A stretch of DNA of 63,801 nt, filler included, from Asterionella formosa (Eukaryota), in assembly GCA_002256025.1 (NCBI GenBank). It is 12 parts of 12 records of this genome, joined end to end, with 100 filler letters (N's around TTAATTAATTAA, not from the genome) between each part and the next. Parts side by side here need not be neighbours in the genome. Positions count along the whole stretch, not along the records: positions 62,342 to 63,801 come from NKIB01002349.1; 11 more parts are not named here. One strand, given 5' to 3'. A program made the position numbers and the translations under genes. Numbering within the stretch: the stretch's first letter is position 1; the number at the start of each line of letters is the position of its first letter. The notes under the pieces were generated by a model that searched no databases, was not told where the DNA came from, and saw only the letters and a program-made list of their open reading frames with translations. Shown here piece after piece: positions 1-63,801 of the stretch.

Positions 1-188
1 TGGATATCTTTTCCTACAGCCATGCAACACTATACTACACAATTCTATCTCTACGACAAACGACTGCAAGTTCTCATTCTATACATTATAGTTATTGTTG
101 CATGTGATGAGTACCCGATAGACGTTTCGATGGTAGGTACAGTATTCTTAACGTTAACGTAACCAATATCTTCGCCGCTATAGTCATT

Positions 189-1220
189 TTAATCTCCAGG
201 GTAAATAATGGTATTGATCAACAACAATAGCAACACGAATCCCAGTAGGCAATACGCCACTTGGATATTCAAATGTCCTGTATCTGTGCAACATTGGTGT
301 ACTCCACATGTACTTGAATGTGTGTCGGAAATTTCCGCCACAACACGACGGTACAAGTCATCATCGACACTTAGGACGTATGTCAACTCTTGACGATGCT
401 GATTCCCTTTCTCCTTTGGTTGTTCGACCGATAGTATCCCCGGTTCCAAATGAGGATCCATAGTTAATCTCACTTTATCTTTTGGAAGTTTCATTAATAC
501 TCTCCCATCAATGTTACAATAAAACGACGACTTGGAAAAATCAGCCACATTTGTCGGTCGATGTGGTGTACAAAGGCCGCCTGATGCTCTGAAGGATTCT
601 TCGTCGTTGTCTTGTAACCACAACTCATCCTGTTCCTGATTTACATGGATAGTATAACTGGTATTTTTATTTTCCAATAATAAAGCATTCAGTTGTTGAA
701 ATCGTGCCCGATAATTGGCACGGCATTGTGGAATTGACGGAGATGTTATTGCTGTTGTTGTTGCAAGACCCTTTTTGATATTTGTAGGTACAAAGGATAC
801 GTCATTGAATTCTTGAAAGAAAAATGGGCAATTCTCTAAAACCACATCTTCTGCAGTACGAGGTGGTGGTGGTTGTGGTGGTTGTCCTGTAGAGGGTGTC
901 CTATCGTCCAAGGGAGTATAGGCCATCATGTTGGTTGTATCCAGAGACGTATTTAGTGGATGAGTAGTGCTAGTACAATTGTTCGCAGTAGTCCCGTGCT
1001 GTCGCATTCCTCTCCATTGATTCGCTTTTTCCCACCAACTATTACTTCTTGCCCTTGTTGATGTTCCCAACAAGGCTTCTTCTTTTGGCTCATTGAATGG
1101 TTGTATCGATGGCACAATCGTAGCACAGTCAGGATCAGATCGATCCAATGCTGTCATTTGAGGAGTTTCTACAGGTGCCGAATGATTCCTTCTGTTGTTT
1201 CTGACAGGCAATGACGCCAT
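189..1220 (-). CDS. Hypothetical protein with low-complexity N-terminus and one C-terminal transmembrane helix
   Basis: 343-aa ATG-started ORF; hydrophobic C-terminus (IQVAYCLLGFVLLLLLINTIIY); no family motif recognised. Confidence 0.65.
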   Translation of the reverse strand: MASLPVRNNRRNHSAPVETPQMTALDRSDPDCATIVPSIQPFNEPKEEALLGTSTRARSNSWWEKANQWRGMRQHGTTANNCTSTTHPLNTSLDTTNMMAYTPLDDRTPSTGQPPQPPPPRTAEDVVLENCPFFFQEFNDVSFVPTNIKKGLATTTAITSPSIPQCRANYRARFQQLNALLLENKNTSYTIHVNQEQDELWLQDNDEESFRASGGLCTPHRPTNVADFSKSSFYCNIDGRVLMKLPKDKVRLTMDPHLEPGILSVEQPKEKGNQHRQELTYVLSVDDDLYRRVVAEISDTHSSTCGVHQCCTDTGHLNIQVAYCLLGFVLLLLLINTIIYPGD

Positions 1221-1959
1221 TTTTGTTGTGACTCAACTAGGGAAGCAACTGTGCTAGTAGTTGACAGATAATGGTGTTGAGAGAGAAGATAATGATCCTC
1301 ACTGCTCACTAATACATCAGAGGAAAACGGACAGGAATGATTGTGATTGTCACGGCCAGAAAATCTGATCAGTTGCTTCTGGTGGTGGTTCCCACTAAAA
1401 TATGTAATATACTCATACCGGTATATTAGTATAAAAGTTATCACAAATACGGAACATTGTACGGTAGTGACTCATATTGAAATGGTTATAACTAGCAATC
1501 AAGTCGTTATGCCAACACATTTTTTGTGATTTTAATATATATTTATATAATATCAACTCTAAAGTGAATAATATCATGATTTGTAACGGTAAATACCGGG
1601 TAATGTACTTTTCATATGAACAGGATGATTTATTGTCCCTCGAGAAAACCATTTTGTACTGGTAGCAGTTGCGGTGAGGGGTGCTGGTAAGAGTGTGACG
1701 TGTCAACACTCAGGTTCATTACGGTACCTTTTTTTATGGCTGATAAAATAAAATATTTCTGATAAAAACACGTTCTGACCGGGGAAAGGACATCAAAAAG
1801 TATCCGAGCATTTTTTTCTGATAAAACTAACTCGGAAAAGAGGACAATTTTTATCAGAAAAGAAAATTTGGGTGTGCTACTACTAAGGGGGGGGAAATAA
1901 AATTTTATAGTACATTAAATCTCCACATCTATAATCGCACTTGGGCCTTAGAGACACGA

Positions 1960-3050
1960 TTGATACTACAAGGCGAGTGCATGCCTCAAACGCACCCTTG
2001 GCCTACAACCCTCTAGTCTTTCTATCTCGTGGGCAAGGTGAATCCGAGCTCTGTCTCCCAGCGTTATTCCATCTTCGCTGTGCCATCCCTGGATTGAAAT
2101 GTTGACCGTTTTTACCCATAAAAGGTTTTGTCCCACTGTATGATGTCTCTGTCGGACTTGCCGTGCTGGTAGCAAAAACAGAGCTGAATCTTGTGGATTA
2201 GTCATGTCTTTCTTCATACATCGTATAAATATGAACTTGTCCACTTCTGAGCTTAAGATTGTTGCTTGCTGTAGATCATTTTCTCCGTACAAACGATGGT
2301 TTCAGATCTTCCAATAATCTATTCCATACTGCCACATGGTGGATACCATTCGTGTCGTCCACTGTTTGTCTCTGGCCTCATCAACTGTCAGTTCACGAAG
2401 GCGACAGTACAAAGAGTTGGCAATTCCCCATTGACGGCTTATGCGTCCCTGGACTGCCTGATTCCAGCCAATGTCTTATTGGTTTATGAAGGCGTGAAAT
2501 GTTGCCTAACCTATAACGTTGTTATGCTGTGGAATTTTTCCTTCCCAGCGGACTGGATGATTTGCGGACCATTGGTGTATTCCTTTCTCAAAGGTCCGGA
2601 ATATAAGAGGGCATTTAAATAAATCATGGAAGGGCACTGTCCCTTGGGACCATTTCTGACTCCCCCTCTCCTGAGTATTTTTTGGGCATCGAAGAATGTG
2701 GTCAAAATCTTCATTGAATTTCCCGCACTGAGGGCATTGACCATCGTTGAAGTGCTCGTATTGTCTTCGTTTTTTCATTGTCGCAAATAAATCAAATTCG
2801 AGTTTGAATATTGTTGTGCGTATGAAGACCTTGATTTGCTGGCCCGCTCGAGCTCTGGCTGCCCAATCCACCATATCAAATATTTCCCTCGAGTGCCACC
2901 CTGTCCTTACCATAATATTACCCTCCAGGTCAGAACGGTAGACCTCTTCTTTGATGGCTGTGGGTAGGTGACTCGTTACCCATGTCAGTCTTAGCTCCAG
3001 TGTTGGCCAATGACCTGGAGGAAACAATTGGGTGTGCTAGTACAGGCAAG
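1960..3050 (-). mobile_element. Degenerate 3' portion of a non-LTR retrotransposon ORF2 (diatom Ambal-like), with zinc finger
   Basis: ORF 2506-3027 contains CPQCGKFNEDFDHILRC (CxxC..E..H...C finger) preceded by FDMVDW; coding continues in other frames (frameshifted). Confidence 0.65.
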
Positions 3051-4436
3051 GTGGAGGATCCTGGCACTTCTGTGCAAGCTCTGGTCAATGGATGCAATGG
3101 ATCATGTCATAATTACATGTATCATACTCCACGACATGATCATAGAAGACAAGTGAGATACACAACACACAAATCATGAATATTTATTTGATAATATTCA
3201 GGATGGCTTTTTAGTTGACAATGTAAATCACAACAACTGCCGTACTTTTCTAGATTTCAAAGCAATTTGAATGAACTACATGCATGAAGATGAGCACTAC
3301 TAATTGCAAAATGATTTGATTAGTTAAGCACTTGTGGAGCAACTCGAAACGAGGATAAATAATAAATAGTATTTGATTAAATTAAATCTATTGACACTTA
3401 TGTTGTAGATCGGAAACAGTGAAATGATACTACTAGCAGAATACTAATTGGTGACCAAATTATTTAAAACTCGTCTACGTGTTCAGTTTTTAGAATCAAT
3501 TCATCATCATCAGTAGATGGTGATGGAGAAGTTAAATCATCCACTTCAATGGATCTGCTAGACTCCAATTTATTCTTTTTTGGCCTTTTCGGCTGCCGGT
3601 TTCCCAATTGCAGCAACTATTTCCTCCGCCGCTTCTTGTGCCTTCATGGCAAACCACCTTTTTGCTTCTGCTGATTCACTATTTATTGTAAAAATGTTTG
3701 AATAGGAACTCATCACGTTGAGTTTAAACCTTTCTTTCAAGCATCATAGCATGATTCCGCTCAAATACAAGCTGAGCATTTGCAACATGTTTTTCATTCT
3801 TGGCAGCTTTTGCTCGGTCCACATACGACGCAGCTTACGCTTTTATGTGTGTGTTGACACTGAACTAACGCCCTGATGGTTGTATTTGTCTACATGAAGA
3901 TAGTACTGAGAATGCATTGTAACTATGTGCCCACTAATGCATTGAACCATAGATGTTATGTTGCCAGCACAAGCCATAATCTAGAAAATTTGAAATGCTT
4001 CTTTTGTTTGGCTGCAGTCGGAGACTTATCGAACGAATAGTACCTGACAGATATTAGAGGGCCATAGTTTAGCAAGACCAAAGCAAAATTGGAATTGGTC
4101 GATGCAGTGGCTAAAACACTTTTGCATTTTCGACCAATCTGATGCATTATGACAGGACATGTAATGACTCCCAACTGCAATTGGCTTGGTATTTGTATTC
4201 TTTATTTAAATAGACTTTATCTGGGTCTGTTCATGGATATGGTATCATGTTAACCAAACAACTGAAAAGTATTTTATTCAACAATCCTGTTATTATAACA
4301 GAGTAACTGATGGAACATTGAACAAGTATTGAACCCAACAACTACTGCCTTACAATGTAAGAATGATTGTTTATATCATATATGCAGGAACATGCATCAT
4401 GCTACCTAGAACCAAATCAACTCAATTTTTTGAGCT

Positions 4437-6339
4437 TCACCTACCGCAAAATTTACTACCAGTGCCACAGAAACCCTTTTTGCTGCAACAAAGACTGGTA
4501 TTTGGGCATATTTTGTTGCCCCTTTTACCATTACCACATGTGCCAGTAATAGCAGATGTAGGAAGTGGTGTTGGAGAACGAAGAGTAGGAATAGCAGTTG
4601 GAGGAGGAGTAGGAATAGCAGTTGGAGGAGGAGTAGGAGTATCAGTTGGAGAAGGAAGAGTAGGAATAGCAGTTGGCAAAGAAAGGGAGGGAACAGTAGT
4701 TGGAGAAGGAAAAGTAGGAATAAGGGTTGGAGGATGAGTAGGAATAGTGGTTGGAGGAAGAGAAGGAATAGGGGTTGGAGAAAGAGTAGGCCCAACTGGA
4801 AATTCAGTACTTATGCAGCTACTTCCAGCAAGGAGATTGCTGATTGATTTTTTTGACTGTGTGCTAAATCCATTGGCACCACTATTAATAAATGGCTCCA
4901 TTACCCATTCAAAACCATTGGTTTCTGGATCATGAAGCGCACCTTCAGTAGATTTAAAGGTCATGTTAAGTGAGGATGGATATAATAACAATGCATTCAT
5001 TCAAGATTGGAATTACCAACATACCAGCATTGTGTCCCAGTTCATGGGCAAAGAGAATGGTCTGCATTTGGACATCACTTGTGAATGTGATATAATTCAC
5101 AGCATATCCATAGACAGAATCACAAATGGCTTTAATGTAACCACAACCAATTACACAACCATTATTGCTGCATTCCAAACCTGTCCCAGAGAACAAATGG
5201 GCTGAGTCTCTTTTGACTGACCTTCTATTTTTAGACCAGAAACTCGAAAAGAAAGTGAGTAAACCATTACCTGAACATCCAGATTTGTTGAGAATCACAG
5301 AAGCTTTATATGGGTCAATTGTTGGATTACAAAAGCCCTCCATGTAAGAAATCTGGATTTTGCAGCAAAAGTTATTCTGGTAAAGATTGGAGGCACTAGC
5401 AACAATCTGCTGAACTGCGTTTGCAGCATTTGTTTCCCCACCCTTCCTTGCACAGAATGATGACTCATATGCAATCGCAATCTCAATAACCTTGAGTGAA
5501 GTGCAGCCAGACTGCAATTGCCTTTCGTCCACTGAAGAATCATATTCCTTCATCAGTTTTCTCCCAGGGTTGAGGCGTCGATTCTCACCAAGAACTTGAG
5601 GTTCAGCCAAAATGAATTGCTGCAAAGCAACTTTGTCACGAGCCTCAGGGAGAATCGTGGCAAGGACGCCATTTGAAATCTCTTCCAAGTACTTATGTGA
5701 TCCATCTGCATAGGTAATATCAACCATTTGCACATTTCCACCAGGACCCTTTGTGACTACCATAGTACTATCGCCATCAACTTTAATATAATTGGATACT
5801 GCAGGAAGTGACTTCTGCTTTCGTCCGTTAAACATATAAGTGGCATCCGAGGAAAACACATTCAATGGAATGAGATTGTCCAGTGAGTGTTCAGTGCCCT
5901 TGACCTTGATTGTATTTTGTTTCGAAATTTTTTGCAAGGGCATGCTTGCTCCCTTCTTCATGTGGTGGCGTGCCATGAACGTGTCTATGATCTCAGCGGA
6001 AGGAAATGCGAACACGTTGTCGACAGCTTGAGTGTTTCTCCTTCCCTTCAAGGCTCTGTCCTCTCCTCCAGAATCCATCTCCATCTCCTGAATGGGAGGG
6101 ATCACTGAGTCAGAAGGGGATGTATCGAGGCTGGTAGACAAATCTTGACTAGGCGGTTCTCCCTGAAGAAAAAAGTCGGGAATGCGGCGAACGCAATTGG
6201 TAAAATGTCAGAGTACAAACGTTGGGGCGTAGAATGCAAAGTTATTACGTACAAGTTTTCCTGCTTCGACGTTGATGATTGACCCCAAGGCCAAGAAGAC
6301 CGTTAGAAGGACCGATTTCTTGCGGAAGGAGTGGAGCAT
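4437..6339 (-). CDS. Secreted metzincin (reprolysin/M12B-like) metalloprotease with Pro/Thr linker and C-terminal hevein (CBM18) chitin-binding domain; exons 6339-6253, 6162-5025, 4942-4437
   Basis: Exon 1 encodes signal peptide MLHSFRKKSVLLTVFLALGSIINVEAGKL. GT-AG introns 6252-6163 and 5024-4943 keep frame. Splicing reconstitutes HELGHNAGALH (HExxHxxGxxH) followed by Met-turn-like WVMEP. PT repeats, then CPNTSLCCSKKGFCGTGSKFCG. Confidence 0.88.
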
Positions 6340-8169
6340 GTTGTGCATTAATAGAAGTACTCCGGAGTAATGACTTATCTTTTTCGAGCAAACTAGCAGA
6401 GGTTTCAGTGTTGCGTCTTAAATTTCTTTTTACAAAAGCATGCCGGTTATACCAAATGTATCCAAGACAGCTTGATGATTCGGCATAGCACCTGATGGTA
6501 AGGACATGTTCTAAATTATCAGCATATATGTACTCCAACATACCGGTATGTACATGGCATTTGGAGATAATAATGTCCGAGAACACACAGGTACATGGAT
6601 TCTTTGCTATCGGTGTAGGAGTCTATGTAACTTCCAGGTACATGGTACCGCTATATGGCTACATATGTACCGGTACATTTTTTGTTATCTTTTAGACCTA
6701 CATATGTACCAGCAATAAATTTAGAAAGAGTGTACGACTGTCGAAGACAACGTCCGTATTCTCTCGGAGCATACCGGTATGTGTAAAGTAGCGATCCATC
6801 CAAACAGAGCTGATACTGTATTTTACATAGGAGTACGAAGTATGAAGTTGGTACCGCACTCCCTGTTACCTGGCTCTATAACTATTTTAGTCACTCTATA
6901 TATGTGTACGCACACATGCACTGTTGACAACTGGCATTGCTATGCTGATGATGTCAATTACTCCAGCGTGTCTTATCACAATGACCATCCTACATACTTC
7001 TTCGCAAGCGTACCAGTCAAAAACTGCTTACGACCACTAGAAACTGCTTTGTCCATCATAACGGGGTAATCATACATTTTGTACTACAAACTTTTTCAAT
7101 TTTGGCGATATGACCATTTTCACCATGAACAAGTCATTTGTTTTACGCGTGTACATAAATGATGTCCTAAAGCCAGATCGATATGTGTTCCAATGGATGA
7201 GATGCATAAACGAGTCCCGAGTCCGAAAACGTTGAGTGAGGCACAGCATCCTCGGAAGCAATAAAATTGACTCGTTGAGCTGGACCGACATTTTATATTC
7301 ATATACGTTACTTTCTACTTATTTTTCTAAAATTCCAAATTTATATAGCTTGCGTTAACGCTTTTCTTCAGTTAGATTATTATCATGGCAAGATTCTGTG
7401 CGCAATCCCAATTCAAATACGCATGATAGTTCTCGCCATACTAGCAATGACTGGTACAGGTGGGAAGTGATTTTGTAATGTCAACATGTGCATATGCATC
7501 CTGAAATGCTCTGGAGACCATCACAAGACAGTATACCATATTTTCATATTTTCGGATCTTACTACTTAGCTAGTATAATGAACCGAAGAAGCACCAAATC
7601 TCGAGAAAAGTACAGAGATATTTGTAAGACTCTAGACAAGGATTTAGTAAAGCTTGTTCTCAACAACTTGACAAGAGAACTACTAGAAGCTACAAAGGCT
7701 TACAATGGAGGAGCTTTATGGTGCTATCACTAGATTAGTAGCAGACAAAGTTGGCACAAGAATGTGGCTAATAAAAGACATGGCAAAGTACCATTTGAGG
7801 AAAATGAATGATGACAACAAGGATCTAGTAGTAGGTGGTGGTTGGGGTTTAAATTTCACAGTTCTATTGGATTGCTCCCCAGCAGAAGGAATTGAAAATA
7901 GCAGTACACTTACCTTTGCAACCAGACGAGCCTCGACAACTGCATCCACTATTGACACCCGTTACATTTAACTCCAATGAAAACAGCAGTGTGAGAAAAA
8001 TAAGCTGGCAGATAGACCTAAACAGCATGATTCTCAAAGTACAAACAAAAATAGTGCTGCCATTGAGACCATTCAACTTCCTCCAGCACAACAAGCAAGT
8101 GGTAGCCCCAAACACAGCAACTCCAAGGCATTTTCAAGAGACTACTAACCACGCATTAAATTAGCAACC

Positions 8170-8460
8170 AACCATGTAATCAACCAACACAGAGCTGTTT
8201 GTAATAACACAAAAATGAGTAACAAAAGCAAATCAAGAAAGGAGAACTTGCCCAAATCAACCATCAACAGCAATAAAAATTGAAGCCATCCGAAGTAGAC
8301 TAAAGAATAAAACTTCAAACCCAGCAACAGGAATTGTGAAACAAGGAACTCCCTCTCTAATGACTGCAGTCGAGACCTACATTGTAAAAGTTGTCTCCCA
8401 GCTTGCTAAAATGCTGACGCCAATCTCTATCTCAACTGGACGTCTCCAACTCATAATCAG
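8170..8460 (+). pseudogene. Possible decayed N-terminal remnant of a pogo-like DNA transposase
   Basis: GTPSLMTAVETYIVKVVSQLAKMLTPISISTG resembles, from memory, the N-terminal DNA-binding region of diatom DDE-1 transposases; surrounded by stops. Confidence 0.3.
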
Positions 8461-9674
8461 CTGTCGGATGGATCAGTCTCAGACCATCCAGACCTACTAT
8501 CAGACAAGCATCCAACATTTCAATGTACAACTGCTTGTTCCACTAGCAAAATTTATGCCAATTTTGTATAAAGTGGACCACATTGGTGCTCGGATCATGT
8601 GCTCAACAACGATCATTACCTTGAAAGCGTCAATCACTGAAGTGATAGCTGCCTGATTGTTGCAATGGATAGCCTCCATTCATCACTTTTGCGATGATTG
8701 GCTGAGAGTGCAAAATTGGTTGCATGTTCAAAGTTGTGAAAGAGAATGGCTCAATTCAGGCAAGCAATTTTTCCAACATAACAACGCAGCAACCACCAAG
8801 CCTTGCCACATTTTTCCTAACCTCGCTTCTGACCTTTGGTTTTAAAGCCGCCATCAGCTTCAATTATGGCCTCAGTTGACGAGGAAGACAAGGAGGATTA
8901 AGCTGTGGTGATGGAAAAGTGATGATATGTTTGCACCTTGCTACCTCAGTTGACCAAAAAATAGGAGAACATTTGGAAAACAAGATCATATTTTCTAACT
9001 GTTTACCGTTGAATAGCATAGTACTGCTGGTATATACATAAGGAAAAATAAATGAAATGGGGTATATAGCTATACATCGAGCAAGCAATGTAGACTATAT
9101 ATATATATTTAAAGATTTCGAAAGGGAATCAATCTAAATCCGCGGATTTTTCCACTGATATAAATATTTTCGGCAACCCTAAGCAATCTTCTAATTTTTG
9201 CCTTAGGGTTGAAATCTAGGAACCTTCTTTATAAGACCATTAAAATGCAAAAAGAACGACTTGAAAAGTTCCATATCATGATAACAAAATAAACTTCAAA
9301 TAGTTAAAATGATTCAACCAGCCGCAAGTTCTTGCATGCATTCGTTGACCTCTACTCAAAGGGTTACAATTGGTATCGGCCGAATATTTTTCTAATTTTA
9401 GTCCCAAAACAGGGTACTACCGGTATTGTCATCTATGGCAGTTTTTGACTACCTGGTACCACCAGGTAACCTGCCTGCTACTACCTGCTACCTGCTACCT
9501 CTTACTTGTTTGTAAATACTACGTGTACATTTCCAGATGCACGAGTTCTGTTCGATGGCATCGAAATAATTAGATCCCACCGAAAACAGGATGTGTTGAA
9601 AAAGTCCTTACTCCTTCCTGCTGGCTGGGTCTCTCTCATCACATAGGCTCTTTTATCTCTCTGCTCTGCTTCTA

Positions 9675-9960
9675 GCTAATTGACCTTCCTGTCAATTAAC
9701 AAACTGTTTCCTAACTTGATAAACTAACTTGAATGAAATTATAAGCTAAACTAAATGTTTCCTTTCCATGCATCTTTGCCTCCCACAAATTCGCTTCGAA
9801 TTTCCACTTAACATTTCCTTAGAAATCTTCAGTCTTTGATCTCGTTTGATAGCTAGCAGATTGACGCGGCAATGCAATATTCAACTCATTGGATTACAAT
9901 CGAGTCCACAATCCTTGTGACTCGAGCTAATATTCTTGACAAGCATGATCATGAGATCCT
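9675..9960 (+). repeat. Degenerate dispersed repeat, second copy at ~31185-31460
   Basis: Shared blocks in the same order: ttgacctt..ctgtcaatt; tcattgga(t/c)tacaatcgagtcca; tgagatcctc. Confidence 0.55.
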
Positions 9961-10927
9961 CGAGTTCTATTCCAGTTCCATAAATGAATTATATACCCCT
10001 AGTAATACTGGTACCAGTAAAAAGTTGCCATGACCCATTGAGAATATTTTTGAACTGCCGTGACCCATTGAATGCAGAATAACACGTTTTGCAATCAAAA
10101 CTTGAATAAATATTAATTTTGAGAGTTCTGGCTCCTTCCTGACATAAAGGCTAGTCAGCTATGTAATTAGTTTGAGATTTGGAGCAAGTTGTTCATCTCA
10201 ATAGATTGCCTGAAATGGTCGATCGACCGAAAAACCGTGAAGAACACGGATTAGGGTTAGTTTAGAAGTCACCGCATCATATGATATATGATGATAAATT
10301 CAATAATTTCGATATTGATTTGAACCTTCACATCATTTGCGACAACTTGTCTTTATATTGAATACAACGGAGATGGCAAATTATTTAGGAGCACGGCATC
10401 ATCATGCAAATGTGTTAGTATGTATGATTATGGGTATACCAGGTAGGGAGAACATACCAGGTTTTCATCGCACCTTTCTAATAACACGCATGACACAAGT
10501 GCTTTAACACATGATCTAATCTGTCTTACAATAATATGCTGTTATTTTTTCTGTAGACATAAATATCTGGGGGTGTTGTGCCAGATGTACGAAGGGGGGT
10601 ACAGGTATCTGGGGGGATACGAGACACCAGGTTTTACGGTGTAAACAAAAGCCATGAGCATACATGTTGGCATACTCCCAATTTATATATGAGCTATGGC
10701 GTTGAGCAAAATTATGTCTAAATTCAGCAACGTAGATAAAGTGTTAACGTTTAAATATCATTTTTTTTAAATGGTACTCTATCATTCTGGCGCCGATTCC
10801 TATTTAATTCAAATATTCAAATGGCCACTCGAATCATGAGAATTCATAGTAGGAAACTCCCTGTTCCACGCCGTTTTTACAACCATAGCGATATTTCTCC
10901 GAACTAGGGTTAAGCCGGGGCCGCAAC

Positions 10928-11774
10928 CTTAAATGATAAAATTCGAACCAAGTACAAACTTTACTGTAGTCGATCGAACGGGGATAGCTATCATTTAATC
11001 AGTTCTAAAGTAGAACATAGAGTTATGGAGATCTAAGCAATTTAGTCTTACCCATTTGGACTCATAACGTTGACTCTCAGTACATATTTTTAATTTATAC
11101 ATTAAGATTTTTTACCCCCAAACCGTGTTGTTTTTAACTCGATTGTTACCACAAAAACGTTTTGCTATTACTTTTGTTGATCCTATAATTAGCGGCACCA
11201 GCTACCGGTGCCAGGTACCAGGGTTTTAAGTGCCGAAGATAACAGGACTGGTACCGGTAGCATATTCGTCAAGCATTCGTTTGGGCCTCGCATATCTATC
11301 ACTTCAAGTTCTCATCTGTCCGGTGGTCCTCCTCTTGTTTCAATTCATTTCACGGGTGATTTTTGTGATTTCATGACAAATCCTTCGTATGTAGTGTTTC
11401 AGGTAGTCACGCCGAGAGGTCGCAGCTGATGTTCTTCATTTAGGGAGAGGAGAATGCAAAATGACGTTGTTCTATACTAAATGAATCTACCGACAGAAAT
11501 ACTTTCGAATACCTGAATACATATATAAAAGGTGATGCCAACTGAATGGAGTAAAAAATAATTTAGCTTTTTTATTTAATTTCTCTTCGACAGAAACCTT
11601 TGGGACCAAATACGGAAGTAACGCTAGCTAATTGACGAGTTCAAAGCACGATCATTATTGGTTAATACATAAATTGGTACAACATTGCATGAATAATTAT
11701 GTTCGTATCTAGCATATTTAGCCCAAAACGTGAATTTACTCGATTTAACGTTGACTCTCAGTTTTTAGGTGGTA
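10928..11774 (+). mobile_element. Non-autonomous TIR DNA transposon copy A (internal part plus right terminus)
   Basis: 10928-11443 aligns by eye with 14927-15448; ends AACGTTGACTCTCAGTTTTTAGGTGGTA (11747-11774), the reverse complement of the start of copy B. Confidence 0.65.
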
Positions 11775-12031
11775 CAGTCAGAAAGTCTATCAGCCTAACC
11801 ACTGAATCATGACGACCTTGCAGGAGAACCTTGTACCAGGTAACAACAGGCTTGTACGACCATTATGTACTACAAGAAGATACTGTACATGGTATACCCC
11901 CCTGGTATCAGGTTCCGGGTATTTTCTGCTCACTTTTTATTCTATTGTTAGATCAGCTATCCCGCTGCCGCAACATCCTTCCATCACATTTCGGTTCGCT
12001 TCTACTTTTCTCTATCCAGTCTTGCTTCACC

Positions 12032-12975
12032 ATGATTCGTCAAAACTATCTTCAGTCTTCGTCTGTGGTCGAATCTCATTCAGTGCAGTCTCAATTTGTG
12101 TCTCTGACAAAAGATCGCGAGACTCTCCGCTTGGAAATTGACACATTGGAGAGAAGTCGTCGTCGGACAGAGGCGTCGCTATTGGCATTGCGAGAGTTGC
12201 AGGGGAATCTAGGAACGGAACTTTCCAAAGCTCATGCCACCATGGGGCGCTACCAGAAAACAAAAGATATGATGCATCGCGAAACACTTCGCTTGAGTCG
12301 CATTTTGGCAACGGAACGATCCGAATTGGAACAAACGCAACTGGAATGCAAAGTGGTGGCAGAACAAGAAAAACTATATAAAGAAAAGTATGTAGAGCAG
12401 ATGCAGGAGCATAACAAAGAATTGGAGCATTTGGTGCAGAACCAAGAGCAATCCTTTCTGGCAAGCGTGCTGGCATCGACAGAAGGGGTGGCGGTGATTG
12501 TGGAACTTGCCGCCGCCCACAACAAGAATCATTCAGAAATAGACACGGCTTCCATTATGCTACATGAAGCACTTGCGAAAAAGGATACAGAACAAAACAG
12601 ATATCGTGATATGGAACAACAGTTGAAGATGTGGCGAGCTCGTGTACTGGCTACTGATCCGGTGAGTCATATGCCATACCGATCGCCTCTTTAGTTGTCA
12701 AAACCCCTCACATTTGACAAAAGGATTAGTTTCACCGCGATACTTGGCTTCATCATGGCATGGATTATTACTCACACGAACGCAATATTTTGTATCTATT
12801 CTTTTCGTGTAAACAGACGATGGATGTTGAATCAATGGAAAGTGCGTGGGACGGTGATTCTTCTGATGAAACTCGCCTGGAGATTGACCTATTTTATGAG
12901 AATAATTCTCAAGATCCTGTGCACGAAGATAAGGAAATGACAGCTGATAATACCACTATGGGATCCGACGAATAA
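12032..12975 (+). CDS. Hypothetical coiled-coil protein; exons 12032-12661 and 12817-12975
   Basis: ATG at 12032 within the long ORF; heptad-like E/K/Q/L-rich sequence; phase-0 intron GTGAGT...AAACAG (12662-12816) joins in frame to an acidic tail (TMDVESMESAW...). Confidence 0.7.
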
Positions 12976-13099
12976 GGGTTCATTTCTTGGGGAAGGACAT
13001 GAGTCGTCAACGTCGGATTGGATCCCACAGGAATGATTCTCTTGCCCCGCAATGCACTGACAATGACTAACTACTACTATATTTATCGTCTATGTGGCA

Positions 13100-14167
13100 T
13101 CAAGTTGCACTCCCTTCCTCTTCTTTCACCACATGAATCGTTCTCTGCTTTTGTAACTCTTCCATGACGCGTACTTGAATGGTTCGATCAGCTTGTTCTT
13201 GCATTTCCGCTAATTTGACTTGTAATTCTATCTCACACGCAGCCTTGGTGGCTTGTATCATATCAAGCGATTCCTGTAGAAACTCGTCTCGTTCTTGTTC
13301 AAGTTCTTGAATGCGTTGGTACAGATGATCCGCGGCATTATTGTCGCTGTGACTGCGGTTTTTTGAATCTTTGTTCATTATTCGAAGCAGCGGTTGTTGT
13401 GGTTGTAGTTGTAGTTTGTGGTTGCCTTCGTCTTCATCCTTGTCCTCTTCGACCAATAAATGATTCAACGCTTCCATTCGTTCCAACACACTTACTTCGG
13501 AATCATCTGTGTCTTGCAACATGAATTGAATCAGTGATTCTGCCAAATCAATGCCTGCTTGAAGGACAACTCCTGTCGATACCTCCTCGGGTTGTTGGAT
13601 GGCGCATAGCTTGTCGGGTGTCACAAGGACAAGACTTTCCTCGTTCGTGGTGTTTTTGTTGTTGAAATTCATCAGTTCCGCTATAATTTGTTTGGTTTCC
13701 TCCTCTTGCTGTTGTAACGTTTGCTCCCAATTCTTTCGATCCACGTCACGTTCATATTGTACATGATTCAATTGTTCTTGTTGTTCCTTGCAAACCCGCT
13801 TCAATTCTACCACTTGTTGTTGTAGTGGTGACACAATATGTGACATGATCTGATCATATCGTTCTTCTAATTCTTGGCATTTTTCAAGTGCCCATTGAGT
13901 CAATGGAGCTACTGCTGCTGTTGCGTGTGTCGTAGTAGTAGTACTGGTACTAGTAGTATCATCATCCAATGTCCGCGGAACTAAATCTTGCTGATGATTC
14001 TTGTTGGATTCAGTTTCAGTTTCAGTTTCGTTGACGTTGACGTTTTCATCTTCGTCTTCATCTAATAAATATTCATATTGTTTGGCGTTGACATTGCCCA
14101 TAGTGGCTTGTAACAATGACTTATGAGACGATGCCGCCGTGGATGTGGTTGCAAACGATGGTGTCAT
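13100..14167 (-). CDS. Hypothetical coiled-coil protein
   Basis: 355-aa ORF with E/Q-rich coiled-coil segments; convergent with the preceding gene. Confidence 0.7.
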   Translation of the reverse strand: MTPSFATTSTAASSHKSLLQATMGNVNAKQYEYLLDEDEDENVNVNETETETESNKNHQQDLVPRTLDDDTTSTSTTTTTHATAAVAPLTQWALEKCQELEERYDQIMSHIVSPLQQQVVELKRVCKEQQEQLNHVQYERDVDRKNWEQTLQQQEEETKQIIAELMNFNNKNTTNEESLVLVTPDKLCAIQQPEEVSTGVVLQAGIDLAESLIQFMLQDTDDSEVSVLERMEALNHLLVEEDKDEDEGNHKLQLQPQQPLLRIMNKDSKNRSHSDNNAADHLYQRIQELEQERDEFLQESLDMIQATKAACEIELQVKLAEMQEQADRTIQVRVMEELQKQRTIHVVKEEEGSAT

Positions 14168-14862
14168 TTTGGTTGTTGTTGTTGTTGTTCTCGCTATCTC
14201 TTGTCCTTGTTAAAATGTACCCTGTAGCTAGTATGCATTTATCATACCGGTAATAATCTTGTTCGTCGCAAATTGCGTGGATGAGATAAATCAGTCGATC
14301 CATTCATGAGGACATGATTTGTGCGGCTGATGATTTGATATGATTTGATCCAATTTCCTTCAAGGGATATAAAACAATGTCTTAATATACCGGTATAGAT
14401 AAAATGATAAATCATTCATGATGGTAATATATTTCTATAACTTTTATTCAGCTATGAATAATACTACATATGAATGGAAAACATACCGGTACATAGTAAG
14501 TACCTGAACTCCTTAGATTCTTCGTTATATAGTTCGTTAGAGGTATGTGTACCGCTGGAAGGTGGAATTAAATGTAGTGCATTGGACATCATGAGGATGT
14601 AGAAAAAGAAACAGCGATGCAATCATATGTTATATTTGTATATAAATATAAAATCCTTACTGTATGTATTTACGACTCGCTCATAGTCCTACATATATCA
14701 AGACGAGAATGGTTGTATACCGGTGTTTAGAGGAGGTCTTGAACAAATTTTGGCGACGCGAGGGAGCATGGCTGACAAGATGGCGACGAGGCGGAATGGG
14801 AGACAGTACGGTGTCTGGTCGCGGTATACAAAAGGATCACATTTTAGCTACCAGTACCGGTA

Positions 14863-15448
14863 ACCACCTAAAAACTGACAGTCAACGTTTCGGTAATCCT
14901 TCTTTCGACTAAAATTATCGAAGTTTCTTAAATGATAAAATTCGAACCAAGTACAAACTTTATTGTTGTAGATAGAACGGGGATAGCCATCATTTAATCA
15001 CTTTTAAATTAGAACATGAAGTTATGGAGATCTAAAGCCATTTAGTTTTGCCTATTTTGACTCATTTCGTTGACTCTCAGTACATATTATTTAATCTAAT
15101 ACATGAAGATTTTTTACCCCCAAACCGTGTTGTTTTTAACTCGATTGTTACCACAAAAACTTTTTTAATTACTTTTGTTGATCCTGTAATTAGCGGTACC
15201 TGGTACCAGGTACCAATACCAGAGTTTCAAGTGCCGATCATAACAGTACCGTAATGGTAGCATATTCGTCAAATATTTGTTCTGACCATGCATATCAATC
15301 ACGTCAAGTTCTCATCTGTCCGGTGGTCCTCCTCTTGTTTCAATTCATTTCACAGGTGATTTTTGTGATTTCATGACAAATCCTTGTATGTAGTGTTTCA
15401 TCTACCAGTAGTCACACCGAGAGGTTGCAGCTGATGTTCTCCATTTAG
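14863..15448 (+). mobile_element. Non-autonomous TIR DNA transposon copy B (left terminus plus internal part)
   Basis: Starts ACCACCTAAAAACTGACAGTCAACGTT (inverted match to 11747-11773, 1 mismatch) right after TA; 14927-15448 is a direct repeat of 10928-11443. Confidence 0.65.
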
Positions 15449-17653
15449 AGCTTAGGTATCGCATGCCACAATGCCGTAGTCAAGCATTTCCAGTTTTCCT
15501 GGTTTGTTGTAAAAGCTAAAAATTGTTTTGCTTGTTTCCCCGAGTTTTTTTGATGAGGCTTTTCAATTACACCCTATAGTGCTTCTTAAGACTAGTTCAT
15601 AGTAATCATTGGTGGTCAAAATTGATTTGATACCCCTAAAAATCAATTCACAAAACAAAGCTAGTGATTTTCAAACGAACATGGTGGTCCCTTCCAATAC
15701 CACTACAAATCTAAAAACAACTTTTAAAGGCAACAGGCCTGTCTATTTGGATTCATTGGAGACTATGTACAACTGTTACAGTAAATGGTTGAGTTTGTCT
15801 ATACAAAAATAGGGACAGTATAGTGGAACCAGAATTTACTAGTTTCATCACATTTTTCATGTATAATAGTGTGATAATAATATTCACTAGTAAAGCAAAG
15901 CTGTAATATTTCTAGTTGAAAATCAATCAAACAATCAAATTACCATTGAAGCTACAATGTAAAGGAGTTGTATGATGCTAACAATGTAATTCTTAATGAA
16001 ATTGTAGTTGTGATTATCATTATGATGCCTTGTGTTCTTGGTTCTTGGCAGTGCAATCTTCTGGTGTGCTTGAAAGAGAAGTCGTAGATTAACCTGAAAG
16101 GAGTTCGACTTATTGAAAAATAGTATATATATCTAGATATATATACTCAGCAACATAGGTGCTAGGCAGTGGATCGAAGGATCACGGTGAATTTAGGAGA
16201 ATGTTGTAGGATAGATCTGACTCTTTTGGTATTTCCAAATAAAGTGAGCTTATAGAATTAACTTTTAGCAAACCAAAAATAATAAAATAAGTCATATATG
16301 AGTAAATGGACTCATATTCATGACAAGACTCAAAGATTGATTCATATATGAGTAAAGATTGATTCATGTTCATGATTAGACCCAAAAAGGTCATGATCAG
16401 GCTAATTTGGAGACACAAACAAGATTCATTTGACTTGTCTGTTTCAACTGCTGGTGCCATTGTGCTTGTTGGTTGTTGTGGGCTGTTGTGTGTTTTGAAA
16501 GCAGTCTTGTTCTTGATTTTGTAGATTTCATTGCTGTTGCGGCATTCATAATGCCTTGTGTTGATTCTTGGCAGTGAGATCTTCCAGTATCATTTTCACT
16601 TTGTTGCTTGCGTGCTTGTTGCTTGTTGTGGGAGCAAAGTGCTAGAACATGCACTTGAATGAAAAAGGAGAGTCAATGATCTCTAGAGTAAAATTACAAA
16701 GTAGTGATAACAAGTCGATTAAACTGAAATTATGATGAAAAAACTAAGTTGAGAGAAAAGAGTAATGGGGGTGTAAAGGAGTCAGAAAAGGTAGAAAGAG
16801 AGTAGAGTAGTACTTGCGACTTGAATTGGGAGAGTAGAGTCTACACCACAACAGGAATGCAGTTGCCGGAGCTCGCCAAATCCATCGTCGTAGAACGAGA
16901 TCGCGACCTAAATGAACCAGGTTAAGTTTTACTGCGAGGTTTATGAATCCCTACGTATTTCCAGAACAAGTGGAAAATAAACACTTTTGTATCATAGGTA
17001 GACCTCGTCGTTCTTGGTCGTTTGTGCCTAACGGTACCTGGTTCTGTAGCTATCCTCTAGATGGAGCCTGTACATCTTTTATTAGGGATATGGGACATCC
17101 ATGATTCCTACATAGTATTGTACACACGAAAAAATCCACCGTGAATTACGAGGTCCGAATGACACACGATTGACAAAAATGAAGGACTGCTATACCGGTA
17201 CTATAGAAAAATCATTATGAAAAAAGCGGTCGACAACTGTACTCTTTATATGCACCAGTACCGGTAGTCTTTATTCATTACCAGAGTCAGTCTACCGGTA
17301 TTCAATTGGTAAACTGTACCGGTATGCGAATATCTTTTATGTACAGTATTAATAAACCGTAATATAATTATTACATTGAGTTGTTTCTGTTTCGCTTGTG
17401 GTTGTTTTATTGGATAAATAGCCGATGTATCCCAGTACTACATATACCGGTATATACGGTATTCCTCATTGTAAAATTATTCTCATTCTGCTTTTGATTG
17501 TGACAAATACGACACACAAACCTGGATTCGATGCCACTCCAAACGCATCAACATCCTCTCCTGTGGAATTGAAGATTCGACCTTTAGCCTTGTGACCCAG
17601 AACTAGTAGCACACCTTGTTTAGATCCCGACAGCCCGAATAAAAGCCATTGCA

Positions 17654-19522
17654 ATGAAGAAACCTTTGCAAATCACGTTGTGTTGGTTTTTCGCTGGCGC
17701 CGTCGTCACAACTGTTGCCAAACTGACATCGTTTCATTTGTACACACCACAGCAGGACAAACCACAAAATTGTGAGCTCGATGCTCCTGAAGAAAATGGA
17801 GCTGTGAGGAAGGAAAGGATTTTTTCAATTAACAATCAGGCGCAGCAACTCCGAATTGTGGCGAAGAACAACACCATGAATGTGACTATGAATGCTGAAA
17901 TGAAGCATAGAACAAAGGACACGACACTCCCTAAAACTAAAGGTAATGAGGATGTTGCAAAGAAGGAAAATGGTGCAAAGAAGGAAAATGGGCCAAACAT
18001 AACGAAACATTCTGGGAAAGATGGTTCTTCTAAAATCAAAGGGGCGCGAGAGGAAACAAAAATGAAAGAATTGTTGAAAATGGAAAAACAAGCGAAGAAA
18101 GACGCTCCTCCTCCTCGGATTGAAGCGATGAATGAGAATGAACGGAAGAAGCTCCTTCGTTGGAACGATTCGACTCCTATAATCCAAGGCTGGGAGGGGA
18201 CAATCAAAAAAGACGGACCGAAAATGGCGAAACATACTAAGAAGGACGCTGCTGCTCTTGGAGTGGGGGAGAATAATAAAGTCAAGAAACTCGGTCTGGA
18301 TGGGGTGATCCATAATTGGAACTTATCGAATCCTAAAATCAAAGGGTTGGAGGAGGCAACGAACAAGAAAGACGATTCCAAACTGGCAAAACAAACTAAG
18401 AAACGCGTTTTTTCTCCTACTGACAGGGTTGACGAGTCTGTGGAGACTACAAACAAGAACCGTATGCGAGAAGTGGCGATCCAACCTTGGGAAAATGCGA
18501 CTAATTCGAGTAAGGGGCTGGAGGATACAGTAAATAAGCAACGCTTTGACGCCATAGAAAATACAACTTGGATGAAAAAAACTGCGGTGACGAGAAGGAA
18601 GTTGCCACTTCAACGTCCTGCTATTGTTTATTTGGGAAATGAGGCTCATTTCGGCGAGAGGGGAAGGGATAGCTGTCTCAGTGTAATTGAATCGCTCAAG
18701 TCGCTGTCTCGTCACTTTCCCCTTGCCACTGCCAACAGTACAATCCAGAACCCAATTGTTATTTTCCTTCATGACGACGAACTAAATACATCGACTAAGA
18801 GTGCACTAATGAAGGCTTCGCCGTTTCCTGCATACTTCCATTCTGTTGTCCTGGACCAACCACGCGACAAAAAATGGGCCTCGGTGCGGGAAATCGACTA
18901 CAAAAGGATGTGTGCCTTTTGGTTCCACGACTTTTTCGAGCTTAATTTTCTACCAGATTATGTCATGCGCATGGACACAGATTCTTGCATTGCCTCTGAC
19001 ATGGTTGTAAATCCTTTCCAGTACATGTACGACAATAATATGACATACATGTACCATTCCTACATCATTGAACCAGCAGATGTAATTGAAGGACTCAAGG
19101 ATTTTGCAGTGAAGAATCCTGGCATCACAGAAGGCAATCCTACAGATTTGTGGCGATTTGGAGATGGGCAAGAAGATTTAATGGAGGTTGCAAGTACTAA
19201 CCTAGAATGGTTCCATATGCCCTCTTTCAAGAAGCAAAAGCAATTGCAATGGAAGGCCAAAGTCCTAGAAAACGGTGGCATATTTCGGCATCGATGGGGG
19301 GATGCTCCACTTCGGACTCTTCTGGTCAGCATGTTTTTTGATCGTCACGAGGTGACTCGGTTTTGTCCATTTGAATATAATCACTCGGATTGGATGACGG
19401 AGCCTGCCTGTACCGGAACAGTCGATCAAACGGTCATCTCGTATGGTTGGAACATTGTGCATAGGGATGAGGAAACAGGATTGCCAGTGTTGCCCTTGGT
19501 TTCTGTGAAGACCTCGCTTTAG
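17654..19522 (+). CDS. Glycosyltransferase family 15 (KRE2/MNT1-like alpha-1,2-mannosyltransferase), type II membrane protein
   Basis: N-terminal hydrophobic anchor, long Lys-rich stem, GT15 motifs YKRMCAFW, YVMRMDTDS and GGIFRHRWGDAPLRTL. Confidence 0.85.
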   Translation: MKKPLQITLCWFFAGAVVTTVAKLTSFHLYTPQQDKPQNCELDAPEENGAVRKERIFSINNQAQQLRIVAKNNTMNVTMNAEMKHRTKDTTLPKTKGNEDVAKKENGAKKENGPNITKHSGKDGSSKIKGAREETKMKELLKMEKQAKKDAPPPRIEAMNENERKKLLRWNDSTPIIQGWEGTIKKDGPKMAKHTKKDAAALGVGENNKVKKLGLDGVIHNWNLSNPKIKGLEEATNKKDDSKLAKQTKKRVFSPTDRVDESVETTNKNRMREVAIQPWENATNSSKGLEDTVNKQRFDAIENTTWMKKTAVTRRKLPLQRPAIVYLGNEAHFGERGRDSCLSVIESLKSLSRHFPLATANSTIQNPIVIFLHDDELNTSTKSALMKASPFPAYFHSVVLDQPRDKKWASVREIDYKRMCAFWFHDFFELNFLPDYVMRMDTDSCIASDMVVNPFQYMYDNNMTYMYHSYIIEPADVIEGLKDFAVKNPGITEGNPTDLWRFGDGQEDLMEVASTNLEWFHMPSFKKQKQLQWKAKVLENGGIFRHRWGDAPLRTLLVSMFFDRHEVTRFCPFEYNHSDWMTEPACTGTVDQTVISYGWNIVHRDEETGLPVLPLVSVKTSL

Positions 19523-20029
19523 TTGGTTGCCATTATTTATTCCTTTCCGATAGACGACAGAAACCCTAAAGAACAAAATTGTGTTTGGTAATAAAATGTG
19601 GAACAGGCAGGTAAGATGACACTGATACATCAAGGCCCATTTATTATATATACCGTATTCTGATACATATAATAGCGATACACAAATTTTTGTCCGCGAT
19701 CAGTAGTATCTTTTACGGAATATTGAATGCTACCGGTATATTAAACTTATTAAAACTTCGTGTATTCCGGTATACTGGTATACTATTCAACCCAATGTAT
19801 TCTATTATTACCTATGATGATGGACCGGCGGCGGAGGTATTGACAGAGTCGAATGCCGTACTCTGAGTACCGGTACCTGGTACAAGGTACCAGGTACTGG
19901 TACCGGAATGATGGCTCGGAAGGCATGAAAGAAGCCGCGAGCTCCCCATCAACACTACATTATCCAGGTACATAGGAACTGTTGTGCCTCTAAGATAGCT
20001 ACTTCCTGGACAGTACCTGGTACCAACAA

Positions 20030-20077
20030 ATGTGAATTACACGACACACATGTGAATTACACGACACACATGTGAAT
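20030..20077 (+). repeat. 20-bp tandem repeat x2.4 (ATGTGAATTACACGACACAC)
   Basis: Exact copies at 20030 and 20050, partial copy at 20070. Confidence 0.9.
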
Positions 20078-20367
20078 ATATTCATATATGTTTGATTGCA
20101 TATGATATACACATCTATGCCGGTATACATACGTGACATTCATACATAAAATCCAGTAGGATCGATGATGTTTTTGCTTGCTGGTTTTCTGACACGTTTC
20201 ACATCACCAATTCTCCTTGCTGTACCCGTTGCTTATTGCCCCCATCCTACTGATGATCACTTCATGAGTTTGTACAAGTATCTTCAACAGCTGAAGCTAG
20301 CTGCTGTGACCATCAGTGAAACAACTTCCACCAAGTGAGCGAATCGAAAACCAGTTCAGAACTATTA

Positions 20368-23300
20368 ATGTGGTCATGGAGCTCCTCACGGTCATTTCGT
20401 TTGTATGGAAGAGTGCGAGCTGACAGCAGCGACAGCAATGGAAGCAGGAACGGAAACGGAAGCAGGAACGGAAACGGAAACGGAAACAACAGACGGGTGC
20501 TTGCGGTCGCCGCCGTGCTGGCATTGTTCTGCAGCAGCGCGACAACTGTGGTCAGCGCTGAACTCTTCGCTGCTCCACCTTCCACGTATGCGCTCTCGAC
20601 TGTCCCTTCCGCTCTCTTCGTTTGCGCCGAGGTCAACGGCACTGTGTACACACTGGACGCTTGGACGGGGGCCGTCACACGCAGGTTTCCCACCGGCCGG
20701 CCCCTCGTCTCTTCTAGCTCGCGACACGTCGTTCCGGGCCTCGATGGCCGCATTTACTTTTACGACGAGAACCAGAGCGTGTTGGAGGCCCTGCTGATCG
20801 ACGAGCTCATGCACCGCCCAGTGCAAACATGCGTCGCAAACCAATGCGGCATTTTGACCGCCACCAAAGTTACGACCCTCTTTGGAATACAAGCCTGGTC
20901 GGGACAGGTGGTCTGGTCGTCGCGGGCAGAGACCAGCGATGAGGAAGACGACTGTCTGCTGAAGCAGCATGTCGTGCTGCAGCGAGAAGACTTCCTAGTA
21001 CAGCACATTTCGACAGCGACTGGGAAAGAGCTATGGAACATCACATTTGGACACTTCTCGGCCTTGAATTTCGATGAACCATCGACAACTGGATTGTTGA
21101 AGTATGATAACAGGCAGGCGTTCAAAGAAACTATGCCACTACTGCAAAGCGGCGATGCTCCAGAAATGCCGGATATTATCCTTGATGAATTCGGTCAAAC
21201 TGTGACAGTGGTACACCAGAATAATGTCTTGTGGAAGCGACAATTTCCTTTCGTAATTGCGTCGTTGTATGGTATCGGAGATGGACGTTGGGTTCCACTT
21301 ACTGTTTTAGACGATTTCACAACTGACAAAAACGACGTCCAAGTCGCCAGTGCATTACCGATGCTAACAGGTGCCTCATTAGATGGTCAAAACGATGTTT
21401 TTCATGATCTTTTATGGCAGCAACAGCCTCAGTATGCATCCGTATACGGTGGAGTCGTTCTGTATCGACCCACCAACATTCGACCCATGTGCGAAGAAAA
21501 TGGGGTCTGCATCGAGGCTAAGATTTCCGCCTCACCTCCCAAGTACATTGTATCACCGCAACCACCACGCGAGCCTGGCTTCACCCCAATTGCTCCACCC
21601 ACGCTGACACAAGGAGGTTTGTTTATCACGTGGTCAATGATGTGCATCATGGCTATCATTTTGGTCGTGATTGTGTATGGTTTAATACTCTGGTATGAAC
21701 AAAAGAAGAAAAGGTGGATCATGACGCCATCGCTCACTCCAACAGCTCCCACTAGCAGCGATATCATTTCACCATTGTTACTTGAAAACACATCGTTAAA
21801 CCAAAATAAAACAATTAAGCGGAGTATTTCCATGCCAGTATTGAATGACGGATCTGGATCAGGTGGACATTCCAGTCATTTCCAATCATCTTTGCAACAG
21901 TCGGACTTGACAACTCATAACGAAGAGACGACGTCTCGCGATCTTCCGATACGGAAACAGCAGCAGTCACAACATCAACCGCATCACAGCAACATTGACG
22001 GGATTCCGCTGGTGCGTTATAGTAGGTACAAGTCAGAATTCAAAGAAATTGCTGCATTGGGCCGTGGCGGCTTTGGAACTGTATTTTCATGTGAAAACGT
22101 ACTGGATGGAAGAGCTTATGCAATTAAGAAAATTTTGATTAAAAACTATGATGATCCACAAGTAACCAAGGAGCAGCTACAGCGAGTGCTGCGGGAAGTC
22201 AAAATTTTGGCACTCTTGGACCATCCAAATATCGTCCGGTATTACACAACGTGGTTGGAATTGGAGGACTTGGCAGGAACAGAGGAGCATGCGCCGGAAG
22301 AGTCATGTAGGACGGACTCAAAATTACTGACGAGATGCTATTCAAGCGAGTTTTTAACCAGTGGTGTCCTGGGACAGCAAAGGCCTAGTCATATGGGCAA
22401 GCCGAAGAAATCCATAATGGCCAATCCATTGGGATGGAACAATTTTTTGAGCGAATATTCAAACGCTTCCTTTCAGAGGAATACTATCCATGGATCATTA
22501 AACTCAATTGATGGGTTTACTTTTGAACGAAGTGAATCAAACATGTCGTTGAAGCGAAATCATTCGAGCTTGTCGTCAACAGGTGGTATTTTGAGAACGA
22601 TTCATGATTCGATTCATAATAATGACAACTCTCAAGAATCCTTTTCTTTTACAGGAGAAGAGACTTCAACAAAGGAAAACACAACGACGATTCTGAACGA
22701 AGAATTAACTCCGAAAAAATCCAATCAACAGTTGCGACATACTCTGTACATACAAATGCAACTTTGCAGTCAAAAGTCCTTGCACGATTTTTTGGCCAAT
22801 CCTACTGCTCGTCGTCGGAATGAACTAGACGAAAATGCCATTGACCTGCCTTTTGCTCTCAGTCTCTTCAGCCAAGTCGCCCAAGGCGTCGATCACGTGC
22901 ATAAGCAAGGATTGATTCATCGTGACTTGAAGCCTTCAAACTGCTTCATGGATGATCTTGGTGTTGTTAAGGTAGGAGACTTTGGATTGAGTCGAGAGTC
23001 GACGGCAGCTCCAGATCAACTTATGGAACACTCTGGACACGGCCTTGGTGGTGACGAGGACAATACTGCTGGAGTAGGCACTCGATCCTACGCCAGTCCT
23101 GAACAAATGAATGGATCTGACTATGACGCCAGTACCGACGTCTATTCATTGGGAATTTTGTTATTTGAACTCTGCTATCCCATGTACACAGGCATGGAAC
23201 GAATGATTGTATTTTCAAGAATCCGTAACCGGGACTTTCCCGAAACTTGGAGATCTACCGTTGCCAACATTTTCCCTGACTTGCAAATCATGTTAGAGGC

Positions 23301-23679
23301 CATGCTTTCACCCAAGCCATCAGATCGCCCATCGGCGGAAACAGTTGCCTCTCACATGAAATCCTTCATGAGCGAGTTTACTGTGCAGTCGATTGACAAA
23401 TATCACTCGGACCGCGGGGCTACCTTGCTCCGAGTCGAGGCTGCCTCAAACGATGAAGGCATTTTGAATCGCACCATCAAACTCATCAAAGACGTGGCAC
23501 CGCTTGTCAAAATTGAGCAGTATGGCCTTCGTGGTGGAGAAGGTTCGGCTATTATGGAGTTTGCCCTGTCGACCAATGACGATAAAGAATCGCTCCGTGC
23601 TATTTTGAGTACGATGCGGGCAACCAAGGAAATTAAGTTGGTTCGTCAAGTTTCTCACAGCTTGCATCAAGTAAAATGA
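20368..23679 (+). CDS. PERK-like transmembrane eIF2alpha kinase (IRE1/PERK-type lumenal domain, TM helix, kinase with long insert, C-terminal ACT-like domain)
   Basis: Signal-like VLAVAAVLALFCSSA; lumenal motifs NGTVYTLDAWTG and VVPGLDGRIY; TM MMCIMAIILVVIVYGLILW; eIF2alpha-kinase signatures SRYKSEFKEIAALGRGGFG, YAIKKI, HPNIVRYYTTW, LYIQMQLC, IHRDLKPSN, DFGLS, TAGVGTRSYASPEQ; first in-frame ATG at 20368. Confidence 0.9.
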   Translation: MWSWSSSRSFRLYGRVRADSSDSNGSRNGNGSRNGNGNGNNRRVLAVAAVLALFCSSATTVVSAELFAAPPSTYALSTVPSALFVCAEVNGTVYTLDAWTGAVTRRFPTGRPLVSSSSRHVVPGLDGRIYFYDENQSVLEALLIDELMHRPVQTCVANQCGILTATKVTTLFGIQAWSGQVVWSSRAETSDEEDDCLLKQHVVLQREDFLVQHISTATGKELWNITFGHFSALNFDEPSTTGLLKYDNRQAFKETMPLLQSGDAPEMPDIILDEFGQTVTVVHQNNVLWKRQFPFVIASLYGIGDGRWVPLTVLDDFTTDKNDVQVASALPMLTGASLDGQNDVFHDLLWQQQPQYASVYGGVVLYRPTNIRPMCEENGVCIEAKISASPPKYIVSPQPPREPGFTPIAPPTLTQGGLFITWSMMCIMAIILVVIVYGLILWYEQKKKRWIMTPSLTPTAPTSSDIISPLLLENTSLNQNKTIKRSISMPVLNDGSGSGGHSSHFQSSLQQSDLTTHNEETTSRDLPIRKQQQSQHQPHHSNIDGIPLVRYSRYKSEFKEIAALGRGGFGTVFSCENVLDGRAYAIKKILIKNYDDPQVTKEQLQRVLREVKILALLDHPNIVRYYTTWLELEDLAGTEEHAPEESCRTDSKLLTRCYSSEFLTSGVLGQQRPSHMGKPKKSIMANPLGWNNFLSEYSNASFQRNTIHGSLNSIDGFTFERSESNMSLKRNHSSLSSTGGILRTIHDSIHNNDNSQESFSFTGEETSTKENTTTILNEELTPKKSNQQLRHTLYIQMQLCSQKSLHDFLANPTARRRNELDENAIDLPFALSLFSQVAQGVDHVHKQGLIHRDLKPSNCFMDDLGVVKVGDFGLSRESTAAPDQLMEHSGHGLGGDEDNTAGVGTRSYASPEQMNGSDYDASTDVYSLGILLFELCYPMYTGMERMIVFSRIRNRDFPETWRSTVANIFPDLQIMLEAMLSPKPSDRPSAETVASHMKSFMSEFTVQSIDKYHSDRGATLLRVEAASNDEGILNRTIKLIKDVAPLVKIEQYGLRGGEGSAIMEFALSTNDDKESLRAILSTMRATKEIKLVRQVSHSLHQVK

Positions 23680-24055
23680 GTTCCTTTACTCTGTAGCAAT
23701 ATGACTAGATCTAGAAACCTGCTAGCTATTTGAGGCGTTGCCCAAGCAATGAGTTCACTACAACTAATCTTCCATAGAATAGCAACGATTATGTTTTCAC
23801 AGTATTAGAGTGTCATACCCTGCAATGTAAACTATTGTCTAAGTATTACTTACTAAAGATTTTGTTTTATGTTCACATTTGTTTCAGAACGAAGTAAAAT
23901 AGCAATTAGGCCCTTCGGTAAGTCGTGTGCCTTAGTATTCATAGTCATCATGTCGGCTACCTCAAGGGCCGATATTGCCAAAAAGTAAATCTCTCTGTGT
24001 GTAACCTAGTAAGCATTCAGGTATTATCCTGTGAGTGAACCAAATATGTATTGCA

Positions 24056-24155
24056 NNNNNNNNNNNNNNNNNNNNNNNNNNNNNNNNNNNNNNNNNNNNT
24101 TAATTAATTAANNNNNNNNNNNNNNNNNNNNNNNNNNNNNNNNNNNNNNNNNNNN
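24056..24155. other. Artificial contig spacer N44-TTAATTAATTAA-N44; also at 48185, 49747, 51315, 52877, 54438, 55999, 57560, 59121, 60682 and 62242
   Basis: Identical 100-bp blocks with a palindromic all-frame stop linker; contigs after 48285 are all ~1.46 kb, consistent with a size-sorted concatenation. Confidence 0.97.
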
Positions 24156-24372
24156 TACATACACTGAATAAAAACTGATTCCTTAATACCGGTAGTATGG
24201 CAATAGAGCATTGTCTAACATAAGCTTTTTACTTGCGTCAAGTTTTGATCGTTCAATTACATAAATATTTTTAGTCGAAAGATATAGTAAAATAACGGTG
24301 GCTTTCAGTTTTTAAGTGGTACCTCGGTACCGTACGAAGTGAAACAGCCAAGCACGAGAGCACATCCAAACC

Positions 24373-26379
24373 ATGGTAAACAGGCGATACGGCGGTCTAG
24401 CATGGTCCCCATTGGGTACCTTCAACTTACGTATTGGTAGTCAGCCTCTGATCCTCGTCCTTATTGTGAGTCTTGTGTTGTTTGAGACCCACATAGTATT
24501 CTTCTATTTCCAAGGGGAATGCGGCGAGATCCACAGTGGACATTTCCTCCACCAGAGGCAGGAACTATCAGAGCAGTCACCATTTCTGTCCATCGCAGAA
24601 AATGCTGAAAAGAAAGTCCAAAGTTCCCCTGTCGAGAATGATTCACCAAGACCGAACTGGAAAGTATCCACGGATTGCTCAATATTCGCTTTGGATTGTC
24701 AGATCCAAAGGAAGTATGCGCCATATCCCTTTGACTTTTGGAACACAAGTTCGTTCCCGGAAATGGATGTAAAAGACATAACGAATATGCTACAAACTCA
24801 AAGAACAAATAATTCCATTGCAGAAGCACTAGAAAATCAATTACCACAATCTGTCTCGAAGGACGAAGAAGAAGAATGTCTCAAATATTCAAGGGAGACA
24901 CCCTTCAACCGTCAACTCGATGAAATGCTGAAGAAGCTTTCTCGGTCATCCAGTAATGCACTAGTTGCATATACAATGTCAGATATTGGATATGCCAAGG
25001 AAATGATCCACGATGTGTTTGCCATGGCTCACAATGTTGTGGGCTTTCCAAACAGTTTCTTCATGGTGGCCATTGACGATGCCACTTTGGAATTAGGGTG
25101 TCGATATAACTACCCAATCCTTCCATCTCCCCATTCTGGAGGGCTAGAAGAACGAGTGAAATTCACCAAATTTCAAGTTTCATTGGATTTGTTGAGACTT
25201 GGACAGAACTTTTTGTTTTTTGAAATGGATGTATGGTTTTTCCGATCCATGCTGCCATTCCTTCAAAATCAATTTGGTGATATACTTGTGAGTTCGCATC
25301 AAAACAATCCATTGCAAATGAATATTGGTGTGTATTCTGTCAGTGCCAATGATGCTACTTGTGAATATTTTCAGCATTGTCTGGATGTTGCTGCGAAGGT
25401 TGACATACATGACCAACTGTTGATGCAACACCTGAATATAGTTAGTGGGTACCAGGAAAGGGGAACAATTGCACCCCCAAAATTTCCCAATGTAACCTTT
25501 CAGCACTATATTCACATTGAAACGTTGGGCGCTAATGAAATTTCTGCTTCTGAATGGCCTAGGTTAACTGTTGACACAATTGCAATTCACCCCCTTGCCA
25601 CTGTACCCCTCACAGGCTCCCATGGTAAGATACAAATCGCCAAGGAACTTGGTGTCTACTATGGATCACATGGCTATTATTCATCAGAAGGACGCTACCT
25701 TTGGCTGGATCGATCAGACAATTCTTATTCCATGGTTCTGAATTTTCAACACAAAGATTGGGGTCTTTATCATGATGGTCAAGCAATGAAGTGGACCATT
25801 GCTACACTAATTGCCATTGCAAAAAAAACCAATCGCATTTGGGTGCTCCCTAAAATTCAAGCAGATATTGGCAGACACTTTCTTTGGAGACTTTTGGACC
25901 TGAAGACTGTCGAGGAATTGGGAGTAGAGGTTCGGGAAACAAACTTTTTAAGTAACCCAAAGCTATCGAAATTTCCATCGGTGAGCAGAACTGCTGTTGG
26001 AGAAGGAAAGATGTTTTGGCAAGAAGATGATAAGGTACCATATGTTTGGAAAATTGATGAAGATGATCAAATGGATACATGGTTCTCTTTACTAACTCGA
26101 ATTGAATCAAAAGCATTGTTGGTGAATCCACATGTTGTGGGCACTAAGTGGCAAGATCGATTCCTCATTCAACAATCGAAGGTGGAGATGGAACTTACCC
26201 CTATGGAGGAAGAGATTTATAAGGTTTATAAAATTCTTAAATGGTGCAACTTTGATTGCCGAACGAAGGCGGGCAAAAATTGCTGGGAAGATTGGTCATC
26301 CGAGATTTGGAATCAACAGCGCCTCAGTGGAGCAAGAGCTATCCATGACTGTTATGGCAAGGGAATCTTGACTGGGTGA
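24373..26379 (+). CDS. Nucleotide-diphospho-sugar transferase (GT77-like), type II membrane protein
   Basis: 668-aa ORF; N-terminal TM (LILVLIVSLVLF); FFMVAIDD..C, LLRLGQNFLFFEMDVWF (DxD-equivalent), MNIGVY and HDQ motifs. Confidence 0.75.
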   Translation: MVNRRYGGLAWSPLGTFNLRIGSQPLILVLIVSLVLFETHIVFFYFQGECGEIHSGHFLHQRQELSEQSPFLSIAENAEKKVQSSPVENDSPRPNWKVSTDCSIFALDCQIQRKYAPYPFDFWNTSSFPEMDVKDITNMLQTQRTNNSIAEALENQLPQSVSKDEEEECLKYSRETPFNRQLDEMLKKLSRSSSNALVAYTMSDIGYAKEMIHDVFAMAHNVVGFPNSFFMVAIDDATLELGCRYNYPILPSPHSGGLEERVKFTKFQVSLDLLRLGQNFLFFEMDVWFFRSMLPFLQNQFGDILVSSHQNNPLQMNIGVYSVSANDATCEYFQHCLDVAAKVDIHDQLLMQHLNIVSGYQERGTIAPPKFPNVTFQHYIHIETLGANEISASEWPRLTVDTIAIHPLATVPLTGSHGKIQIAKELGVYYGSHGYYSSEGRYLWLDRSDNSYSMVLNFQHKDWGLYHDGQAMKWTIATLIAIAKKTNRIWVLPKIQADIGRHFLWRLLDLKTVEELGVEVRETNFLSNPKLSKFPSVSRTAVGEGKMFWQEDDKVPYVWKIDEDDQMDTWFSLLTRIESKALLVNPHVVGTKWQDRFLIQQSKVEMELTPMEEEIYKVYKILKWCNFDCRTKAGKNCWEDWSSEIWNQQRLSGARAIHDCYGKGILTG

Positions 26380-29300
26380 AATGAAAAAAATTTATGAACA
26401 TCATTCAGCTAGTAGTTACTTCTGTCATTCCTATCAAGGTCACACATGGTGTAACACCTGTGTGTCAAATGGTGATGAAGCTCACCAGAGATTTCCGCAT
26501 ATTACTATTTAGGTGCACCCTGATGGCATGCCTGCCTAGAAAATCAAGAATACCTCTTCTTGTTAACTTTATGTTACTGATACTAATTATTATTATTCTA
26601 ACACAATCCTACGGTATGTGGATACATTAGTACCGGTATATCACCCTTCTGGCCGGCGTCCGGTTCCTACACACGAACAGACAGGATTACCTATAGCAAA
26701 TCACCATAGTGGAAGCCCTGCCAAACGACGGCGTTTAGCAAGAACCAAACGGCCAATAATGCAGCAGTACCTGGTACCAACCACAACTAACAAAATCTTC
26801 AAAACTGCAGAACGAATGGGTCACTATAAGCACAAGGTCACTATAAGCACAACGATTGCACAAGTTCCGATTGCCGCTCTGGTACAGCGAATGGCCGCAA
26901 AGCAGCGACTCCCCAGCTCAAAGCATAGCCACGATTCGAATGGCGGCGTCTACCGGCGACGATGTTACAACTATAATGGACTAACAGGTCCATCAGCAAC
27001 CGATACGATTCCAAAACTTTGGAATAAACTATGCAACACATGCATGGGTGATTAATGCAAGCCGTGCTACTGCTCACCAAACTTATGACCTTTTTACCAA
27101 AATTCTACCAATGATGGAATCAACAACGGTGGGTTATTTGATTTCGCATCGAAATAAGACCACAAAGATGTAGCCCAGTTTTATTCTCTGCAAAAGTGGA
27201 TTCTCACATTATTTCATTCAAAGTTAATGGAGGGATTCAAGGATATCAACACCCCTCTTTCACTTCAGGGAACCACAACATGTCGTTTCGGAAACTCATG
27301 TTGCAGGTGTTGGATAAATCTGGAAAATGTCTACTTCTGGATGCGGATTATTCTTCCAATGTGCGTCCCCTGCTGATCTTTCCCAAAGATCATGAACAAG
27401 AGGCATATTTGCGTGCTAAGAAATTAAATGGTCTAATTTCTCTGTAATACAAGGAAGAAACTCCGGCGGCATTTCAGATGCATCAAGTTCCACTGGGGGG
27501 GAGGGTGTGCAACAACACAATTAAGAATCGCAAAGAAGTAAATGCATTATTTCTTGGTCTTGCTGCACCATTGTCATACATGACCAAGCAAATTCCTGTC
27601 AAATACGTTCACTTGAAGGGGAGGACATCAGCACAAACACCAAAAGCATCGACAACAGGTCAAACCAATCAAAATCATGGGCAAAGGTGGCGGTGGGATC
27701 ACAATCTAATGCAACAGCAATGACGTCTGACTCCACTGCAAATACTCTTTCAAGAACTCAGGCTCTGGAACAGAAATTACACCAAATGATGGAGCAAGCG
27801 ACAAAACTGATCCAACAACATGATGCAGGATATTCATTCATCGGTTTTCTACATTTCTCTCCCTCCAAGAATTAGCATCCAAACAAGCTGACCAGATGTC
27901 TAAAACAGTAGAGAATCTAGTCAAAGCGCTGCAAATGTGCAAATGTAAGGGATACTCCCTGGTCATCCACATGACCACACCACTCATTCATCCACTGGAT
28001 AGCAGTCGGAGATCCCACTTCATGTGCCAGGAGTCAATATGTATCTGGAGTATCCTCCGCTTCCCCGACCAATGGATCTTCCTCAACCTCCTGCTTATCT
28101 GGCAGCAGTAAGTCAGGCCAAGCCGGCAGCTAACTACTCCTCAAACAGCAGCAGTGAGTCCATCTGCCCTGCACAGATCAGTAGACTAAAACTATGAATC
28201 TCAAGGTAATCAAAGCAGATCAAACCTATATTTGAAATAAATTAATCATCTGGTGGTACATTAGAGAGTCCTGGAAACAGGCAGTTGTCCATATCCAGGA
28301 GGACAAACAGAAAACCAATATAGTCGGAACAAGTAGGTCAAAAGTTGTGACCAAGAATCAAATCTGGTTGCTCACTATAAATGGCTGGAAGGAGAGAAAT
28401 GAGGCCCTCCACAGGCACAGTAGCTCCAATATTGCTCAATCAGCTATAGATCCTTGAGCATCCAGAAATTTTCACCTTTCTCTGCTAGATACATGCCAGT
28501 GTCACCACTTTTGTTGGGCTGATCCCAGCCATCTATGTCGCCCAGGGGCGCCATGCGATCTATTCTATCCCAGTAGTAGTATAGTTTTAAGACGCCATAA
28601 AAATGAACTTAAATATATTATTATTATTCTACAAATAAAATTACCAGAATTTGCTTTGACATGTTCATTCCACTGATATTTCCCATGCACATAATGCAGC
28701 CTACCATAATCATTGACAAAATGCCAGACGGGATGACAAATGAGTCAGTTGATAATTGCAAACTCTATTCGTCATTATTTTCAAGTCCATTGCGGCTATG
28801 TTTATGTATACACATCGATGCATCATCATGTAGAAGTGACATGCATTATCTAGATGTCAGCAACAGGGTGAAGCTGCCTATACTACTCTAGGAGTAGCAG
28901 TAAACAAAATAGGCCTGACACAACCATGATTTGCAAGATTAACACTCTATCATATGATGTAGATTGCTCATCATATTTACTGCTGCTGCATTTGTAAATT
29001 TGCTCAGGCGCTACGTCATTTCCTGGTTTGATTTTGAATTTGAAATTTATTAGGCGCCATATCAAATCTATTTTTGTAAGAGCATATGGCTAGCAAACGA
29101 AGAATTTAAAAAATCATATAATTCTTAGCTTGTCCACCTTTTCTTGCAAATCTATTTTGATTGTTCTAGTATGATGGCCAGTGGCTGTATCCAATAAGAT
29201 TTTTGGCAAGTTTAATACTCATGTTGTTGTTAAAAAAATTTGTTTCCCACAATGCTTTGAGAACCAATTGTTGGGTGCAATTCCTATTTTCCGTGCTGTC

Positions 29301-31619
29301 TTGCACTTTTTCGCCTGGTGTCCCATAAAAAGTGCGTTGTCCCATACAAGCACCATTTGTCCACTCAAAAATTTTCATAGCTATGCGACAGCTACCTTTC
29401 ATAGGAACAATGCACCTAATTTTCTATCAAAACTAGTTAAGCACAAGCCTTCTTGGGTTATAGCGCTATGAACAAGTGAAAAAATGTATTGAAATATGAA
29501 ATAATGAATGAGGAGAACTGTATAGCTAACTGAAATTTTGAGATCAGGAATGATGTGGAACACTTTCGACAGATTCTTGTTTCCCTGCTGGTAGCTGCTT
29601 GCTTTGTTGGTTGCATTGATTGAGTTTATTTTTATTGTTTTCTGTGAGTGTAGCAACAATCAGGGAATCACAGTTGCGAAAGAAAGGAAAATAGTCCCAA
29701 TTTTCAAAAAGTTAATTTTTCTGCACTATCTTACTAGTATACAAAAGGATTTCAAGCATGGAGGTGATGACGGGGATAATGAAATAGGGAGTGGTGATCA
29801 AACTATGGAATATTTTGCAGTAAGTTGCTATGCACATATGATAACCATTGAATATACTGGTATATGGAAGGGTGCTTCAATTCTCGTTGCTTATGAAAGG
29901 GATAGTGATGTGTTCAATTATCTTTCCCACAAATATTCGAATGGCGGCCATTGTAAATCAGCAGCTATTTGTACATAAATATACATCTACCCAACAGATG
30001 TATTTACAGGTATATACTAGGCAAATAAATCTTAATTTACGCTCCTATTGAAATTCGAATTCATTGGAGTATGTGGAGTCGCACTAGAGCCCATAGCTAT
30101 GCTGGGCACCAAGGGAATAGGGAAATAGGATTGAGGGTGAGCCCATTGTAGGACGCTTAAGGGTTGCAGACTGGGAAAAAATCTGAGATGTTTCGAGTAA
30201 CAAGGTCGAGGAGCCCATAATGGGGCTCATGAAGGTTTTGGAATCATGTTTAGAACAGTAAAGGGGAAAGCAGGCAGAGAACAGAGAGAGAAGGCCAATC
30301 AAGAAATAGAACGCAAATATCATGAAAACTCCAGGGCCATTTTTGGAGAATTGTTGAGAATCCGGAATTGGAAGAATCAATTATGGGGGTAACCTGATGA
30401 AGTCATATTAAGAGAGCAAGAGAGAATGGTCTTGGGAGACGCAGAAAGTACATTTGGCGAGGACATTTCAATTAATTTTCTTGAATGGAGCTACTTGGTA
30501 GGCATTCGCCAGGATGAAATGTAGGACAGCAAAACAATGTGAGAGCGCGGCACCTGCTGGTTGAATCCGGAGGCCAGAGAACATGCAGGATGAGTCGAGG
30601 TAGGATCAGCAACAATATGTGGGTGGGTTGGATCAATATGAAATGACTCAGTGATTGGATACAATGGTCAGGGCGGCTGTTCGGTTTTCTTTTACTGAAA
30701 TTCGTTGTCTTTTTCGGAATTTGGCAGGCGTTGAAGGCTAGCTAGGAAGGGAGCTTCTTCTTATTTCGCATGGTATTGAAGGAATCAAAGAGCAACAGAT
30801 AGTAGTAGAATGATAGAGGATGGGGGAAGGATGCTGAATGGTGCTGGAAGTAGGCAGCTATAGTAGTAGACAAGTGGGCAAGGGTAGTATACAGCGCCAT
30901 GAACAGGTATGTCAAGCCATCTTTAGTACTTGGTGCATTTTTGTGGAGTTTCGACAAGAGTGAAGAGTTTATTATCGTCTATAGAAGGGTCTTGGAGGGG
31001 CAGCAGTGGATCTTGCCTCATCCAACAATGCAATGGTGGAGGCGGAAATTTCTGCAGCAGTGTGTAGGGAATTGCCAGTACCAGTGTAGCGTTAAAAGCT
31101 TCATGCTCCTTCCCGCACGCAGGTATCCCCCTGCGTAGTGCTTCCTGTTGTATTATTAGTAATTAAACCTATCGTTGCTAGTCTTCGCTATTGACCTTTC
31201 TCTGTCAATTCTCACTCACTTTTTCTTAAACTAAAAAGCTTACTCAAAAACCTAAATTCAATACCATTGATCACACTTTGTGAACCTGGTCTTCGTGTTG
31301 CCTTTTCGTTGATGCAAACCTTCTTCTGATTGATCTAAAATATCAATCTCATTAGCTAGTTTCTTGACATGGGAATGCTCCATTTGATTCATTGGACTAC
31401 AATCGAGTCCATAATTCTCGTGACTAATAGCAGCCATTGATACTATATTCTTGAGATCCTCCTCATTACCATGTCAAAGAAGCCCCAAAATAGTATCTTA
31501 CAGTACATATGAATTTGTTCCTTCACGTTCTTGGTCATAATGATGTCTGCCAGGTTGTTTTCAGATCCTATAAAACAGTACCTACTAACTCACCCTTTCT
31601 ATCATTTTCTTGACGTGGT

Positions 31620-34300
31620 ATTACTATGTTCGACCATGTACACGCAGAAATCCAAAGCAATAGTATGCGTCTAGGAGAACACATCACTGGGATCAGTGAT
31701 GCAAATGTTAATTGGAGAAATTTTGCAGTCCGTGATAAACATGAAACTAAAATGTCGAAGGGATGATATACAAAAATGAATTTCAACCATGCATTTTGCA
31801 ATCGGGTCCGACACGAGGGGGAGTAAGTATGATGTGCACACCAAGATTTCACTCTAAATATCTTGAACAAGGTTCGGATCAAGATTTGGGAAGATGGATG
31901 TGGATGCGATTCAAAGGGAATGACAATTATAATTTAGTGATACTTACGGCAAAACAGCAAGTAAGTCAGAAAACTCATGCCGGTCTTGGGATTGGAGACG
32001 GCATATATGCAGCAATCGTGGAGAAAACTTGCAATCCACGAAGTCAGTTTTGGGTGAATTTAAGCCATCAAATTCAACTATGATCATCTCATGCCGATGA
32101 AATAATTCTCATGATGGATACAAATGCGGACTATGCTGACGATGAATTTTCTCAGCTCCCGGAATCAACACACCAGTTAGTGGACCTTCATGAAGATTTG
32201 CACCTGACATCTCCACCTGCAACATACTAAAGAGGGAATCGGAAATCGGATTACATCCTTGACACGGCAAAAATTTCAGCTACTGTTTCCAAAGGAGGCT
32301 TTACTACCTTTGACGATGGTAAAAATTTTCAGACCACAGGGCTTTATTTACTGACTTAAAAGCAAGAGAGCAAGATTTTTACTCCTGATAAAGGTTATGA
32401 CTCGACAGCAAGGAACACCGAGGCTTGCACGCCAAAAATAAAGAACAAACCAGCCAGCTGACCAAATAGACAACCAGGTTACAAGCAGTTTTACATGCAG
32501 AAAAGAAAACGTCACGGAAAAGCTTTGGGTATGGGTGGTCCCTAGTGCTAACATCAGCAGGAAATGAAGTAACTTTTTGGAAAAACTGCTTAGAACATTT
32601 TAAAGCAGGGAAAGGTCCATCTGGGTACACTACATTGAGCAAGCGCCAAACACACGGATCGATAACACCAGTTTCGGATATTCATGTCTACGAAATAAAA
32701 TTGAAGACACGTCGTTGAAGTTGAACCTAGTCCAAGATAACTCGAGATTTCTCTGCAAACAATGTTTGATGAGAAGGTTGCAGAAAGAAAAGCCACGTGG
32801 ACAGAAATCAATTTGGAAAAATTGCGCGCAATTTATTCGGCGGAATAGATGACTAATCTTTGGCCCATATTAAGGAGATATGCAAAAGAGGAAATTCGTA
32901 CCGGTCTAAATGGAATCGAGAAATCGATGTATGACGAGACTGGCGAAATAATAGATTTTAAAACAATCACAGATCCGAGCAAAATGTTCAGCCAATTAGC
33001 TACTTCAAAGAAATATACAACATTTTGCTACAGCCAGTCACACTCCATTTGTCAAAGGTCAATGAGGCAGCAGGGAACAACCTTTTCAATTAAATAATTG
33101 TTCATACTCAATCTTCAAGGGCATGGCGAACTCAGCGGACTTCGATTTAAATGCAGCAATTGTCACGTGTATTCAAGAAATGGCATACACTACAGCAGAG
33201 AATGGAATAGATTCGGTCTCATCTTTGATCTCTATTGAAGACTATAGATCTAGGTTCCGAAAGGTTTCCGAGAAGACATAATCTTCCCCAAGTGGGAGAA
33301 ACCTAGCAGAGCATTACCGTGCATCACTGACATCTGATTCGATTTGCTTTGTATATTCTACTTTGATGACATAACCAATTGAACATGGGTTTACTCTGGC
33401 CAGATGGACAAATGCTTTATAAGTGATGTTGGAGAAAGGTTGCAGGTGCACCGCATTTGGATAAACTCAGGGCTATTCAGTTATTGTTGGAAGCGAATTT
33501 AAATATGATGGTTCTACGCATTGTCTTTGATCGGCGAATAATACATCGTGCAGAGGATCGCAAAACAATATCACCACTACAATGGGGTTCTCGCCCAAAT
33601 CGATCCTCCCTCAACGTTATACTCATGAAAAGGCTGACATCGACGGGGTCAGAATTTGCAAGAAGGCTGCCATAATTTTTAACAACGATGGGAAAGCCGC
33701 TTTCGATTGGATGATTCAATCGGTGGGTGCGATCGCATTAAGAAGATTGGGAGCAAGTGAAAATTCGGTTTTTCCACTGTTAAAACGTTGGAAAACATGA
33801 AATATATGGTTTGCACAGCACTTGGTATATCAGGTGAATCATATTCCAACATGCAAGAGTAGGTTTTAGGGACCCTACAGAGATCGGGTGAATCTCCATG
33901 TTTATGGTTGGACATAACATACATTTTGCTGGGAGCAATCGCTAAGCGGCATTCTCCTGGCATGTCTTTATCGAACCCCAGGGGAACGAAAACTCAGACC
34001 CATACAACAGAAAGTTACATTGGCGGTACAGAATTGATACTCTCTATGGAAAATACCAGACTAACCAACATTGTGGCAGAAATACAGGAAATTGCCCAGT
34101 TTTGGGAACAATTACTGTTCACGACTGGGGGTGCTGTGGCATTGGAGAAATGTTTTTTCTTTGCTATGGATTGGAATTAAACACAAGATGAATACTCTTT
34201 AGTAAACAAAGATGAGTCAAAAGTCGAAATAAAGTTAACTTCTGGAGATGACTATACAAACTACATGATGAATCCACAAAAGGAAGCTCAAGACCAACTA
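31620..34300 (+). mobile_element. Decayed non-LTR retrotransposon ORF2 (AP endonuclease plus reverse transcriptase; Ambal-like)
   Basis: Fragments GGVSMM..DLGRWMWMRFKG, SSPSG, DKLRAIQL, QWGSRPNR, NDGKAAFD, GTLQRSGESPCLW, AQFWEQLLFTTGGAVALEKC, broken by many stops and frameshifts; possible ORF1 remnants at ~26900-28100. Confidence 0.8.
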
Positions 34301-37024
34301 TGGTGGCTGGCCTGGCGGCTGTGGAAGTATAAAATCATAAAGAGCCTATGCGTAAATAAGGCAACCTACCATTTAAGAGTCTAGCTTGGATCATGGATTC
34401 CACAGGTTTACAAACATCAGAAATTAAGTCTTCACATGGAACCGATGAACCGACACTTAATAAAACAAACAAAGGAGGGTATATACCTTGTACATTCCCA
34501 ATGTCAGTGGATTGAATCAGTTGATTTGGCAGTCAACGTGGCGTGGTACAGTACACATGCTGTAGGAATTATCGATGGAGCTCGGCTTTGCATTGCTATA
34601 TTATGGCAACGAAACCAAGGACGGCACCCCAGGATTAGGAGAAACAGAAATGAAAGTGTGAAGGTGTCTATAAATTTTTAGTCAGTTTAAATGTACTTTA
34701 AATCTTAATTTGAAACAAAAGTCTATTGCTTTCTTATTGTGGTGATACTCGATATCAATATGCTTCGTTCATGTTCTAATCTGTTGATTTTTCGCCTTAG
34801 AAATAGCTCCAGTATTATCCTCACGTTAGAATGCTTGGTAGGATATTTTTACAACCAGTTATTTCGTTAAGGTTGCAACCCCGCAGTTACACATTGCAAG
34901 GTCTGTATTTTCCCAAAATAAATTTTTGTGATAAACCTCAATCCACGCAATAGGTAAAACTAAATAAAATTGTTAAAAGTAAATTATGCTTTCACCAATA
35001 GCACTACTTTGCATATGCTTAGATACAGTCGTTGGTCGACTTAAGGTTGTTATTTTCTATATTCAGATATGGTAAGGACATCATTTCTGGAGAGATAGTG
35101 CAGTTATTTATCGTAGACTCGTAACTATTCCAAAAAATAGTCAAAAAGGGGCTATCAAACACAGTAGAAAAATCTACGATACAGCCATATCTGAACTTTC
35201 TCTAAAGAAGTTAATTCCTGACGTTAAAGGGTACTTGGCTATCTATTTTAATCATCTTCATGAAAACCAGTAGATGTAGAGCAATCCTCCTCCAAAAAGT
35301 CGACCCAATCGGCTTTTTCAACAGTTGCCAAAATATTGGAATCTCAAATTGTACCTTCGAAAAATTTCTCGTAGTCTAGTAGGCCTAGGAATAGGAGTGT
35401 TGTGAAGATATATTTGCCAGCATAATTCTCTGTCCGAAAAGACTCGCTCCATGGTAAGTTCCCGCCTCACAACACATATTCTGATTGGTTGCATTGAATT
35501 TACTAATTTACTCACCTGCTCCAGATTGGCTGGAGTCTACCAATCTTGTATAATCACGCTAGCCTCACTTGAACCACGTGTATTTGATCTACTGTATACT
35601 GGTAAGTAAAATCAGTACTACTGGTACCAGTAGTTTTCCCAGGTCCCCTACACTTTTTTACATAAAAGTGACCAAAAATGCATGATGAATTTGTCTGGGG
35701 AATTCGTGATTACTTTTTTGAATTAATATGTTACAAATCAATAATTATTTCCATCAATGAAAAAAAATTCCTAACTAAATTTCAGATGACTCTTTTTGCT
35801 TAGCAAAATGAAAATCGAAAATTTTAAACAATTTTATTATAATCATCAAAATCATCAGTAAATCAGGGTTGATTTCATGACATACTACTGGTACTGGTAC
35901 TCACTGCAATATAATCTCATCCTTTCGCACTGAAGCAGCATGTCTTCCTGGCGCCTCCTACTAACTAGCTAGGTGCGTCACCAAGGGAATCAGATTCTCA
36001 TCGACAACAAATTCGTCAAAGCTAAATGACTTTTGTCATAAGTGGAGATGTCGTAAATGAAGTTCATGTATGACAAATTCCCTGACAAGGAAGATGCTGC
36101 CGGTATCAAGCCAATGTTTTGACAGTTTCAGCAAGAATATTACCGCAACCTACGCATTTCTGGTCATTTCACGACCGGAGCTGGTAGTACTGATTTAGCT
36201 ATCTTTGTCCTTAGTATCTAAAATGTAGAATTACTGCAAGCTTATTTGCATGTGTGAGTTTCAGGAATTTGAGCTTCACATATTTCTACCCAAGACATTT
36301 CAAAAAGATCATGTCAAGAATGGAAGGTAACAGTTTTATGAGTCAGCAAGCTTATTTTTATCAGTATTGGATTGGTGGGGGTGAGTATTGTACTATTATA
36401 TGTCCATATCATTAAGTCATCATATTTACCGCAACTTTTGCTTGTTGCTGCCAGTACAGTTTCGGCTCCAGATAGCCTACTATTAAGCTCAAGAGCTTTC
36501 CCATGTGAATCCATCGGTCATGTAAGCGTGGATTTGCCATGCTCAACACTATATAGGTCATAGAAAAATGAAATGGTGTGCTCCTATGCTGCATGATGCA
36601 TTTACTGATAGCTGCTCATTGCGGTTAAGTTGATAAATCAAGCGGCAAAGGAGGTTGTAAAATTGTTGAGTAGTAAGCCAACAGAATATACAAACATGTT
36701 CGATGTGATTTCAACAAGGGCTTTTAGGAGCAAAATATTATATACAGTAGGGTCAGGGTTTTGCTAATCCTAGGCCGACGGGGTCTACCTCATCGCCCCA
36801 AAAATTGTGACCAGCCGCCCATATGTAGCTTGTGTAATAGTCCACATTAGGGCAATTGAAACGGAGAAAGTCGTAGGAGTCGAAATTGCCCCCGGAGAAA
36901 TTTTAAGAATTGCCGCAACTATACCAATTAACGAATCGTATCTCCGATGTTCCCTCATTTGAATAAAACTACCGGTCGCATATACAACGCTATCAATCTA
37001 CAATAGGCAAGACAATCAATCAGC

Positions 37025-37825
37025 ATGTCGACAGGATTTGGCCAATGGTACGAGGAGAAAAAGGCTGCGGAAGCTGGAGAATCTGCGAGCAGTAGCAACA
37101 GCAGCTGGTTTGGAGGAAGTGAGACGCTTTTACCGCTTGTTGGGGATTCCTCGCAAATGATGGACTTTTCCAGTATGAGAACTTCAATGGAGGCTGCCAT
37201 GCCACAGAAAGTTTTTGGGATGAACTATCAACAGCGCTTTCGAGTAAGTAGTGTTCCGGTAATGATGGGACTGAGATAAGAGCAAGAGTTTATCATCCTG
37301 ATCGTCCCTCCTACCTTCAGTTAAGTCGTGCTCACTTTTGCATTCATTTCATAAATAACGCAGATGTTTTGTGCCTTGCTCGTTCTCTCTGCACTGTTTT
37401 TCGCTCTAGGATTCAGTGTCGGCTTGCCTATGATTGCTATACGACCTCAAAAGTTTGCTCTCTGCTTCACATTTGGCTCCTTGACCTTTATGGCTTCCTT
37501 TGGCATTCTAGTGGGACCCAAGGAGCACATGACAGGCATGCTCACCTCAGCTCGACTGCCTTTCACTGTGCTGTACTTTGGAAGTATGTTGGCGACATTG
37601 TATTTTACCTTTAATGTGGGAGGAGCTACAGGATACCTTTTCGTCATTGGGGCATCCGGTGCTCAGTTGGTAGCTCTGTTGTGGTACTTGATTTCATTCT
37701 TGCCCGGAGGATCCACAGGACTGTCAATGCTCTTGTCAGCCATGGGGCGCATTTTAAAGCCTGTGGCTATTGCGTGCGCCAAGTTACAAGCTATGATTCT
37801 AAGTCGATGTTTAGGAATCAGCTGA
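37025..37825 (+). CDS. SFT2: SFT2/Got1-like vesicle transport membrane protein; exons 37025-37243 and 37364-37825
   Basis: FGMNYQQRFR|MFCALL; RPQKFALCFTFGSL; four hydrophobic helices; WYLISFLPGG; phase-0 intron GTAAGT...GCAG (37244-37363). Confidence 0.88.
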
Positions 37826-38101
37826 CTAGGACGCGGACGACAAGAATAAATTGAGCACGTGATGGAATCACGAAGTTCACTTGGACCGTCGTTCGACCAA
37901 GTAAAGAAACTATCAATGTAATTTATTAACATCGTGGCCATAAAATTTTCCGCTGGAGGAGCCTCCAAAATGGCCGATATCAGCAAACTCGGTTGATCTC
38001 CGTACAACATGATAGTTTACAGAAATCAGAAAAAAACCAGGAAGATCATATGTAGCGAATGCAGTAAGTTGAATATCTAGACATTTCTTTTAAGTTTGCG
38101 T

Positions 38102-39037
38102 TTACAACTTGGCAGCGGCCAACTCAGCGCGCATGAGATCAATAGTAGCCTTGTAGGCCTCCATGGTGCGGGGCTCCTTGAGAATGGCAGATCCAGCAAC
38201 CATCATGTCAACACCGGCTTCAGCAATCTCACGGATGTTGTCAACTTTGACTCCACCATCAATCTCAAGACGGCAGTCAATGCCAGCATCATCAATCATT
38301 TTGCGAGCTTCGCGAGCCTTGTCCAGGACTGCCGGGATGAAAGCCTGTCCTCCAAAGCCAGGGTTGACACTCATCAAAAGAATGATGTCAAGCTTGTCCA
38401 TGACGTACTTTGCAGCTTCAAGGGAAGTGGCAGGGTTGAAGACAAGCCCAGCCTTGCAGCCCCCGTTTCTGATAATCTGGAGGGAGCGGTCAACGTGCCC
38501 AGTGGCCTCCGGATGAAATGTGATGTACGAAGCACCAGCACCGATGAAGTCCTGAATGGCCTGGTCGACAGGGGACACCATTAAATGGACGTCGATAGGG
38601 GCGGTGACCCCGTGGTCGCGAAGGGCCTTGCACACCATGGGTCCAATCGTCAAGTTAGGAACGTAGTGGTTGTCCATGACATCGAAATGTACGACATCGG
38701 CACCCGCAGCCAAGACGTTGTCGACTTCTTCTCCGAGGCGGGCGAAATCAGCAGACAAGATTGAAGGAGCAATCAAATAGTCCTTGTCCCCCCAAACCAT
38801 CTGGCGAGATGATGAAATCGCTCTGCTGGAAGCTTGAAGCTGTATTTAGCATGTATAGGAACGCGATAAATCAGCAAAATGAGAACGAAATCAGAAAGTG
38901 AATTCAGTGCACCGGTGAACGATTTTACAACCCGACGAACCTCTCTGCTAATTCAACGATGGATATATACTTACGGTGACACCGAAGGCATCGGCAGAGG
39001 CTAGAAGCGCGGCAACGGACAAAAGAGTGAACTTCAT
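38102..39037 (-). CDS. RPE: Ribulose-phosphate 3-epimerase with bipartite plastid-targeting presequence; exons 39037-38975 and 38839-38102
   Basis: [43 protein letters not shown]. Exon 1 encodes [21 protein letters not shown] (ASAFAP-type cleavage). Intron 38974-38840 is GTAAGT...ACAG and in frame. Confidence 0.96.
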
Positions 39038-39444
39038 TGTGGCGAGTTGCAAGCAATGGAAGACAATGAAGTGACTGACGGCACCAGAGCTACTACCGGT
39101 ATTTGTTGGAGATTTCTCGTGCTTGCTTTCCCTCGTCTGCTTTTCATTTGCTTGCCCTGTTTTGATGGTTGCTTTCAGATTCCCTACCGGTACTGCCTTG
39201 CCTTGCTGCGGCGACGTCTCCTTCGATTGACGTGCGTTGTCCGTCCTTGGCATCAACAACGTATTCGAAAATTTGGGCTGAAACACGTACTTTGCTATTC
39301 TAGCTTACAGTATCGACTTCACATATGACTTGCGACGGTGCAAGCAAATGATCAACTGTGGTGACACCCAACTTTTGAAAGAAGCCACCACTCGCATTTC
39401 TAGGACAGTGTGTATAGCCCATGCTTTCCACGGGTACTAGGGTA

Positions 39445-41704
39445 CCAGTTAAAAATGGCTTTGAGCCACGNNNNNNNNNNNNNNNNNNNNNNNNNNNNNN
39501 NNNNNNNNNNNNNNNNNNNNNNNNNNNNNNNNNNNNNNNNNNNNNNNNNNNNNNNNNNNNNNNNNNNNNNNNNNNNNNNNNNNNNNNNNNNNNNNNNNNN
39601 NNNNNNNNNNNNNNNNNNNNNNNNNNNNNNNNNNNNNNNNNNNNNNNNNNNNNNNNNNNNNNNNNNNNNNNNNNNNNNNNNNNNNNNNNNNNNNNNNNNN
39701 NNNNNNNNNNNNNNNNNNNNNNNNNNNNNNNNNNNNNNNNNNNNNNNNNNNNNNNNNNNNNNNNNNNNNNNNNNNNNNNNNNNNNNNNNNNNNNNNNNNN
39801 NNNNNNNNNNNNNNNNNNNNNNNNNNNNNNNNNNNNNNNNNNNNNNNNNNNNNNNNNNNNNNNNNNNNNNNNNNNNNNNNNNNNNNNNNNNNNNNNNNNN
39901 NNNNNNNNNNNNNNNNNNNNNNNNNNNNNNNNNNNNNNNNNNNNNNNNNNNNNNNNNAATCTTAGACTTGGCTGTGGTCCTCCCATCATGTCTTCTTGTC
40001 ATGTAATGGGAGCGACCAAAGGGTGCTGAGGAAGTGACGCCGTTACAGCAGTTGCAACTGGTGCTGCAGCATCGCCACGCATCATGGTGACATGGAATCT
40101 GGTAAGTAGTAGTTGTTTCGTTGTTGGTAATGGAAGATTGCCTGATCGCTCGTACCACATTGCCATTGTTTTCGTTTGTGCTACTGTCCACTCAGCTGCT
40201 GTTCGTTAAGCGATCTGATTGCATAAGCCTTGTTTGCAAGCACCATGTGCGCATCTATTTTCCTATTCTCTCGCTCACTCTGCAATTCTTCCGCGTCCCT
40301 CTTCCTTTTTAGCTGGTCATCGATCAATTCTGGACCGAACAAGTACTTGCCTGCAGCGACATGAAGACCAGATGTGTATCGTTTATTGCTTGCAATCGCC
40401 ATTAGTACTGTTTCTTTTCGTTGGCAGGGAAGTTTGTCCAGATTTATTCCGTTTCTAGCGTCCTCACGATTGCGGTACTACTGTATGTCCTGATCAACAA
40501 GGGTTGCAGTGATGCCTTGGCTTGCTCAAGTTTAGTCTGGATGGGGGAATGGAAGAGGCGGGTTGATTATTGTTTGCTTCTGTCTGCAGATTTGAGGTAC
40601 TTGTCAGTTGAATTTCCGGATGGAGTGACAAGTTTTAGTTCAATGGACCCCAACCTCTTTCAGCAACAGCTTTTTGGATTGTAGCGATGGGGGCAAAGGA
40701 GGCGATTCATCCCATGCTTTCGACACCAGGTCAACAATATCTTCCTTTTCAACAGCAAATGCAGAATGGCGCCTGTCCTTTTGGGTGAGTAAATCTCTCA
40801 TGCATTTCGTGAGTTGGATCTTTAAAATTGAATAGTCAGGGTAGAAATTGATGAGCTATGTCCTGCCAACGACTGTGAATCATTTATTGTCATAGTAGCA
40901 TGTAATTGAACTAGTGAATTATTTGCCTTTCCCGCCTGATTTAGCTTCTACAAATGGTACTGGACTATAAGTTTTGTTTGCCAAACCAGTGTAGCCGCCT
41001 TTAATCCAACAATATTCGATATTGCACTATATAGCTAGTAGTAGTTTGCCATTGTTATTTGCCTTTCAAGTTTCTAATTCCAAAACTATTTTTTTTAAAT
41101 AAGTGACGCTACAGTCTTATCCAAAGAAATGGGTATCACCTTGTACTTTTAGGGGGTTGAGGCTGCTTTCTTACTGTCATAGGTTTCATCATTGTTAATG
41201 AAATGACTGCAAATTGCCTCAATTTTTGGTGTGTTGGAAGCAATTTCTGCTGTGAATTACTGTCTCTGACATGAAAGCATGGCTCCATTTTTTGGCCTTC
41301 AAGAAATATTGCATTCATTAACTAAGAGTGACCAATAGGCTCATTTATTGCTATAGTACAAGGTCCATGGCGGTTAAATGCAACTAAATATATATTTGAT
41401 GCTAAGTTTTAATCACAAATGTATATACGTATTTCCGGGAGATGCCGGCTCAATGGTATAATATTTTATTTGCCACTTTTGGGCCGATTGCTACTTTCCG
41501 ACACATTTATCTGATTATCTAAAACACAAGACTTAATCAACAGCTAGATATGTTGTATCCGGCGCAACATCAGGAACAACTTTGTCGTACTCAATGTAGT
41601 AGTCATAACTTGAAAATTAGAAAAAATCTATGTATACATTGTGAATATTATGTCGTTAAGCGACTCAAAGCCATTCGAAGTGGCTCAAAGCCATTTTTAA
41701 CTGG
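39445..41704 (-). mobile_element. TIR DNA transposon (pogo/DDE-1-like) with decayed transposase, 25-bp perfect TIRs and TA flanks
   Basis: CCAGTTAAAAATGGCTTTGAGCCAC (39445-39469) and its exact reverse complement (41680-41704), TA on both sides; minus-strand remnants SFAPIATIQKAVAERGWGPLN*NLSLHPEI and KRYTSGLHVAAGKYLFG; contains a 487-N scaffold gap (39471-39957). Confidence 0.82.
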
Positions 41705-42721
41705 TACCTGGTATACCAGAAAACAAGGGACCGGTACTGTCACCACATGCTGTCGTTTTTATTGATCATTCATTACCACATCTGCCATCATATTGTGTAC
41801 TTTTCCATGCTTCCATGGACATTGACATTGACAATCAATTACTCGCAAATTGTCCACTTTTCGATCAACACTATTCTATATGGTCTGCATCAGCTTATAG
41901 CTAACAATAAAGTGCTGGAAATAGCCTAGTAGCCAAGGAGTTACCTAAGTAATCAGTAGTGAAGGTGCTTGATGATGGGGATCATAGGCCAACTAGAAAA
42001 CTTATGACCATTGCTCAGAAAGGAATCAACAAATGTACAATGTAACTATGCAGCCAATCAACTTAACTATGTCTAATTAGTTTGATAGCAATAAGAGTTG
42101 AATTGACAGAGAAAAGCAAAAAGAAGGCAAATAAAAATGGTGTATGTAAACCAGTTACTGATACTCTGGTGGAAGTTATATGTAGTAGAAATTGGCTTGT
42201 GGAATTGATGCCACCATTATAGAGGTATAAAAATCATGAGTGGAATCAAAAGCAAAGCAGCAGTAAGTATCCATTCTGTAGAGCAATGATGGTGCAAAAG
42301 TAAATGGCTTTTCAACAGCATTTCTTGCTATCCCACTTCTTGGTTATTGCTGTTTTTCAAAACTAACAGATCACTAGTGTGGGACAACACAGAAAAAGTT
42401 GTGTTCGGCCATGATGCTTGCTTTGTTTTATCCGTTTTTGCTACATATTTGTCAATCAAATAATAATTCAGTTATGTGATTGAGAAAGAGGAAATGTGAA
42501 GCTGCATTACTTACTGCTTTACATTGTAGCTAAGTTAATGTAGGTGAACTATCACAATGGGATGATGAGGATTATACATCAAATCACAAATAGAAATTGT
42601 GATGAATTATTTGGTGTAAAACGACTTCAGAATGTACTAAATACAGTACCAGGTGGGATACCACATGTGGTTCATTGGACACACTCCCAAAATTCTGCAA
42701 GACATGTATGGTCACTCAGTC

Positions 42722-45398
42722 TTAATCAAACCTGGTTATTCGGTTGGGTACAATCACTTTGTACTCACTGACATCATTATTGCTAAAATGCATATTGGGA
42801 TGGGTTTTCAACAGACGCTGCAAGTACCGTTGTCTTTCCATGCTTGCCCAGAATGGGATTTTGTCAAATTCATAGTAGGGGACACGAACCACAGTCCAAC
42901 CTTGCTTTTTCAGTAATCTGTATTTAAGAACTGTGTGACCCAATGCACGAGGCTTGCCAAGAGTATTTTCACGTGTAAAATGATTGGGACCATCAAATTC
43001 GACAGCTCTGAAGAAGAAACAAAGGAGACTATGAATAACGAATGTTAAAAATACCAAAATTGCAAACGAAGCAAACTTACACCTTGTGGGAAGCATTTTC
43101 GTGATTTTCCTTCGTTGCCTTGTGAGTCCATGCACTACTATCCTTCAGGACAATTGCAACATCAATGTCTTCATCATGTTCATTGTAATGAGCAACCCCC
43201 ATGAGATCAAGACACTGACTGAGAGATCGATGCCGGGCGCTGCTGGTCTTTGGTCTTGCTTTCTCGACTGACCATTTCTCTTTGAGAAAGTCGTGGAACC
43301 AATCTGGAACGTTTTGAACGGCTTCGGGGCATTCAGATTTCATCAGATACAGTGCTTGCCAAAGCTGATGGGCATGCTCGAGTTGCATGTATTCATTTTT
43401 TCGGCTCGATGTCTCGTCAAAAATCCTTTTCAGCAATGCAACACTAGCAGGCTCATCATATGCCTCAAGGACAGTCAAGGCCCATGCGAGATTGGCTTGT
43501 TCTTGAGGCCCGATGCCAACTTGTTCCATAGAATTCGCTCCATCAACTTGCTGCAGTATCCAGTTAGGGGTTTCTCTTGCAAAGTCAATGAATACCTGGC
43601 CTTGAGGTTGCTTCAAGTATAAACGAGCTTGTACCCACAGGAGCACACTTACTTCCCATGATTGAAACCCCCGTGGCGTTTTGAGCACACGAACTCGTCT
43701 CAGTGCTTCGTCATATAGTGAATTGATTAAAGCTTGATGGTCGATCCGGGCATGCGCCATTGCAATTGCCAACTGCACCAAGTCCGCGTTGCTCCAATTC
43801 AGAAAGAATTCGCTCTTTTCATGTACCTTCCACCGACTAGCTATAGCATCAATAAGGGCAACAAGATCGTCCCCAAGACGAAAGTTGTCCGACTGCAAGG
43901 TTCCAATTGACCATACAACCTGGGCAATGTCTCGAGGTAGGAAGTTCGGATTAGCGATTCCTTGAGCCAACTGCAACCGCCACGTCGTTTCCCGCGCAAT
44001 GGCAATCATAATTTTTTCGGCCGATGCTGTCCGACAGTGACCGTGGCTCGCATAGGCCCACGCGACATTGGCAATTTCGCTCCAAGAACAATTCGCCAAC
44101 ATAACCTCGCCCATATCTTCTGCGTCATTTTGTTTCTGGCACAGAAACTCCCCAATAGCATCAAAGAGCGATCCAGCAGAATCTGAATTTAAAACTTCTT
44201 CGCCCGTCATCCATTGTTCGAATGTGATTGAATCCCTATTGCGAGGAACAAAAATTTTCTCCGACGGAGGAAGGCGCCCCAGCTGGGGTGGACCATCCCA
44301 TCCAGGAGGTCGCCTTCGATGACGCAGAACCCCGTATGCCCAACTTGCCATGCAAATCTCGCCTACCTTTGGGGGCTTCTTCGTTCGACTTGTCAACATC
44401 TTTGCGAGTTGGTCGGCAATCATGTCAACAGTACTTTCCAGCCGTTTCTCTGGGTTCGCCTCGTCCACCTGCAACGACCATGATTCCGCCATTCCCCTGT
44501 TGCTGTCTGATGACAAGGCCATTCGTTGTGGTGGAGCTGGTAATAAATCATCGATTCTATTAAAGTGCTTTCCAATGGCCCACACAGCATTGCAAAGCTG
44601 TCGCGCATTTAGTCGTTCATCCAAGATCAGCTCGTGCAAGACATCAAGTGTTTGAAGCAATAAGTTTCGAAAGCTCTCAGTGATTTCAATATCAACTGTC
44701 ATGGTCTTTGCTGATATTGTCAGAGCACACACTACATTTGCTTCATTACAGCGCTGGGATGGGGTTTTAAGGAGTGTGGTCAACACAGCTACAGCTTTTT
44801 GAAGCGGCTTTTTAGTATTGGAAAAACTGGCTTCCACCGCCTTTAGTTCCCCTTGTGTTTTCTTTGACACGGCAAAGGATGCCTTCCACGGCTCCCCTGT
44901 TATCGTTGGTTCTGTTCGTACAGGAAGATTTCCTGGATTTCGGTTCATTTTAAAATTTTTGGAGCTGTCCCGAACCCTGGATTTGATTTGGTCGGCAGGT
45001 GTATTTCGATCCGCCTGATCGATGCATCGAGGTACTGGGTCAACATCGATTTCTCCAAGAAAGTCTTGCGCTGTAGCACTTGACATGACATCCGAAAGCT
45101 TGGGGATGACTTTAGGGATTTTTTTGCTCAGTTGAACGGATGCTGCACTCTTGGTAGTGTTCCTGTACAAAACGCTCTTTCTGCTCCTTGCAGCTTGTTG
45201 CGTGCCAACCGTGTTGCGGCTTCCTCCCATGGTTCGAGGAGGCAACAGCGATGAGTCGTCGTCTGACCATTGGTATGGTGTTGACTGCATGAAATTTCGA
45301 GTTTTATGTGCAGGTGAAAGGCCGAAAACTGCCATGGATGCATTATTGTGCAGTAACAGCGCGAGCAAAAAGGTCCGTGAAGTTGAAAAACACCGCAT
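42722..45398 (-). CDS. RAP-domain RNA-binding protein with helical (OPR/FAST-like) repeats, probably organelle-targeted; exons 45398-43081 and 43007-42722
   Basis: Repeats RQLCNAVWAIG, SEIANVAWAYA, RDIAQVVWSIG, QEQANLAWALT. Intron 43080-43008 (GTAAGT...TTCAG) gives KVAVEFDGPNHF...LKYRLLKKQGWTVVRVPYYEF (RAP). Hydrophobic N-terminus. Confidence 0.88.
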
Positions 45399-45827
45399 CC
45401 TTTTTGATTCCACCGGTCTGTTCAGCTTGTCTCGCTCAACAATCCCTTCGTTATGAATCGTTCATCCGCGGTACCTTCCTGGAGTATCGTCGTATTTGTC
45501 TTCCACAGTAGTGAGTTCAGGCACGTCGCGACTTCTTTGTGGCTGACCAAGAAACAAGGGAACGAGCAAACCAAAAGGTGAAGTGGATTTTCTCTAAAGA
45601 AACGATTAATAAAACAACCAATGTAGTACTACCAGGGCACCAGGTACCTGGTACCGGGGCTATGTTTTTGCGCCACTCGTAACTCCAATTTTATGGAGTA
45701 CTGTCATTGTACCTGGTACCTGGTACCTGTATACCATTTGGAAATAGTAATAGGCAAACGAAATAATAAATATGGTAGTCTAGACTTCAATATAGTCTAC
45801 CGGTACCATAATAAGAAGGTACGTATA

Positions 45828-45935
45828 CCTGCAATTTGCTTCTTGTGGTAATATTGCTGAAACTTAAAGTTTAGCTGTCTTTATCCCATATTAAATTGTT
45901 TATGCAAGCAAAATGACTGCAACTTGCTGATGGTA
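45828..45935 (+). mobile_element. Degenerate copy of the ~96-bp MITE family
   Basis: Matches 54911-55006 (tgctgaaact..tttagct.tcttt.tccca.attaaa..caagcaaaat.ac.gcaacttgc). Confidence 0.7.
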
Positions 45936-48284
45936 GTTTATCAGGATGTCCTTTGGCACTCTCCCTGATGATTGAAAACAATGATTGAGATGATTTGCGG
46001 CAAATCAAGTGCCAAGCTGCTTATTTTTAGGATGGAATACACAGAATACATACCATTTTTCTAGGGGATGAATAGCTTACTTGAAAACTGCGTCTTTATG
46101 AGTTATATAGATGTGAGAAAAACTCTCAATCACTAGTCTAAAAACTCCTTGTATATAAATTAATCGAAACAAATTGAATATAGCTAAATAGATTCATAGG
46201 CAATAAATATAGACTACTCAATACTCTTAACATTGGCTGGCTGCTCAAATATCTGCAGGAAACCAAAGAAAATACAACACTACTAGTCTATCATAATCAT
46301 AACTTGAATAGAATAACTGCCATTCCATACACTTTCTACAGTTTATATTGACCATACTGCCAGATATTTAATGGCTCTAGTCATCAAAATGAGTATACCA
46401 TTGCTTGTTTTCTTCCTTCCCATAATCACCACTTTCATTGTCTGCAAATAAAAGCCATCATATTCCTATGATGCATCATTGGATTATGATCATCTGATCG
46501 TAATTTTCCGATATATCAGCCAATAATTTTGATACATCTGCAAATAAAAAGTATCATGCATATAGGATCAAGTGTATCATACACTAAGTGGCACAGGATT
46601 TTCGTATATATGACAATTTTTGGATCAAAACTATGAGCAAGGTATCCTATCTATGATGATTTATTAATATTTTACCGACCTTGAAGCATAAGAATGATAA
46701 TAAGAACATTACCATCACACAATGTATATAAACTGATAAACAAAAATTTTCATCATTATCATAAACCTTCTCATATTATTTTCACTTCTTGTGATCACCC
46801 GATGTAAATTATTACTACAACGCATCCTGAAATCAGCTCAACTCTATGCTATCATGTGAATTGTTTCATCGTAAATCTATCTTCAACATTATCGTAATTC
46901 TAATCACAAGCATTGTTCAAAAAGGATTGGATCCACTTGTCTCAATGTATATTCCTGTCTTGCCCTCTTCTTTCTCTATTCTGAATCTTGTGCCAAGCAA
47001 TGCCTTACTAATGTTGCGTCTCTTTCCCTGCTGTTAGTGTCATTCTGAACTCGATCGGTTTTGTTGTCCTATGCTGTTACAGTAACAATGATGAGAAGGA
47101 ATGACTTGTTAGCTAGACATGTTACACTGACAAAACATCACGCCATTCCATCGTATCCCCTTGCTTGCTTCACTTACCACAAATCAAAGCAAGTGATGCA
47201 TAAGTCTGTAATAGTAAATTGTCAGTAGCTAAATTCTTGAATAAGTAAGTTTCAGGATTCCAATGTTGTCGAATAAAACTTACCGATTCATTTTCGTTAG
47301 CTTAACTTTGAGAGAAGGTAAATGTGGCGTGTCCGTCAGTTATGTTCCATCAGAAGTGAATAAGTCCAATGACAAGAGCACTTACCAATATTGTTTTATT
47401 TTACATTGGTGCTCCCCAACAAGCGAAACGAGCTGTTGAATCAACTGAGAAAAAAGGAAATGTGCGTTTAGTTTACAATTTGTTGTTGTCCTGCCTCCCA
47501 ACGATTGTCATCCAAGTACCACATTGATTGCTTCATTACCTTCTTAAACATAGCTACTCCATCCTTTGAAGGCGCAATGTGTCGAAGCCACAATGTTTTT
47601 CGTTATTGCGTAACTTTCCTTTCTTGTCATGTGCTTTACTACTTTGCATATTTCTTTTCATGAAGCAGGCATTGTTTGTTAACATGACAGAACGATTTCA
47701 AATATATTTGCCATGTATATAGTTATAAAATTTGTAAATATATAAATATATCAAGAGTCGTACATTTATAGAAATCAAAGGCACTCTCAATATGGAACGT
47801 CTGGTATTGTTGAGATGATCACATTCGCATAAAGATAATTCGAAAATATTCAATGCACTATATCTCCATTATTTTCCACGACTTCGTTTACTGGTACTGT
47901 TTTTTGAAATTTGTTTGCATCAATATTTTCTACGTCCATTGGAACTAATTATTTAGACCATTCAATTGGTGTACTAAGTCATAACCCATTTGTATCATTA
48001 TTTATATGCAAGGATTTTGGTAGCAAATTGTTTAAGCCCCTTTTTTGGGCGGTAGTTCTTCATGTGTACCGGTACATCATACAACAATAACATTTTATCA
48101 TATATATACAGAGTACCAGTAGCAGGTAGGAAGTGATATACTGGGGGTACCAGGTAGTAAGCGAGCAACAGAACACCATATGTTNNNNNNNNNNNNNNNN
48201 NNNNNNNNNNNNNNNNNNNNNNNNNNNNTTAATTAATTAANNNNNNNNNNNNNNNNNNNNNNNNNNNNNNNNNNNNNNNNNNNN

Positions 48285-49095
48285 TCACTGGGATACTCAT
48301 CTTTTTCAATAACACGCCCATCAAATGGCTTTCAAGACGACAGAAGACGGTGGAATCGTCCACATATGGTTCTGAACTAGTGGCGGCTAGAATTGCAACT
48401 GAACTGATTATTGAAGTTCGATATAACCTACGAATGCTTGGAGTGAAGATCGATGGACCAGCTTGGATGTTAGGTGACAACCAAAGCGTTATTATGAACA
48501 CCACAATTCCCTCGAGTGGACCTAAAAAGAAACATAATGCCATAGCATACCAGAGGAAACAATCTATTATATATCAGCAATCAAAGTACTCCCGAGTATG
48601 TACTGACTACCAACATTTCATGGGATAAATACAACAACATACATAAGTACGATGCTATGTCAGTATTCCTGAAAAGGTTGTTGGATGCTGCACAGAAACA
48701 ACGCCTTAAAAGACAAGATCAAGTCCTCCAGCACTAAACAAAGGATCATCCCACACACTTGAAGATCTCATGAATAATGGCATGAAGGGGAGTATTAGGG
48801 GTTTACTATATATAGAGGAAGATCAGAACAGCTGGATATGTTCCGATCTTGAGAATTTGAGAAAAAGGAATACGTATGTTTGCATACCACGTCAATTCGG
48901 GGATTACGTATCCACTATTTACGTATGGAATTAGTATTAACCTACAGGAAGAGAGGAATGGAATGACCATTGGAGATCATTTCCATTTTTCACAGTTTAT
49001 ATCATAATTTTAGTTTACGTTTTACATTTTAACCTTTATTATCCGGTATTGCCACTGAGAATATCGTCACTGTTTAAGACGGTTTCTGATTAACA
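48285..49095 (+). mobile_element. Ty1/Copia 3' fragment: RNase H remnant, polypurine tract and probable 3' LTR
   Basis: TGILIFFNNTPIKWLSRRQKTVESSTYGSELVAAR...GDNQSV...KKKHNAIAY; GAAGGGGAG tract at ~48784; LTR boundary ~48793-49095 is tentative. Confidence 0.8.
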
Positions 49096-49625
49096 AGGTT
49101 AGCCAGCCCATTTTCCCTCCACTATACAAAAAGTGTAGACTAACCACCAGATAACTGCCGTTTAGTGTATACTATTTGCGGGTATGTACGGATATGGTTT
49201 TCGGATAGGTCTACCCGGTACTCGGTATTCCTACTCCGTACGGATACCGGTATACGGGTAGGATCGGCCAACACCCAAGAAAATGCCTCATGTGTATCCA
49301 GTGTGGCCGGCGTGGGATTGCAAGACCTCGCAAACCGTGCCAATCGAACGGATATAAGGATAACCAATCAGAATATGATTAATACAGCGGGCAATTACAT
49401 TGGAACTTTTTGTACACGAGATTTTACGACTACAAATTTTAGCACAAGTCTACCATTCCGATGATGACGTTTCGGCGATTAGTGATTCTGATTCCGACGT
49501 TTTGTTGACCGTTGAAAAGGCCGATATTGTCGAATTTTTGGACGACGATAGCTCAACGTTGGCAGGGTTTGAAGAAGAGTTAAGTACATAGGTAATCTTC
49601 ATATAGCCCCAGAAGTTAACTTTCG

Positions 49626-49746
49626 GCGAGAAACTGCAGAAAGGAACTTCGGTTTTTTTACTATGCCAAATAAACGAGTTAGCCCGGTAAAATCCACTAT
49701 TTTCAGCATAGTTAAAAAACCGAAGTTCCTTTCTGCAGTTTCTCGC
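49626..49746. repeat. Inverted repeat, 41-bp arms (1 mismatch), 39-nt loop, ending at the contig end
   Basis: GCGAGAAACTGCAGAAAGGAACTTCGGTTTTTTTACTATGC versus the reverse complement at 49706-49746. Confidence 0.9.
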
Positions 49747-50456
49747 NNNNNNNNNNNNNNNNNNNNNNNNNNNNNNNNNNNNNNNNNNNNTTAATTAATT
49801 AANNNNNNNNNNNNNNNNNNNNNNNNNNNNNNNNNNNNNNNNNNNNTATAGCTAAAACAAGAAAAGACGACACGACAATGAACGTGATGGCTGGTTGTTG
49901 AGGATACCAGTACCGGTATGTGATATGCATCAATCCATATCACAAATCATATTATAGTGATGTACATATCAAAGCATCCGTAAACTTAGATCCTATCCAC
50001 TGTATAATACTATCATATTAACTGTTGACTTTATCTGTATAAATTAAACGACAAACATATATATTAATTAACATACTTTATGATTGCTTGATTTATATTC
50101 TATGATGTCTTGGTAACACTTGCGTACATATTTTATCGTATTTTATTGTCATTGTACTATTTTTACATGATCATATTTTGATCAAAATTATATCATATAC
50201 ATTTCATAAAATCATCATAATTTTATGATCAAAGTATCATAGCTATGTGATGTACTTTAATCAATATTTCGTGTATGCATCGATGAAACCTTATCATGAT
50301 ATCACAGTATCATCTTATCAATCATGATGAGATGATTGGGAAGCAACTGTATTCTGCATCGTGCTACAGGGTATATTATTATATCACGCAATTTAGTAGC
50401 GAAGTCACTCCGCCTGTAATGTACCAAAGTCAACAGTGCACATACCGGTACTCAAA

Positions 50457-50982
50457 CGCTAATCAGGTTTGAGGAAACGGACAGTGGTTTGAACGAGCAA
50501 ATGATGATACCACGGGTACCAATTTTTCCAACGAAAGAAGCAACTTGTCGCTCTATTGATGAGGATGACACGGACACCGACTTTTCCAGGAGCAAACAAC
50601 AATGAAGAGAGCCACTTGTCGCTCTATTGATGGTAACAAAGGTGCGGACAAGTTCAACAGTGAATACAAGAACAAAATACCATTAAAAACAAGTCAACAG
50701 TGTGTGCACGCACACGCCAAGCAAGTTTGAGGCAACGGACAATTCCAACAAGCAAATGACGATACAGATATCAAATTCTTCCTACGAGCAAACAACAATG
50801 AAAAGAGCCACTTGCTTTCGCTCTCTTGATGGTATCAAAGATGCGGACAAGTTCAATAGTTAATTCAAGTACAGTATACCAAATGCAGAAACGAGCGAGC
50901 GATATGAAAATGAAATGCATTCTAATCAGAATCATTCTATAACTATAGCTATGTGGACAGTAGTCTGTTACGCACATTTTCG
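50457..50982 (+). repeat. ~525-bp dispersed repeat with internal sub-repeats, copy 1
   Basis: Near-identical to 60782-61308; internal reiterations of ACTTGTCGCTCTATTGATG, GAGCAAACAACAATGAA and TGCGGACAAGTTCAA. Confidence 0.9.
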
Positions 50983-51414
50983 TATCTCCTTCTATGCTGA
51001 ATTTCAATAGTAGATGTAGTATCATGTGAGAATTGAAAATGTCAACGAGAACAAGTAGAATGTGTTTGTTTACGGGTTGATTGGCGAGATTGTCATGCTG
51101 AAGTGGACGAAACGGATATACTTTGTGCGCTGTGTGCGGAAATATTACGAGTTCGAATGGTTTCTTCTCTCCTGTAAACTCTTAATTGAATGATTATGAA
51201 CAAAGGTTCACTGCACATGACGATTACTCGAAGATATAAAGATCACTTGACCAACAAATTGAAGACGTTATCGCAAACATTCATTCCGCTTGTCATCGCT
51301 AGTATTTCGTTGTTNNNNNNNNNNNNNNNNNNNNNNNNNNNNNNNNNNNNNNNNNNNNTTAATTAATTAANNNNNNNNNNNNNNNNNNNNNNNNNNNNNN
51401 NNNNNNNNNNNNNN

Positions 51415-52876
51415 GGGCCACAGTTGCCACCTTGGTACCGTTTCTACGGTGCCCGGTGGTACCAATGGCCATGCGTTTGCTGACTGTTGCAGGAGTAGTT
51501 GCCCCCCGCCTCCTTTTTGGGGCTGAGCTGTATGGTATGAATCGTCACCTTACGGACAAAATGCAGGTTCTTCTGAACCGATGCCTTAGGGCTAGCATTG
51601 GAGCCAGGAGGGCAGGGGATGTGCCATCAGTAGGCCTTTGGAAGGAGGCACGGATGTTGCCAATGTGTGCCTTGGCGGGTGCCCGACGGGCCAGAGCTTA
51701 TGCCAAGGCCTCGGGTCTCAAAACCTGGCTTCAGGAAGTGGTCCTAAGACCATTCCGAAGTCAGAAATGGACATGGTGCTCAGGGGTTCCGCGCTGGCTG
51801 AAACGCTATGCGCTCCCCCATGCGCCAGTGTCTATTGTGGAGAGGTACTTGGGTGCTGGATGGCAGAGCCTGGAACCAAAGGTACTGGCTGAGGTAGTGA
51901 AAGCATGCATCTTGGAGAGAGAGTGTGGGATCCGACGGAACTTGACTCGTCCGTCAGGGGCCCGCACAGTGTGGTATGAGGGAGCCGGATTTGACAAGCA
52001 TCCACTCACACGGTCACGTGTGGGGGGCAGTCCCAACGACCAAGCAGGACTGGCTTTGATAGTTTGGTGTCGGATTGGGGCATTTGTAACTGTCCCCACC
52101 TTGGTGGGGTGGAAGCGAATGCCTCATAGGTATTTGAGGAAGTGTCCATTTTGTGGTATGGATGAACCAGAAACGCTGGAACACTTAGTGTTCACGTGTG
52201 GTCGGTGGCGTGGTCTACGCACCGAGCCACACATGGCAGAATTGATCGCGAAAGTTCGGACGTTAGGGCCGAATTTCGCCCTCGGTTTTGACCAACAACG
52301 GTTGGCATGGCTCCTCGGAGGGAGTTGTGATAACCGCTGGGTACATGGATGGATGATGGGTGAACCAACCGGAGTCACAGCACAGCAAAACTGTGACTCT
52401 TCGGTTGACAGCTCATCATCCGATGGGGACGGTAGCCAGATGGAACGGAACCCGGCAGGGGCCACCACCCTTGCCAGGTTCCTGATGAGCGTTGTTAGCC
52501 TTCGTGCTAACATAATCAGGTCCCGTTGGGGGTCTTACGCAAGTGAGGCATTTGACGGGGTCCCACACACCTCCACGGGCCAACGCCCCGACGGGTAGGG
52601 CAGACCGCGTACTGGTCAAGACTGGGGCTGCACACAGGTTTTTAGTGAGTGAAAGTCTCACACTACCTCGCCCAGGTTAGAGGGGCGGGGTGCCTCACCG
52701 GACACTGGGACATGATTGGATGACGGGGTGCCTCAAAAACATTCCTGAACACGTGAACTGGTGGGAGGAATTCGAATCCTCCCATGATGCCCCCCAAGCA
52801 CCCCACATCGATGGGGCAGGCGGGCAAAGCGGCCGGATAGGTTTTCTCCTGGCGCCTTGGAACAGCCAAAAAAAAA
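51415..52876 (+). mobile_element. 3' end of an apparently intact non-LTR retrotransposon: open ORF2 C-terminus (stop at 52598), zinc finger, 3' UTR and poly(A)
   Basis: Uninterrupted 388-aa frame with RT-thumb-like PRLLFGAELYG and CPFCGMDEPETLEHLVFTC; A9 run at 52868-52876 at the contig end; visibly more GC-rich than host intergenic DNA. Confidence 0.85.
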
Positions 52877-52976
52877 NNNNNNNNNNNNNNNNNNNNNNNN
52901 NNNNNNNNNNNNNNNNNNNNTTAATTAATTAANNNNNNNNNNNNNNNNNNNNNNNNNNNNNNNNNNNNNNNNNNNN

Positions 52977-54362
52977 ATTCCAGTCGACGTCGAAGGGCTA
53001 GAGGCGATGGGATTATCAGCTGTCAGCACCAACGGTGCCATGTACCTCGAAAATCTAGGAGACGAATCAGACGCTGAAGATAGCGACGCTGATGATTTGC
53101 GCTTGTCTCCTGATGATGCAATTATTGTTGTGGCCAAAACTGAAGAGGATTTTGCGTCCCTTGAAATTCACGTATATGAAGAGAAGTCGGGAAACTTGTT
53201 TGTCCATCATGATATACCGCTGCCATCATTTCCACTCTGTCTTGCCCACGGAGATATCAATAGCGACGGTCAAGCTGGGAACTACTGTGCCGTCGGAACG
53301 TTTGGGCCGGGCATTGAAGTATGGAACCTCGATGTGTTGAATGCGCTCGAACCATCTTGTATCCTGGGTGGAGAAGATACGACAGCTGCCGATGAGCTGA
53401 TGAAAGCCAATATGGTGAGAGCCGCATCTGGGAAAAAGCTGAAAAAGAAGAAATACCAAAACGCCGGCCTTCGCCTTGGAAGTCACACTGATGCTGTCAT
53501 GTGTCTTGCGTGGAACAAGATTCATCGACAAGTGATTGCCAGTGGATCAGCTGATTGCACAGTCAAGATTTGGGACATTACCAAAGCAGGAGAAGCGAAT
53601 GGCAAGTCCAACGCTGCTACATTTAGTCATCATAGAGACAAGGTCCAGGCTGTAAAATGGCATCCGACAGAAGGGACACTATTGGCTACTGGATCGTATG
53701 ATCGAACCGTTGCTCTATTGGACGCTCGCTCGTCAGAGCAGCATATCAAAAAGGTGAAAATAACAGCGGATTGTGAATCGCTATCATGGGATCCGCACCA
53801 TCCCCAGTATCTGACATGTGCGACAGAGGATGGTGTCGTTTCCTGTTGGGATGTCAGGAAATTCGAGTCGGGCGAGCCATTATGGTCCTTTGTGGCAGAA
53901 GAGTATGGCGGTGTTAGTGACTTGAGCTACAACCCTACCGTGCCTGGATTGTTGGCAACTTGTGCAATTAACAAGACAGTGACGCTGTGGGACACATATA
54001 CAAACGGAGCGCCTTCCGGTGTTCAACCGCAAGTTTGCGGAAACAAGGACATGCAAGTTGGCAAGTTGTACACCATTTCATTTTATCAATCTTCACCTTG
54101 GTTACTTGGATGTGGTGGTTCTGGTAACCAGCTTGCTTTGTGGGATATCTCCAGTGAAGCGGCTGTCATGAAGCGATTTGGAGATCGATTTTCGGGCAGT
54201 GTTTCTGCTCATGCCGACAACACAGTTGTGCAATCCAACAAGGAGCAAGATTTCGAAGCCATGATGGCCGTGGGCGACGCGGAAGTCGAACAGAAGCGCG
54301 AGGATACCAAGAAATTAAAACAAGGCAAGAACAAGAAGAAGGTTCATCGACGAGGTAAATAA
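52977..54362 (+). CDS. PWP1: Periodic tryptophan protein 1 (WD40 protein), 5'-truncated by the contig start
   Basis: Acidic N-terminal region then LEIHVYEE..NLFVHHDIPLPSFPLCL, AVGTFGPGIEVWNLD, HTDAV..LAWN, ASGSADCTVKIWD; frame open to the contig edge. Confidence 0.9.
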   Translation: MPVDVEGLEAMGLSAVSTNGAMYLENLGDESDAEDSDADDLRLSPDDAIIVVAKTEEDFASLEIHVYEEKSGNLFVHHDIPLPSFPLCLAHGDINSDGQAGNYCAVGTFGPGIEVWNLDVLNALEPSCILGGEDTTAADELMKANMVRAASGKKLKKKKYQNAGLRLGSHTDAVMCLAWNKIHRQVIASGSADCTVKIWDITKAGEANGKSNAATFSHHRDKVQAVKWHPTEGTLLATGSYDRTVALLDARSSEQHIKKVKITADCESLSWDPHHPQYLTCATEDGVVSCWDVRKFESGEPLWSFVAEEYGGVSDLSYNPTVPGLLATCAINKTVTLWDTYTNGAPSGVQPQVCGNKDMQVGKLYTISFYQSSPWLLGCGGSGNQLALWDISSEAAVMKRFGDRFSGSVSAHADNTVVQSNKEQDFEAMMAVGDAEVEQKREDTKKLKQGKNKKKVHRRGK

Positions 54363-54910
54363 GCGCCTGCTGTGAGAATATGAAGAAGCTGTTGTAGTAT
54401 CACAACCACATCATTTCTTAAGTGCTAGAATAAACCCNNNNNNNNNNNNNNNNNNNNNNNNNNNNNNNNNNNNNNNNNNNNTTAATTAATTAANNNNNNN
54501 NNNNNNNNNNNNNNNNNNNNNNNNNNNNNNNNNNNNNTGAACAACGACAAAAAAGTATATACAGTATACAAATAGCGAGGCACTTTGATTTTTATCCAAG
54601 TTTTATGTCCCCGGCCTTGGAAGCGAGTGGACGAAGTACCGGTACTAGAACAACCTTATGTAAAGAAAAAAGACCAAAAGGAGACAAGGTGCGAAATCAT
54701 CATGTGTACCAGTACTTACTAGCAAGGAGTACCGTGTATATCGGTAGGTAACCAAGGTATGAGGGCGTTTATACAACCGGAAACATCCTGGTCGTAGTAG
54801 CAGTATCAAACCCATCTTCATCTGTACCGGTAGCTGAATACCTTTGTTGCAATAATGTCCATGCAAGGTACCGGTACTCTATTCGAGTATCAGGTACCTG
54901 GTACCTGTTA

Positions 54911-55006
54911 CCAGCAAGTTGCGGTAATTTTGCTGAAACTAAGGATTTAGCTATCTTTGTCCCAGATTAAAATGTTAGTTCAAGCAAAATTACCGCAACT
55001 TGCAGG
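54911..55006. mobile_element. 96-bp MITE with ~24-bp TIRs flanked by TA; a second degenerate copy at ~55105-55198
   Basis: TA|CCAGCAAGTTGCGGTAATTTTGCT ... AGCAAAATTACCGCAACTTGCAGG|TA, with a perfect 21-bp inverted core. Confidence 0.85.
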
Positions 55007-56098
55007 TATGCTGATGCGAGCACTCGGAGTATCTGCCGGAAAGGGCGAAACCAAGGACGACAAGCAAACAATCATAAATAATTCGGGACCGCAGGGTTCG
55101 CTTTCTGCAAGCTGCGGCAATTGAGCTTAAGCTGAATTTTTAGCCATCTTTATCCTATATTAAATTGTTTTTAAGCAAAATGACCACAACTTGCCTGGTT
55201 ACTACTTGAGCGAGGTTCAATCATTTATAATTAGGAAGTCATTTATGATGAAGCATAATACCGGTACTTGAAAATATCAAAAGGATTTAATTACCGTAAC
55301 AATGTTGTAGACAAGGCCTTGGCATTTTTTCAAAAGTCATCGAGAAGGATAAATAATAATTATACCGGTATGTAAACTGCTGTCTGTACGCGATTTTTGG
55401 GGGATTATGTACGAAATGCCTGGGATGCGTTCTCTCACACTAATATGTAGTATCATAAATGACGGGTCATTGTCATATAGCACTATGTCTCTTTCCTTGT
55501 GATTTAGAGTCAAGATTCCTGGTGTAGTCCTGCATCAGTCATCATGAAGATTCCTGAGCATTTCAACCCTAGATTTAGAGGTAGGGTTAAAAATAAAATT
55601 AAATCAGAGTAGTCAAACAAACACTTCTCACGAGTAAAATGTAAATGTAAATCACTACATAGACTTTCACCAATATACATTCTTTCCACAGACCGGAACA
55701 TACGTATGTAGATACAGCCATTGATCAAATTACCAGTACCGGTAGGGGTACCAGGATAACAATAGGTCAACTCTATATTACGTCAGTATACACAAAGGTG
55801 TTGAGATGTTCCAGATCTCCTTGATAGTACGTACATTCTCCACTAGCTAGTAGTAGTTCGACAACACTTTTATCTGCCTTTAGATTTGCCTTTTTTAATG
55901 CTGTGATTACTTCAGTTTGCTTTTCTATCAATCTGCCAAATTACTTGGTTATACCAAATTGATCTTGCTTCATGAATCTTACTTTCTTGGACTTGCTTNN
56001 NNNNNNNNNNNNNNNNNNNNNNNNNNNNNNNNNNNNNNNNNNTTAATTAATTAANNNNNNNNNNNNNNNNNNNNNNNNNNNNNNNNNNNNNNNNNNNN

Positions 56099-56870
56099 TG
56101 GTGTAAATTTGGCCTGTGGGTGCAATAATGGACGCAAAACACATATGGCTGGGTAGGGATTGTAACACCCTTAAGGTGGAAATCAGCATCATCCAGCACG
56201 GTGGTAGGAATGGATGAAAGTTCAGGCTCAATGATAGTTGGGGGCGCACGTGTGGACCGTAAGTTTTGATGTGTTTGATCGAGGTGGCCTTTGATGGTTG
56301 CGGTGGAATGAGGGGGATATTTGCGTAGTGTAGTTAAAGTTAGACCTGGAAAATTGACAAGATACCCATGGAATAATGCGCTTTCCAAAGTAGAGATAAC
56401 AGAAGAAAAGAGGGCCGCATGGGCAAAGGCAACAAGGGCTGGTGCATTGGGACTGCCCATGGCAGTAGCAGCGTAGTGTTTAGGGGTAGGCAATGGTGGA
56501 CCACCAGCACTGGTACAGTGGACAGAGTGAGCGTTGGCAAGGAGTTCCTTGCGAAGGCGGGTTACAGTGAGGGCTGTAGGTTTGCCCTCGATCGACGTCA
56601 AGAGCGGATGAGGGAATGGGAAAACAGCGGAAACGAGTGGAGTCGCCATGGTGGAAGAAGGCCCGAGAGACAGGGAAAGTGAACGGGCAAGCGGTGTTGC
56701 ACAGTTGATTGTTGAAAACAGTGCTGGTTTGCACCGCCGACAAGAGCCGCAACGTCACAGGTGCGGATAAGGGAGAGAGAACAGATATTGTAGTTCTGTT
56801 GAGGGGAACCTTGTCGTGAATAAAGGTGCACTACAATATTCCATTGCTGTTTCGAGTAGATCGTTGTTAG
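56099..56870 (-). mobile_element. Internally deleted Copia-type element: gag N-terminus fused to the pre-integrase region
   Basis: FPFPHPLLTSIEGKPT..LRKELLANAHSV..GG (gag-like) runs directly into LVAFAHAALFS..STL..GYLVNFPGLT..ATIKGHLDQ; frameshifted PTGQIYT at the integrase start. Confidence 0.7.
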
Positions 56871-57417
56871 CACTCACGCATGTACCTAATCTGGTGGCTG
56901 CGCCGGTATGGTTCGTACGGCGCATGTATGGAGCATCATATGCAGATATTAACAGAATCTACACACTTACCTGTATATATAATTAATTAGCGCTATCATA
57001 TCATCAAGAATGCAACGACACACCAACGGGAGGACTGGAAAGCCTGTCAGAATGTGTCTGTCATTTTTATTTAGCCTGTTGATGTCGACAGGTGTCCGAA
57101 GACTAACGGTACCAGGTACCGGTAGATGAAGTCTGTTGAGGAATGTCTACCGTACCCCGGTGGTAAATGGAAATAGGGCAGACACTATTTATATAGTAGA
57201 AAAATACATGTACCGGTATGCCAACGATCGGCGCGAGATCTTGACCCTGGTCATTCCAGGGCAGTACTGGAGCACGCTAGGAAGAAGGGTCATAAATTTC
57301 AACAAGCCTGTTCCATCCACGACGTCGTTGATTCATGTCATATCTATATACAACTGACTTGCCTCGTACTGTAAATCACCTCTATTGAAGTTCGCTGCGA
57401 ACAAATATTCAGCTAGG

Positions 57418-57559
57418 ATGGAGCCACATGGAAAGAATAACAACGATGTCGACGACGCTGATGTCGACGACCTCATGGATGCCATTTTCGGTGATGACGA
57501 TCAGCCCGAAAATGATTCCAAGTTGGATGACGACGATGAAGACTTGGACAATAGCGAAA
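57418..57559 (+). CDS. Possible 5' fragment of a gene with an acidic N-terminus, cut by the contig end
   Basis: MEPHGKNNNDVDDADVDDLMDAIFGDDDQPEND... is open to the gap. Confidence 0.4.
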
Positions 57560-57659
57560 NNNNNNNNNNNNNNNNNNNNNNNNNNNNNNNNNNNNNNNNN
57601 NNNTTAATTAATTAANNNNNNNNNNNNNNNNNNNNNNNNNNNNNNNNNNNNNNNNNNNN

Positions 57660-59119
57660 GGATCGACGACACAGTATTCCTCGTCAGGAATGCATTCTTC
57701 TTCCTGCAAGTTAGTCTCAAAGAATCGTCCAGACTTGGCGTCGTAAGCGATTTCTCTCGTTCCGCACGTAATGGTGATCTTTTCGTTGCTTCCTTCTTCG
57801 GCCATTAAAAGTGGACCAGCAACACGACCAGCTGTTGTCGTTGTCTTCCTTAAAGTTCGATGATCTTAAATTCATTTACCGGTACTGTCCCGCTGTAGTA
57901 GCAGCAGTCATAGACATGTGAGTTCCCCACTTTCCAGATCGACGACACAGTATTCCTCGTCAGGACCACTTTCGTTTTTGCTTGATTCCTATGGGGAAAG
58001 ATGGAAGTAAGATTTTATTTACTCATAAATAGTTACTAACAAAATGGTTATTTGTTTTTAATCAAGTACAGCCATTTGCAAATAACCGGACGCTGGTGTC
58101 GTTTCTTTTGCTCCATCGACCGAGTCGGACAGAAGTGTCATGTTTATGTCAGTTCTTGTCACATCTCTTTGTTCCAACTCCTCTTATTCGAAACCGTTTG
58201 ATACGGCGGGATAAAACCTTCCTCGCTGTTTCCCAAGTCCAATGGTACCACCAGAATGCAGCAAAGTTTTCTTCCCATTCATGATCCTTGGGACTTCGTC
58301 ATGTTGTGGCGTTCTACCCCCTGCTCCATAACCACAGCCACCCTGTCGCGGGCCGTTGCAAAGCACGATAATGGGTGATGTACCAAATTTTTCCGGTATA
58401 ATAGAGGAGGGGGGGGGCAGCGCTTTGACTTTCACAGCCTCTCTAAAGAGCTGCGACAGAAAATAATAGGGAAAAACATAGTACCACTATAACCGTACAT
58501 CGCAGCCTCTAAAGAGCTGCGACAGAAAATAATAGGGAAAAACATAGTACCACTATAACCGTACATCGCAGCCTCTACAGAGCTGCGACAGAAAATAATA
58601 GGGAAAAACATAGTACCACCATAACCGTAGGTGCTACTTAAAGGTGCTGATAAAAGATGTAGATGTACTACCTGGTACCGGTAGTAACTCGTCAGCCTGG
58701 CTAATTATCACGCCAGTTAAATTCATAAAAGCAAGGAATCTACCTTATGAACATTACCTTACTCCGGGTAGTAGTGTTCGGAGAAATATGATGCAGTTTG
58801 AAGGAGAAATAGAAGAGATCTAACCGTAACACATATACCTAGCTGTTAGTAAATGATAACTAATTTCGTATCTATGAAACAATGCATTTGCAGAGGATGT
58901 TATTTCTATATATCTCCAACGTCTGCGCGTCCTGCCAATATCTACTCATTACCTCAATCATTTCGACTGGTGGCATCGAGTAAAACATTTGCGAGAACGA
59001 ATGGATCGATGGGATATTGATCACAAACAGGAAGAAACATTCATGACAACCATGTCAGATCCGTTCCATTGCAAATCTTCCTTCAATAGGTCAAACTCAT
59101 CATCCTTGAGCATTTGCCT
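57660..59119 (-). pseudogene. PGRL1: Scrambled fragments of a PGRL1 (PGR5-like 1) gene
   Basis: 59119-59039 encodes RQMLKDDEFDLLKEDLQWNGSDMVVMN, resembling the PGRL1 core as I recall it (MSNEEFDNLKEELMWEGSSVV); ~57865-57660 encodes a transit-like stretch plus ...CIPDEEYCVVD; ~57964-57910 is a second PDEEYCVVDLESGEL copy ending in a stop. Confidence 0.6.
58441..58629 (+). repeat. 66-bp tandem repeat x2.9
   Basis: Units start at 58441, 58507 and 58573; 2 substitutions in the third unit; no spacers. Confidence 0.95.
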
Positions 59120-59220
59120 TNNNNNNNNNNNNNNNNNNNNNNNNNNNNNNNNNNNNNNNNNNNNTTAATTAATTAANNNNNNNNNNNNNNNNNNNNNNNN
59201 NNNNNNNNNNNNNNNNNNNN

Positions 59221-60681
59221 GGGCTGACAACAAATCGGTGGGGTACTGGTCAATTCCCATTGCATACTGGTTTGACAGGTCAGTGATGAGGGTGCCATAC
59301 CTGGTGGGGTCAGCACTTCGAATCAGAGCGATTGCAAGGGTGCGTTCACGTGCGATCTCCTTTCGCTCTTCAGTGCTACGCCCATTCCCGTCCTGATCCT
59401 GGAAGGGTACCAGTTTGTAATTTGCTGCCACGGTGCCGCCATGGTACTCGATGGTCTCAGCCCATCCTCGCAAACACTCGACGTAGTCTTCTGCGGACTG
59501 TCCTTGTAACTGACGACAATTGAGGAAACTGGTCTGGGCGTCCAAAAGTGCAATGAAACCATTCCTGCTCTGATCGAACTGTAAAGTAATCGACTTGATC
59601 TGTTTTAGAAGCCAAAAACAATCATTGTTGGCAGTCTTGTCCTTGTAGTCATCGTGTGTTTTGACCTTTGCCTTCATGTCATCACTACACTGGCCCCAAA
59701 TCACCGCATACACTGTTGCTAGGTTGCTCTTTAGGGTATGATTGCGCTTGACATACGTTTTTACTTCTTCTGCGAAAATCATTTTCATGGTCATTCCTGC
59801 ATCGTCATCTAGGTCATCTGGCATGTCTACCATGGGAACCGCCATGGTGTCGGCAAACAAAGGGGCAAGGTCTTCAGAGTACTTCAGTGTTTTCCTCACG
59901 TATCCGTCTAGAGCTTCTAACGTTTTGGCGTACTGGCGTCTGTCACTTTGTTCTTCATAGCATTCGAATACGTTTCCGTTCATGCCCTCTGTGCTGCCCT
60001 TAAATATGCCACGGTTGTTGCTTGTCGCTTGTGTCCTTGCCCGGCCGCCACGGCTCCCGCGCGGACGGTTGTCCCTTCGCCCTCTCCCACTGGTGTTGCC
60101 GTGTCCACTCGCTAAGCTGCCGCTTGTCGTTGCGTCTGGGGTGGCGCTCATGGGGTTCGTTGGTTCCTTGATTGGTGGCTGCGGCCTTCAGCTGCGCTAC
60201 TCGAATCTATAAAGTGTTCAAAACCTTGGTTGGAATGTCGAAACTCCAGCCTTCCATGTGAATGGCTGTTCCTTTTGTTTTATTTTATTTTTATTTTATC
60301 TCGAAACAATGTTGTAACAACTACCGTATTCGACCGTATCGTAGGCCTTGAACCTAGTACTGTGTTAATCGAATACAGTTGATGAAATTGATAGCAACGA
60401 GGAAGTTGTCACACTTAAACTTTCACTTTACTAACTGGATTGTTTCGAGATAATGGTCTCGAAACACTCTTATTACCGGTACTCACATTGCATTTTAACA
60501 TTTTTTCCTGACCTCTGATTGCTTTTCCTTGCGTTGTGCCTTTTACCACGTCAGCCCAGGTAAATCTTGGTAGCGGCTGTACGGTTTTAACTGTAGTACT
60601 GTTCTCTCTCGTGTCCACTACCGGTATACCCTTCACGCCTGTCCTGTGGCAGTCAGCTCGCATTTTTCCAACACGCTCCTC
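59221..60681 (-). mobile_element. Copia-type LTR retrotransposon: LTR (~60673-60227) followed by an open gag ORF (60151-59221)
   Basis: LTR starts TGTTGGAA and ends TTCCAACCA; gag motifs FKGSTEGMNGNVFEC, YAVIWGQCS, ADPTRYGTLITDLSNQYAMGIDQYP; purine-rich GAGGAGCG immediately 5' of the LTR. Confidence 0.85.
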
Positions 60682-60781
60682 NNNNNNNNNNNNNNNNNNN
60701 NNNNNNNNNNNNNNNNNNNNNNNNNTTAATTAATTAANNNNNNNNNNNNNNNNNNNNNNNNNNNNNNNNNNNNNNNNNNNN

Positions 60782-61308
60782 CGCTAATCAGGTTTGAGGA
60801 AACGGACAGTGGTTCCAACGAGCGAATAATGATACCACGAGTACCAATTTTTCCAACGAAAGAACTTGTCTCTCTATTGATGAGGATGACACGGACACCG
60901 ACTTTTCCCGGAGCAAACAACAATGAAGAGACCCACTTGTCGCTCTATTGATGGTAACAAAGATGCGGACAAGTTCAACAGTGAATACAAAGAACAACAT
61001 ACCATTGAAAACAAGTAGACAGTGTGTGCACGCACACGCCAAGCAAGTTTGAGGCAACGGACAATTCCAAAAAGCAAATGACGATACATATATCAAATTC
61101 TTCCGACGAGCAAACAACAATGAAAAGAGCCACTTGCTTTCGCTCTCTTGCTTGTTGGTATCAAAGATGCGGACAAGTTCAATAGTTAAATCAAGTACAG
61201 TATGCCAAATGCAGAAACGAGCGAGCGATATGAAAGTGAAATACATTCTAATCAGAATCATTCTATAACTATAGCTATGTGGACAGTAGTCTGTTACGCA
61301 CATTTTCG
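60782..61308 (+). repeat. ~525-bp dispersed repeat, copy 2
   Basis: Near-identical to 50457-50982. Confidence 0.9.
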
Positions 61309-61748
61309 GCATCAAAACAAACTGTTTGAACGAAATCAATTGGACTTTCAAATGAATTATTTGAAACATCAACTAATTCAGTCTTGCGTTCAAAATTCAT
61401 TGTGAAAACTTCACATGAAACAGTTAAAACTTCACATGAAACCGTTAAAAGTAATCTTTTTTACGTGAAGAGTGGCATTAATGCATGTGAAGTACCACAT
61501 AATTAACACTCATACGTAGACGAAATTTCGAAAAGTGGCGTATTTTGCGGCTTAGATGTAGTATTGCACAAAATAAACATTCTGACCAAAAATTGGAAGG
61601 ACCATCATAATGTGGCTTCTTATTAGATAAAAATAAAAATATATAATTGCCAAGAGTTCACACCCGCAAATACTTGTAAGTCCACCAATCCACCAGCTGC
61701 AAGATAAAAAATTGTATGCATGTTCACAAATCATCCAAGCTAAGGTGA

Positions 61749-62241
61749 CTAACCAGCACATGTCGAGCTTTTTTTACAGGAACTGCTGCAGGTGCAAATC
61801 AGTGGTGGGCAAACAGCTATTCCTTCTGAAGGTGCAATACTACATGCTTCTGTTGGAACTGTGCCTGTAAAATTGTTTATTCCAAGAGATAATACAGCTG
61901 CCAAGAAAGTGAAATATTAGCACAAACATTCAAGAAATATAAATTTAGGCTCAAATAACTCACTCAATGCAGACACGAGACCAATTTCTGAGGGAATTAT
62001 ACCAGTAAACTTATTTTTCCCAATATAAAACTCTATGGCATTTGTTAAATGGCCAATTTCTGATGGAAGTGCACCAGTCAACTGGTTTTCGTCTACATAG
62101 AAAATTGTTAGATTTGTCAAATATCCAATCTCTGTAGGAAGTGTGCCATTGAAATCATTGGAATTTGCTTCAAAATCTGTGAGAATTGTCAAATATCCAA
62201 TCTCTGTAGGAATAGTACCAGTGAAGTTATTATAGCTGACA
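61749..62241 (-). CDS. C-terminal part of a leucine-rich-repeat protein (plant-specific-type LRR); exons 62241-61964 and 61897-61749
   Basis: NxFxGTLPTEIGxLT repeats; intron 61963-61898 (GTGAGT...CAG) leads in frame to VLSLGINNFTGTVPTEAC...ICTCSSSC. Confidence 0.85.
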
Positions 62242-62441
62242 NNNNNNNNNNNNNNNNNNNNNNNNNNNNNNNNNNNNNNNNNNNNTTAATTAATTAANNN
62301 NNNNNNNNNNNNNNNNNNNNNNNNNNNNNNNNNNNNNNNNNTCATGGAATACTTTCTATTGTATTGTAGTTCACAGCTCCTAATACTCACGTATCATTTC
62401 GTATCATCTATCCCATACAAATACTCGCTACTGTTGAAAAG

Positions 62442-63801
62442 ACCAAGGAACGACGAAACGCCAGAAACTAAATGATGAGCAGGACGTTGCCTCCTTTATG
62501 GTACCCTCAACCATGATGTCGATAACAATGAATGTTTGGTTCCAGTTGTTTCTAGGACACACAGCACAAACGCCCTTTAAAGTTACTTTAAAGAAGAATG
62601 ATGACATTGCTGACTTGATGGATGCCGTGAAGATTAAATGTGGTGACAATCTTCAAGGTGTTTCCTCAGCGCAGCTCCGTGTGTATCCACCTGGAACTCA
62701 AGTGCCGGTTCCTGAGGGAACTAATGATCCAACCTTGGATCCTGGTCTGGTTGTTCATCTGAATTGGGGAGCTAGCAGCAAGAATGCGTTCGTGATTGTT
62801 GCACCTGATATTGGTACGTATTTTGATCTCATGGAATACCTTCTATTGTATTGTTGTTCACAGCTCCTAATACTCACGTATCATTTCGTATCATCTATCC
62901 CATACAAATACTCGCTACTGTTGAAAAGACCAAGGAACGACGAAACGCCAGAAACGAAATGATGAGCAGGAGGAAGTCTCCTTAATGGTACCCACAACCA
63001 TCATGTCGACAACAATGAAGGTTTGGTTCCAGTTGTTCCGTGGAAACGCAGGACTATTGCCAGTTTATGTCACGTCGAAGAAGAATGATGTCATTGCTGA
63101 CTTGATGAAAGCTGTGAAGATTGAATGTGGTGACAATCTTCAAGGTGTTTCCTCAGCGCAGCTCCGTGTGTATCCACCTGGAACTCAAGTGCCGGTTCCT
63201 GAGGGAACTAATGATCCAACCTTGGATCCTGGTCTGGTTGTTCATCTGAATTGGGGAGCTAGCAGCAAGAATGCGTTCGTGATTGTTGCACCTGATATTG
63301 GTACGTATTTTGATCTCATGGAATACTTTCTATTGTATTGTAGTTCACAGCTCCTAATACTCACGTATCATTTCGTATCATCTATCCCATACAAATACCT
63401 CGCTACTGTTGAAAAGACCAAGGAGCGACGAAACGCCAGAATCTAAATGATAAGCACGTCTTACGAGGGCTACTAGGTGGGAAGCTCAACGATTATTTCA
63501 CGCGCTTGGAGAAGGATCAGGAAGAGCGAATTTTTGAAGAGACAATGCATATCTATACCATTGATCGAAACCAGCTTCCTTACGATGATTCTTTACCTTC
63601 TTCTGATCAAAATTTTTCCGTTTTTTCCCACCAAGATAGTTATTGGATGAATGGTCTCCAAAAAGTGCGGTTTGATGATTGTAAGAGTCGGGGAATCTTA
63701 TATCGCCCTAAAATTGTGAAGGATATGACGAAAGCGGTTGAATATGCCTTCGAAAAAGGTGGTCCAACTGGAATCATGATTAAGGGACCGCATGGAATCG
63801 G
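62442..63801 (+). CDS. Crinkler (CRN)-like protein with tandem ubiquitin-like header exons and the start of a P-loop NTPase; exons 62442-62813, 62929-63300 and 63417->63801; partial at both ends
   Basis: ~487-bp unit starting at 62342, 62829 and 63316. Header VWFQL...IADLMDAVKIKC..LQGVSSAQLRVY...LDPG...FVIVAP. Phase-1 introns 62814-62928 and 63301-63416 (GTACGT...AAAG) fuse all exons in frame. The last exon is open to GIMIKGPHGIG at the window edge. Confidence 0.75.

Follow-up and report, generated by a model that had tools for sequence, protein, structure and literature searches.

How many ubiquitin-like headers can a single gene place ahead of one NTPase module? The question is raised by the last contig of the window, by which we mean the whole stretch of 63,801 nt analysed from the Asterionella formosa assembly GCA_002256025.1. 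Here a short exon and its intron recur in tandem before a larger exon. We read this contig, with a probability of about 0.8, as the front portion of a gene of the Crinkler/RHS (CR) type in which duplicated cassette exons yield multi-header proteins, the headers standing before the NTPase. The window was counted as 13 contigs joined by 11 spacers of 100 nt (N/TTAATTAATTAA), the last contigs being 1460-1468 bp long. Because positions 62342-63801 form a contig of their own (1460 bp), which begins and ends within the gene, the LRR gene lying "upstream" is unrelated and there is no genomic neighbour to the left of 62342.

The repeated unit and its origin

A tandem repeat was detected at 62342-63456 with Tandem Repeats Finder (period 487, 2.3 copies, 93% matches, 0% indels, score 1962), and units 1 and 2 have 453/487 bases in common with no indel between them. 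Each full unit pairs a 372-nt exon, whose two ends are both in phase 1, with a GT..AG intron of 115-116 nt. Read from the sequence, all junctions on the contig are in phase 1, and each cassette translates as DQGTTKRQK... followed by a header with ...APDI at its end. The initial annotation had described a 487-bp exon-plus-intron repeat with two full header exons and the intron tail of a third unit, and this description is borne out (Table 1). The two separate small ORFs that it listed are also present (stop to stop, 62438-62962, 174 aa, and 62925-63446, 173 aa), together with a third at 63413-63799 whose 3′ end is open. The two headers differ in their N-terminal third and are identical afterwards, as had likewise been stated: 112/135 bases match over codons 1-45 and 151/151 over the remainder. 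Differences between units lie mostly within a ~220-nt patch covering these first 45 header codons.

Table 1 Features of the contig at positions 62342-63801 and of the spacer to its left.
Feature	Position	Strand	Basis and remarks
Artificial spacer (N run, TTAATTAATTAA, N run)	62242..62341	.	True left contig end; outside the gene
Intron 3′ part from one more unit upstream (making at least three header units), acceptor GAAAAG	62342..62441	+	98/100 bases equal to the unit 2 intron tail; X2 RNA depth 38-39 vs ~32,000 from 62440
Cassette exon 1 (372 nt)	62442..62813	+	Read from the sequence
Linker segment of cassette exon 1 (DQGTTKRQKLNDEQDVASF), originating in nt 1-58 of the NTPase exon	62442..62499	+	Aligned to exon-2 linkers of L005 and P0002 and to first exons; breakpoint directly before GGTACCC
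Cassette exon 1, former 5′ leader of a first exon, in frame (MVPSTMMSIT)	62500..62527	+	Homologous to the sequence just 5′ of the ATG in first exons L003-L011; open in 6/6 internal units
Cassette exon 1, Crinkler-type ubiquitin-like header 1 (MNVWFQLF...FVIVAPDI)	62528..62813	+	PF20147, AF2, Foldseek; ends with base 1 of a split codon; donor G/GTACGT (cut at the slash)
Intron, 115 nt, GTACGT..GAAAAG	62814..62928	+	X2 RNA depth 77-286 vs thousands in adjoining exons; no drop in DNA-like X1
Cassette exon 2 (372 nt): linker 62929-62986, former leader 62987-63014, header 2 63015-63300 (MKVWFQLFRGNAGLLPVYVTS...)	62929..63300	+	Sequence and exact X2 RNA contig
Intron, 116 nt, GTACGT..GAAAAG	63301..63416	+	GT..AG joints 62812/63299 to 63416 (cut +1), RNA runs only
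Start of large exon: linker DQGATKRQNLND..., N-terminal NTPase region, first half of Walker A (GIMIKGPHGIG)	63417..63801	+	Cut by the contig end; 98% identical to P0001; read ends go on as GKSHSLVNLV

In six of six internal units the duplication breakpoint reads ...CTTAAT/GGTACCC..., where the slash marks the join. The sequence to its left is the linker of exon 2 (as in L005 and P0002) and that to its right is the leader of a first exon (as in L003-L011). The repeat is a tandem duplication of a segment that begins 28 nt 5′ of the start codon and takes in the first 58 nt of exon 2. While an exon-shuffled origin had been proposed, the mapped breakpoints are those of a simple tandem segmental duplication, with no foreign exons shuffled in. 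Since the duplicated segment spans the stretch from the donor of exon 1 to the acceptor of exon 2, the symmetric phase of the cassette is automatic. An in-frame TAG lies 9 nt before the ATG in six type-A first exons and in none of the six internal units, and the open ATGTCAACAACAATG of three type-B first exons (L007-L009) is the same as that of the internal units. A claim that mutation of the TAG had opened the frame was dropped, because descent from a type-B-like leader explains the open frame as well.

Splicing and the encoded domains

Transcripts are spliced at the predicted donor and acceptor sites. Intron depth was 10 to 1000 times under exon depth in three RNA runs and flat in the DNA-like run X1; within X2, intron bins had depths of 38-286 and exon bins of 8,500-70,000, although depth is no measure of expression at the contig locus, all runs used being contigs from mixed communities. 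GT..AG joints from 62812 to 63416 and from 63299 to 63416 were present in X2, X7 and X9 and absent from X1. The two joints are indistinguishable because the 151/151 bases before both donors are identical, and the abundant joints, whose short sides of 19-26 letters are of a length flagged as unreliable in metagenomes, do not tell header 1 from header 2, and their attribution to exon 3 instead of a cassette linker is uncertain. An X2 RNA contig (62928-63039, 0 mismatches, depth 3236) begins at the acceptor and spans the duplication junction, and an X9 RNA contig (62384-62468, depth 846) crosses an intron-exon boundary unspliced. The GTACGT...GAAAAG splicing predicted at the outset is thus supported by the depth drop limited to RNA and by joints at the expected sites. 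The two junctions singled out for checking fared differently: the one at 63300/63417 was recovered in RNA runs, while the header-to-header joint at 62813/62929 reached a depth of just 3.8 (X2) and 3.43 (X9) and is missing from the main joint list.

The header is a Crinkler-type ubiquitin-like (beta-grasp) domain, homologous to PF20147 via its relatives. With the window's header as query, 58 matches were obtained at E<=0.001, and PF20147 was the sole Pfam family matched, by 20 of the 46 aligned members of the header family (E<=0.01, best E 3.7e-07). Two relatives, P0016 (47.6 bits over two stretches; E 4.1e-09 in the search with the window's header) and P0046 (29.6 bits; E 9.7e-05), exceed the Pfam cut-off of 24.6 bits. 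Header 1 of the window itself scored under this gathering score (17.4-18.1 bits, E 0.0046-0.0075) and header 2 by itself had no Pfam match, so the original Crinkler-like label stands through the relatives and the fold and not through the window's own copies. Three of the 58, P0035, P0049 and P0057, matched over several stretches but were dropped; these bacterial repeat proteins were judged spurious by eye. An AF2 model built from 46 sequences (mean pLDDT 83.6, pTM 0.75) has the order beta-beta-alpha-beta...beta. Foldseek against the PDB gave seven matches at E<=0.001, with Rad23 Ubl among the matches; the top ones were all of the ubiquitin family (ISG15, Parkin Ubl, ubiquitin, hHR23B Ubl; probability 1.0, TM 0.5-0.6), in agreement with the ubiquitin-like fold initially put forward for checking.

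First exons start M(K/N)VWFQLF, with the header N-terminal and the NTPase module after it; in two internal headers the ATG is replaced by ATA. A C-terminal Gly-Gly was found in no header copy, the copies ending ...VIVAPDI or ...VIQPDI (...VIVAPGI in one) before DQG. None of 11 header copies contains a stop or frameshift, at dS up to 0.4. The dN/dS values among these copies were 0.42-4.2, mostly 0.5-1.1 and not clearly below 1, which does not demonstrate purifying selection on the added copies. The header is also joined to a different C-terminus in P0146/P0147.

The last exon leads into a P-loop NTPase of the STAND / Orc-Cdc6 / archaeal-ATPase type. GPHGIG had been taken for the start of a Walker A motif, and GK[ST] indeed follows: read and contig ends past 63798 spell ...GIGKSHSLVNLV in all four runs aligned, and P0001, a 596-aa protein 98% identical to the window's last exon, reads GPHGIGKSHS. 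A Walker B motif is also present. The NTPase relatives found numbered 81. Across 54 sequences, G94, G99, S101 and D189 are invariant, K100 is kept in at least 90%, and at least 90% have Gln (FDQ), not Glu or Asp, directly following the Walker B aspartate. When the model of the 596-aa protein was compared by fold, its NTPase resembled STAND and Orc/Cdc6 ATPases with a helical and winged-helix extension. Pfam matches at E<=0.1 across the family were to AAA_16 (49/54), AAA_22 (42/54) and nSTAND_NTPase5 (35/54), P0001 itself lying below the gathering scores of AAA_22 (24.5 bits, cut-off 27), AAA_16 (17.6, cut-off 32.6) and NACHT (16.4, cut-off 26.7). PADLOC matched none of four NTPase proteins at E<=0.01. 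Most full-length NTPase relatives in the database begin without a header; gene callers may have missed the upstream exon, or these proteins may be truly header-less.

The C-terminal domain (~190 aa), like the tails of oomycete CRN and trypanosome RHS proteins, is probably a PD-(D/E)xK-type nuclease. For the last 197 residues, the Atlas, whose scores are leads and not tests, gave as look-alikes eukaryotic clusters in which the most frequent group was Oomycota (0.96, 0.93) or Euglenozoa (0.93-0.95); one such cluster carries PF07999 RHSP on 14% of its members, and Mrr_cat and DUF234 were weak leads at 0.76. No Pfam family was matched by this domain at E<=0.1 in 54/54 members. The model places a helix at 430-447 and strands at 493-497, 507-511 and 514-520, followed by a helix and a strand, and the conserved residues lie in RGRxFE (E438), FPAID (D506) and QVH (Q519, H521), with no canonical ExK. 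Fold matches to the full 596-aa model were dominated by its NTPase, and residues past ~404 were hardly covered. Across the whole window Rfam returned nothing at gathering score, and of 253 pattern matches in viral contigs none was upheld by tblastn.

Header number and competing explanations

The copy-number variation anticipated for this gene was found among independent contigs. One header precedes the NTPase in L005 and L006 and at least two do so in L002; in L003 a first exon is accompanied by one cassette, and L001 has at least three headers. L001 (3 units), L002 and L003 are independent metagenome contigs 82-98% identical to the window contig, and none is identical to it. The complete cassette exons measure 372, 372, 375, 375 and 381 nt (5/5 multiples of three), varying only by multiples of three, and the eight introns measure 115-125 nt, with length differences of 1 and 10 nt. 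Genes also occur in head-to-tail arrays (L007-L010).

Protein-level relatives showed the same range. P0188 is a paralogue (headers 73-79% identical, NTPase start 57%) whose ORF runs unbroken through header, linker, a second header and linker, and NTPase; it could stem from an intronless genomic copy instead of an mRNA. P0002 and P0003 are single-header ORFs that start MKVWFQLF and run straight into linker and NTPase. Named diatom relatives have one, two or three headers, with two in P0016 and three in P0187 of Cylindrotheca fusiformis and two in P0046 of Nitzschia sp. Nitz4. The repeats inside P0046, P0016 and P0187 resemble copies of their own protein more than those of other species, and the multi-header architecture arose separately in other diatom lineages. 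The source is a freshwater eukaryotic alga, most likely a diatom; the photosynthetic host assumed initially is suggested by the named diatom relatives, not by the contig 62342-63801. The gene family appears to be strongly represented in lake metatranscriptomes.

These findings support a model in which the basic gene has two coding exons. Exon 1 consists of a short leader and a ~95-aa ubiquitin-like header ending ...IVAPDI, and a phase-1 intron of ~115 nt separates it from exon 2, which encodes a basic linker (DQGxTKRQK...), the P-loop NTPase with its winged-helix part and the ~190-aa C-terminal domain. Tandem duplication of 487 bp then produced an internal exon of linker, former leader and header that combines the acceptor of exon 2 with the donor of exon 1; this exon has phase 1 on either side, is open, and is a multiple of three in length. 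Further rounds gave rise to arrays of cassette exons, recombination or gene conversion among units turned them into mosaics, and some mRNAs at least code for several tandem headers ahead of a single NTPase module.

It is unlikely that the units form an array of variable first exons or alternative cassettes, each protein receiving one header from its own start site or by skipping, so that the array would provide diversity and not multiplicity. The symmetric phase of all cassettes, by which the frame is kept on skipping, and the concentration of unit differences in the patch over the first 45 header codons fit such an array, as do the single-header ORFs; these are, however, accounted for by the single-header genes L005 and L006, and P0188, P0016, P0187 and P0046 have two to three headers. 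The joint from 62812 to 63416, by which cassette 2 would be left out and which has high depth in X2 and X9, is the one that cannot be told apart from 63299 to 63416. Internal units have moreover kept the exon-2 acceptor, and RNA depth jumps exactly there, fitting upstream splicing and not a start site. Only 28 nt of leader lie in the duplicated segment, so a promoter was not carried along, and the ATA found in place of ATG in two internal headers likewise argues against separate starts.

We consider it highly improbable that the extra headers are decaying duplicates, neutral by-products of unequal crossing-over that are spliced via inherited sites and add no function. The dN/dS values of the header copies, the open frame and symmetric phase that largely follow from the mode of duplication, and the head-to-tail gene arrays, which favour unequal exchange, are all compatible with decay, but the copies are uninterrupted despite the divergence reached, their exons change length in multiples of three while the introns do not, and the same architecture arose separately in the lineages of P0046, P0016 and P0187. 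An assembly artefact, with alleles or paralogues of a large gene family mis-joined or collapsed in a fragmented assembly of short contigs, is scarcely credible. The contig is just 1460 bp with both ends inside the gene and belongs to a highly repetitive family (3831 contig pieces from X1 fall on the 1460 bases at >=90% identity, 2056 of them fitting two places); nevertheless, the order header - intron - linker plus header recurs with different unit sequences in L001, L002 and L003, from other assemblies, and the linker-leader junction is both bridged by the exact RNA contig and contained within the P0188 ORF.

For the gene with stacked cassette headers, a role in conflict, as toxin, defence or selfish element, may be envisaged, the headers acting as trafficking or interaction modules and the KRQK of the linkers being a putative NLS. 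More speculatively, and we regard this as rather doubtful, the header array might be a programmable addressing module that uses alternative inclusion of phase-symmetric cassettes with hypervariable, mosaic N-terminal thirds, their diversity maintained by recombination, and has evolved repeatedly in diatoms. Were this true, one NTPase-nuclease warhead would be fitted with headers in varied number and combination that tune its destination or recognition, a splicing-based eukaryotic counterpart of the domain shuffling of polymorphic toxins.

Comparison with known systems

Crinkler/RHS-type proteins are known mainly as effectors of oomycete plant pathogens. The family described here points to a large, expressed Crinkler-type family in diatom-like algae. 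Literature searches, with Zhang et al. 2016 outside their reach, found no account of tandem Crinkler headers or of diatom Crinklers; the subject of bioRxiv 10.1101/2025.10.10.681168, in the part available, is oomycete Crinklers and not diatom ones.

According to Zhang et al. 2016 as summarised by PMC5289972, oomycete CRN effectors have a PF20147 header followed by C-termini of NTPase, HTH and REase. As in these proteins, a ubiquitin-like header lies right after the start codon, with PF20147 as the sole Pfam match; the C-terminal module opens with a P-loop NTPase, and the nearest Atlas clusters of its tail are commonest in Oomycota. The family is likewise large, variable and recombining, and its header is found on a second C-terminus (P0146/P0147). 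By eye and against the text of PMC5289972, the hydrophobic ...IVAP strand that closes the contig's header at the border between modules compares with HVLVVVP of CRNs. Unlike in oomycete CRNs, the closest named relatives are diatoms, not pathogens, LRVYPPG takes the place of the absent LxLFLAK motif, an intron lies exactly at the boundary of header and C-terminus, tandem cassette headers number from one to at least three, and the window copy is under the Pfam cut-off. The boundary between header and C-terminus, known in oomycete CRNs as a hot spot of recombination, coincides with the position of the intron in the contig's gene.

The trypanosomatid retrotransposon hot spot (RHS) proteins (PF07999) are the "R" of CR proteins (PMC5289972). 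The gene resembles them in the Euglenozoa Atlas clusters recovered for the C-terminal 197 residues and in forming a multicopy family in arrays, but its N-terminal region differs and there is no direct Pfam match to PF07999.

Other likenesses concern single parts of the protein. In archaeal and bacterial ATPase_2 (PF01637) proteins, such as PDB 2qen and 2fna, DUF234 often follows the ATPase. The NTPase described here scores under the Pfam cut-offs, its gene is eukaryotic, contains introns and has a Ubl header, and DUF234 is only a weak Atlas lead for its tail. As in polyubiquitin, ISG15 and FAT10, several beta-grasp domains stand head to tail, and ISG15 was the first Foldseek match. Unlike those proteins, the headers lack Gly-Gly and end in APDI, are separated by 29-aa basic linkers and have 8-22% identity to ubiquitin; nothing points to header conjugation.

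A parallel in gene layout is offered by the protocadherin and UGT1A loci, where a tandem array of similar but diverged 5′ exons precedes a shared constant coding sequence. The present gene has such an array of similar, diverged exons before shared coding sequence. The difference is that each header unit has both an acceptor and a donor and no promoter of its own, and the units therefore behave as cassette exons, several of which can be joined in a row. The locus is a worked example of how a tandem duplication that spans an intron gives rise to a symmetric, in-frame exon, simple duplication making the header a stackable cassette, with proteins of one, two or three headers in at least three diatom lineages. 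This series offers natural material for the role of the header in trafficking, stability or partner binding.

Tandem header exons in the last contig

The repeated header exons described in the initial annotation were confirmed, and the interpretation placed on them is supported in its main points. The contig at 62342-63801 carries a Crinkler/RHS-type gene of a diatom-like alga (RHS, trypanosome retrotransposon hot spot protein), in which the exon for a small ubiquitin-like header can be stacked as a cassette via a 487-bp tandem duplication. Tandem Repeats Finder returned the exon-plus-intron unit in 2.3 copies (93% matches, 0 indels, score 1962), and units 1 and 2 are alike at 453/487 bases. 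The headers diverge N-terminally, as had been noticed: 32 of the 34 differences fall within 62442-62662 (linker, former leader and header codons 1-45), and the remaining 151 of 151 header bases are identical. The small separate ORFs were found stop to stop at 62438-62962 and 62925-63446, together with a third, 3'-open ORF from 63413. Every junction cuts a codon after its first base, so the flanking introns share one phase, as proposed.

Exons and introns of the header gene, from sequence reading
Feature	Position	Length	Remark
Cassette exon 1	62442-62813	372 nt
Intron 1	62814-62928	115 nt	GTACGT..GAAAAG
Cassette exon 2	62929-63300	372 nt
Intron 2	63301-63416	116 nt
Last exon	from 63417		leaves the contig at GIMIKGPHGIG

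The window concatenates 13 contigs with 100-nt spacers (N run, TTAATTAATTAA, N run); its last ten contigs are each 1460-1468 bp and range in G+C from 0.36 to 0.57. Neighbours across a spacer are unlinked and may derive from different organisms. An ORF with plant- or stramenopile-style leucine-rich repeats (..NNFTGTIPTEIGYLTNLT..) lies at 61917-62241 on the minus strand and extends into the spacer; being on the preceding contig, it is unrelated to the header gene and uninformative about it. A separate small contig holds a 66-bp tandem repeat (58441-58629, 2.9 copies, 98% matches).

Origin and number of the cassettes

Metagenome contigs were scanned with cassette 2, giving 12 loci that were mapped by tblastn, and the 96 nt before each header start were aligned. 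All six internal units (the window and L001 contribute two apiece, L002 and L003 one) start at the acceptor TGTTGAAAAG/ACCAAGG and continue with 58 nt of the kind that begins the NTPase exon (compare locus L005 and database protein P0002). All six then switch at CTTAAT/GGTACCC to the sequence that immediately precedes the ATG of genuine first exons (those of L003 unit 1, L004, L005, L006, L010 and L011). Such a pattern is the hallmark of a tandemly duplicated segment that begins 28 nt before the exon 1 ATG and ends 58 nt inside exon 2. In the resulting internal exon the acceptor is that of exon 2 and the donor that of exon 1, which makes equal phase at both ends automatic. The linker-leader join is in frame and open in 6/6 internal units, which does not follow automatically from duplication. 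An in-frame TAG stands 9 nt ahead of the ATG in first exons of type A (6 loci); those of type B (L007-L009) carry ATGTCAACAACAATG, as in internal units, and read MSTTMKVW. Since type-B leaders read like internal units, the open frame may simply have been inherited. Two internal headers have ATA in place of the former start ATG.

Complete cassette exons (n=5) measure 372, 372, 375, 375 and 381 nt, and introns (n=8) 115-125 nt, with differences of 1 or 10 nt. None of 11 header copies contains a stop or frameshift; dN/dS among them is 0.42-4.2, mostly 0.5-1.1, and thus demonstrates no constraint on the extra copies. Their alignment is a mosaic in which variants of three segments (codons ~9-21, 38-47 and 70-90) are combined differently, as would be expected from recombination or gene conversion. 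In the single-header gene of L005, the acceptor region (L005:880-900), GAAAAAAAACCAAGG, is without the AG that serves elsewhere; this copy may be defective or have a shifted splice site.

The proposed variability in header number was observed between loci, at one to at least three. One header leads into the NTPase exon in L005 and L006, and at least two do so in L002. L003 runs from an upstream region and first exon into one cassette, and L001, cut at both ends, contains three consecutive headers. L007-L010 show head-to-tail gene arrays, in which the next gene's header lies ~500 bp beyond the end of an NTPase gene (e.g. L007:656-2832). The metagenome contigs share 82-98% identity with the window, with no exact match among them; they are independent loci or strains, which argues against the alternative that the tandem is a mis-assembly. 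Downstream of the complete gene in L005, a second NTPase-type coding region (L005:3124-4457) aligns with database protein P0001 as three segments that differ in frame, so that a paralogue either degraded or interrupted by introns is likely. In the DNA-like run X1, 3831 contig pieces of at least 90% identity fell on the 1460 bases of 62342-63801 (1583 at ≥99%; 2056 fitting two places). Very many variants of the family, or of the 487-bp unit, occur in that sample, where depths are sums over contigs and so do not give copy number.

Multi-header products are also found among database proteins. P0188 (376 aa) is a single ORF reading ...header...VIQPDI/DQGATKRQKQNDEQKEASLMVPTTIMSTTM/KVWFQLF...header...VIQPDI/DQGATKRQK...NTPase...GIGKSHS, and both junctions fall exactly where splicing is predicted. 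This protein is a paralogue (identity 73-79% on headers, 57% on the NTPase start), and its source could be either mRNA or an intronless copy. Cylindrotheca fusiformis proteins carry one (P0186), two (P0016) or three (P0187) headers, and P0046 of Nitzschia sp. Nitz4 (858 aa) has two, then a P-loop-like region. Within each of these named relatives the repeats are closer to one another than to those of other species, indicating lineage-specific duplications.

Splicing in RNA

The stretch or part of it occurred in 20 of the 24 runs listed. Eight of the 20 are RNA libraries, most of which are lake or freshwater metatranscriptomes; mapping used the contigs of three RNA runs and of one DNA-like run. 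In the polyA run X2, summed depth was 38-286 in intron bins versus 8,500-70,000 in exon bins, except in 62734-62782 (508) and the bin closing exon 2. The other RNA runs resemble X2, and X1 has no intron dip. Splicing at the predicted sites is supported: GT..AG joints from 62812 and from 63299 to 63416 (cut shifted by one) are present in X2, X7 and X9 and absent from X1. A header-to-cassette joint reached a depth of only 3.8 (X2) and 3.43 (X9). The shorter sides of the joints to 63416 span only 19-26 letters, flagged as unreliable for metagenomes, and, because the sequence before both donors is identical and the linkers are alike, these joints are assignable neither to one header nor surely to exon 3. 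An exact X2 contig at 62928-63039 (0 mismatches, depth 3236) begins at the cassette 2 acceptor and spans the duplication junction; RNA thus contains cassette 2, whose acceptor appears to be used. An X9 contig at 62384-62468 (depth 846) is unspliced across the first acceptor. The first-exon leader seen in L003 recurs in read ends at 62990.

Protein modules and their relatives

The last-exon translation matches P0001 (596 aa) at 98% identity; P0001 goes on with GPHGIGKSHSLVNLV, and read or contig ends beyond 63798 give the same continuation in 4/4 runs, supplying the GK[ST] anticipated after GPHGIG. A search with P0001 gave 81 relatives at E≤0.001, of which 54 near-full-length proteins were aligned (fragments omitted). 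Walker A G89, G94, G99 and S101 and Walker B D189 are among the invariant residues, and K100 is conserved in at least 90%. A catalytic Glu or Asp usually follows the Walker B aspartate; here Gln follows D189 in at least 90% (FDQ; P0001 residues 189-190), which may suggest slow hydrolysis or switch-like NTP binding. Pfam NTPase matches were sub-threshold (AAA_16 49/54, AAA_22 42/54, nSTAND_NTPase5 35/54, ATPase_2 22/54, NACHT 21/54). In fold searches the AlphaFold2 model (pLDDT 82.3) resembles mitoribosomal DAP3 proteins, and also NLR, CED-4, Apaf and Cdc6/Orc chains. The conserved Walker motifs and these ATPase matches uphold the proposed P-loop NTPase downstream of the headers.

The last ~190 residues, barely covered by the fold searches, have no Pfam match and show conserved RGRxFE, FPAID and QVH on a helix-then-strands pattern (alignment and model). 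In the ESM Atlas the clusters closest to them consist of eukaryotic 'hypothetical proteins', found most often in Oomycota (0.96; 0.93 for a cluster of 821 members) and in Euglenozoa (0.93-0.95); in one cluster, 14% of members carry PF07999 RHSP. As an NTPase + REase architecture is known for Crinkler and RHS proteins from the accessible text of PMC5289972, we reasonably infer a putative PD-(D/E)xK nuclease.

Cassette 1 matched 58 proteins at E≤0.001 in a full HMMER search; P0035, P0049 and P0057, bacterial repeat proteins, were judged spurious upon reading. The header alignment (44 of the 58, short and mainly header, plus the two window headers) has the consensus M..VWxQL..G....I.DL..AVK.K....L....L.VYPPGT.VP...LDPG....LIVVAP. 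The Crinkler assignment held at family level: in single-sequence Pfam scans at E≤0.01, 20 of the 46 members matched the Crinkler N-terminal domain PF20147 (best 3.7e-07) and none matched another family. However, the window's own headers lie under its cut-off of 24.6 bits (header 1, 18.1; header 2, no hit), which two relatives exceed (P0016, 47.6; P0046, 29.6). The AlphaFold2 header model (mean pLDDT 83.6, pTM 0.75) has the order beta-beta-alpha-beta...beta, and its top Foldseek PDB matches are all of the ubiquitin family, as suspected (ISG15, Parkin Ubl, ubiquitin, hHR23B Ubl, NEDD8; probability 1.0, TM 0.5-0.6).

The protein class, the ubiquitin-like header and the NTPase module are already known. 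A literature search found no published account of an intron at the module boundary, of a mapped header-duplication mechanism, or of recurrent arrays of one to at least three headers in diatoms. In P0146/P0147, a 68% identical header is joined after ...FVIIAP to an unrelated C-terminus with several ~45-aa PG-rich motif repeats (..PGQEFQIYAGGRIVRIRCP..), with no Pfam match besides a weak one to TOBE_3. This pairing points to header/C-terminus shuffling and parallels the modularity typical of Crinklers. The header results agree with the view of oomycete Crinkler (CRN) N-termini as ubiquitin-like 'header' domains in the accessible text of PMC5289972, where the HVLVVVP motif is said to close the CRN N-terminus and to be a hot spot of recombination. 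By eye, LRVYPPG takes the position of LxLFLAK in the algal header, whose closing FVIVAP strand resembles HVLVVVP as it appears in that text.
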